Shown in pieces: positions 1 through 64,000 of a stretch of DNA of 64,000 nt. Position numbers and translations under genes: made by a program. Within the stretch, counting starts at the first letter, position 1; each line of letters opens with the position of its first letter. The notes beneath the pieces are model-generated. The model worked only from the letters and a program-made list of their open reading frames with translations. It was not told the DNA's origin and made no database searches. Source of the stretch: Carcharhinus longimanus (lineage: Eukaryota); contig JASCQW010000162.1 in NCBI GenBank assembly GCA_030264375.1, positions 13,814,343 to 13,878,342 on the forward strand. Direction: 5' to 3'.

Positions 1-2734
1 TTAGCCTAACCATTGCAATCTACTGGTGTGTACAATTGTTAAATTTTCACATCAAAGTGACCTTGACAAGAGTCTTGCCTTGGAAGCAGGAAGAGGATCT
101 GAACACTTTTCTCTTTATTTCAATTTAATCATGGGACTTCGCAGGAAGGATAAAGGCGTTGGCTGAACATCGTAATTGAACGATTTACTTGCGGAAAGTT
201 GCGTGCAGTGGAATTGTAAATTGTAGCTGAGAGCAAGGCACGACAATGCATGTTCCACACCGGCCGTATCACAGAATAAACAAATATACCATTGTGCTAT
301 ATAAACACGCGATACTCTTTTGGGAAGTAATTTTTGAAGTGGGAAATTAAACTGAGGTGCACACATTACCCTTGTATCTTATGTTCAGCTTGCCTTTTGC
401 CAATCAGAAAGCAGTCACATAAAATCTTCCATGGGGGAATTCAAAATCTTTAATTTGCCACAGTAGTGCCACTGGTTCTCCAATCAGGGTTCCATCGTAA
501 TTTCGAGAGTAATGTCTTTTGTTGCTACCTACTTGCCCTCGGTACCAGCGGAGGAAATAGCCTGGCAAACGACATCACATTGAAATATATGAGTACACTT
601 GAAATACAGAGAAGAAAAGACAAACCAGATTCTTCCTTGAACAGGCCCAATACTTGTTGGTGAACATTTGACCGGTCTGTCAATGCATGACTTGTCCAAA
701 TGATGATTTGGAGTTAGACGCCCAAAGAAAGACACACCTTGATCTTTGATAATTAAAATATTAGTTACGAAGCACACATTACCGCGTGTACTAGAAAAAG
801 AATATATGAATTTTAACTATATTAAGCTTGTGCACGTCGCTCATACATCACAGTGGTATGTATGTGCCGATTGCTCCCGTCTTTATAAGAGAAAGAAACC
901 GAGATATCCATGTGTTAAGCTTTAAGTTCAAATAGATTTTTTAAAACTGAAAACATTGTGGCATTTTAATAAACGTTGCCTGTGTAGTCTATTCACAGAG
1001 AAGTGCTGTTCCCGATTGAATTTAAGACCCAGTGTCATCATTACGGTTAAATCACGCCAAACTACAGAAGCAGTTTTGATGTTTTAGGCATCTTCCAGAG
1101 GCCGTTTATCATTCTTTGTAATACCGGCGCGAGTCACGTATGTGTAGCCAAAATTATTATTGTGCCAAAAGTTTTTTTAGTACACGAGAAAATATAATGA
1201 TGCATTTTCAGCATTGTCTAGTGAGTGTTTTTACACTGAAATGAATTGCTGAAAATAAAGATAAAATCACCTTCACAACGCCAATACTGCATGCAAGAGA
1301 GCTTATAATGTAACATCACCTTCACTCGATTCGAAATACTGTTCCGGCAAACCAGTGGAAAAATAATATACATTAAGCTAGCAAAAGAAATGTTTATTTA
1401 TCTTGCCCAGCATTGTAGTTACGTACACTCATACTATTAACATTATGATAGTCATGCGTTGTTGGTACTCAATCATAGCGGTTTATGCTATTGTATTTTT
1501 GTGTTACCATCAAACCAAACTTCTTTATTCAACCTATACACGCCCCAGAGTGCTCTATCATTCCAAAGTTGATGCAATACGAAAAAAAAAAGTGATGCAC
1601 AATATTATGGTAACATGCGCAAGCCAATTGTTCAAAGCAAAAGGGCTTGTGATTTGGACGCCGTTTATCCCGAGCCTAAACATCGATTCAACGAGGGGAA
1701 AGGGGCCACCCGTCAAACGCCCTTGCTACCTTTGCCGAATTAATTCCACTACAGGTGCTTATCACCCATTGCAGCTGCTGCACTATGTTTACCTGTATTT
1801 GTAGTTGCTGCGGTTCCTATACTTGGCGACAGAATTCAACGATCATCGCTGTTGCTTCATTGGCATAGCCGAAATGTGTACTATTTATGGTTCGTAAACG
1901 ACAACGATGAGTGGACAGGGAAACGAATTATCAATATATATATTTGACTCTTTAAATAAATATTGTAAAAGCGAATCTTAATTGTCCGCATTACTTCAAC
2001 TGGAAATTTGTACATTCTCGAATTGAGTAAGCTGCGAGGTCCACTTATTGTTCTGGCATATGATTAGCGAACTTACTTTTCCTGAAATGCCAATTACAAT
2101 CATATATATATAGGGTATCAGCGGTACAAATAATATATACTCACGTGTATTATATAAAACACATTCTCACACAAACACATACATGCCTATGTATATACTA
2201 TAGGACACGCGTTGCCACCCTGTCCCCTCCCACCACCGCTCCCCCTTCCACACACACACACAGCAGTCAGCACCCACATAGAGAACATTGATTCATCAAA
2301 CAAAATTTGACTTCATAAAGGTGTAATTCACGCAACCGCGAGTCACACCGGTAATATATTTTAATGCAACNNNNNNNNNNNNNNNNNNNNNNNNNNNNNN
2401 NNNNNNNNNNNNNNNNNNNNNNNNNNNNNNNNNNNNNNNNNNNNNNNNNNNNNNNNNNNNNNNNNNNNNNNNNNNNNNNNNNNNNNNNNNNNNNNNNNNN
2501 NNNNNNNNNNNNNNNNNNNNNNNNNNNNNNNNNNNNNNNNNNNNNNNNNNNNNNNNNNNNNNNNNNNNNNNNNNNNNNNNNNNNNNNNNNNNNNNNNNNN
2601 NNNNNNNNNNNNNNNNNNNNNNNNNNNNNNNNCAAGTTTAATGTTTGAATTCAGATGAAATATGCTCATTCAATAATGATATCGCAGACCTATATCAAGG
2701 AACCAGCAAAATAATTTAACATTTTAATTCTGGT

Positions 2735-2758
2735 TGTGTGTGTGTGTGTGTGTGTGTG
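2735..2758 (+). repeat. (TG)n microsatellite
   Basis: Seen directly, about 12 units. Confidence 0.9.
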
Positions 2759-5700
2759 TTGCAAGCATAAATATGTATGCGAGGACATTTAAAGTAACAT
2801 AATTTATACAGATGTAATTATTGCTGGATCGCATTAGTGTGTGTGTTAGACGCTGCCGTAAGTGACGGGTAACTAATTTGTCCTGCTCGGTGTCAGTGGA
2901 CAGCCTTTGCTATAAGGTCAGTAGATGGCGATTATAATAAATATTCACCAGCACGTGTAGGCACTCTTGGCCACATTTCCAATGAGCGCACTGCGCATGT
3001 ACCGCGACTGGCTACACTACAACCCACTACCATTCCGCCAAAGTGAAGTTTCGGGCATGTTTCACACTAATAGAAATGTCTGGCTGACACAAAAGTCATT
3101 TCAGGCGAGCAACACGGAGCGAATGTTCTGTTTCATCTCTGTCTCTCTCTCTCTCTCCTCTAAAAGTAGCGACCGATTAGTATTCCCTCACCTCCTCCGA
3201 CTGCTTTCGGTAGAAATTCCCCGCGTTCCCGAGGCAGATATGGGTAACGCCAAACTGTTTATGCTAATTCCCCCTTAAACCCCCCCCCCCCACACCTTTT
3301 TTTGTGTGTGTGGAAAGTGCGTCATCTGGTTAACTCCGTGCTATTGTGTGCTATCATTCTAACGTTGGGATAAATGTTACAAATTGATGACAGCTTCCAG
3401 CTGCAGGTTAAAAATAGCAGCGACGTTCCACAGGCTGATCGTGTTTCTTTGAGTTAGTGAATTGCAGAGCCCTCAAGAGCCCATGGGCCTTCAGCTCGAT
3501 TTCTGTAGGTAAACAAGGAGAAATTGTAAATTCGCCAAGATCGAATCTCTATTTATATGTGTATATGGAAAAACACCGGCTCTATTTGGGTAAACTTAAT
3601 TTACAACGCATTGTTTTCAAAGCGAGCTAAGAACCCAAACGTGCATGGCGCTATCCGTGTGCAAACACATACATGCCTGTAATAGAACCCATTTAGTTGC
3701 ATTGATTCTGGCTGCCAATAATGAAACTGGCCGATTTTCTGCGAGCGAGACGTTTGGACAAAGTGCACGCTGGTTCCTAACATGGGAACAACCCGTTGCA
3801 CTATAAGCAAGTGCAGAATTCCATGAAATGGGAACCACGCGATCCCCAAACCTAACAGGCCAGCCAACGCGAGTGGACAGCGGTAGGAAATCGCACTTCA
3901 TTGGGGGGGCTTCATGTGTAGAGTGATTTCCATCCCACCATTGAAGACAATATTCGTCGGTTGTAGATTTTCGGTGCTTTAAGAACGGGCCTAATGAAGG
4001 CCGAAGCTGTGCAGAGAGGAGATCGACGTTTTTGTTTTAAAAATGTACCCTGTATTTGTCTCCAAAATCATATTGATAAATATTGTCAGCAGCCCCTGTT
4101 TGGAGAGCCGGCGATAAAGGCAACACCGACCCGCTCTCACGTTGTCAATCCGCGCTTGCTTTCTTTTTACCCACATATATAAAAAATATCGCCCCATTCA
4201 ACACCAAAGAGTAGAATGCACTGTGTTCAGCTTTTGGCGTTCTGTTCAGTGCCATATTTATATTTTTCTGTGAAACGGTGCATACATCAAAACTCGGTCT
4301 GAGAGCATTTCCTCTGACTCAGGTCATCTACAGTGTGTTCACTGGTTTTCTCTAATAGCGTGGAATAAATAGTATATTCTATCGCAAACTCCCTGGGGTT
4401 TCAAAAAAGCAATAAACCATGATGAAAATAGCACTTTGTTTTAGAAATTAAGCAAGAAATAAAATCCAGTTGACCAATAACATTGCTGTTCTACTTCCAG
4501 CCCCGTCTGAGGTGTAAAGAAAGTCAAACATCTAGTGAGTGCCTTTTGCGATTCTTCTGGCCGCAACGATTCGAATCGTTGTGCTAGAAATTAGAAACTT
4601 TTTTGTATCGATTGCGCTTTAAATTTCCTATTTATTCAAGTTGTAAACTTTTGCTTCTATCGATTCGCCAGGCAGTCGTGAATATTCGACAAAGCGACGA
4701 TAGGCTTGGAACAGAGAGGGGAGGGGGGGTGGGGGNNNNNNNNNNNNNNNNNNNNNNNNNNNNNNNNNNNNNNNNNNNNNNNNNNNNNNNNNNNNNNNNN
4801 NNNNNNNNNNNNNNNNNNNNNNNNNNNNNNNNNNNGCAAGAGTCAGCAGTCCGCGGTCGATTAAACAAAGTAAGTAAATTTTAAGAATTTGTAAATGGAG
4901 TGGTCGGGGTGTTTGACAATCACGTCCCACAGTCTGGAAGAGTGAGAAGTTACTATCCTGTCCGTGCAATACCGCCACTTGCACAGGTTCAAAACACACC
5001 GTGCCTTACACGCAAACTTTACCTTGTCAATAATAGGCAGTTATTATCGCAGTTTCCCACAGGGGTTCCAACGTGTAACTCCTGCATATTTGTTTTTATT
5101 TCCTAATATTTCATGAGTGCTAAGAGCAAAATAAAAGGGCATTTTTTTTCCTACTGACACTAACCTATAGAACAGCCTCAGAACCGGTTTAATGTTTACA
5201 AACAACACGGTCTCCTGCACACCCATAGCTGGCTTACAATGATGTGTATTTTTGTCACCCTTAACACTAAACACGTTCACTGAATGATTTTTTAATTTTT
5301 TTTCCGAATGTTTTATTCCAACCCACCAACTTTGCTGGTCCTTTGCTACTAACATTGGCAAATTCGCAAATAAATAAAAAAACATTCAAACGTATCTTGG
5401 CCTATGCAGCAAGAGAAAACTCTGCAAATGACCTTTCTTATGTTGTTGCTTAGCGAATCTCCATCTCACTGGCAGCTCAGTCCTCACGATCCTTCCTTCT
5501 GCAAGGTGGCGCTCTATGATTTGGTTTTACTTTGAACACTGCGATGGCTGACTGTTACTGGCTGCTGAGAAGATTAATTTCAAAAAAGTGCCATTATTCG
5601 CGAACGTACATAAGGCCACGGCTTGGTTTTACCAAAAAAAACACAAGCTAATGAATTACTAAATATCATAGTTGAAACGTATCCTCGTTGGTGGGAATCA

Positions 5701-7133
5701 GCATTCTGCGCACTGCCTGTTAGGCAGTTAAGGTTATTCCAACCGCTGTTGTAAAACACCAACATTACGTTTCAGACTATGATTGCTGAACTAATATTTA
5801 CGAATGTAATTGCATTTGGTGCTACATTGCGCTTTCTGGACCGGATGGACTTATCTCTTTCTCTAAGCCGTTTGCTTACCATATAGCACTGGCCTCTCTA
5901 ACCCTAATCTTCGAATAAGCAGTTAAACTATCAATCTCACCTCGCGGAAGGTCAGTTTCTGTTATGTACTCTATGGACATCACAAGCATTCGTAACTTCA
6001 GCTAGCATGATGATTTGTGTTGTCTGTTGATATGTTGTCTGCTTAATGGGGCGGTCATGCAAGCTACAATGAAGAACAAAGCCCAACAGTTCCAACAAGC
6101 GTAGCTAAGTTAGTGGAAGCAGTATTGCCTGCAAATCTATCAAAGTAAATAGCAAAGAAGACAATCTGATTTAGTGAAACAGGCGTTCGGCTACAGTCAT
6201 TAAACATAAGTAATTTAGATTTTTATTTTTTTCCCCTCACTTAGCAATTTCTATCAGAGCATCTTGGAATGGAACTGGATTTTAAAAGCGGATGGGAATT
6301 AAATAAGGAAAGGCGCATAAAGAAAATCAGATTACATAAAATAAATTGTGTTCTTGTAGATTTAATTTCGCACTAAGTGGTTGGGTTTAGAAGCATTGGT
6401 TATAATTCACAGAAAAGAACATAAATTAAAAATGATTTCAATTAATGCCAGCTATGAACGATTGTAATTGCAATGATATGAAACCACGAAGGCCTCAGCT
6501 AATGGTAAACACGCATTTCCTGCCCTTCTGTATGAAAAAGTTTGAGAAATCTGTCATAATTGAATCTTTAAAAGGTGCTTGCAATGAGGCCTAATTAAAT
6601 AGATATATTTGAAAATTCTTTGGCTTTCAAAAATAATGCAGTATTTATCAACGCAGTTCCAGAAACAAACGTGTCTAAAAGAGGACACATTATTCTTTCG
6701 CTAACTTCCTGTGAAGTCAGGCGGTTGTCTTTACCCGGTGCATCAATTAAATGGCAGCGTTAATATTTATGTCGGGAGGGTAATCTTTTTTCATCTCTAA
6801 TATTTTATGGCTGCTATTGCAAGCTCTGAAAAGTTAATTTAAAATATTATTATATAGTGAGCCAAAATTTGGGTTTTATAAATTTAGGTATGAATACTAA
6901 TTACGTAATAAGCTAATATCAGCAGGGGATGCTTGCATCCATCATTTTTATATTTCCAAAGGCAGTTTTCTGATGGCTTAATAGAGATGAATCCAGCAAT
7001 GTATATTATGTGTATATAATATATATTATATATATATATCATTTTACTCCCTGTTTCCTTGATTATTATGTGACGTGTAACAATTTGTGGTATGAATAAA
7101 AATACTGAATGCAATGCATTGGATTTTGGAATC

Positions 7134-7139
7134 TTTAAT
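7134..7139 (-). terminator. Candidate Zic1 polyadenylation signal (ATTAAA)
   Basis: On the minus strand TCGTACAATATTAAAG lies about 0.9 kb past the stop in an AU-rich 3' UTR, followed by U-rich sequence. No transcript evidence. Confidence 0.4.
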
Positions 7140-8021
7140 ATTGTACGAAATGTTATGGAACAGTTTGTAAACTAGGTTTTACAAACGAATGCATCTTTCA
7201 TAAATATCGAATATCTGTAACACGTAATACCGGTAATTTACGTACATGCGGATAAATATGGAGATTGGGGATATATACATAAATTTATCGCAACTGCGAA
7301 GGCAATGAAGAGATAAATTTCTTATTTTGCTTCAATATCAAGTCTTACATAAAACAAAGTTACATTTTAACACGGAGTTCCAAGCTTGCACTACGATTTT
7401 TTTTGACATAACAAGCAACACTTTGAACACTTCACTATTCCGACTAGACTTTGGGACGAAAGGTTTGCACTGGATACAAAAAGCACATTAATAACAATAG
7501 TATCTGCTAGCTTTCTGATGCTCAGTTGAGACTGAAATACAAAGTAATTCACATTTTGGTACACATCGACTATAGTAACTTTTTTTTGCCATCCATAAAC
7601 AAATAGTTGCGTTTTTTTTCCAACCGTCGCCCAGATATGCAAATACCACGTTGACAAATCCCCTGTGATATGCCTATGTACAAGATTCAAACATTAGACT
7701 TTTAAACTAGTAATTCTATATTTACAAAAACGGAAAGAGCAAAGGCCGCTGCCATAGAACACATGCAATTTCAGAGCTTTGTCAGTCCTTTCTTAAACCT
7801 AGCACTAGGCAATGGCTAGTGAAATAGCATCGTCCTACATGCATTTTAAAATTCGCAACTATGGAACCTTTGAAAGGTTTTGGTTTCTTCCTGTATTATT
7901 CCTCTCGGCGTCTATTGGCAGCTTTTTTTTGTCTTTGATTCCTCGCGATCGTAACTTTGGAGTCTTTTTTGAAAAGTTTTGTTTTGTTATGCTTTTGTGT
8001 ATTTTTTTGATGTAGGTTTAC

Positions 8022-8219
8022 TTAAACGTACCATTCGTTAAAGTTCGATGAAAGCGTGCTGTGGTTGGATGTGTGGTGGACTGCAGACGATGTTGGGGAC
8101 ATTGAACTGTTGGTCTGGTTTTCTGTTGTCGGCGACACGATGGTGGGGGGTGTTGAGGACTCGTAGCCAGAACTTGCCGCAGGAGAGGGCTGTGACCCTT
8201 GAGAGGATGCTTCGTGGAC
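8022..8219 (-). CDS. zic1: Zic1 coding exon 3 (Ser/Thr-rich C-terminus)
   Basis: Acceptor TTTTTCTTTGCTAG|GTC. Translates [30 protein letters not shown]...[10 protein letters not shown], the characteristic Zic1/2/3 C-terminus; TAA at 8024-8022. Not shown in this frame in the ORF track. Total protein 446 aa. Confidence 0.96.
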
Positions 8220-8681
8220 CTAGCAAAGAAAAAAAAACATCCACCATGTAAGGCTTAGACAACCACGGCGTTTGTGTAAAGCTTGATTAAGAATCTGAGA
8301 AGTATATATTATACACATGCACAATAACAATGATAAGGCATTTCAAAAAATCCAACTCTTTTTTTAAAAAAAATCTGCTCTAATATTCCAAAATTGCTAA
8401 GCGACAAAGTAGCAAAAGGAAAATGCCCGAAATAATTTCACATGAAGCCGAAAACTGCTGTAACTGTGAACGGTGTGCAGGTTTGACCTATGATAGAATA
8501 AAATATATTGAGCAGGCAAGGGATGGTATCTCTTTAATTTAATGTGCAGAGTGTGGAAGCTGTCAGCTATTGAAGATGACCATTCAATTTCCTTACGCCC
8601 TCAGCGTTGTACTCACTTAATGCAACTGTAAATATTTCGCAATCCCACAGAGATGATTTTATTTATTTATTTATATTTTTA

Positions 8682-8888
<207 letters not shown>

Positions 8889-10411
8889 TCAGCTCTTCTC
8901 AAATTCACCACTCATATGTACATATATACATTAATATCACCTTCCTTTACGACCTTGTATATCTCGAGTTTACAAAAAGAAAGCAAAGCAAAACAGGCAC
9001 TCATTTTGGAATTCCCTCCCGTAGGCATCTGCGAACATGCCTCGCAAACCGTAGATTTCCGCAGCGGTATTTATTTATTCTAACCTTTTTTTAAAAAATA
9101 TATGTGGTGCACACAGCTGGGAATTTTATGAAGAATGAATAAGGTTGATTAATAAATGTTGATTCTTTGCTTAATTTGTGACATCGTCAGTGGCTGGTTG
9201 CACTATGTTTGCAGCTGCCGTGGCGCCCTTCACACGAAGCTCTGACTTGCTTTATTTCCCTTTGAAAATTGCGGTGATGCGTTGAATAAAGTTGAAAAAT
9301 ATGTAACAGAACAGTTTTAGGTTTCTGATTCTCGCACGTAATACCGTCCCTCCCCGAAACAAGCTCTTGCTTCTGTGGTGAACCTTTGCAACGCCAACGC
9401 TGAAATGGCGATTTCGAAAATGTAACGAGGATTTGCTAATGCCATTAACATTTTCGCTTTAATTGAACCGTTTCCAATTCTGTTTATTTAGCGTAGGAGT
9501 TGGTGGACATCTCGTGCAGTGAAGTGAATTGTCGCTAAGTGCCCCTGGAGGTTTTATAGTCGAGAAAGTGTTAAATCCCGACTTTGCAAAATCTTTACAA
9601 CTACCTAACCATTATGTGTCATTAACATCGACATTGTTGTCGTGTGCTATTTTCTCCACGGCCGCACATTGTGAACTAAGTTTTAACAAGACTGTAAGCC
9701 CTAGAGAGCCCAAAATGTATGTAAAGGTATACATATATTATACAGAGATATACGCACACACACGGACATATATACTACAGTATGCATACATACACAGACA
9801 AATACATACGCACAAATATATTTAAATATATGCGCCTGCGTATAAAAAGTTAGCATTGCAGTTATATATGCACGCACTTGCAAACACATACAGATAGATA
9901 TAAATATTCAAATATAACATAAGACAGAAAAGAGGAAGCGAGAAACAAAAATATACACTCCAGTTGCTGCTTGCGAATTTCTAACGAAACTAAGCAAACC
10001 AGCAAATGGATAATTCCACCCTCAAAAAAAAATTAAGCTTGGTGACAATTTAATTAAAAATAAACACATCACAATATATCTGTAGCTTAACCATTTTCCG
10101 TCAATGTTGGAATCAGTAAGCAATGCATTAAATGTCCTTGCAGGACGGCACAGAATCTAATAACATTCTACATGTTTAAAAGAACGGCGCCCACAACATC
10201 AAAAATACAGAGCTCAGGGAGTTAAGGGAAATCAAAATACTTAAACATGCTAATTTTATTCTGATATAAATATTTATCTACACACGCATCTACAACACGT
10301 TTACAAAATAAATACTTGGAGTGTCCCATTTATTTTTTTAATGGAAAGTATGATTGAAACGGCTATAAATGCTTCGTAGTATTTCATTCTCTCTAAATAC
10401 ATTCGCCATAC

Positions 10412-11390
10412 CTGTGTGAGTTCTTTTGTGGATCTTGAGGTTTTCTGATCTGGCAAAGACTTTGCCACAGCCAGGGAATGGACAGGGGAATGGTTTCTCG
10501 CCAGTGTGGACTCTGATGTGATTTACAAGTTTATATTTGGCTTTGAAAGGTTTTCCCTCTCTTGGACACTCTTCCCAGAAACAGATATGATTCGACTGCT
10601 CTGGTCCCCCAACGTGTTCCACTGTTACGTGAGTAACCAGTTCGTGCATCGTGCTAAAAGTTTTGTTGCAGGATTTTTTAGGATTCGTCAACTGTTCGGG
10701 CTCTACCCATTTACATATGAGTTCTTGTTTAATGGGCTGCCTCATGTAACGAAAGAAGGCCCCGGCCCCATGGTGGGCCGCCATGTTCATGTTCATGGGT
10801 CCATAGCTGTGTAGCTGGGTCGAGGCGTAGTGGTCCGATCTGGGACTAGTGACCTGGCTGTATTGGTCTGCTCTGCCATACATGTCCCCGGAAAAGCCTA
10901 AGCGCATTTGGCCGTTCATTACATGTGCATTGGGAGAAGCGTGGGTCGTCGCCTGCTCGTGTAGACCCGGGAAGAGTAGGTGCCCCGCAGCGTCAGTGTG
11001 TCCATGGGGTCCCGCAAAACTGCCCGCAGCCGCCGCCGAGGCGAACAGGCTGTGGCCGGCGCTGGCAGCCGCCGCCGCCTCCCCAAAGCCCCGATTGCGA
11101 AACAGAAAGTCCCGGGTCGAGTTGAACGCTGCGCTGCTGTACGAACTCACATGGCTGGGATGGTGACCGAGAGCGGCGGCGTAGCCTGGAGCCTGCGACG
11201 TGAAGGCAGTTTGACCCGAAGCGAGATCGTGAGTGCTGGGGCTGATTTTAAAAGCACCCATCCCGTCGGCGAAAGGATTGATCCCCAGCCCCACTTCCCG
11301 GTCGTTGACATCGCCTGTTGAGTGATGTCGGGATGTTCCGAAGGTAGTCACTCCAAGAGTAGGGTACTGAGGTCCAGCGTCCAGAAGCAT
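10412..11390 (-). CDS. zic1: Zic1 coding exon 1 (N-terminus, ZOC motif, ZF-NC, ZF1-ZF3)
   Basis: ATG at 11390 gives [18 protein letters not shown]...[15 protein letters not shown], the Zic1 N-terminus. Contains ZOC motif [12 protein letters not shown] and [19 protein letters not shown] followed by three C2H2 fingers. Ends ACA G|GTATGG (phase-1 donor at 10411). 979 nt. Confidence 0.97.
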
Positions 11391-11779
11391 CGTCTGGCGA
11401 TGGGGGTACAGAAGCAAAAATGATACAAATTTTGTAACAAAAAAAGAAGCTACACACAATTCACAACGAAACTTGCTTAATACAAAATAGTCTCAGAGTC
11501 TGTTTGGAGGACTTGCAAAAACTCCTTTTTGTTTCCCCTTTTTTTTCTCCCCTCCTTCTCCCTCTCCTCTTCAGCGTGTGGGAATTTGCTGAAAGGTATT
11601 TTCTTCCCCCCTCTGCAAACGCAAATCATGCAATATTGTCTTTTGCGGTTTATCTTCCTGGGGAGAAACTTTCACCTCATCAGCCGGGCGGTGAGCTCGA
11701 GAATGATAGCGGCAATCATTCCTGCAGATAAATGAATTGAAGAGACAACACCATCCCCTTGATGAATGGGAGTTGGGGG

Positions 11780-11900
11780 AGGAGTCACGTGGCGGAGGGC
11801 GTCCCTGTCCATTGGTCAGGCCCGTGCTGCCCCGTTGCGCCAGGCCGCCAATCACAGGCGCCCGCCCTTGCTCCCGCCGCCTGATTGGCCCGCTCGCCTC
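11780..11900 (-). promoter_or_regulatory. Zic1 proximal promoter (GC/CpG-rich; 3 CCAAT boxes, E-box, GC box)
   Basis: CACGTG 11786-11791; ATTGG 11811-11815; CCAAT 11848-11852; CCCGCCC 11861-11867; ATTGG 11884-11888. About 400-500 bp upstream of the Zic1 ATG. Confidence 0.7.
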
Positions 11901-14900
11901 ATCAATCCCAGGTCTTGTACGCGCATGACAGTGGCTCCTGATAAATTATTGNNNNNNNNNNNNNNNNNNNNNNNNNNNNNNNNNNNNNNNNNNNNNNNNN
12001 NNNNNNNNNNNNNNNNNNNNNNNNNNNNNNNNNNNNNNNNNNNNNGGAGGGGGAGAGAGGAGGTGGGGGTTGGTGGTGCAAAGAGAGTACTGAAGAGGGA
12101 GAGAGAAAAAAAACTCTTGTCTTCTTCGACTTCACAAATCAGTCACCCCTTGTCATGCCTGCTTGAGATTCGTTAATGTGCCACAACTCCAGACGAGGGG
12201 GGAAAAAAAAGCGGGCGGCTTCCTTTGTTGTTCAGTAGCTTTTTGATCGCCGGTGAAAATTCACTTACCCAGATGAGTGAGCAAAAAGAGAAAGAACACT
12301 CTCTTGAATTGGGTTAGGAAAATGCATATGTTTGGATTCAGTGCAAACATACAACACTTGGTTGTTTTTTGAAGGCGAAACCCTTGATTAACCTGTCTCT
12401 CCCCATGTAAAAGGCGACTGAAAACATCTTGCTTGGGCCTTTTTTTTAAACCACAGTGACACTGAATCGCCCCTATACATATCTATAGGCTCCCGAACAA
12501 TTGCAGAATAGCTGCGAGTAAGGATTCCCCCCTTTAAAAAAAACAGATTTGCTTCTTTCATCGATTACGGACAAAGAGAGCGAAAATGCGTTATGAATAC
12601 TCTCAGCTAAGAAAAAAAAATGTAGCTTATTTCCACCTCATGTTTTAGTTTATTCCTTGCCATTCACGGTCCCAAATTTGTTAAAGTCCATCTTCTGTGT
12701 TTCTGCAAAGTAATTTAATTATTTACGTGAGGCCATTGGTTTGCATATTCATTAAGTCTAATTATATTCTAGTAATAGAAACGTAAAAAAGCCAACAAAG
12801 AATCGGAATCGTTCAATTTACCTTTTGTTCGCCACTTCAATGGATTTCCTTGAAGCTAAATCTGTGTGTTAAAGTCTTATTTTATTACAAAGCAGCCTTG
12901 CCGCATCCTTCAATAATTATCTCCGTTAGCAGACCATCACTTTTTTGAAGGGCACTTTGAGTTAGTTGCCGTGTTTCCTGTCTTCCCACTTCAGCATTTT
13001 CCCCCCTTATCGAACAACACATTTACACAAACATCCTGGCTTGCTTACGTTTTACATCTTAAAGGTTTTCATAGAAAGGTACAACAGGTTAATCTTTAGT
13101 GGGGGGAAGGGGGAGGAAAAAATACTGTTCGCGCGGAACTATTGGCGCAAGTGTGTGGCAATGAAGTTCCAGTTACATTTTTCAGCCGCATTTTTCTACA
13201 AGGAAACAAGTTTAACATTAAATGTTAGAAAACTGAGGGGAGGGATGGGGGGGTGCAATCTCCACGTTTGCAGCGTTGCAGCATCAAAGGGTTTAAAATG
13301 GGTGGCTGTTAAGTGCATATTCCCAATTTACGACGACTTGAGGCTGTGCTCATTTTGCTGATGACTATTAGGGCGGCGTGGCTGCTTGCTAGAGAATTCC
13401 AAGTGCAAGTTTTTAGGTGCTTTGACGGTCCTTATGCGAGGGTGTTGCCAGTTAACCTGGCTTTCCCGATGCAACAGATCCCAAATTTGCAGTGCACATA
13501 ATGAAATTTTTTTTTTTCGCCCTGCTTCGGTCCTTGTATCTGCGCCCCAAGAATTAAGTGGAACGCGATATTGCCTTGCTGAGTGAGTACAATAGCTAAC
13601 ATCACGGCATTGCTCTAAATGATGCAATATGCTGAAAACATGGATATTAAAATCACAGCAGTCTAGTAGCAGAAGCAGGCGTAATTTGATTCAAAAAGAT
13701 TTACTGCGCGCTGATAGAGTGTGCAAATTCTAAAGGGACACTTTAAGAGTATGAAAAGTAAACGTTTCCCATAGCATTATCTTTGGGCTACCATCTCCGA
13801 ATATACAAAGAAGGGCTGATTTTAAAAGTTGTGGGATGGTGGAAGTTATCAAGTGGGATTTGCGGCGCTCTCCGCAGGAAACGCAGGCTGCTTGAGTTCA
13901 AAGCCACATGCACCGACGTGACATATAAGCCATTAAAATATCATCCTGACGGCTCATTTCTGCTTCATCATACATTCCCTAACTGCTTCCAGAAACCTTG
14001 AAAAGGCGAAATGAAGAATGGCTACCTAGACAAAGCTCCAAAGTAGATTTTTTTTTACTTCGAAGTTACCTGAATTAAACGATCGAAGGCATCTTCTTCA
14101 ACAGGTGGAGGACGGTAAGAGAGGCACGTGTATTCGACTGACTTTTACTAAACGACTCCTGACCTCTGAATTTCCATCATCTTTCATGTAAATGCAATTG
14201 ACTAAAAAGAGAATGGAGATATCAGTCAGATTTTTGTTTCCTCAGAATAGCCCTTGTCAGGGGCCATCATGTTGTAATAAAAGCAATCTAGGTGCGAATG
14301 GCTCTGAATTATACATTTCCATTCGAATGCACTTGTGTGAACCGATATTTTGCCTCGGATTGTTTTCAGTCGATGGATAGCAAAGCAGTTAGTTGTTCTG
14401 TGGAAGGGAGGGTCGTGGGGGGAACGTTTGCCTCGGGGTTGAAGTGTTAGTTTACAAAAAGAATTGTTTTTACTCGCTTTAAAACGCTGGCTATTTTCAT
14501 CCAGTCCGATTTAAAATTTAAATTTGATTTATACCTCGGAAACGAAGTTAATCGTTCAACCGTTTATTTGCGACGAACATATATATCGCATACGTTGCTG
14601 TCATTAAAGTGGAATTTTACAACTCTGCGCATTTTTGTACCCAATACGGTTTATTTTTCGGATGCGCGAATGTATATTTGGAAGTTCTTCAGTTTGTGAG
14701 TTGAGCAACGCATGACCTTTATCCCGCGTTCTCTTGATAAGTAAACGCTTTCGAATATTTGAGATAATGAATTGGTAGTTGCGTCCACGCTCTCCTTAAA
14801 CACAAATTCCCACTAATGGAACGCCATTTAAGTGAATTCAATTGTAATGCAAAAGTTATCTTGCAAATTTGTTCCTGATGACTGACCCCAGCACTGCATG

Positions 14901-17201
14901 TTTAATTGATATCTTTTTCTTCTCTCTCTCCAGATCTGCTTTTCCTCATTGTTCGAAATGCACTAATGCTAAATGTCACCCCATAGTTTAGGATTTTTCT
15001 CATACAGTTCCAGGGAGTCACATAGTTTTTCTTTTCCCCCGTTTATCATACTTATCACTGTTAAAACTGATCCCAATCAAGTTAGTCAGTTGGCTTTTGC
15101 GCGCAAGAACAGCTCTGAAGTCCCCGACTTTTGAAATACCATATCTTTTGACCCCTGACCCGTGACCGACCACATGTGCCAGAGTCACACAATGCCACAC
15201 AATGCATACCTCGGAAAATATTAGCTGTGTTGAAAGAGTCGTTGGCTAAAGTGGGTGACAATAGTTCAATACATATACACGCTCTTTATTTGGACCACGG
15301 AACGGAATGCAATTTTCCTGCTATTAAATCTATTCGCTAGTTAGGTACGTTGAGATTCCGGTGTTGGATGCTTCATTGATTTGTTTCTCATGTGGCTGTG
15401 TTTTAACTTTCTTTTTCTTATTATTATCATTCAGGCAAGCGAGATTATGAATCATTTTTTTACACGTGCACTTAAATAAATCCTCATCAAAGCAACCCCA
15501 AAATTAAACTCATCGACAAGAGATATCTGGGCAAACTCAAAAAAAAACCCTAGCTCCAGTCAAACTTATTAGTTCTAACAGTGCCCAAAGCCAAGCGTTT
15601 AAACATTTTATTATACTTCCGATTAGGCAGACACTCACATTTCTAGTATTTTGTTTCAAGTTGCCCGTGGCTTTGAATTAAAATTCCTACTGCCTGAGGT
15701 TCGCCTTAGAAACTTTGGGCGGGGGGTATGGAGGGGGGTGGGGGGATGAGTGGGGGAAGTTTGAAGGTCACCCTTGCCTTTACCCATTATCCGCCTGCTT
15801 GCCTTGAGATCTGTGCATCACATCACTGTTAGAGATGTCATTGGTACTTTGACCGATTTGTTGTACAAAGATATTTCCATTTTTTGGAATTACTTCCAGT
15901 GTGTGTCTGAGTGTGTGTGTTTGTGCGTGTGTGTGTGTGTAGTGTACACACATATATTTACTATATACATAAATATATATAGAGAGAGAGAGAGATAGAA
16001 AAATTATCTACATAATATTTTCACGTAAATTTCGCGTTACCAAATTTACAGGTCCTTTACGCAACGTATCGGGGTGCCCCGATGTTGAAATAAAATATTC
16101 TGACACTAGTTCCCTTATCTTATTTTGCTGAATTTATTCTTGGGCTGTAGATGGTTTAAGGATTGCGTCAAAAGTTCAAAGCTAGAGATTTCCAACTTTT
16201 TTGGAAAGGACGAACTTTTTCCCCATGCATTTATTTTTCGATGTGGACAACTGTGGAACAATAAGTGTGAAAGGCAATATTACTGGACACACTCCTGCAG
16301 TTTTGAAATATATACTTTCCACCCACTTAACTAAAAAAAACACATCAAAAACAAACTAGCGTAAAATCCGCCAGGACACGAATATTTTCATATTGTATGT
16401 GGAAGTTCACCAGATTTTCTGAGTTCTGGGGTTGGCAGACTGAGTTCATGAGGACATTCTACCGCTTAACCATCAGCAATATTAGGTTTAATATTAAGGA
16501 CACAGACCTAGAGCAAGATCTGAAACGTCACAACTATATTCTGCAGCTAGCATGGGATTGGGCCAATTTGGAAAAATGTGTAAAAATATAACAAAAATAA
16601 GAGCTAATAAGTACTATGGCGGTTTATAGATCAATAATTTATTGTGGAAAATGCGTTCACACAGTAAGTCTTGTTATTGGTATTATTGGGTGCAGTTTAC
16701 ATATAAGCAGCCTCTCAGTTCTTCAACAGGACAAAATGTCATCCCATTAAATTTAGCCAGGTATCCAGAGCTACGCGAGCTAGTTACGTTCTTGTGGCTT
16801 AGTTACCTGATTTGGAGAAATTGAAACCAGTAATACAAGCTAATCCTGTTATTTTGTTAACCATGTTATTTATTTAAAGAGCAAATGTACCTTAAAGCAT
16901 CAGCCCACTAACTTTCAACTTTGTTTTACTGGATTCGTTTGATCTATCTATCTATCTAAGTATCTGGGAGTTCAGTCATCTGGTTGTGTATTCGTCTGCC
17001 TCATTGTACCAAAAAGTTATTACGAAAGCACTTTTTTTGTAGGTTGTCAAACATCCCGTTGTGTTGCTGGCCTGTTTGAGGCAATATAATGCAATAGAAG
17101 AATCTCGGAATCCCTTCCAAAATTGCACTTACAGTGAAGGGTGCCACTATAAGAAAGATTTTACATGTCTAAGCATTAATTTGAGAGACTACTGATGCAC
17201 A

Positions 17202-17221
17202 ACACACACACACACACACAC
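17202..17221 (+). repeat. (AC)n microsatellite
   Basis: Seen directly, about 10 units. Confidence 0.9.
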
Positions 17222-20200
17222 TCAAAATCATGTTTCTAAAATAGAGTTGCTTCGGCACAGTTTTTTGTTGGAAGTTCTTTCTATTGATATAGTTTATTAA
17301 AAACTGAAACTGCCAACCCCAGTTTTTCCCCCTCAGAACTGTTTAACACACTATGTCCATAATCAAATCCAGCCGTCACCAGTTTTAATACAAGTGCGAC
17401 GTTTAACATCATCAAATTGTGAACTTGCAACTAACTGCAAAATTCGAATTGCACCCATTGAAATACAGGCCTGCTTGCGACTGAAAGAACTGTTCATTTT
17501 TAATAATTCCCGTGATTACGTTTAAAAACACTTCCTTACTGAAGAACTGCTTCAGGTTTTACCATGGCATCATTGCTCCCTCAGTATATGCAGAGGAACT
17601 GAAAGTTGTTATTTGCTCAGTTGGTAACTTATTAGCATGTAGACTTACACTACCTTCTGCATAAACCTGAATACGGAATTGTTTTAAAGCAATCGCTGCC
17701 CCTGACGAGACTACCAGTATAAAACACTTACCTATGGAATTAAGATCAAACACAATTTTTTAAAGTCCTCTCTTAACTCGTGGTTTTCAATCTCCAGTCT
17801 CTATCGTTGTCACTTGCAGTGTTTTATGTGGTCACATACTGTACAAATTAGTGACAGTACATCCCACAAGCAGCTGTTTGCTTTAGTTCAATGTTCTCTG
17901 CATGGCAGTACTAGAATTAATATTTGACGACCATCGCATTGTAACAACAACCTTCGACCCAATGTGCCTGGACTGCCATATTATTCCATGACACTTGCAT
18001 TCTTTAATTTATTTACGGACGGTTTGAGTGTAATGAAAATTGGACGCGTATTTGGATCAATTCAAGTCTGAGACTTTGATCTCCGTGATAGGTTTATGCC
18101 CCCTTATAAGTATCAGGGTTACAGGTATCTACATTTCAGTGCTTAATCACAGCCACGTACAGTCAGACCCGTATCAGAGAAAAAAAAACTTTCCAAAATT
18201 AGAAATCGTTTGTCAACGATGGAGAGGTAATGTAGAAATTACCAGAAATATATTTGTCGATTTATTGTGGCCAAAGCTAATGGACTTTTAAGTTGGGGAT
18301 AGGGGATGTGGGGGGNNNNNNNNNNNNNNNNNNNNNNNNNNNNNNNNNNNNNNNNNNNNNNNNNNNNNNNNNNNNNNNNNNNNNNNNNNNNNNNNNNNNN
18401 NNNNNNNNNNNNNNNNNNNNNNNNNNNNNNNNNNNNNNNNNNNNNNNNNNNNNNNNNNNNNNNNNNNNNNNNNNNNNNNNNNNNNNNNNNNNNNNNNNNN
18501 NNNNNNNNNNNNNNNNNNNNNNNNNNNNNNNNNNNNNNNNNNNNNNNTGTTTTTTTTTTCAAATTAGTCGGTGATTGTAAAATGTTTAAAATATTGTTCA
18601 CAAATGTGTTTTGCGTCAGTCACACATTTAACCCTGTGAAATTTAAATAGTGCCGCTTATTTGTGTAATAATCCTGCATTGATCCAATCGTATGCACATT
18701 ATATCGAATGAATTGTGCAAGTTGTTTTATTTCTAGCTCCTTTCCTTGGCTCTTTTAAGAGTTCCAACCATTCACTGCTGAGAGGTGACCTAGACCATGA
18801 TGGCTATCTCCACGATCAAAACAACAGGTAAATTAACTTGCTATGTGCATGTTTTTTTTTCTGAATTGGAGTATTATGCTTGAAATCTCGCAATATTCTG
18901 TATAATTTAGTATCTATGTGCAGCATGTTTACGCCGTGGTCTTTACTAAAAGTGAAAATAGTGATCTTAAGTGACATTTATATATTATATGTATATATAT
19001 AGAGAGAGTGTGTTCCTAGTATTCTCCACTATGGTGATAACTTGTTATCACACCCTAACTTCCGCCGATGGGAGTAACTGTAGCGCTCAGTGAAACAAAT
19101 GCCTCCTTCCGTCCAGACACTCATGGCTATGGATTACGACTATACTGTCCATCGAGGTTCCCTAGCCTTTTACTGTTTCAATAGCTGTCAAACATGTATA
19201 ATAACATATTTCTTCTTATTTTGTAGCTGACGTTTTCAATATTGCATGAGTACATAGCAGGTATGATGTCGTTACTGAAATATTGCCAGGGAAAACAAAA
19301 CAATGAAACCAATCGGTGTTGCTTGACGAATACTTTCAATAATGTCATTAACCAACCAACAGCCTAACAGTTATTGGTACATAAAATTAACATCGTGAGT
19401 TACTAGGGGAGGGGTCTCTATGCGGCATCTTACATAGGACAATTACATATATATTCTTAAAGGTAATAATAAACCGTCAATGCAGTAAATGTAAAACGCA
19501 ACCCTACTTTCAGTCCTTTATCTTGTAACATACTGATGTCGCTTATTGAAATGTAAAGTGTATCATTCAGTACTGCACACTTACTGGAGTTGCTTTATCT
19601 AGGATAATACCCTTGTTTGAATTTTGTTTCTTAAAAGGGACTCTTTGCATATTTTGCACATAAGCGTGCTACAGGACTTGTTTTTAATCAAAATTCTTTC
19701 ACAAATATTTACAAAATGCATATCGATGAAGGCCAAAATGTACCGAATTCTAGCTGTTATGTATGGCAACTAATGTAAGCCACTCACAGCTTGGCTGTGT
19801 AGAGTTTTTCCTAGCAATTAGATGAACTAGCCCATTCTGTTTTTCAGGTTTCATGATCCTTTCTTTTAACGATTTCGTGGGGAAACAATTACCGGTTCCC
19901 AGAAATGTAGTTGGATCATCGTATCTGTTGACACCAGGAATCAGTTGATTCTCAGATTAAACCATATGATTTAAACTGCAAGCATGTACAAACCCACAGA
20001 TATGCAACCAAGCCAAATTAATCTGTAGTAAAAATGAAGTATTTCCTTGTTCATTACGCTAAGCGTTTGGTGGGTGGGTTGAAAGGTACAAGTATAACGC
20101 ATGGAATCTTGGGAATCTAAATTACTAGGCTTCTAGCTTTTTTTTAAATTGAGCTTCTGATTAGAAGGAGGGAATAAAATATTGCATCAAAACTATGCCA

Positions 20201-21820
20201 GAGTTGAGCTTCAGTAAAAAGAGCGGGTTTCCCTTAAACTGTTAATTTCAATGCATTTTCCGAAAGCAAATTTTGCCAAAAAATAATTTAATTTGGAATT
20301 TACACTGCTCAGTTCTGACTTAACCAAAAGCAAATACCACGCCTATTTGTTGCATTTCCAATGTTTTCTTTTCCCGCCGGGCTTCACTTTACACTAGGGT
20401 TTAATCAAAGTTCCTTAGCATCTCTGTTGGATTTCTTTAGTGCTGATCCTGCAGTCTGCAAACCTGGAATTCTGCAATAATTTCCTGTTTATAATGGGGT
20501 GCAGGAAGCTGTGAACTGCCCGCCATAAGAAGGATATAACGTCTGCCTCGTATTATTCTGTGACATCTTAATCACATAGTGAAATATCCTGTCGGTAAGA
20601 GAAGTAGTAACGCGCTAATTTCTGAGGAATTTTGTTTGGACTACAATATAAACCATATGTCCAGCAAAAATAAACTTTTCCACACTTTATCGACGTTTAC
20701 AATCTTTGCAAATGAATTAAACGATAGACTGGAAGGATCAATTACGTGAAATAAAGAGGGAAACTGAAGAACCCTCACTTCATCTGCATGCTTCTGTATA
20801 ATTGCATTATTATGGCACTGTACGCATTTTATACTTAACTAAAAGTGCAAAATTTGCCATCTGCCAAAATAGATATTGACAACGAAGGAAAATAAACAGC
20901 GTGACCGGCAATGCATATTGCATATCAAGAATTCTTAAAAGTCAATTGCAATGAACAATCTCGTGATTGTCTTTCAACAACTTAAATAAGATAGGAAAAG
21001 TCAGAGGTCCATGTCACGTTACGTGGAATAAATGTAGAATTGTATAGTATAACAACATTACGCTCAGTCACACAGTGCAAATTGGATATTTTACAATACG
21101 TTTACTTTAGAGATTCCACTAATCTAGATTTAGGCTGTAGCAAACATTGCTAAATTTCAACCTGCATATAAGCACTGTGCTCTTTTCTAGGGACCGTCGC
21201 TCGCGACTGACAAACTGCTCGAAAGACAACGGGTAAACTGACATCAAGGTGGGGACTTGACCAGGTATGCAGCAGCACAAGTGCGAATCCCAGTTTAAGC
21301 CTGCAGTGTGAAGCCCTGGAGGCTGAAATACAAACGTGTCAACAATCAGAGACCCATATTGCATCCTTCTCTATTACACGTTAGAGCTTTGGAGTGTGTT
21401 GGGATGGNNNNNNNNNNNNNNNNNNNNNNNNNNNNNNNNNNNNNNNNNNNNNNNNNNNNNNNNNNNNNNNNNNNNNNNNNNNNNNNNNNNNNNNNNNNNN
21501 NNNNNNNNNNNNNNNNNNNNNNNNNNNNNNNNNNNNNNNNNNNNNNNNNNNNNNNNNNNNNNNNNNNNNNNNNNNNNNNNNNNNNNNNNNNNNNNNNNNN
21601 NNNNNNNNNNNNNNNNNNNNNNNNNNNNNNNNNNNNNNNNNNNNNNNNNNNNNNNNNNNNNNNNNNNNNNNNNNNNNNNNNNNNNNNNNNNNNNNNNNNN
21701 NNNNNNNNNNNNNNNNNNNNNNNNNNNNNNNNNNNNNNNNNNNNNNNNNNNNNNNNNNNNNNNNNNNNNNNNNNNNNNNNNNNNNNNNNNNNNNNNNNNN
21801 NNNNNNNNNNNNNNNNNNNN

Positions 21821-21955
21821 CGGTTATTGGATAGGCACATGGAGCACACCAGAATGATAGGGAGTGGGATAGCTTGATCTTGGGATTGGACGTAGCTTGG
21901 CGCAACATTGAGGGCCGAAGGGCCTGTACTGTGCTGTACTGTTCTACGTTCTATG
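21821..21955 (+). mobile_element. CR1-clade LINE 3' end (ORF2 terminus plus tail); 5' part probably hidden in the N-run 21408-21820
   Basis: RLLDRHM resembles the CR1 ORF2 C-terminal FK..LD motif. Tail GGGCCGAAGGGCCTGTACTGTGCTGTACTGTTCTACGTTCTATG resembles elasmobranch CR1 (HER1-like) 3' ends. Confidence 0.8.
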
Positions 21956-21962
21956 AAATATT

Positions 21963-22104
21963 TGGTCTATGTTTACTTTATCAATCCCTTTTAAAATTTT
22001 ATGTACTTTGATCAGATCCCCTTTCGTCCTTCTAAACTCCAGCGAGTGCAATCCCAAACTGTTTAATCTCTCCTCATACATCAACACTTTCATCCCCGGA
22101 ATCA
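21963..22104 (-). mobile_element. CR1-clade LINE ORF2 fragment
   Basis: Minus strand translates IPGMKVLMYEERLNSLGLHSLEFRRTKGDLIKVHKILKGIDKV, matching the CR1 ORF2 motif YEERL..LGL.SLE.RR.RGDLI..YKI..G.D. Confidence 0.85.
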
Positions 22105-22658
22105 GCTGCGACCTCACACCTCACCTCATTGACAACACCACAGTTCGACAAGTTTGCTGATTGATGTTAAGGGCTTAATTTTTCCAGCCCTTCCCAATGC
22201 AGGATTTTCCAGTCCCACCAATGGTGACACCACACCCCCCCCTCCACACCCCACCTCCCTCCCCACCATAAATTTCTGTCCACCCTATCACTCACAACTC
22301 CTTTTGAGAAACCTACCTTTTCTCTCTCTCTCTCTCTTTCTTGTATTGTAGGTATGCCGTGTGCTAGACTGCAGGCTTCAAGCTCTGTCGCCAGATCAGC
22401 TTAGAACGACGGCCTAAATCCACGGGAAAGCGCAGCACCGGGGTTTCCGCTTCCCTTCTGCTGAGCAAATCTGAGAGGGGCTACAACGTACATATTTGAG
22501 TTAGTGGCCTGGTTTTTTGTTACCCTCCCCTTCGTTGTTTCCAAAAAAAAAGACGCTAAACTACTTTTTTTTTCTCTTGCACATGCACGGTTTTAGACAG
22601 GCGTATGCAGTCAGGGCGAATATAAAAGACACTCTGCAGTGAGGACAANNNNNNNNNN

Positions 22659-22692
<34 letters not shown>

Positions 22693-24369
22693 GGGATTGC
22701 GGCTAGCATCACGTTCTGGTATTAGAGGAAACATATGAAAAAGTGAGACTGATATATGGAGCGCAGTTCGGTCTAAAAAGCCTCTCACTCGTGTTTACGT
22801 AGACAGAGGCGATCTACTGGCAATTTATCATTGCCCTATCTGTGTTTTTGTTTTGCAATTCCTCTCCATAGTACACTGCAGTCCACTTTTTTCCCTCTTC
22901 CCCTAGCGATGCGAGTTTCCTTTTCGCGGACCGCAGCATTTACACATTCTCGCAGCACGGTGTACTTTCGCCTTCACAAACTTGAAATTGGAAACAGGTT
23001 TTCTTTTTGGTGGGGGGGGGGNNNNNNNNNNNNNNNNNNNNNNNNNNNNNNNNNNNNNNNNNNNNNNNNNNNNNNNNNNNNNNNNNNNNNNNNNNNNNNN
23101 NNNNNNNNNNNNNNNNNNNNNNNNNNNNNNNNNNNNNNNNNNNNNNNNNNNNNNNNNNNNNNNNNNNNNNNNNNNNNNNNNNNNNNNNNNNNNNNNNNNN
23201 NNNNNNNNNNNNNNNNNNNNNNNNNNNNNNNNNNNNNNNNNNNNNNNNNNNNNNNNNNNNNNNNNNNNNNNNNNNNNNNNNNNNNNNNNNNNNNNNNNNN
23301 NNNNNNNNNNNNNNNNNNNNNNNNNNNNNNNNNNNNNNNNNNNNNNNNNNNNNNNNNNNNNNNNNNNNNNNNNNNNNNNNNNNNNNNNNNNNNNNNNNNN
23401 NNNNNNNNNNNNNNNNNNNNNNNNNNNNNNNNNNNNNNNNNNNNNNNNNNNNNNNNNNNNNNNNNNNNNNNNNNNNNNNNNNNNNNNNNNNNNNNNNNNN
23501 NNNNNNNNNNNNNNNNNNNNNNNNNNNNNNNNNNNNNNNNNNNNNNNNNNTAAAACTTCGATTCTTAACGTTAGTCGCAGGGGTTGGGGTGGGTGAAATA
23601 AAAAAAAACCTTTGGGGGTGGGTGGGGGGAGGTGGGGGGAGATGATGGGGACGGGGATGCGGCCAGGGATACCGCTAAAGAGATGATGATATCTGATCGG
23701 GCTTGGGATAAACTTTCCGACTCTCCTAACTGTACATTTGTTCGTGCAGCGTACACGGGGCACATAACACCTCGTAAATTATCAAACTTTACTGCTGCGC
23801 ACTCTTGTTCTCTTTAGTCTAATAGACGGTTCCAATTGAACCGCTCCGAAAAAAAAAGTGCCCAGTGGGTGCCTGTTAATCAGGAACATACCTAATTTAG
23901 TTTCAAAATTTAGGAAAACTTGCATGTGCACACAGGCTAACAACTAAGGAGTAACCTTCAGCGAAAAAAAACCCGTTAAATCCTGTCCCAATTTATCGCA
24001 GCTTGATGGATCTGATGCTAACCGCCTCCCACCCACCCCCGCTCAACCCTACACCCCCCCTCCCAGAAATGAATTACAGCATGATCAAGTGTCTAAGAGG
24101 GGGACTGGGGGGGGGGGGGGACGCTAGTCATTCATTCTTTGCGGTTAAGAGAGAAAAAGCCAACTCCCATCAACTTTAAGAAAAAAATCCTCATTTTATT
24201 TATTTAGTTTTGTAGAAAATCGCTGAAACACGAAACCGCCTTCCACTCAGAGTTAGTGCTAATAAAATGAATATGTTTGAAAGAAGCCAACCAAAAAAAA
24301 ACACATCCCCCAGCCAAAAAAAGAGACTTTTCAGTGTTTCTCTCTCTCTCTCTCTCTGTGTCTGCGGCT

Positions 24370-24480
24370 CTCCCCTCGCCCCCACCCCCAACCACTTAGT
24401 GGAAATACGCATGTGCCCTGACTGGGTCCTGTAACTGGCATTGTCAATCATCTGTAAGTGACCAATGGGATTGCTGGCTG
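24370..24480 (+). promoter_or_regulatory. Candidate Zic4 proximal promoter
   Basis: C-rich GC-box-like run near 24370-24390, GTCAATCA, and CCAAT at 24462-24466, about 230 bp upstream of the ATG. The TSS cannot be determined from sequence alone. Confidence 0.4.
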
Positions 24481-24691
24481 CTCGCAGAGCTCGACGGGCT
24501 GCAAAGCTGTTCATGAATCTCAAATCAGTTTCTCAATGCGTCCTGCTGCTGCTATCCGTCTGCACACTCTCTACACCGAATGGCTATCAACGTTGGCAAA
24601 GAACGACTTTCTAAAGTTCGGTAACTTTAAAGAGAGAAAAAAAGTTTTTTTTTGTGTCTTTTTTTTTCCCCGCTGTTAGGCATTATTGAGC

Positions 24692-25853
24692 ATGGATGCT
24701 TTGGGGAGTCCGATGATGGACCCAACATTCGCCAAGCGAAACCCAGCGCTGAGATTAGTAGATTTGGCAGGAGCTCACCACCATCACCATCATCATCACC
24801 ATCCCCCCCAGAGCATGACAGGCTTCCCGGGGCTCAGCGGCCATCCCCACTCAATGGCACACACGCACCCTGGGGAGAGTGCTGGAGAACCCCGCCTGGG
24901 GCCGAGTCCTTTCGGGCCTGAACACATGGGGCACCCTGCAGCCGCCGCTGCGCTTAAACTCAGCCCAACCCATCCCCACCACCATCACCACCATCATCAT
25001 CACCATCATATGGCAGGCCACGCTGAGGCTGTCTCCAATCCAACGGCAGCTTTTGGCCCAGCGCAGGCGGCGGCAGCAGTCAGTTACTCGGTCTCTCACT
25101 CCCACGCCAGCTACACTGCCCAGGCTATCTCGGCAGGTAGAGACTTCCTCATCCGCAGAGATTTGACATCCTCAGTAATGCCAGGTCTCACTGATCAATA
25201 TCCTGGCACAAGTTCTCACCACGGAATGTTTGTATCAACAACAGGTAGCTACCCCGGACACCATGGTCACCCCGAGGCTGGAAGCCACTCTCTATTCCCT
25301 GGACTGCATGACCAGGCTTCCCATACAGCCCCAGCTGGACACCATCTGAACGGACAGTTAAGACTGGGGCTACCTGGAGACATGTACGCCAGGTCTGATC
25401 ACTACAGTCAAGTAGCAAGTTCCAGGAGTGATCCCTTTGCCTCTTCCCCTCTACATGGCTACGGTGGCATGAATATTAACATGAACCTGACTGGCCACCA
25501 CGGTCCAGGTGCATTTTTTCGCTACATGAGACAACCCATCAAGCAGGAACTGATCTGCAAGTGGACTGAACCGGACCCTGTCACTAAAAAACCATGCTCA
25601 AAAACTTTTAGCACGATGCACGAACTGGTTACTCACGTAACAGAGGAACACGTTGGGGGACCAGAGCAGTCGACTCATATCTGTTTCTGGGANNNNNNNN
25701 NNNNNNNNNNNNNNNNNNNNNNNNNNNNNNNNNNNNNNNNNNNNNNNNNNNNNNNNNNNNNNNNNNNNNNNNNNNNNNCCTGTCCATTCCCTGGCTGTGG
25801 CAAAGTCTTTGCCAGATCAGAAAACCTCAAGATCCACAAAAGAACTCACACAG
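24692..25853 (+). CDS. zic4: Zic4 coding exon 1 (long N-terminus with poly-His tracts, ZF-NC, ZF1-ZF3; 86 N inside)
   Basis: First in-frame ATG at 24692: [27 protein letters not shown], a Zic4/Zic5-class N-terminal motif. Continues [40 protein letters not shown] and the fingers. Donor ACA G|GTTAGT at 25854. Divergent pairing with Zic1 identifies it as Zic4 rather than Zic5. The exact start codon is uncertain. Confidence 0.92.
24776..25009 (+). repeat. Two (CAC/CAT)n coding repeats: His9 (24776-24802) and His11 (24977-25009) in Zic4
   Basis: Direct translation; mixed CAC/CAT codons. Confidence 0.95.
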
Positions 25854-25855
25854 GT
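25601..25855 (+). repeat. Inverted near-identical copy of 10410-10664 (Zic1/Zic4 ZF1-3 coding tract)
   Basis: Hand alignment: 90/92 identical at 25601-25692 and 77/77 identical at 25779-25855. Both copies span exactly 255 bp. Confidence 0.95.
25693..25778. other. 86-N run inside Zic4 exon 1 (ZF2 and linker)
   Basis: Positions 25691-25780 are exactly the 30 codons expected for [30 protein letters not shown], so the frame is preserved. Confidence 0.95.
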
Positions 25856-28800
25856 TAGTATTTTCGAAGGATCATTATCATTCTGTTTTACTTCATTTTA
25901 CGGTACCCGAAAGTTCATGACAGTGTTTTCGGTCTGTTACCAGGGGATACTTCAGTCCAAATAGACAGCGAAGCTGGGCTTGATGTGGCTTGGAAAGTAG
26001 CCTGATTTTTGCAGCATTTGTATATGTCACACAGCTCTAAGAACTTTGCATTGCTGTGGGTAGTAAATAATTTATCATGTATTCGCTGTAAACACTCTTG
26101 CGGTTGCAGATAATAAAGCAGTCTGATTCAATATCTGCAAAAAGTGAAAGTCGCTGGCTTTCTTCCCTTAAGCTATTATTAAAGATTGTTCCAAAACGTA
26201 ACATTTGGAACTCTGTGGACCCTGTTTTGCCATTAAGTAGATTTCAGTCAATGCTTTTGCTGAGAATTATTAAAGAGTGAATTGCATATTTTGTTCTATT
26301 CGTTGCTGTGTCCCACGAACATAAATCTGTTAAGTCCAATCACCATGTGCTGTAACTGTACTACAAGTGTTTATCTGCATCCTAATCTACTTGTTTCTTT
26401 TCTTTAATTTTTTTTTAAATCTAAAGATGTTAGAAGCCTCAGACTCAATGAAAACAAATGTTCAGGCCTACGTTTTCCGAAAATGTCATTTGCAGAACCA
26501 TTTCTGAAACTGGGACATGTGTCAAAAACATCTGCTAGTTCCACTTAGCAGCAAGGAAATTGAGTAGATCGAAGCGTATTCAAAGCTGCGTTTGAACTTC
26601 CCAAGCCAGGAATAATCTATAAGTAATGAATCCGCGCAGATTAAAAAAAAATCGCACTCCCTGGGAAAAGCCTCTATTAATTGGGCTTGCAGGCAGCGGT
26701 TCGATCCGTCGCGGGGACTCGCTCTGTGTTATTGTGCGCCTTGAGCGCGGCCTAGCCGGGGAACTTCCCTTCGAATCTCTCCCCCCTCAGAAGCCGAAGA
26801 TATTTCAGTTTTATGGTCAGTCTTGTGGTAGCAAAACATGTTTCTTGGCAGTTTCCTTTCGGTCCCGAGTGGAAGATTGAGAAGGTGTGGTGGTTGGAGT
26901 GNNNNNNNNNNNNNNNNNNNNNNNNNNNNNNNNNNNNNNNNNNNNNNNNNNNNNNNNNNNNNNNNNNNNNNNNNNNNNNNNNNNNNNNNNNNNNNNNNNN
27001 NNNNNNNNNNNNNNNNNNTTTGGGGGTGGTGGGGGGACTCTTTGCAAAATGAGGAGGCACATTTTCATCTGAGGCACTTTGCTGCACCGAAACTTGTAAA
27101 CTCTTCTAAACTGTCCGCTTACGTTTTCTCCACCATGCCCCGCAACCATCTCCTGTCTTTACTCGTTACATTATGTGCAATGTCCGTTTGGGGGGGTTTA
27201 ACCGAATGGAAGGTGTGTTTTGAATGCATATCGTAACAAACGGGGGCGGGGGGGGGGGGTGGTGCGGGGGGGCGGTGGTGTGAGCCTTTTTCTAGGTCTG
27301 TTCCTCGGTATATTTTAAATTCAGAAGATATTTTCCATTTACAATTTAAAGATAACACTAATAAACTGCAGCGTTCAGTTGGGGGAAAGAAATACAATGT
27401 AGGGAGCACGTTGTAGCGGAGGTAATGTGTGAAATGGATAATTCAAAAATATACCACGTAATGAACGCGTTACGTTTAATATTTTTAAACAGCCGATAGC
27501 ACAAGACACACAAATTCATTTGTGCTGTGGGCCCAGCATACGCACACTGTGCGTATCTGACACTTGATAGTATTGTCTGTGCTTGCCTAAACAAACTTTC
27601 CCAGCACTGCATGGACTTCGGCTCAGCAGTTTAGAGTGATGAGCACTTAATTTGCAAGAACAATTCATTGGACAGACCATATTTCTATTTATTTAAAAAA
27701 TACTACAGTAGCCCATGAAAGGGCGGTGTGTTTAGTTGAGTTGAGTGCTCACACGTTCCCATATTTCAGTTAAATAGCATTCCCCATATGTTGCAATTAA
27801 TCACTGTAGCTGTGATAAATACTGCATTTCTCTTTTAGTTTAAAATTGCACACACTATTGTTACTAAATTCTTAAATAAAAAATAGCAAGTATAGTAATT
27901 CTATTAACAAAGTAATTATCTTGTAAAATATTCATGCCGTTTGATTGGCTTCAGTCCTTTATAGGCTAGTTTTATTGAATTGAAATCCCGTCCCTTTTAC
28001 ATTATTTATTTCAACAAGCATGAAAAGATCGCCTCTGGGTAAACAGAGGCTTCAGTAGTTTTGTCACCTCACTTATAAAATATTACCGTACAAAGTCCAA
28101 AGCTGGAATTAAACATGCATGTTAAAAGATTGATTAGAACGTGAAACCCGCTTGCAGAGCTTATCACCAGGTAGACATTTATTCCACTCTCTCTCTCTCT
28201 CCAAGTTATCTAATGCAAAGTTTGAATTCAATTTCAGGGAGGCTTTCGTCGACTTATTTATTTTAGCCCGGACTAAGCTAACTGGTGAGATGACACTTAA
28301 CAAGGATTGGTCGCAGTTAATCTTATATTACTCACTCCTTTATACACAGCATTAATAGTAAAGAAGGAGAAATGTGTAGCCAGGAGGAGTTTAGAGCTCT
28401 CGGGAATTGTCAGAGCAGACTTCATGCTCACAGTGTCGGACGCTCCAGACACGGCACAATAACAGTGTTTATGAGTCTGGGCTTCCCCTTGGGTCCACTA
28501 ACTTACCACTAGCTTGTACTACACTAATATCGTTGATTGGCCGTCTCAACCTAGCAAGTGAAGGTCAAATTATTCTAACGGCTTTCTGAACGTTTGGCTA
28601 ATTACGGTGTAATATTAAATCGACATTTTGAGAGTTCGGTGAAGGGCCTTTGCTGTAAAGCACGCAGCCTGGCTTTGTAGCCGCACCGGATTGCATTTAC
28701 CGCAGATTGTTTTTTTTTTAAATCAAATTTAGAATTTATGAGAGTGTAATGTTTTATTGGAATAATCACCGATGCCCTTTTTTTGAAAATAAGTTTTTTT

Positions 28801-29131
28801 CTCTCTCTCTAAATTTCCCACCCCTGCTAATTCAGAAATCCGTTGTGTGTCACACTGATTTGGTGACGGTGCTTGCAGGCCTTGGCTTTAAGCACAGCTT
28901 TAACTTCACTAACAAGGGTAAACCATTACGTCACAGCAAATCTGTAAGAACCTACCTGCAACCCACCACTGGAATATGCATGCCTCGAATGGATAATTTA
29001 ACATTTCTTGAAATGTGTGTTGGTGATTAAATTGCACTTTTAATAGTGGATAATAACTTAATGTTAATAATGAATGGTAATACCTTAACGTCTGTGAACT
29101 CATCACTCTGCCCCTTGTGGTTTTCCTTCAG

Positions 29132-29568
29132 GAGAAAAGCCCTTCAAGTGCGAGTTTGAAGGCTGTGACAGACGTTTTGCTAACAGCAGCGACAGGAAAA
29201 AGCACTCGCATGTGCATACAAGTGACAAGCCCTATAACTGCAAAGTAAGGGGCTGTGATAAATCGTACACGCACCCCAGCTCCCTTCGTAAGCACATGAA
29301 GGTCCATTGCAAATCTCCACCTCCCAGCTCGGGCTACGAATCCTCCACCCCTTCGCTGGTATCGCCTTCTTCGGACTCAGGTCGGGACCCCCCGGCTCCA
29401 GCCTCCCAGCTTGACCCCATCACATCTTCTCACGCAGCTAACCTCAGCGAGTGGTACGTGTGTCAGAGTACAGGAGCAAGCGGCATCCCAACACCTCCAA
29501 GTAACTCCTCATCACCTGGACCAAGAGAGCACCCTTACAGAAACTCTGACCCCAGAACTATTCTCTAA
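29132..29568 (+). CDS. zic4: Zic4 coding exon 2 (ZF4-ZF5 and C-terminus)
   Basis: Acceptor GGTTTTCCTTCAG|GA. Encodes (G)[70 protein letters not shown]...NLSEWYVC...DPRTIL*. 1162+437 nt = 533 codons. No intron after HMK, unlike Zic1. Confidence 0.95.
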
Positions 29569-30293
29569 CCAGGAGGTTATGGCCACTCGGACATGAATCC
29601 ACAAAAATGTAACAAACATGACGTGGTCGTTGTTGTTGGTGTAGCAATGCCCTTGCTGCACTGGACTTGAGGAACTACTTGAGTTTCTGGAGGCCTAGCG
29701 CCTAAGAAAACAATGTAATGCACTGGCATGCAAATATATATATATATATATAACATGTATTAAAGAGAAAGTATCCCGAATGTAATCTTACACAAGTTGC
29801 AGTTTATAATTAAGAATGCGCGTATTGAACAATGCAGCACCTCCCTTCACTTACAAGTGATGCCAACATATAGTATTGTCTTCACAAGATGCTGTGTAAA
29901 GAATATCACTATCCCATTTCTTGTTATTACCTTTCTTTCTTATGGAAGAAAAAATACACACTGTTGTATCGATTTGTTAAGAAAGTACGTTGCAATTCTT
30001 TTTTTGAAAGCCAGGGAGGGTGATAGAAGATATTCGGTACACCTGATGTGAATAGTAATGAACAAAAGCCTTTCGAGGCCGAAACAAAATGGATACTTTA
30101 AAAGCCTGCCTAGCCTTTGACTTTATAAAGCATTTCTGCAAACCACATTTTCGGTGTTAGGCATCCTTGCAGAATAAGTCTGTAAAAACATATAAATATT
30201 GGTATTGACAAATGCAGCGTGCATCTGTGTTAAATAATTCGTTCCTTTTTTTCCTGTTTTATTTTCTTTGAAATAATTTATTTAAAATGGTAC

Positions 30294-30299
30294 AATAAA
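30294..30299 (+). terminator. Candidate proximal Zic4 polyA signal AATAAA
   Basis: GGTACAATAAAA about 730 nt after the stop codon, in a U-rich context. Confidence 0.45.
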
Positions 30300-30962
30300 A
30301 CACATTTTGTATAAATGACCCAAAGTGTTTTATTACAGGGCGATTAGACAGTGTACATTTTTTTCTTGGATTATTTTAAATAATTAGCGCGTGTTCTGTA
30401 AATTATAGTGTTTTATAACTGGAGGTTTTGACTATGTAGGATACTTTTCTTTTTGTATTTTTGCTCCTATTTTGATATACATTCGTACTGGTTTGTAACA
30501 AATTGATAATACTAGGAATACTGTTTAAAACTTTTAGAAAATGAGCCATTTGTCGTTAATATGCCTAGTAAAACATCGGTTCTGTCTTATCTCCGTGTCA
30601 TACATATTTAACCACTACTAAAAACCAAGATCTAACTCATTGGTATAGTCTTTTTTTGTAGTCGGGAGCTACAGATATTTTAGTACTTTTGATTTACGCT
30701 GAACGCACGTTTTCTTTTTAAATAGAACGCATTCTCTTTAAAATGTAACATCCGCGAAGCGCGTTTTCCCTTTGTGGAACCCTTAAAAAATAGTTGGTGA
30801 AAAGTTGTAAGACCGAGGTATTGTTACGGTGAAATCCTACTGTTTAAGCAGAAATCGTTGGAATGTGTACTGAACCCACATTGTACTTTGCCAATGTACG
30901 AATGGACTGTGCATAGTTTATAATTGTATTGTCAGAATTCACAAGTAAATGCGTCTTGTAAA

Positions 30963-30987
30963 AATAAATTTTGTAAAATAAAATAAA
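30963..30987 (+). terminator. Candidate distal Zic4 polyA signal cluster (3x AATAAA)
   Basis: AATAAA at 30963, 30977 and 30982, with several upstream TGTA elements. Confidence 0.55.
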
Positions 30988-33900
30988 ATGGCTGTTTGTC
31001 ACACTTTACAATGAAAAGCAAAATCACGCAACTGCCTGCTATCCATTAGATAAAGATGGTAATTGATAGTAGATAATGGATAGATATGTAACATATAGTT
31101 ACACAGATAGACCAATGATGAACAGAAATATATATATAGTATATAATATATTGATTTTGCTCTGATTAAAGCATCATATAAAACAGTTAGTCAACCCAAG
31201 AAACCAATGGCAAACCACTACTGTGTAAAAATAATTTAGGATCGGTTTAGTGCAAGTATCCCCTCATGGTACATTTGATGGATCAAAGGCCTAAATTTGA
31301 CAAAAGTACTTATCCTCTGGGAATCTCTGAAGTTGCAAACTAAGCCTTTTCTTTACTCAATCCAAACGATGATACATAACGGAAATATAGATTTTTTTTC
31401 TTTTCTCGCCATCTCTTACATACAAACGTAGCTAGAGTGTTTGACGTTTAGCCGCATAGCCTAGTTATTCTCTCTTCACTTTTTGTGGTATGGGGCCTAG
31501 CAAGTGGGATATAACGTATTGCACAGTAAGGGGACTAGGTTGCTATGCAAGATAAATAAAATGGAGTTAATATATTCGTTTCTCCCTCAGAGAAAGCCTA
31601 ATCTACTATATATTCCAGTAAACTCTGGACAGCTGTGAAAAGATATTAATAATCCAATCATCTTTTTCTCAGTTTGCTCTGTTGCACCGCCAGTGACTAT
31701 AGTCGTCTGACTTTACTTTATCGGGCGTCAAACAAGTTAGTTTTCTTTCTTTCCTTAAATATGTTTTCCCCAGATCCGGAGCAGACAGCATTACGTAGTC
31801 CAAAAAAAGAAACCAGGAGAAGAAAATTGAAGGAGAAGACAGACATCTTCAGAAAGACGTGGCATCCATGTCTTACAATATCTATGTTCGCGTGAAAGAG
31901 GTGGAAAGCCAGTCGAAACTTTTTCGATGAGCGTACAGCCAAACTATGAAACAATCGAAGAACAATTAAAAGTTGAGTAATAGTATCGATATAAAGTTTT
32001 TTTTTAAATGTAGTTTAGTCTAGTTTTAGATCAGATTTTGGTGGCGTGTGATGGATTCGCCACAAAACAATAAGACCCATGGAGTGAACTTTTGGACAAT
32101 CTTTTTTCGAAGTTTTGAAGTCTTAGCTGATGCCAAAAGTAAAATTATCCGCAAGTTTATAAATGAAAGTCATTACGAGGGGTAGGCATTCACCTTTAAT
32201 TTTTCATTTACTTGTTGCAGATGTCCATCCAGTTGCTATAGGTAATCCAAACAGCCACGACTCAAAAGCCTGAATATCCTTGTGGAGACATCAAAGCAGA
32301 AAATTCTACAAAGAAGTATTTCTTCGCAACGGTGAATCTTCATGGTGAGTTAGGATTTCTATGGCAATAGACAAGTCATACTTAAATACTGAAAGCCAAG
32401 TCTGGAGCTAGTCCAGTCTTTTCATTAAGAACGGAATGTGTACGTCTTATAGATCATATGTAAGAAAGTTTTTTGTGTGCATGTAGCTATGTGTGCATAT
32501 ATATGTGTGTATACATATATATATCATATATATATTTGTTTTACGCCGTTCATCTCATTGTTAGTGAACTTACGACAACATAAAAGTCTCACGCGAAGCA
32601 TGACTTGTATCAAATTCAAATAAAACCACAAATATAACTCGCGACCCACCCTCCAACCAAAAAAAGTAAAGACGGCTTGAGTCAAAGTGTCAATTAACTT
32701 TTTTATTTCCTGTTTCCATCTGATATAATTAATCAAGGAGCGAGTTAAACTTTCTATAAACTTTTAAAAGGACGAGGAGATCACNNNNNNNNNNNNNNNN
32801 NNNNNNNNNNNNNNNNNNNNNNNNNNNNNNNNNNNNNNNNNNNNNNNNNNNNGAAAGAGTATAACAGACACAAGGACTCTAATCAGACTCGGGCTGTTCA
32901 AAGAGCCGGGTTTTAGAATCCCAAAGTGTGAGTTTTATGGTACATCAGCACCGCACGCTAGGATCGCTATGGTAATGAACGGAGCAATAGCAAACTGCCT
33001 TCAAAGGAGGCACACTCAATTCGAGACACTCTATTAAGATACATTTGCGCTGACCTTTGGTTTCATGCTAGGTTAGTACAGTCAATCTTCACTTCATCAT
33101 AATCTTTAATATTTTGGGGTTGGGGCGAATTCTCAGGCGGATTAGAGATGGCCTGAATCAAGTTGCCTGGGCTCCTCGGAGTGGGAGCCCAGCGGGTTCG
33201 ATCCGGGCCCAGTGAGCAGATAAGTTGAGAATTCGTCTTTTAGTAATTGTCTTGTTGTTTATTTTATACAAGTACCCAGTGAATGGCGAAAAATAAACAC
33301 GGTGAAAAATAACCAAACAGTCGAGTCCTCTTTAGTGCAAACCCTTGTGGCTGAATAAAAAGGATGGTACATTCTCCATTCAGGGCAGAAGTCTTTGAAG
33401 TAGGAGTTATTATCTAAGGGATTCTTCCTTGTCGTCTTAACGACGCTGATGAAACGGAAAGCGTTCTTTGTCAGCGATTTGTTCTCCTCTCTGTCAAGCG
33501 TTTTCAGTCCGTTAGTTCTGGACCGTTTCTAAAGAGATAAAAGATGGAAAGACTTGTATTACTACCTTGAGCAGACAGGGCAATATTAGAACTGTTGCTA
33601 CATTTTAGACTGATCGGCAATTGTTGTTGATGTTATACTGCCGTACCTGTTCAAGAAATTCCTGCTCAAACATTTCCGAAACTTCAAAATGTTAGGGTAA
33701 CTATTCAAGGGACAAGAGTGACGACATAAAAGTGACGACTATTTTAGGTGTTATGAATAGGATAATGATCGGTGATTTCCCTCCGATTTAAACGTGCATA
33801 AAACACAAGACCCCGCATTAAACTCGACCCATTTGCTTTCCTGCGGCAGTGTGATATCAAAGTTGAAAAATGTTCATCAACAAACCCCGGGTTTTGTATT

Positions 33901-36900
33901 TCAAACTCATGCACGGTCGCCATTTTGTTCAATGCAATTTACTACAGTATTGTATCAAGGTTGAGTTGCAGTAATCTCTATTATTCAACGGCATTACATT
34001 TGCTCTTCTTGTTCCAGTTGCTTGCATTCTTCCCAATTCTATTAGCGGAGTCTACCACCACTCTACCACTTGGTCTTGCAAAGTCATCCCTTTCAATATA
34101 TTAAAAAAATAAGCTGGAGTCTGGAACAAACTTTATTGAATAGTGCATTAAAAAGGTCAATCCCATCGGGGNNNNNNNNNNNNNNNNNNNNNNNNNNNNN
34201 NNNNNNNNNNNNNNNNNNNNNNNNNNNNNNNNNNNNNNNNNNNNNNNNNNNNNNNNNNNNNNNNNNNNNNNNNNNNNNNNNNNNNNNNNNNNNNNNNNNN
34301 NNNNNNNNNNNNNNNNNNNNNNNNNNNNNNGGGCCGAGTTCGGCTGGGTAAATCGGCCCCCCGCCCCCCCCCCCCACACCTCTACTATCGTTTGTAATGT
34401 CTGCATCTTTTGTTTGCTGTTCACTTTTTGATTATGTCGGGGTTTTTTTTCCAAGAACACGGCAAATCGGCACTATACAAGAAAGTGCTGGGCATTACAT
34501 TGCGCCTGACACCACTAAAAAAGGAATCTGTTAAAAAGCATTCAACCTGAAACAGATGCTTTCAGCCGTTTTTTTCACAAAACCTTGTTTAACAATATAA
34601 GCTAGTTTTAATTAAACTATTCATAGCTCTATCCCTGTCGCCTTTAAAACTGGCCACAATTCGTCCTGCTAGTTTCCATGTTAAAGTCCACATTAGGTTG
34701 GGACTAAAGACACAATGGGCACCTAACTTTTAATCACGAATTCTTTCGGGTGGGATTATTACAGCATCGCGTCGCAAATCAATCGTTTCCAATTTTGCGC
34801 AAATTGTCAGTGAAATAAGTTAGCAGCCTCCTCGTTTCGTAAATAGCTGGTTCTCGACGTGACAGACAAGTTGCAATTTGCAGGAAAGCAATTTTCTAAT
34901 GAATTCATTACCATGATTACAGAATTTCGTCCAGTGCAACCCTCCCCCAAGTCCTGGAAGCATTTTTTTTGTGTTTTGCATGGACGTTTGGGGGCCTTAA
35001 ATTGAAACCTCGGTCTCAGGCAAATAATTCATTATTGTCAATCAAGTCGGGAGGAATTATTGGCAGATGCATTAAGTACATCGTGGTTCTTAATGAAATA
35101 TCATAATGGGTACAGAAAAATCACATCGAATTGCAGTCAAAAGTGCCAAATATTTAGTTTAATCAACAGCCTTACACGATCTTGCTGTAACACAGATAGC
35201 TCTTAAGGTTAGCAAGTTCTTAAAGTAGTTACTCGGAGTATGCTGACAGCAAGTCTCTTAATGTAGATGTTAAATGCCTGTGAGATGGTGGTGGGGGCGA
35301 GGGGGCGGTATTTCCTCATATAAGCATAACTGAAACAAAAAAAAGGATGAGGGATCGAATTGCATATGGTATGTGCGTGGATCTCAACATCTAGGTGATA
35401 ACTTCAAGATGTAACCACACTTTATTAAGATGGTCGTACCGTTTGACTCGGATTGTTTTGAGTCATGTGGCATCCACACGACTCAGGAGACGCTGCCCCA
35501 ATCGATACATGGCAAACCGATTGAGGTTTTATGTACACATCTTAGAAACGTGTTGCGTGCACAAGTTTTCTTTTGGCTGGGAGAGGGGGGGGGGGGGGGG
35601 GGCAAGCCAGACGGCAATGAAAGCCATGACATTGTGCGCGCACAGACGATGGCAAGTCTTTCTGCAGCGCGATTCTTGTTGAAGTCAGTTGCATATCAGC
35701 CGAACTGTTTTGTGTTGAAGGGGATATCTGCAACATAAACGTAGCGGCAACTCCTGAACCAGCAACCTCATATCAGGTATATATGAGCTCCCAGTGCAGC
35801 ACCAGGAACCACAAGCTCGTTGCTGTAAATGGGCTGCAGCATGTTGCAAAAAAGCTACACGCATGCGCCCTGTTTTACGATATGGTTGATGGTGAAGTGA
35901 GCAAGCAATTTTTTCCGGTGACTTAACAATTTTTTTTTGCGCCGTCTCTTAATTTATGGAGCTTTAAGGACCACTTGAATTCTTAAGTTATCAGAACGGC
36001 GAAAATCGAAATTCTAATCCCACATTCGCTATATATGTTCACACAGTGGCTCACTTTGAAATTCGTCCAAAATGGTGGCCAGAAAGAAATGAAGAGGTGA
36101 CAACTCTTACTAATTAATCCACCCGGTGAAAGGCTATAATGCTTGACTGAGGATATGCAGTTATTACACTTGACTATAGTCAACAAGAGATGGAAAGGCA
36201 CGTTGGACAACATGGTGAGAGACGTGTGGCCATCATTAGTGGTTCTTTTATTGACAGTGGCTTTTCTTTCTCATCATTGACAAACCATTTTGGAGGGATT
36301 CATCCCCTGTTGCTTCCTATCATCCACTCCATCCAAGCTTCTGGAGAGCATTAATTAACGTCCATTCACTGATAAGTCGTGACAACAAAGCAATGCATGT
36401 ATAAGGACTAGCACCCCCTAAACAATGCGGAGACCAACATACAAAACTCCCGAAGTGGGCAAAAAAAAGTAATCGACTCATATTTATACTCCAATGTCTT
36501 ACTTTTCTCATTAATCCGTTAGGTGCTGCAGATTTTCGATTTTCTTTTTCGAAAGCTCGATGCTTTTGCTGTTTAGGTCTGATGTGCATAAAAACGTGAC
36601 GTCAGAATTCATAATCTAAACAGAATTTCAGCGCCCATCGGTTACAGCACAATAACCTCACACCCAAAGCAGTAACCTCCTGAGCCCAATGCCCTCACAA
36701 TACTCTGCTAGAGGAGGCTAGTCCCCGTCACTGCACTGCATTTATAGATGAAAGTGATAGGCGATCAATAATGAATGTCGCTTTGTGTAAATGGTGATTT
36801 CAATTTCACTTTCCTGAGTTTTATTTTGGTATAAATACATAGATTTAAGTGCTTCTTCCGGTATTCCTGTCTATCATTTAGACCAGGCGTGGATTTTTCA

Positions 36901-39900
36901 ATGTAAACAGTTGTCAGTGCCACATACAATTTTTGTTTAAATCTTTTTTTAAAATATGGAACCAAAATACGCTTTGCAACTTTTGGTTTGGGAGCATGCC
37001 GCCAGAATGCAATCTGCATACTATGGTTTAATAATGCTTAGTTAGAGGCAAACTAATAAGACACAGGGATAGCCGAAGGTCGCTTCCAAGAAACAATATT
37101 TGTCCTGGTAGAGATTCTGACGTCGTCAATGTCACCCGCATGACTTGTTAAGACCGTATAGCTTCGGTAAACCTTTGAAGTTGTGAAGCATATATTGATT
37201 TATACAGATCATAATAAACCATGGTAACATAAGATATTTATGCGACGAATAGTGTTCCCAAATAAGAGAGCGAGAAGCGCGCTGGCGAATAAGGGGGGAA
37301 AAAAGCAAGGGACTGTTTAACTGACTGTTAAACATTCAACTGAGACACCATAGTATCCGAACGATAGTTAAATTTTATTGGCTCTCCCAAATAGGCAATA
37401 AAGGCTTCAAAATATTTTAAATATATATGCCTTTTTTCCTTAAAATTTTACGGACATTCCTGACACACAATTACACATCTATACCTCAAGACTGATTTTC
37501 AGTTTTATTTGTCTGTCACCCCCTTCTGTGATAAAGAAACAGAGAAGTCTCCAAAATATCGTGAAATTTGCTTCCCTTTTCCTGCTTCGGGTGGACTCAT
37601 ACTTAAGAAAATGCGCCAACAATGGAATAGGTTTTAACATCAGCAAAGCTTGTAATCCTGACTTTGTTTAAATGCTCAAAGAATTTCCTTTGCCGCGCAT
37701 TTGACACAATATTCAAGCAGGGAACTTAGCCTGTTGTGCTGCCAAACAACAATAAAGATATGGATCTTTTTTTTAAAAAAAATAAAATAATCGAGCTATG
37801 TTGTTGCAATGGGATTCTTCAGTGTACATACACAATAGCACATTGCATGCTCACAATATAGATACTAAAATTGCGCGTTACACGATAATAAATATTTAAA
37901 CTAATCTTGTTAGTGTTTTGCAGCTGCATCAATTGCAGACCCAATTTAAAGTCACACACACCATCATGCTTCTATCAAAACATAGAAACGGAACTTTATA
38001 CCATGTTCACCGTGACAGAGATTTCAGTGGGGCAATTATGAAATGGCACGGTGTAGCTTAAGATGTCCAAGATTTCAATTTGGGCGTTTGAAAGTCTGAT
38101 GGAACATCGTGTAAACTCTAATAAATCAACTACAATCAGGATGGGGATCGCCTAAATGATTCCGACCAATTGATCTAGCACCGTTTTCTTTTTTGATATG
38201 CAATCAACGCAGATAAAAATTATATTTTCTTGAACTAATGTCAACAAATATTGCAGAAAAGCTGTCTGGATAAGCTTGATAGGTGAAATTTCTTGCAGAT
38301 CCATCCAATGCCACTGATAATTTTTGCTGATTTAAGAAAGTGATTTTTTTTCCTACAGTAATATCGACTTTGGAAAATTACTGGCGCTCGGCAGTATTGT
38401 AGCGAGAGCCAACATTTAACCTTTAATTAGAGAATACAGATTTCGAATTAGCTGGAAATAATACCGGCTGCATTATGGGGCAAGCTGTATTGGTTTAAAT
38501 AAATATGACAAAAGAATGGTCGCCAGATGGTTTGCCCTAGTTATATTCGTGCAAAATAGTTTAGCAACATGTTAGTTTATAGAAAACTTGATATGCCCCT
38601 AAAATATGAAATGACTTTGAAGTTCTTCCTCGGGGTATGGGGATTCAATTGCCATTCATGTAACGCCAGGGTCGGACGATGTACATATGGTGATGTTCAG
38701 TTTCCAAAGTTGAGATTAATAACATGGAGTGGTGCTTTCATACGCTCAAGCATTTCTCTTATACTTGCATCTGGTACTGCTCGACACAAATCAATCAAGC
38801 ACCCAAACTTCAGCTTTTCATAAATGACAAATATAGGCAGTCTGCTGTTAATGCAGCATGTCTCAATCACAAATATATGTCAAGATGATTTTTACTGCAA
38901 TATTACGATTATGCGATATCTCGTTTATGAATGGAGGAAGTATGAATAGACCGCATTTATTTCATCCATATTTGCAGGTGCAAACTTTGATATGTATATT
39001 GAACGTGTGGGCGATTACACACATACATTTCAATGAATTATTTGGAAACAAAACCGTGCACACATATATAATATATAGATATCTATTATACACGTTATGT
39101 ATATCTTTATACACACAAATTGCAGATAAACCGACTGGAAGGTAGGCAGTTGAAACATAAGTCTATTTTTATAACACTGGAACGAGCATTTTTCTGCATT
39201 TTCTGCACTTGCAATCCCATTTATTAGGAGAGAATTTTAATTAGTTTATGCGCCCGTTTTGCCTTTTCCTTTGTTTATGGTCTCTGGGCAAAACAACTGC
39301 ATTCCAAAAGTTTCAAGCTTACAACTTTGCCTTATTGCATTGCGGTGAATTTGAATGCAGTGATTTATATATATTTTAAGATACATTTATCAGCATAGTA
39401 TTGGTAAAACTGTAAGATGATTGGAAATTTGGACATGCATTGAGTGGTGTGTTGAGTGACCGAGTAGGAATGTTCAAATTTATATTTCAATGTATGTAGC
39501 CAGATAGTGAAGTACCACATTGGAGAGAGAGAGAAAAAAACGCCTGGTTTCTTCATTGCATTTTTAATTACGGCTGCGAGTAAGGAGATTATTGTCATCC
39601 TGTGTTCATAAAAGAATCAAGCTCCCCTTTAGATTTCTAATTTCTGGAAAATAGAGGCTGACCTTTCAGAAGCTGTTATAGAAATACAGAGGTTCATTTG
39701 AGTGTGAAATATCATTTCATTGAAAAATAATGGAGTCGGTAATCCCACTTCCGGAAACTGTCCTGAATTATTTAACAAGACTCCTTTAATAGGGGATTAG
39801 TAGAAGCCTTAGAAAAAAATCTTTGCATTCTATTCAATGTCTTATTTTATGTTATAATTACTAGATATAAAGATGAACAGATTAGTATGCAGAAATCGTC

Positions 39901-41230
39901 CTGACAACACGCAGGTGCTATTCTAATCATTCAGCTTTCTTAATTAACGAATCATGTAAGAAAATAGAATAATAAAAACATTTCCGTGAAAGCTGAGGAG
40001 GTTTTGTTAGAGGTTGTGTGAATGATGCCTTTAACAAGGAACTGGAGGGTCAGACAGCAATGGACTGACTTACGACCTTTTATGTGGAAACAATCTCCTT
40101 TAGGTTTTAACTTGCAGCTTGTTCATTAAAGGGACTCTACTTTATTTAAAAGTAAATTGCATCTCTTCCAGATTCAACATAACTTTGTTGTGTCAAGTAC
40201 ATCGACAAACGCAAGTTACGTTCTGAGACAATGCATTGAAACTATACATCCTCACTGGGCTCTTTTACAAGTCGATGTCTAAACTGCAATCTTCAGTTTG
40301 CATCACACCTCGATCAAAGTTCAGTACAATTGTTGGAAAAAATGTATATACACTGCTTTTTCTCAGGCTGTTGCCAAAAATATGGATGACAAGTATTCGT
40401 ATATTAGCGTTCTCCATAAAAATGGACTGTTCATATTTCCGCTTGCCAATATTTTGCACGTGATGTAAAATTCTGTGGTAGACACGAGGTATGTTGCAGT
40501 GATTGCACAGATTACAATGTACCTTCGATGAATAGAAAATGTGAAAGATAATGGATCACAGTGATTGTTTAAACCTACAATATTAGCATTAATAATATAT
40601 ATATATTGCTTTGCATGTTTACTCTGGTTGTATGGTTGTTTTATTCTAGTTTGATCTTAGTGTGAAAACATATCTTATTTTAAATACGAGTACGTTTGAA
40701 ATCTGCTGACATTATGTTCACTCTAGTACTAATTGTTTTTGGAATTTATTTGTACATGTGTGTATGCATATATTGTATATTAGTATACATATATGTACCT
40801 GCATGCATCATCAATTAAATTATAATGCAACTTCATTCTGGTACTATTTGAATGATTAATAATATTACTTCAAAAATGCCCCTGAGCGAGCTATGATCCT
40901 TAAATGGTCACATGACTCACATACAGTCAAGAATGAGAGGATCTATATATGTTTTCTAATAATAATTGGATCAATTGCAATGAGCAGATTACGAATTAAT
41001 TGACAAAAGTCGGCATACAACTAAGCAAGTAAATGTCCGTTTAAGTGATATGTACAACCTCTCTTTATAAGTTTAATTATTCTTTTCCCAAACTTGCCTG
41101 GCCCATGCGACATGTGTTTCTAAATTCCTTTTTTTTTCACTTACCTCGTTCATTCTGACCACTCCCTCCTGCTTCCTTCCTCTGTGTCCCCTCTCTCTTG
41201 CACACATGTCCGTGCTCAGTCTCTCACACC

Positions 41231-41254
41231 CACACACACACACACACACACACA
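41231..41254 (+). repeat. (CA)n microsatellite
   Basis: Seen directly, about 12 units. Confidence 0.9.
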
Positions 41255-44200
41255 TGCACTCATACCGTGTCAATACTCATTTCTAAGATATGTGCAGCGG
41301 GTGTAAATTATAGGTTTCTAAAGAAGCGATGGAAAGTCCTCCAGCAGTTTTAAAACACAATAAAAGTATTAGGGTATCAGCCGCACTCCAAATGATCACG
41401 CGTTAAATTATTTTGCTTTCACGGATGAAGGGGCTTTCTACAATGTAAATCAAGCGCCTTAGTTATTAAGTCTGAACACTAATCTCTAACAACCTTTACA
41501 TAATGTGGCAGAATGTGCCACACTATTTCGCACCTGCACAATGAATAGAACCGTCTTTTGAATATAAGACACGCTTGTTGCCCTGCTTTTCCAAAGCAGT
41601 TGTCTGAATAAGTCAAGCGTCCTGAATGCCCATACTTGCTTTTCTGTTCTTCCTTTGATCACTGAAAATTTCTTCTAATTTGTCCTTTTCTTTGTAACAA
41701 CGTTTCCAAATCTTTTTTTTAAATCACTTTCCAAAACGTATTCTGTGAAAAAAAGAACATAAATCGGCAGGAAAACAAAAGTTCTTGGGAAACATTTAAA
41801 GTCATTCACGGTTTTTGTGAGGCTGTAGATGGAATACAAGGAAGATTGTTGTATGTTACTTGATTGAAAGTGACGTTTAAATGAACATAACCTTGAATAC
41901 CGGTGGCGGGCAGTTTGAGGAAGAGCACATTTTTCCAAAAAATATCACACGTTGTTTTGTCAAAGCTGACTCATTGCTTTGTGTTTAATTAATCTCGCTG
42001 ATTAAAACGTGAGGTTTGGAGAAACTCTTATCTGTGCTCACAAAAGATAGAGGGGCTGTAACGGACTTCGCACAGCCCAATTCGACAATTTGTTTTAAAA
42101 CCACGCATGTTGGTGAGCTTTTCTCTTAGATTCTGAAGGAGAAACATTCAAACATGAAGCAAGATCGCAGCTCACAATCCATTGTTTCCTTAAACTTGTC
42201 AGAACATAGCCGAAACGTTCTGTCTGCAATTATATTCACCCAGTACTCTCGCTCACATCTGACGATGCATTGTACTCTGCAGAGAGAAACACAGTCCCTA
42301 CTAAATAAAGTGCTTGTTACATGTTTGATTTGAACATATATCATTTGATTATGTCAGTGTGTTCACTTTCATGTCAATAAGTGAGCAATCAAGAATTTTT
42401 TTTTCAGGGGAGGGTGTTCCTTTGTTTAAGTAGATTCATCGCGGATATTTTATGAAGGTTTTTTTTAATTCCGGAAGGGGTGGCTCAAAACATCCCTTCA
42501 GGATCAGCTGTAATTAAGTGTTCTGGAACTAAACAGCAAAGGTAACAAGCTGAGTGACCCAGGGTTGTTCGAGGTCATCAGAAGACCAAGGGGGGATGTA
42601 ACAAAATGATTTTGATGAAGTGAAAGCATGGAATAATTAAAGTTATCGATAATTGTGAGAAAGCAGGCGTTTGTTACAAAGTTTCCATATTTTGATAAAC
42701 TGCAATGTGTGGATATGTACTCATGCAATGGGGAGAATTGCAAAGAGGCGTGATTAATACAACTCGAAGCTTTTTGGTTTATTGCAAGGAACACATTTTA
42801 AGTATTATGTTTAATACTCCGATTGCCCAGACAAATTAATATTAGCAAGCAGCAAGGTGTTAAACAGAACGCCTATTGCTTACTTCTGTCTTCAAGTGCT
42901 GGGCACAGGTTGATATATTTGAAGAAGGGTATGTATTTTGTTCTGTTTACATGCTTCCTTTGTGTTTTTGTTTTGCCTTCAGCTCAAATTCTCTTGCAAT
43001 AATAAACGTGTTTCCATCTTTTGGAACCCCAGCATCTCGAACAGGAAATCAACCTATAGAGCACAAGTCAATATTTGTTTTTTTTGTGCATCAGGTGTTC
43101 AGTTGTCTCTGGAAAGATATCGCAACTTACTTTCTCAGTTCAGCCTGCAACAACCACGGGGGTCTAATACAACCCAAATAAGGGCGATTGCGGCAGAAAC
43201 AACTAACTAAATTAGCGCCACGTTAGTGTATCTCTCGACATCATTAATATGTAACAGGGCTGCCTGTTAATCTCCTAAACCTGTGTTCTCCCTCTAAAAT
43301 GGTACTCTGGGACAAATTGTACATCAGATCAATCACGCCTAATGCAGCAAGGTTTACTGAAGAAAAAAGCTATTTACACCTTCAAATGGAAGCTTTTCAG
43401 ATTTAAGAGAAAGGGTCATACATCACCAAGAACAAATGATTATGAATTGGTAAACGCGCCCTCCAGCGATTAGTTCTTCGGCGCTATTTATCATTTTTTT
43501 TTGTCTTTTAAAATCATCTGGCAATCTCGAAGGAAGCACTGGCGATAGGAAAGAAACTAACACTGCAGGAAAGTTTGTTTTATGGGGCGCACTTTCAGTT
43601 ATCAAAACCCTACCGCCAAAAACAAAACGGGTGCCACTCTGCCTGGGCGCAGACAAAAGTATCCCCCAGTTTTTCTCTGTTATCTGAACACAATGTTGTT
43701 ACACAATAATTTCCATGTCACACTTGTTTGACAATTAAGTTGCTAGATGGGGGAGGGGGCGGATGTGGGGTTGGGGGGGTACTGAGGTAGACGCTTTAGG
43801 CAACAAACAAACAACAAATACTTCGAAACACAGAAGTGTGCTGCACCCATTCGATTTCCTTTGATAGTTTGGTAGCGTAACTTGGTGTGTCGCGGTCCAA
43901 CAAAATCTCCTGCGATTACTATTGCTATTTCAAAGAATGCGATTGCACCGGGAAAACTGTCACAGATGTGAGGAAGTTGAGAGCTTCGAGGTAATTATAA
44001 TTCGAAGATCGACCGAACAAAAAATGAAGAAGTGGGAGACGGGTGGAGGATAGATGGAGTCCACTAAATGTGTTAAAACAATTGCATTCGAGTGGTCAAC
44101 TTTTAATGAGGGAGAAGGGGCACTTGTAATATTACCTAGACGTCAGCACAGTACAAAAGGTCTGTTCAGCAACAAGTTTCATGGCAATCCTCGGCGCTTG

Positions 44201-47200
44201 CTCCGAGAAAGAATGGGAATATAAGCAAAGCCGAGACCACTTGAGTAAATAAAATTAAACGCGTGCCACCTGAAAAATGTGAATCAGTGTTGGGTTAAAC
44301 TGAAAAGCTCACCTTAGATTCAAGATGGACAAAACGGGTCGCTGAAATGTTGCACCTACTACATTAATTGGACATGATTAAGTTAGACCATTGAAGTCTG
44401 GTTTAAGTTATGTTGACATTTCCTTCCATACATCATACGCCAACGTAAGGTCAGCCTTTTATAAGGTATGCAAAGAACAAAACGATGTCATATCTAGGGT
44501 GTAATACTATATGTGTTCACAAACACTACAAACAGGATGACGATTCGAAGGGCCTCTGCCCTGCTGTTTTAATCCATCAAAATTCTACTTCTTCGCCATC
44601 TTGAAGTGACATTTCGTTCTCTTCTTTCCAGAAGATAAACTAAAGTTCGTAGTTACATGGACATGTCGGTTGTATAAAAAACTAAAACAGATTGTTGATA
44701 AAAAAAAGTATACCCTTTATTAAGCAAAAATGGTGCTCCGATTAAAAAAAAGACTGTACAGATGTTTGGATTTTTAAGAGCCCCTCCTGTAAATATTTTG
44801 ATATAGATAATAAACGCATTCGAAACACTTGAGGGCTTCATTTTGGTTTTTTTTGTTTCAAAGTAACGATTTAACGCCGCTGCTACACGTGGTCAGCAGG
44901 GTCACAGAGTCAACAACTTCCCAAAGCACGCAGCAGAAATGTTTTACATTGTAGCGCCATAAATCGATTTGCAATCGTGTGACAAGTCCGCATTTTCTTG
45001 AAGTATCAAATTTAATATGTCTGGTGAACAAGGATGGTGGTTAGAACTCTCTCAGTTGGAAGTCTCCTCTTCTGGGTCGCCGCGGTGTAACTTTTAACAC
45101 CAGGGGACATTGAAGTATTCACAAGATTACTCAGTGAGGTAACTTCCTCCTCAACTGTGTTTATCAGGGGACGGGGGTGCTGGGCAATACCTTTACATGG
45201 ACAATTGGGAATTTTCAACATATGACGTAGATTGTTCCTTGCACCTCTGCTGAAAAAAACTCAGAAGTTTTAGTCTTTTTTTTAAAAAAAATAACGGATT
45301 TGACCACATAGGTAAAGATTTCAGGCCAATATTTGAACAAACGAGTAACGCAGTAATTCGTTTATGTTCGTTAAAGCCGCTGCGAAATTATTAACCTTCT
45401 GGCTGACCAGTTCGCATTTATAATTCCGACTAAAACTATTCCAGCACTTTGCAGGTAAGTGGGTTTTGTTAAGGTGAACGCTTCAGGTAATCTCTGCAGA
45501 AACATCGTAAATAGCCAGATTCGATTCGTTCAACAACTTAATTAGCCAATGGCAAGAGATGGCGACAATCTACATTTGTAATATCGCTTTTGTAAGTTAA
45601 ACTAACTGTTCTTAAAATAAGTATGGTATACTTAATTTACCACAAAAGAAATGCAGATTTTTTTATACGCACCCTAGTAATATCTATATCGAGATATTAT
45701 ATATATATAGTTCTTCAAATGAACCCGCTTTTCAATAAATGCCTTCAAATGATTAAATATTTGCAAGGGAACTTTGCAGACAAACATTGTAAACAAATTG
45801 AATTCGATTTAACTTACTATCTGAGCGATTCTATCACGTAATTAATCATATTAATATTGGATAAGCCTTGAGCTGTCTTATTAAAACGACACGATTTTTT
45901 GTCAATTTATTTCTGAAATAGCTTGTATTTGCAAAAATTCTGTAACTGACATTTTCAGGTTTAACGCGATTAATTCATAACTGATCGTTAGACTCGTATA
46001 TGGGTTGATTGAGAAATATGCATTCAGATAGGTCATAAATATTATAGCCTTTTCTATTGTATTTATTGCACCGTTTTAATTGATCAAAATAACAATGGAT
46101 GGTTTATAAAAAAAACATGGTATATGTTGGATGTACACAGCATGTCCAAGTGATGCAAGCCCAAATGGTGTCCATGTGATAAAGAGTTAGTGCTTAGAAC
46201 TGAGCTCCTGCGTTGTCTGTGTACTCTAGACGATGTTAGTATAATATCAAAGGGAGCAATGCAAGGCATACGGTGGAGACAGGTGCAATGCATAGGGATC
46301 AAAATAATACTTGCCTCGTCGCCCTGACCTCATGTAAGTTGTGCAAGGGATGAACAGCTTGCCCTTCTCTTAAAAGAGCTGACAGTAGTTTGTTTGCACT
46401 ATTTCGCACTTCAATTGCACGGTGTGTTGTGTAAAGTGAAACTACTGTTCCAGATACATAAATTCATTTTTATACACTTTACGAGGCATCATACAGTTTG
46501 GGTCATTTTCTGGTCTCCCGCAGAAAAGACATTATGTCTCCCATATTTACATACTTTCTAATATTTGTCAAACAATCATAAATTATAAATTAATGAAATG
46601 TTGTGTGGTCTTTGGAGATCCAACTAATGAAGACATTTACCTTTTTGTTATTTTCAAACGTCTATTTGTAGGTTTAATGACATCCAGGCTATCACGGCTT
46701 ATTAAGCTTTATTAGATTTCCTCTTCACTCCCGCTGTCACTCAGATGTCTCTGCGTCAATGTCACCTGCTACAGGTACAAAAACGCACAAAGCTTTCCAG
46801 ACAAAAATGTGCAAAAGGCCAATGCTAGAGCTTCAACTGCCTTCAAAAACATTAGATTACAATTCATTTGATATACCAGCTGTGGCACTATATGCACTAT
46901 TTCCCCCTTCATCTCAATTTAATCTCAAAATTCATGCTGTATAGTTGGAATATGTTGCTCTTCCCCGCATGACATCCATGGAGGCAACAGCAATACAACA
47001 GACTTCTATTAATCAGAGCCACAAAGTACAACCATCTAGAAGTCGTGAAACACCATAGAATGCCTTATTTTAGAAATATGTTAGCAATTATTTTTTGATT
47101 TTTTTCCCCCACTTTGATTGCGAATGAAGCAAGTTGCAATTTTTACCCCTCAAAAACCTATGAATATTAAAGCAGAATACCAGGCAATGTCAATCATTTT

Positions 47201-50200
47201 TTACGAGTAATTCAATTTCTATAACGAGTTTTGTTCTGTTGCCTCGCAACAAAGACATGAAGATGTAAAGAACTGAGATGGGAGCTAATGCAATCAAGTG
47301 GTATAATTCGATTGCTTATTTTACAAATTTCATGAACATGTGGTAAACAAGTACTCTGTAATGTGACTATTCAAACAGACTCTGATCAAACCTCCCTGTG
47401 CAAGGTCCACATGGGATATCATTGGTGCCTATTTGAACTCAGACACTCCCTTAATTTAATTCCCCCCCTCTTGCGATCCAGTTGGGAAGGAGAAAAAGTA
47501 AGCGCCTCCATTAAATTATTAATCTCCTTCTGCACTAAATAAATCACTATGCCATGTGACGATATACTTTGTGTCAAAGTAGTTACCTGTATCAAACTCA
47601 CCTTCCTGAGCATGTTTGACGGCGCCAAAGGTTTATTTATGGTGGCTGGGATTGCGAGTCAAAACCTCTCAGACGTAAACGAGGCACTTTGTTCCCCTCT
47701 GATTAAATAACATTGAAGAAAACAAAATCAAATAATCACGGTGTAAATTAAACAGTGGACGAATACAAATTTGCACGCGTGCGATTTTTTTTGGTACATA
47801 TTTCGAATTTCAATTGCATTGACCGTTTGTTTTTAGAGTCTGCTATTTATTTCCAAACAAGAAATTACTTTTAATACACAGAGGAGAATTGCTAAAGTGC
47901 ATGTTGGTAAAGGGAGCATGTGTTCTGTAATCATCAAAAATTGATATGTGCCGCCAGTAAAGTAATTATGCACCATCCTGAGAATATGAGGACAGTATAT
48001 TGTTAATCCACTTGCACACCCGTTGACTTACAGCATCGGGCTGCAAATAGCTTAATTAAGTCATACACGTGGAATATAAGCATATTGTTACTTTATATTA
48101 TGCACACTATATCTTAATTTATGGGGCAATTAATGTGCGTGACAGAATGCGGGCGAAAATGTTGACTGTGGAGACCTAAGTTGTTCACTGCTGGCAATTG
48201 TAACAGGATGCATAAAAACAGTCAGGGCCATACCTGCATAGTAAAGCTAATCTGCTCACTTTATTTCTTAATGGCAGCCTGCTTTCAACCTGTCAGAGAG
48301 AGAACTTTTAATCTGTCTGCGTAAAAAAAATCTTTTCAGGCATCTTGAGCTGAGTTCAATTTCACTGTGGCTCCCTCTGTCGACTCTTGTGCTATTGAAG
48401 ATAATCAATACATGATTTGGAAAATTTCATACGCCGATGCGCGTTTTCTTGCGACTCCAACGCCGCGCACCATTGCACAATGTCGAATTGACATGTCCTG
48501 TTATAATCGATTTACAAATCAGAAAACAATTTACTCTGTTTTAACAGTGAATGTTCAGAATTCAATCGGCTGCCCACTAATATTTCCATTATATTCAGGA
48601 ACACGATGGGATATAGACATGTCCCCTGTTTTTTGTACAACAACGACATGTATTGCGATAATCATGAAAACGGCATTAAATGTCAACACTGGCACTATTT
48701 ATAACAGAAAGGGCAAACCGTGCATTTATTCACAGCCAGGCAGAGCTTGAATGTTGAACACCTGTACGGGATAAAAGTGAATTCATCAGGTGTGACTGGC
48801 TACATCATGACATCATAGCTTTCTGTCGCCGACACTCTCGCAGACCATTCACCCAAATCATTCTACCCCTATCAGCCCATGAAATTAACACTAACTAACC
48901 GGTGCCTAACCGGTTAATGCACAAGATTCGCGGCTTAATGGCATCTACCTGTACTCCACATTTATCGGGAGTGAATTATTTTTTAATGACAATTTGAGTT
49001 GATTTCGAAACAGCTTGTTTCTTTCGAGTGTACTTAGTGGAACTGTGTGAAAGAGTGAATATATTTGATCAGAACAAAGGGGAGATGCCCTTGCTAAGAT
49101 GCTGCCACCAGATTTTTGGTGCTGTAAATTTCCTCCTATTGTCACAGTGCAAGTTCAAAGTAGCGGGCAACTGGTATGTCGAAACACGTGACTTTCACCC
49201 TTTGTGTCTAATATGTGTACAGCACCTCGATATCCTTATTCGACATACGTCCAAATATTGGCTTTAACTTGAATCTGTTATATCATTATATTTCTGTCCA
49301 AAATGCATATTTGGGACGAGCTTAAATATTGCTTTAAATGATATCCGAAACTCAACAGTGTGTTTTCTTTATGGCAAAAACGTAGAGAGAAAGAAAACAA
49401 ACGCCATTGAAGTGAAATTGTTTTATTTCATTGAACTGAAAAGAGGTCACATTAACTGAACGCATTATTTTATACAAAGTGTTATTCTAAAAAAAAATTA
49501 GGGATACACCCTATAATGTATATTTTGCACATTTTCCCCATTTATTTGCAATCAGCAGTCTTCAGTAGGTTGAGTTTGGAGTTTTGAACAGTGGAAGTCG
49601 AGTAACGTTGTTGTACAGTAGGTGACAGTATACGATTTATGCTGTAAATATGGTGCATTGTGTACTATGGTCAAAACCGTACCAAATTAACTGGTGCGAC
49701 CAGTTGAAATGATCCACTTAGCAGAAACTAAGCCACTGAACTAGATGGATTTTTTTTTCTTTTAAAAATCAATTATCAGGTGTTGTCTTAGGTAATGCTA
49801 CCGCTGTTGTGTTGGCATCAAGAGTTCTCGGAGTGCACCCACGGTTAAGTTGGGTCTAACTTTGGATTCCCTTGTCCGGTGCACTAAAACTGACATACCT
49901 CTGCAGGATGCTCACCTCACTTTGCTTTCCCATCGGAGTGAACTATAACTCCAGCTGGACGTCAAGTGACCTGTAAAGTTGCTTTTCAATGTTTTAACAT
50001 TTTTGAAGAGGGCTGCCTGCCAATCCGCACCTAACATTTTCACTCAGCTTCTTGGCTTCCACATGCTTCCAAGTATTTATATATAGCGCCTGTATTAAGT
50101 GCAGCCCGCAACAATCGGCAACTGACAGTATAACTCCAGTCTTCCAATGAGATGAAACTCCACTGAAATTAGTATGACTTGATAGTTGTAACATAGCCAG

Positions 50201-53200
50201 AAACTAAAATTCAACTAATTATCTTGTATATAAGTACTAGATAACTGTATAAACAAACTTACAAGACTGTGCAAAATTTAATAGTCTTTCATTTCACTCC
50301 ATCATTTGACTGCTTGCACTCGCACAAACGGTGGAAGTGATCACTTTAAGTGTACTTACACGGTTTGTACGGACATTGAAGAACCTACATTTTCTTTACT
50401 AATGTCAATTTGTGTGTGTTTGTGGTTATGCATTTTTTGTGTATATGTTAGTTTTATTTCGGAGAAACACTTTCACTGAAGTTTTAGATGCATCACAAAC
50501 AGCACCACATGAATGAAGCCTAGAGTCTGAGAGTAAATATACAGAGCAGGAAATACACAATGGGTTTACTAATCTATATTAAATGGATACATCATGTTAT
50601 TTGAAACAGATTTTTTTTCTGAGTACAGGGGAAGAAATTTGGGGTTTCTTTTCTGAAGCTGTATAGTGCGGCAATTGAAACCCTTCAAACACAGAGAATT
50701 GCATTGGAAACAGACATTTGTAAAAAATGGAGCAGGAACAGGGAGTGATAAGATAAATACTTTTTTTTCTAATATAGCAAGATCAGCCTTGACACAGCAT
50801 AAAATGAAACGCGTCTTACCAAAATATATTACTGTTCCTAAAGGGGCTTTGGTCTTCCAGGTCGTGTTTTGCCATTGAATATCATAATTTTGAAATACTT
50901 CAAAATACAGTTGCTTGTCATTCGATATGTTTATGTTTTAAAAGTCGAATGAAAAAAACCCAATACTTTTTGATTTCTCTCCTCTCAACTTCCCAAACCC
51001 CAAAACATATTTTCCACCATTGAATTGTGAAATCGCAGAGAATTAGATTACCATGAAAAAGAGCAAATGCAATATTATCGGAACATGGCCCATATCACAA
51101 CCGGACAAGTTTCCCAAGGTCTAACTCTTAGTCTTTGAAAACATATTTTCTGGCCCTTCAGTTTGTCTAGCTCCAAACCAGCTGCCGCCCCTGTTTACCT
51201 TGGGAAGGCAGGGCTTTACCACAAATATGACCATCTGGTTATTTTTTCGGCTGACAGTATCTTTTCATCTCCACCCATGTTATATGGCCGAAGATTAAAA
51301 TCTGCACTGTCCTCCGCCCCCCCCCCCCCCCCCACCCCCCCCCCGCTTTTTTAAANNNNNNNNNNNNNNNNNNNNNNNNNNNNNNNNNNNNNNNNNNNNN
51401 NNNNNNNNNNNNNNNNNNNNNNNNNNNNNNNNNNNNNNNNNNNNNNNNNNNNNNNNNNNNNNNNNNNNNNNNNNNNNNNNNNNNNNNNNNNNNNNNNNNN
51501 NNNNNNNNNNNNNNNNNNNNNNNNNNNNNNNNNNNNNNNNNNNNNNNNNNNNNNNNNNNNNNNNNNNNNNNNNNNNNNNNNNNNNNNNNNNNNNNNNNNN
51601 NNNNNNNNNNNNNNNNNNNNNNNNNNNNNNNNNNNNNNNNNNNNNNNNNNNNNNNNNNNNNNNNNNNNNNNNNNNNNNNNNNNNNNNNNNNNNNNNNNNN
51701 NNNNNNNNNNNNNNNNNNNNNNNNNNNNNNNNNNNNNNNNNNNNNNNNNNNNNNNNNNNNNNNNNNNNNNNNNNNNNNNNNNNNNNNNNNNNNNNNNNNN
51801 NNNNNNNNNNNNNNNNNNNNNNNNNNNNNNNNNNNNNNNNNNNNNNNNNNNNNNNNNNNNNNNNNNNNNNAAAAAGTTTTTATCAAGACTAGGAGGAGAA
51901 GGGAAACCAGTCTGGAAAAAAAAGATAAAGAGGCAGTAACCACCTAGATGAGTTAGACCAAACTATACTCCCTTAAGTGACTGGTAAAGTGGTCAGCATT
52001 CTGGGTAAGTAACTTTCCCTATTTTTGGAAGAAAATACGAATATGTGTTTGATGTATATTGGATTGGGAATAATTATTCGTCTTTACATTTGGCTGAGCT
52101 GCTACTGCAGATTGAGATACAAATATTTCATATTTTTGGTACAGTAACAACAGGTACCATAGGGTGCTATCTTCTTTGTCTGACCAAATGTAACAAAATA
52201 TCAGTTACCAAAATAGCTTCCTTGCAGAGAGATTGCAAATAAATATTTGTGGTCTTTGCATTTGGGGCGGGGGGGGGAGGGGGGGTGGTGGCGGGGAGGG
52301 GAGTGGTGGGGGAAGGGGGAAGCGTGATTAAGCTGTAGCGCCTGCGCCTATCCCCGGAATTATTCTTAATATTGAGGGGCACAAACGAGGGGCCACGTTG
52401 TATTCCCACAGCCAGTGCAGGATGCACTTGATAGAATGGCGGGGTTGCTCCAAGCTTATGCTTGAACGTGGGATCGGCCAGTGGGACTGTAATTAGCTCC
52501 GCTGCTGATAGACCCATTCTGAGCACCCAGGCGGTGATTTCTCCCTTCCAACTACTTAGTAGGACACTTGCGTAAGTGTTAAGCAGGAAACTGCTAATTA
52601 AAGCACTCGCTGACAAAATCAATGCAAAATGACTTAAAAGGAAGTTAGCCTGAATTCAGGNNNNNNNNNNNNNNNNNNNNNNNNCACGTGTACGTAAAGT
52701 TCACACTCTAACTGACTGCAATTATAATGTCCTGCATAAACTGATCGGGATGTGTTGTGACGAACGAGTTTACATTATCCCCACTGGAAGAAGCGAATTT
52801 ATTTCACGTTTGCAACTTTTAACACAAAGGTTGGTTGGGAAGAGGTACCCCTATCTCCAATAGATAGATCTTACCAATTTAATTCGATCCATTAGCCAGT
52901 ATTGCAGGCACTCATAGTGCGGCACATTATTAACTGCACACGAACTGACCTCATCACACACTGCCCCCACCCACTAACACCCACCCCGGCGCCCCACACA
53001 CTCAACACCAACTCCTACACTCAAATCAGGGGCAGTTCAGTAATTTCGACACAAGTTACCAAGAACAGTTTCTCTATCTGCCACTCCTCTGTCATAAATT
53101 CTGACAGCCTCCCACAACGCATGGGACTGGTTATTGGTTATTTTCTTAAGTCAACGTGTTTATGGATAGTTTCCATTGTAATACTTCATATGCTTTCGGG

Positions 53201-56200
53201 GAGGGGGGTGGGGCAGGAACAAAAAGGGAATTGTCCCCTGCTCGTATTGAAACTTTGTAATTTTCTCAAATATGGACCACCACACTCACAAATTTCTTTT
53301 TTTTGCGCTCCAGTGCCCCAGAGGGTCAATCCAGTACCTCTCACCACCATAAGTCAACAGCTTGACTCTCAATGGCACATGGGCGATTTTCCACATAAAT
53401 CTGGTAACTGATTCGAATTGATAGCGCAAACGGCAGGGAATTTCATCAAAAAAAGACCTTCAGGACTCTTAAGGCTACTTGGGGAATGAGATGTGAACAG
53501 GAAGGTTGGAAGGGAAGTTGGCGGGGGGAGGGTGGGGAGGTAGAGGGAAGTGTTTGGTGTGCTAGTTGGTCGTACTTCGGGCCTGTTTCATCTCTCTGAA
53601 TGTCAAAGTTTGAGACGGTTAAAAATACACAAAAGAGAAGAAAACGGTAAAGGGTTTTTGTCTGTTCTTCTGAGCATCCGTTGCTCGCGCGTCCACGCAA
53701 AGGGGGCCAGCTCCATCATGAAGTCTCAAATTTTAACGGGTGCAAATTATTGGTTCGGATGAAACCCAAAATGTCAACAAATTTGTTCCGCTTATTAGAG
53801 GTGAACTTTTGCGAAATGAATCAAAGCGCCGACGATTCGTCGGCTGAATCTGAAACTTCACTGGAGGGTGGGTGGGTGTGTGTGTGTGTTGGGGGGCGGG
53901 GGGTGGCTTGGGAGCGGGGGGGGGGAATGATGCGGAGAGAAAAAAGTCAGCGATAAGTTTGTAAGTCGTAGATTTGTTGTATAGGGAGCAACTTACAAAA
54001 AGATTCATCAAATAATACAAGCCTTGTTTATAATAAAGCTGTCCCCATCACATCGGCTCAGCGTGGGGTGGATATGGAATAATTGTCCTGTATGAAAAAA
54101 AATCACTTTAGTTATTCATTGGCATACTAAACAAAGGGAGCTATTTAAACTGTTTAAATTATCTAATTTTCAGAGAGTATGAAGTGTTCACGTCAACTGA
54201 CCCGAGGACACACTCGGTAGATGCATTTGAGAATGTAGGCTCGGTCTATGCATCATATCCTTTCTGACTCCTACGCGGAGTATCAGCAACTCCCCGTTCT
54301 TAGATCTTAAGATGCGCTTTACATGACTTAATTCATACGTGCATCTAACAGGGAAATCGTAGTTCATTGTATGCCTGAAAACTACCTCCTGGCAGATAAA
54401 ACAAGCTCCCACGAAGTAGATGGTCAGACAGAAGTCCTGTTAAAATAACAAAAATAATGAAAATAGCACTATTTCAAACATACCTTGTTACCAAAACAGG
54501 ATGAATTTAAAGCAAAACAGCCAGGACAATTAATAAATGTGATAGTGGTGGCGGCGGGGTGGGAGGTGGAGGGTGGTGGTGGTGGTGGTGTAGGTAGCGG
54601 AATGTCATGAAAGAAAAATCCCTGTTCGAAATGATTACACAATTTAAAACAATAGAAGTCATTATCTCCCTCACTTTAATCACAAAAATCTATGACTTGC
54701 ACTGAAAATTGTAGTCATGTTTGTGGTGAAGAGGATCATGCTTTCAATAATCGAAAATGGTCAGTAGAATTTAATTCATCAGTAAGGACCATGTAGTTCA
54801 AAGGTCACTCGCAACACGGGCAGAACGGACACAACCCAAGTTTTGCACACTGATAACTGAGGATCTGAAGTAGATGTACACATTGCACGTTGAGAAATAG
54901 ATGTAAGTGTGAAGATCGTTTATTCGAATTATTTATCAAATAAGCACAGTGCAGAAACATAGGAAACACATTCTCATAAATATAGCAAACCGTAGGAAAA
55001 AATGCCGGCACTCGTTCAGTGTAAAGGGAAGGTCTACTTCACACGTCAGGTGATCTGATATAAGGTATGATGTGCTGTAAACAGTGTTTTATGTTTCGAG
55101 CAACAGGGCAGCTCCGACAGTTTGAAGATTAGCCATCCCCACCCGAGTTAGGAAATAAACAACTAAGCAGCTCGTTTCTACAATTAGTGGGGACAGGATC
55201 CTGGACTATTCGTAGCTTCACCACGATATTGCACTCACTAAGATAGCCCTGGCAGGAACAGCAAGCCAGCATTCCCTTCTCCACATGGAATCTGGAAAAT
55301 ATTGGCCTGTGCACCGAACAGAATCTCAAGCAGAATAAAATCCAATTGCTAAAACAAAAACACATTGGAAAAGGTGACCAAGGAACCACATTTCCTTTCG
55401 TTTTTTCCCCTATAAAATTATTTAATGACATGGTTTCAAACATACCGAGAACCACTTGATGATTTGGAAGACAGAAGGGAGTAATTGAGCGCCATAATTT
55501 TTACGGGGCATGCAGAACAGCGCCACACCAACTGTATCTGCTTCCGACTGGTACCCAGAGTACAAGCATGTAACCAAATTAAAGTGCAGGGCTCTCTGTT
55601 AAAATCGTGTTTTCATTGCAGAAATATCGTTTCCCTCCCTGTGAAATGTACAAATTGCATCTCACATGATTAGAAAGCGAGCACGTTGCATTTTTGCAAC
55701 ATGAATAATTGTTACAACACTGCTACAAATCCAAGCCAGAGCTTACTTAAAGATGGCTACCGGTTTTTGTTCCACCATCATTCCTCAAGTTTCCATTACC
55801 TTCAAAGTTTCCAAGCTTGGCTATCGATTACTTCGAAATAGCCTAACCGTAAAAAGTATTATCGCCTCTGGAACTTATCACAAATTAGTCATTCTCAACG
55901 AGGCAGGCAAATCACCACTAAACTTTTGCTATGGACTACTGCATCCCCCCACCCCTCCCACTTTAATGGCGCGGATGCTAGAATTGAACAGAAGACAGCC
56001 GAGAGGAAAGGCCTTAGCATCTGCGTATTTTAGTTTTCAGTGGAGGTCAATTTAACTACGAAAGTGCCTGCAATTTGTCAGCATATGTTTTACCACAGCC
56101 ACCCCCACGCCCCCACTCCGCCACCCCTCCCCCCGCCAAAAAAATGATCAGGAAAGAAAATACAAGAACGAATAATTGTAAATATTCGAGCGACAGTTGA

Positions 56201-56925
56201 AGTTGCAATGTTGCTTCTCCGAGTCTTTATGAAGTCTGCATTACAATTCTATTAAAAGACTCCAATTGCAAGCCTTTTAATTAATCTTTAACCCACCAAA
56301 ATTTCGTCTTGGCTAATATTTTATGCAGTAACATCCAACGGCCAAATCATGGTCGCACAACTTATATCCAAAATGTCATTTTTTTCAGAAAAAAACACGT
56401 ACAATTTAATTAGAATAATGGCCACCTTCCAGAGTGAAAAATGTGTTTTTCATTTTCGTGCAACTGAATGGGAACTAATTCAAGTCAACATATTTCCAAT
56501 AACCAACTGGATGGTGTAGCCTAAACAGCGAAGGAAGGCTCCATTCAATGTAAAGCTTTGCGGTCCTGAAGCATGGGTGATGTAATTTCCTCCCTGCTTT
56601 CCACATTTATGTATTCTGGAAAAATATTCATATATCTGAGGAACATAAATAAGCGCATAAAATACAAGCAAACATGGCCCGCGGATAAGGTCAATGCAAT
56701 TGTGTACTCCAGGTCCCTGAACCCTAACTAGATGACTGGATAGTTGAACCAGCAAACAATTGTTCTGAATAGAAGTTGACCTTAGTTTATTGATATGTTT
56801 GCACAAATGTTTGCCTTAAAATACAATCAGCACTGACAGGAGTGCCCCCATGCTGGGCAGTGTTGAGATTTCAAGAACCGTATTATTTGTGTAGCCCAAC
56901 ACAAAATAAGTAGTCTAGATAACAA

Positions 56926-56957
56926 TAGAGATAGACAGATAGGTAGATAGATAGATA
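56926..56957 (+). repeat. Imperfect (TAGA)n tetranucleotide repeat
   Basis: TAGAGATAGACAGATAGGTAGATAGATAGATA. Confidence 0.75.
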
Positions 56958-57769
56958 ATTACAAATAATGCAAAAGCAAAAGGAAAGTGTAAATATATGC
57001 TTATAAAATACTCATAAGAAGGTTATGCAAACCGATGTAGAGACATGGATGGCTGGAATGTATCAGAGTTGAACTCATTCAAATTATACTGTTTATCAAC
57101 ATATCTATTTAGAAAATAATGAAGATTCAAAACCAGTTCTGGTTTGAGTTATTCTTCAAAACAAAGAATATAAACGTTATCCCTTCCAATAAATATTAAT
57201 GGAATGCCCGGATTTGTCAATCTTCCTCAGAAATTCGATTACGATATTAACTAACTTCTGTCTATAATTTAGTTGGGACGCATCAGCTATTCCAAATATA
57301 TCTGCTTTCAGGAAAGCCAAAGGTTTGTTATTCAGTTTACAAGATACCAGCTTGAGTGTAGACTATATTTATACTTTTTATCCTTCAACAGGAAGAATGC
57401 TACTAACTTACAGATCTTGATTCTTCCCGACTCAATACTTTTACATTCGCCTGCAAAAAACTGGGACTCACCTGGTCTCCCTGGTCGCACTACACTTCCA
57501 TCACACATCCTGTAAATCAGAACGAATCCAAACCTTTCCATTGTCATGTTTTCTTTCTTTTTCGTTACCAGATATTTTGAATATTGTGCATATTCACTCT
57601 TCTTGTTCAATCTCAATGTCTTTCTTATATCTAGCATCTATTATTATCACAACCAGACTCTGGGTCCTTTGATAGATGGGAGCTTGAATCATGCTATTGA
57701 AAACTTGTGAACACTCATTGACTACTTACACAATTTACAAAGATGTACTGTTGATTGTGGAAGACACTT

Positions 57770-58400
57770 AGTCATAGAGTTATAGAACTTTACAGCAAAG
57801 AAATTGGTCCTTCGGCCCAACTCATTTTTACCTCTAAGCTAGTCCTATTTGCCCATGTTTGACCCATATCGCTCTCTACCCATCTTACCCATGTAACTGT
57901 CTAAATGCTTTTTAAAAGACAAAATTGTACCTGCTACTACTACTACCTCTGGCAGCTTGTTCCAGACAGTCACCACTGTCTGAGTGAAAAAATTGCCCCC
58001 TTTTGTAACTGCCCCCCTCACCTTAAACCTATGCTCTCTAGTTTTAGATTCCCCTACCTTTGGGAAAAGATATTGACTATTTACCTTGACTATGCCTCTC
58101 ATTATTTTATAGACCCCTTTAAGATCACCCCTAAGCCTCCTATGCTCTAGAAAAAAAAGTCCCAGTCTATCCAGCCTCTCCTTTTAACTCAAACTCTCAA
58201 GACCCGGTAGCATCTTATTAAATCTTTTCTGCATTCTTTCTAGTTCCTTTTCATAATAGGGTAACCAGAACTGTATTCTAAGTGTGGCATTACCAATGTC
58301 TTGTACAACTTCAACAAGATGTCCCAAATCCTGTATTCAGTGTTTTGAACAATGAAACCAAGCATGCTGAATGCCTTCTTCACTACCCTGTCCACCTGTG
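57770..58400 (-). mobile_element. Degraded CR1-clade LINE 3' fragment
   Basis: ORF 57845-58102: SKTREHRFKVRG...FFTQTVVTVWNKLPEVVVVAGTILSFKKHLD is the CR1 ORF2 C-terminus. Tail TTGGGCCGAAGG...TTCTATAACTCTATGACT. Strongly CpG-depleted. Confidence 0.9.
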
Positions 58401-59047
58401 AAAACTTCAACCAGTTTTTTACTCAAAACCCAAGTGCTCTTACTTAACGAGATAGACAACTGTGGTTTGAACTTAGCTTTCTTAAAACACTTGCAAGTTA
58501 AAGAAACAACTCTTAAACATTAAAATTGTTAACTTTTCCCTAAACTAGGCTGACTGCTTGAAAAACACATTTACTACCTGTTTTGGTGCAGTTGGCTGGG
58601 CTGTTGGATTCAATTCACTGAGCTTATGGTGACATGTTATCAAGCTTTTCTTGGTATGAAGGTGGATCTCACGTGCCCTCTTCCATCATTACGGGTCACA
58701 GTAGGCCGATCGAGCCTTCGCTGGGGTTCGTCTTTTTATCTCCCCCATTGAGTCCTTCTGGAATGCTCTCTGGCTTTCAGCCAATGGGGTCACACTGCCC
58801 AATGAGGTTAGGCCAGATCATTCTATGTGTATATATATGTATATATATATATGAAACATTCCAAGGTATGGTTAAAGCAGAGAGTCTGGCTGAAACTGGG
58901 AAATATACAAACATAAGGGGAGCAATCTTATGAAAAAAATTCTGAGTNNNNNNNNNNNNNNNNNNNNNNNNNNNNNNNNNNNNNNNNNNNNNNNNNNNNN
59001 NNNNNNNNNNNNNNNNNNNNNNNNNNNNNNNNNNNNNNNNNNNNNNN

Positions 59048-59125
59048 AATACAAATCTTGCAGGACAGGCTTGAAGGGCTGAATTTGCCTACTTCTGCTC
59101 CTAAGTCCTAAGCTCCGTGTTCTAT
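59048..59125 (+). mobile_element. CR1-type LINE/SINE 3' tail
   Basis: CAGGCTTGAAGGGCTGAATTTGCCTACTTCTGCTCCTAAG resembles the CR1/SINE tail consensus GGCTCGAAGGGCCGAATGGCCTACTCCTGCTCCTA. Follows an N-run. Confidence 0.65.
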
Positions 59126-61727
59126 TATGGAATATTTCTCTTTTCTCCCTCACTCTATGCATATATTCCATATGTCTGTGATACTGCCTCCGAGGAATAT
59201 TTGATCACTATCCATATTGATCAAGTTGAATTTTCGTATAGCATTTTTAATAATTGATTTTTTTTTGCCTCAAATCGATCAGGCTGTTCATCCCTTTCTT
59301 GTGCGAAGTATAACATTGTAGTATGCCTTAAGCATTTGGGATGATTGGACAAAGCACTGGCTGGGTCCGATTCCAGATTCATATGTATTCTGCCCATCTT
59401 CTTGTTATTATTATTTTTTCAGTCTGTGACGTTGCTTTTTTTAAAAAAAATCAAACTTGAAATGAAATGCTTAATCTTACTAATGGCTTAACTTCGAAGC
59501 AGCGAAACCTAGCAGCAAAAGTTAAGGTTGAGTCATATGTGAGGCGATTTCGAGTCATTTCATCTTATTTGAGATGGATTTGACTGTTCGTTTTAAGTAT
59601 GGAGACTGTAATTCGGAATGACCGGAACATGATTAATAGAATAAAATTGTGAAGAATCAAACTAATTAATGAATTCAACTGAGTGGCAAAAAGAGATTTC
59701 CTTTCCTAAACAAATCCGACTCTGCTTGGTGTTTGATACATTATTCAACGTTGCAAATTCCTTAGGTGACAGGAGATGAAGACATTGAAAAAGGTGTTTG
59801 CATAATATTCAATTATTGTAGGAACACCATTAATTGTCTATTGGACATTATTAGATCACCTCTATAACTGTCTAAAATTTGACTGCAGAAATAAAATGGT
59901 AAAATCAGCCGGTGAACCAAACTTCCAAGATTTCCACATATCGAAAGTCTTTTAAAAAATGTCCAGGTTCAAGTTGATGTCCCCTCTTTGGTGTTTGACC
60001 TTTGAGACTTCTACAATTAGCGTTTACGGTAAATTGCAGCAGCATTATAAGGCCGCGTTAGTTAATACTTTCCCGGTCTGCACGCTGATTATTTAACTCT
60101 CTGGTCTAACCTACTGTCCCTTAGCGGGGTCATTTTAAACCCTTGTTGCTCAAGCCCCCACCGGGAAAATAGTTAAAAGAATCTACTGCTACTACAGCCC
60201 AGTGGTATTCTGGTGAGGGTAAGGTTTTTTTTTCGCAATCTGTTTTATGCACTTGGTGGGATTTATACAATTAGCAGAAGTGGAGGGAAAGTTTGCCCTG
60301 GTACCAGATCTAATTAATCCGGAAGAGACGATATTTACAATAATGGCACTTTAGGATTTCTTGATGAGCTTCCTTCACACATAACTGGCCCGATTCTAGC
60401 TGAGAGACGGGCAGTTAACAGATTAGCATCTGCAGTGGTGAGGATCGTGATAATGAGTGGAGAGTTGTACACTTAACAGAAATGGCTGCCATAAAATGAG
60501 TAGGGAAACGTGTTGGCTATAAACCATTTCTTTCACTAATCAATCAAGTCATTTATTACACATCTTCCGAATTTATACCGAACGGATTAGGGCCTCTTTC
60601 ACCTATCAGAGACACAAGATGTGTGTCATAAAAATCACCTGTATCAACATCCCTAGGAAAATTGAGAACACACTTGATTTAGACTTACAATAACAATCAG
60701 ATTCTGTAAATGCTGCACCTCTGTGGTTTTATTTTCACCTAAAAGGCTAAACATTTTCTAACGAAATCCCGATGCTGTGCGTATTAATTTCGAAAGTGAA
60801 AAAAAAACGCACATTTCCCCCCGATGAGTTAACACTTCAAAGCTTTAAGAAGGTTTTATTTTAGTGAAACAATTTGCCACACTTTCCCTGTGTATACACA
60901 CACACACACAGAAAACATCACAGGGCACAAAGCGCCCAAGTTATGCATAGGACGCATGAATCATGGCCCCATTTATAGCGCATTCACACAGTCCTGAAAA
61001 GATTAATATTCGCTTTAAAAATCGCTGACACACTTGACCCCGGTAAGGTCAGCCGCCAACAAAACTTCAAGTGATTTGGATCAAGATTGAATTGACTTCA
61101 ATAATTGATTGGAACTTTTAAAAAGAAATTCTAACGCGATGCGTGTCTCCAATGACCTCTTTAAGAGGCGTGGGGGTGGGATTGGAGCAGCTCAGAAAAA
61201 AAAAGCGTGAGGAAATGTTAAGATTTATTAGATTCCGTTACAAGAAAAGGCTCTTTTCATTTTGTACCGAGCGCTGGACGCCATTGAAACATACCAGGTA
61301 GCCCATGCGGGGACAGAACTTAAGTTTTGTTTTAGTTTAGATCCGAAGTCTGCGCCCCTGTCACCCGTAGGTGGGGGAAGTGGGGGGGGGGGGGGGGGGT
61401 CCACAAACAGGGGAGAGGAAAGTACAACCAAACGCCCGAAGGAGCTGCAACGACTTAACCAACTTTCTTCCACCACCACCCCCTTTTTTTTTTGTTTTTT
61501 TTGTTTTGTATTTTCTGACCTCGGGCAACAAGCTAAGAGCCACTCAATCGATGAAGCCAAGCCATGTGTTACAGACTAAAAATGAGCTCGTCTCTTCTAT
61601 TTAATAGGCACACTTGGGAGAGAGTTCCATGTGCGGGTAACTTCCGAAGTCAAGTTTAGAAGCGCCACTGAAGGCGATAAAACGACCAGTCGTGTTTACT
61701 TTGGCGTCCTCAGCTCTTAGTTAATTG

Positions 61728-62352
61728 GAGATGGTGGGAGTGGCGGGGGGAGCGGAGGGGTGTGGTATGAAAGAGGGGAGGGTGGGGCTGGGGAATGGAT
61801 GTTAGGAGAGGAAGGGGTAGNNNNNNNNNNNNNNNNNNNNNNNNNNNNNNNNNNNNNNNNNNNNNNNNNNNNNNNNNNNNNNNNNNNNNNNNNNNNNNNN
61901 NNNNNNNNNNNNNNNNNNNNNNNNNNNNNNNNNNNNNNNNNNNNNNNNNNNNNNNNNNNNNNNNNNNNNNNNNNNNNNNNNNNNNNNNNNNNNNNNNNNN
62001 NNNNNNNNNNNNNNNNNNNNNNNNNNNNNNNNNNNNNNNNNNNNNNNNNNNNNNNNNNNNNNNNNNNNNNNNNNNNNNNNNNNNNNNNNNNNNNNNNNNN
62101 NNNNNNNNNNNNNNNNNNNNNNNNNNNNNNNNNNNNNNNNNNNNNNNNNNNNNNNNNNNNNNNNNNNNNNNNNNNNNNNNNNNNNNNNNNNNNNNNNNNN
62201 NNNNNNNNNNNNNNNNNNNNNNNNNNNGAGAGGGGGTAGAGAATGGCAGAGAGGAGAGAGTAGGGAGTGGGGGGGTAGGGAATGGGGGAAAAGGAGGGGT
62301 GGTTAGTTGGGGGGGATGAGAAAAGGGGGTGAGAAGTAAAGGGGGGGGGGGA
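61728..62352 (+). repeat. G/A-rich low-complexity tract, mostly unresolved (N)
   Basis: Purine- and G-run-rich sequence on both sides of an N-run of about 400 nt. Confidence 0.75.
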
Positions 62353-63517
62353 ATGAAAGACCAACATCTATGTCAAGTTTTTCAGGAAGCAGTTTTGATG
62401 GTATCCATTTGGATGGAGTGAAAATCGGGAAAACGTGTCTCCAGAAGGTTTAGAATGAAAAAAAAGATGTATCGAGTTCACTTTTTTTTCCACAGGCATC
62501 GCCTTGGTTTCAAATAAACCAGGGCAATGAATACTCAAATCCCTCGCCCACCTCCACGCAACAGTGGCGACAATTATAACGAGGCAAACTTTGTTGAAGT
62601 TATTTGGCTGCGGCGGTCCTAACAGATTCGACAGCGCGTTGAGTTGGAAAGCGAAGGGGAGGGGACAGGGAGTTGGGAGTCTTGGTGATTTTACATTGAC
62701 TGCTTCCCCCTACCGCACCCCCCTCCATCCCCCTCCTTTTTTTTTAGCTTCGCAGAGATCAAAAGGAAGAGAGAGTGTGAAAAAAAAATGTTTGGCGACC
62801 CGAAGATGTACATTGTTAGAATGACAAGCTGAGGATCCCCGGGCGAAGCCGCGAGAGAATGTCCCTCCATCGGAAGTGGCTGCAAAGCAAGCGAAAACTC
62901 ACTTTTCAAGCTCTTGAAAGTCATTGTCTTTGGGGCTTGCCATACAGTAGATTGCCATGGCAACGCAACCTGCTGGTGTTACAAAGAGTTTAAAATGTTG
63001 AAAGGCAGCTGAACTGACTAGAGTAAAGAGCAACAGAATAAACAGTATTTTGATTCATTTCGAGGTTTACAAAAAAAAAGCGCAGACCATGAATACCGTC
63101 ATTGTCCCCGCTTTTCTAAATCTGATTCACCATATCATAACCCCTAGGAAGAAGAAAACATCAATATCGCGAAAGGAAAGGAGATGTTTCTATGGGAAAC
63201 CCAGGAATTTACTCCATAACAGATCTGGTGAAAAATCAAAGAGATCAAAGCGGACGCTCCTGGGAGTTAGATGCGGCTCTGAATCAAAGAGGTGGAGTCC
63301 AAAGTGCCTGGCTTCATTTCAAGTCTGCATCCCAATTTCAAGGGAAATGCTGTCGAAACTTCAACATCCCCCCTCCTCCCCGCAACTCCTCACCCCTCAC
63401 CCCCCCCGCCCCCCACCNNNNNNNNNNNNNNNNNNNNNNNNNNNNNNNNNNNNNNNNNNNNNNNNNNNNNNNNNNNNNNNNNNNNNNNNNNNNNNNNNNN
63501 NNNNNNNNNNNNNNNNN

Positions 63518-63602
63518 TGTCATCTGCAAATTTACTAACCCATCCTTCTATGCCCTCATCCAGGTCATTTATAAAAATGACAAACAGCAGTGGCTCCAAA
63601 AC
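63518..63602 (-). mobile_element. CR1-clade reverse transcriptase fragment (catalytic motif)
   Basis: VLEPLLFVIFINDLDEGIEGWVSKFADD matches the RT motif (SVLGPLLF.I.INDL...SKFADD). Runs into an N-run. Confidence 0.88.
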
Positions 63603-64000
63603 ATCGCATCAGTCCGGCCAATGTGCATGCATGACATTCAAATAACAGTGTTAGAGCCCCTACATTATTACCACTTTGTTCTGCAAGTGCATATTAATGA
63701 AAGAGAGAAAATAACAAACAAAACGACACATTCCCCAGACACCACTTCAGATAAAGCATGACAATAATGCAGGAGTGCAGTACTGTAACTTAAAAAGAGT
63801 AAGTAACATTCTTATCCCTGTCAATTGTAAGAGCACGGGTTCTGTCCTTGTTAGTACAACTCGCGGGGGCTATATTCAGCATTCATTGTTGTGAATTGCA
63901 TTCTTAAGCGAAAACCACATTCCACCCCCCCATCCCCCCCTGGACCCTCATAAAACGCATGCATTTTTTAAAAAAAAAGTCATTCACACCATTGTGCTTT

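Follow-up and report, generated by a model that had tools for sequence, protein, structure and literature searches.

A 255-base zinc-finger tract without silent differences between the head-to-head Zic1 and Zic4 genes of Carcharhinus longimanus: probable non-allelic gene conversion

The window, that is, the whole 64,000-nucleotide stretch of DNA that was analysed, contains Zic1 and Zic4 as a head-to-head pair with divergent transcription. Gene models, best matches and a phylogenetic tree identify one gene of subclass A and one of subclass B, each with five C2H2 zinc fingers (ZF1 to ZF5) and an intron between ZF3 and ZF4, in agreement with head-to-head Zic pairs as defined in excerpts of PMC7403390, PMC4467302 and PMC2988786; the ZF3/ZF4 intron is described as ancestral in the last of these. 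The Zic1 model, on the minus strand, comprises 446 residues in three coding exons: exon 1 at 10412..11390, which is 95% identical to its best match, chimaera Zic1; exon 2, encoding ZF4 and ZF5, at 8691..8854; and exon 3 at 8022..8219. The Zic4 model, on the plus strand, comprises 532 residues in two coding exons: exon 1 at 24692..25853, which starts at the first ATG of the open frame and whose best match is catshark Zic4 (345 of 356 readable residues equal, 11 different), and exon 2, encoding ZF4, ZF5 and the C-terminus, at 29132..29568. The second exons of both genes served as silent-site controls. Taken by themselves, the best protein matches indicate a cartilaginous fish, most likely a shark or ray. 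Elsewhere in the window we found no long open frames apart from ones crossing runs of N, and no long interspersed repeat pair. The window has the appearance of a gene desert surrounding a developmental locus. It is rich in G-runs and holds 16 runs of N, 10 of which adjoin G- or C-rich sequence.

The Zic tandem duplication is reported to predate the vertebrate genome duplications (passages in PMC7403390, PMC4467302). For comparison with other species, we hand-labelled 167 named proteins from 240 matches, leaving out unnamed entries and redundant isoforms and assigning by sequence those entries named only 'hypothetical'. In a tree of the proteins flanking the tract described below (56 of the 167 rows), Zic1/2/3 stand apart from Zic4/5 with support 98, and a grouping of Zic1 with Zic4 is rejected (p-AU 0.036). 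The placement of Zic4 with Zic5, and of Zic1 with Zic2 and Zic3, indicates that the Zic1/Zic4 pair is old, as had been supposed when the locus was read from its sequence alone; the split between the two genes lies more than 500 million years back. A recent whole-gene duplication is ruled out by this tree and by the saturated silent sites of the flanks. A tree of the tract protein itself (56 rows, two faulty gene models, unconverged search) left 29 of 41 inner branches open and rejected no grouping. One protein in the flank tree, P0097 from Callorhinchus milii, is a divergent subclass B Zic that falls on a long branch outside the Zic4 and Zic5 groups; it may be a chimaera Zic6, a label that is a guess, and Zic6 is kept only in teleosts according to a review (excerpts of PMC4467302).

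The two genes share a tract of 255 bases, located at 25601..25855 (plus strand) in Zic4 and at 10410..10664 (minus strand) in Zic1, that runs from the second half of ZF1 through ZF2 and ZF3 as far as the splice-donor GT of the intron between ZF3 and ZF4. The Zic1 copy is fully assembled; the readable part of the Zic4 copy is 169 of 255 bases, the remainder being an assembly gap of 86 N at 25693..25778, with a length equal exactly to that of the Zic1 counterpart. The copies align along one ungapped diagonal (Zic4 position plus Zic1 position = 36265) with 167 of the 169 readable bases equal, as the sequence-only reading had counted. The tract is the longest inverted repeat of the window. Exact matches between the loci reach 77, 43, 29 and 18 bases within it; those outside it are at most 14 bases long and mostly of low complexity.

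Both ends of the tract are abrupt, in agreement with the initial description. At the 5' end, the tract starts directly past a codon that specifies Ser in Zic4 and Asn in Zic1 and that closes a divergent ZF1 loop (25565..25600, plus strand); the loop carries a two-codon indel relative to Zic1, located about 15 bases before the tract start. In the rows for cartilaginous fishes, coelacanth and lungfish, Zic1 and Zic2 have Asn at the bounding codon, and Zic4 and Zic5 have Ser there. At the 3' end, identity stops at the exon end, beyond which lie unrelated introns that have only the universal GT in common. The tract bounds are, in other words, breaks in homology. Because the tract starts two residues past the second cysteine of ZF1, only the second half of that finger is covered, and the proposal that ZF1 to ZF3 are homogenised applies to ZF2, ZF3 and the second half of ZF1, not to the whole of ZF1. 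Monodelphis Zic4 (P0031) has Asn just before the tract, as do Zic1 and Zic2, whereas other Zic4 proteins have Ser; this could be an independent change or the trace of an exchange one codon longer.

We scored silent differences between Zic1 and Zic4 at protein-identical degenerate codons. Within the tract, 0 of 50 such codons differ (0/26 left of the gap and 0/24 right of it). Within two protein-identical internal controls, the number of codons that differ is, exactly as first reported, 12 of 16 for the upstream block AFFRY..CKW (25511..25564, plus strand, equal in protein to Zic1 10760-10707, minus strand) and 13 of 25 for the exon-2 block GEKP..KKH. The same pattern is observed on a larger scale, with silent differences at 77 of 115 codons for the whole upstream region of exon 1 and at 42 of 76 for the whole of exon 2 (Fisher p 3.7e-18). 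Given the 40/68 observed in three gap-free control blocks, the chance of 50 identical codons is 5e-20, and the two tract halves are significant separately (1e-11 and 7e-11). Both tract halves of the Zic4 copy join unique Zic4 sequence in frame. Outside the tract, silent sites are saturated, as had been expected for a pair of this age, with pS of at least 0.94 immediately on either side. We conclude that chance and ordinary protein-level selection are ruled out as explanations of the tract by the protein-identical internal controls.

The two differences within the tract both alter the protein. At 25644 (plus strand), in the stretch that separates the zinc-binding histidine pair of ZF1, Val is replaced by Glu; at 25674 (plus strand), in the linker joining ZF1 to ZF2, Asn is replaced by Thr. 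Catshark Zic4 has Val and Asn at these positions and equals window Zic1 at all 84 tract residues. Among 164 Zic tracts compared (3 of the 167 proteins were dropped as broken), residue 257 is Val in 140, Met in 22, Ile in 2 and Glu in 0, and residue 267 is Thr in 6, all of them ray-finned fish Zic5. The change from Val to Glu is, judging by this distribution, probably a read error, and the change from Asn to Thr is an error or real. Both may be read errors; the probability that two random errors are both non-synonymous is 0.62.

The results point to non-allelic gene conversion, with a DNA template, between inverted cis-linked paralogues. We assign this explanation a probability of about 0.7, on an evidence base of one assembly in which 86 of the 255 bases of the Zic4 copy are missing. 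It is favoured because the controls exclude chance and protein-level selection and because an assembly chimera needs improbable exact seeds, as set out below. Conversion had been proposed from the sequence alone and is the best explanation of the tract; the proposal's further elements, that conversion was recent or recurrent and driven by fold-back pairing, fared less well. According to the conversion hypothesis, a break in one copy would have been repaired on the inverted copy 15 kb away, without crossover, so that the sequence of one gene was copied over that of the other across the longest gap-free protein-identical block common to both, which starts past the last paralogue-specific codon of the ZF1 loop and ends with exon 1. 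The product would have been tolerated because the protein is unchanged. That the tract is the longest gap-free protein-identical block suggests that longer events were stopped, presumably by the indel and the intron, or were selected against. The near-identical 255 bases would then have confused a short-read assembler, giving rise to a gap in one copy.

The inverted layout invoked for fold-back pairing of head-to-head genes about 15 kb apart is real: the inter-copy segment is 14.9 kb (10665..25600) and includes the start codon of each gene together with the 5' part of its first exon. However, sister-chromatid, homologue and RNA templates leave an equal trace, and the template could have been the same chromatid folded back, the sister, the homologue or a cDNA. 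Flanking markers are unexchanged: the N-terminus and C-terminus of each gene match the same orthologue. The gene ends are therefore not swapped, the segment between the copies shows no net inversion, and inversion or reciprocal crossover is ruled out for this individual. As both copies are in frame and run up to a common splice donor, a crossover between them, if it happened now and then, would invert the 15-kb segment and leave intact genes; if such a crossover occurred, the products would be two hybrid genes with the subclass A and subclass B N-termini swapped.

Three other explanations were weighed against gene conversion, an assembly artefact being the most serious. Such an artefact, in which the real Zic4 tract is a diverged one and sequence from Zic1 reads or contig ends was placed on either side of the gap during filling, error correction or polishing, accounts for a gap in mid-tract with exactly the Zic1 length of 86, and is in keeping with the presence of 16 gaps in 64 kb of assembly, with flanks of 92 and 77 bases that lie within one short read of unique sequence, and with two tract differences that resemble errors. 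Long-insert mate pairs could, moreover, have supplied a local fill with reads originating 15 kb away, and near-identical amphioxus Pax3/7 exons were wrongly combined in previous reconstructions, yet the identity there proved real (excerpts of PMC6010424). Against an artefact, filling based on overlaps needs an exact seed at each junction, for which the probability, computed with control-block divergence, is 1.7e-5 for 21 bases and 1.2e-8 for 31 bases, and no exact match longer than 14 bases exists between the loci outside the tract. A walk along Zic1 reads would, in addition, be expected to close the gap, and a pasted Zic1 contig would lack the two differences. A true repeat longer than a read would itself leave a gap in one copy, with flanks up to read length, and in a toy assembly model the 77-base right flank fits a graph assembler with k near 77-78 beside a true repeat; the left flank (92 bases, with two differences) fits no single k. 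The gap is among the 6 of 16 gaps without a G- or C-rich flank; since 5 of the remaining 15 are alike in this respect, no repeat is required to explain it, and the argument that an unusual gap betrays a repeat is weak, gaps in ordinary sequence being found in the window. Taken together, we consider an artefact unlikely, the small residual chance being that of a route outside these models.

Identity that is very old and is kept by selection at the DNA or RNA level, as in an exonic enhancer or an ultraconserved coding element and possibly after one ancient conversion, would draw on the low mutation rate of sharks (PMC10587355), on the small distance between window Zic4 and catshark Zic4 (just 11 of 356 residues) and on an age of up to about 200 million years being allowed at 2e-10 per year. 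A parallel is provided by coelacanth vasotocin/mesotocin, where a low GC3 was taken as evidence of purifying selection rather than conversion (as reported in passages of PMC4432659), and GC3 of the tract is low too. This explanation is improbable, slightly more so than an artefact. Silent sites are saturated immediately on both sides (pS at least 0.94), and one would not expect two genes with different regulation to be constrained at every one of 34 synonymous sites up to the homology breaks and no further; the tract carries neither a folding signal nor an Rfam family. It folds no better than shuffled sequence (z -0.01) and the window has 0 Rfam matches, which together speak against a structured RNA element. 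Conversion templated by reverse-transcribed mRNA of one paralogue, rather than by the neighbouring chromosomal copy, would explain why identity stops exactly at the exon end, with the universal GT alone beyond; but copying from DNA would end there as well, since the introns are unrelated, no intron has been lost, an inverted copy is present 15 kb away, and the known conversion cases cited here involve linked genes. We consider an mRNA template the least probable of the three, and very unlikely.

Conversion from a DNA template, the reading we prefer, can be bounded in time. The observation of 0 differences in 34 synonymous sites sets pS at no more than 0.084 (95%), which places the last event at an age of up to 21-209 million years if rates between 2e-9 and 2e-10 per site per year are assumed (42 million years at 1e-9). 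The description of the conversion as recent is thus not borne out, the bound on pS allowing tens to about 200 million years. The mutation rate of the epaulette shark is 7e-10 per generation, and sharks mutate slowly (excerpts of PMC10587355), so that the slow end of the age range is plausible. Recurrence, suggested at the outset as the alternative, does not follow from one pair in one assembly with a tract that is not GC-enriched: the raised GC3 expected from GC-biased conversion is not observed, the tract value of 0.44 lying below both genes, which argues against long GC-biased conversion. The GC bias of conversion is, for its part, reported not to be universal (PMC4432659). A different line of argument is available from the length of uninterrupted identity. 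Short exact runs are a poor substrate for recombination, and exact runs of only about 17 bases (median) are expected without earlier homogenisation, which counts against the conversion reading in its simple form and argues in favour of repeated events. It is conceivable that in slow-mutating cartilaginous fishes Zic1-Zic4 exchange has been unbroken since the pre-vertebrate tandem duplication, with repeated conversion maintaining the identity of the 255-base block and identity keeping the block recombinogenic, and that divergence outran conversion in faster lineages (ray-finned fishes) and in Zic2/Zic5; we hold this reading as a whole to be doubtful. If exchange never stopped, the DNA-binding domain of these developmental genes would have undergone concerted evolution for over 500 million years, and the locus would hold a latent invertible promoter segment.

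Base composition bears on the direction of copying. GC3 of the tract, determined on the gap-free Zic1 copy, is 0.44. The remainder of Zic1 has 0.61 (p 0.006) and Zic4 has 0.52 (p 0.19); when the tract is compared with the first exons in a class-matched test, P is 0.013 for Zic1 and 0.15 for Zic4. These values lean weakly towards Zic4 as the putative donor. The call is weak because GC3 in Zic1 already falls some 30 codons ahead of the tract, ZF4-5 in either gene are more GC-rich than the tract, a CpG comparison of the tract is not significant (p 0.14), and a codon-usage test failed its own control. That test gave the tract a score of 2.7 in favour of Zic4, but it frequently favoured the wrong gene for held-out blocks as well (7 of 7 Zic1 blocks and 6 of 9 Zic4 blocks), which renders it uninformative. 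At residue 266, chimaera Zic1 (P0124; S266T) and 3 of 3 shark or ray Zic2 proteins (P0192, P0197, P0202) have Thr, and window Zic1, catshark Zic4, shark Zic5 and also tetrapod Zic1 have Ser; the pattern would fit Zic4-to-Zic1 copying in elasmobranchs, with the Ser of tetrapod Zic1 counting against it.

Homogenisation of this kind is not general. Ray-finned fish Zic4 proteins carry F245Y (33 of 33) and S266A (29 of 33), ray-finned fish Zic1 proteins carry V255L (7 of 8), and shark and ray Zic5 proteins carry three changes, present in 6 of 6, that are missing from Zic2. Lineage-specific changes common to both paralogues are absent in ray-finned fish Zic1/Zic4 and in shark and ray Zic2/Zic5, and it is this retention of paralogue-specific residues that argues against general homogenisation. 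All five same-species pairs compared differ in the tract: Astyanax at 6 residues, Ambystoma at 3, Mobula at 7, Geotrypetes at 3 and Syngnathus at 9. Over the last 50 codons of the block, most of the compared pairs nevertheless have identical proteins. Cartilaginous-fish Zic1 and Zic4 from other species are represented in the comparison by one Zic1 (chimaera) and one Zic4 (catshark), and a third protein search for more cartilaginous-fish Zic4 returned, among 71 matches, only the same catshark cluster (32 members). The 84-residue tract of window Zic1 is equalled by 9 of 15 amniote Zic4 proteins and by 14 of 15 amniote Zic1 proteins, the exception being a broken model. With these 84 residues common to most amniote Zic4 and Zic1 proteins, a match at the protein level within the tract carries no information, and amniote tract identity fits selection or conversion alike.

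The mechanism is known from other systems. The linked developmental transcription factor duplicates Pax3/7a and Pax3/7b of amphioxus, there about 10 kb apart, resemble the Zic pair in having near-complete nucleotide identity in the DNA-binding domain with diverged linkers and termini; unlike the Zic genes they lie in the same orientation and derive from a cephalochordate-specific duplication, and conversion is mentioned for them as possible (excerpts of PMC6010424). The vasotocin/vasopressin and oxytocin-family precursors are, like Zic1 and Zic4, old paralogues, dating in their case from the base of jawed vertebrates, and have an exon-bounded central block, the neurophysin exon, that shows complete or near-complete identity within a species in cattle and birds and high identity in elephant shark and coelacanth, a pattern attributed to conversion; the same debate between conversion and purifying selection applies there as here (passages in PMC4432659). 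The neurophysin block differs in belonging to a hormone precursor, in spanning many lineages and in being GC-rich in mammals (PMC4432659), whereas the Zic tract is documented in one assembly and has low GC3. The clustered developmental transcription factors MRF2a and MRF2b of amphioxus likewise have an identical first exon and diverged other exons, with conversion proposed; unlike the Zic genes they are not adjacent, and a recent duplication remained possible there (excerpts of PMC7530620). Conversion between linked vertebrate paralogues was also described for newt Nav1.1/Nav1.3 and for Nav1.4 exon 26a/26b, in a study that checked assembly error by mapping reads across breakpoints; conversion there spreads adaptive amino-acid changes, whereas the Zic protein is unchanged (excerpts of PMC8476164), so that a functional effect is not evident here.

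What is distinct here is that the paralogues, a Zic gene of subclass A and one of subclass B, form a pair that predates the vertebrate genome duplications, that they are inverted, and that the tract has sharp bounds and saturated flanks. We found no report of conversion between Zic paralogues in the literature searched, a scope outside which most subscription papers fall, and the available excerpts of PMC2988786, PMC7403390, PMC4467302, PMC6984359 and PMC2837044 do not mention it; a known mechanism is thus apparently undescribed for Zic genes. If the conversion is real, paralogues with silent sites saturated elsewhere still exchange DNA in their DNA-binding domain, trees and rate estimates based on Zic zinc fingers are distorted in cartilaginous fishes, and probes, primers and short reads in the block cannot separate Zic1 from Zic4; the pair would also provide a cheap test of how long concerted evolution lasts under slow mutation.

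Two further observations concern the N-terminal part of Zic4. Two poly-histidine runs at 24776-25009 (plus strand), about 200 bases apart, make up a short direct repeat family. A ZOC-like stretch at 25127-25160 (plus strand) aligns with the ZOC box of Zic1; ZOC is often reported missing from subclass B (passages in PMC7403390), and ZOC-like sequences in Zic4/5 have been noted (PMC2988786).
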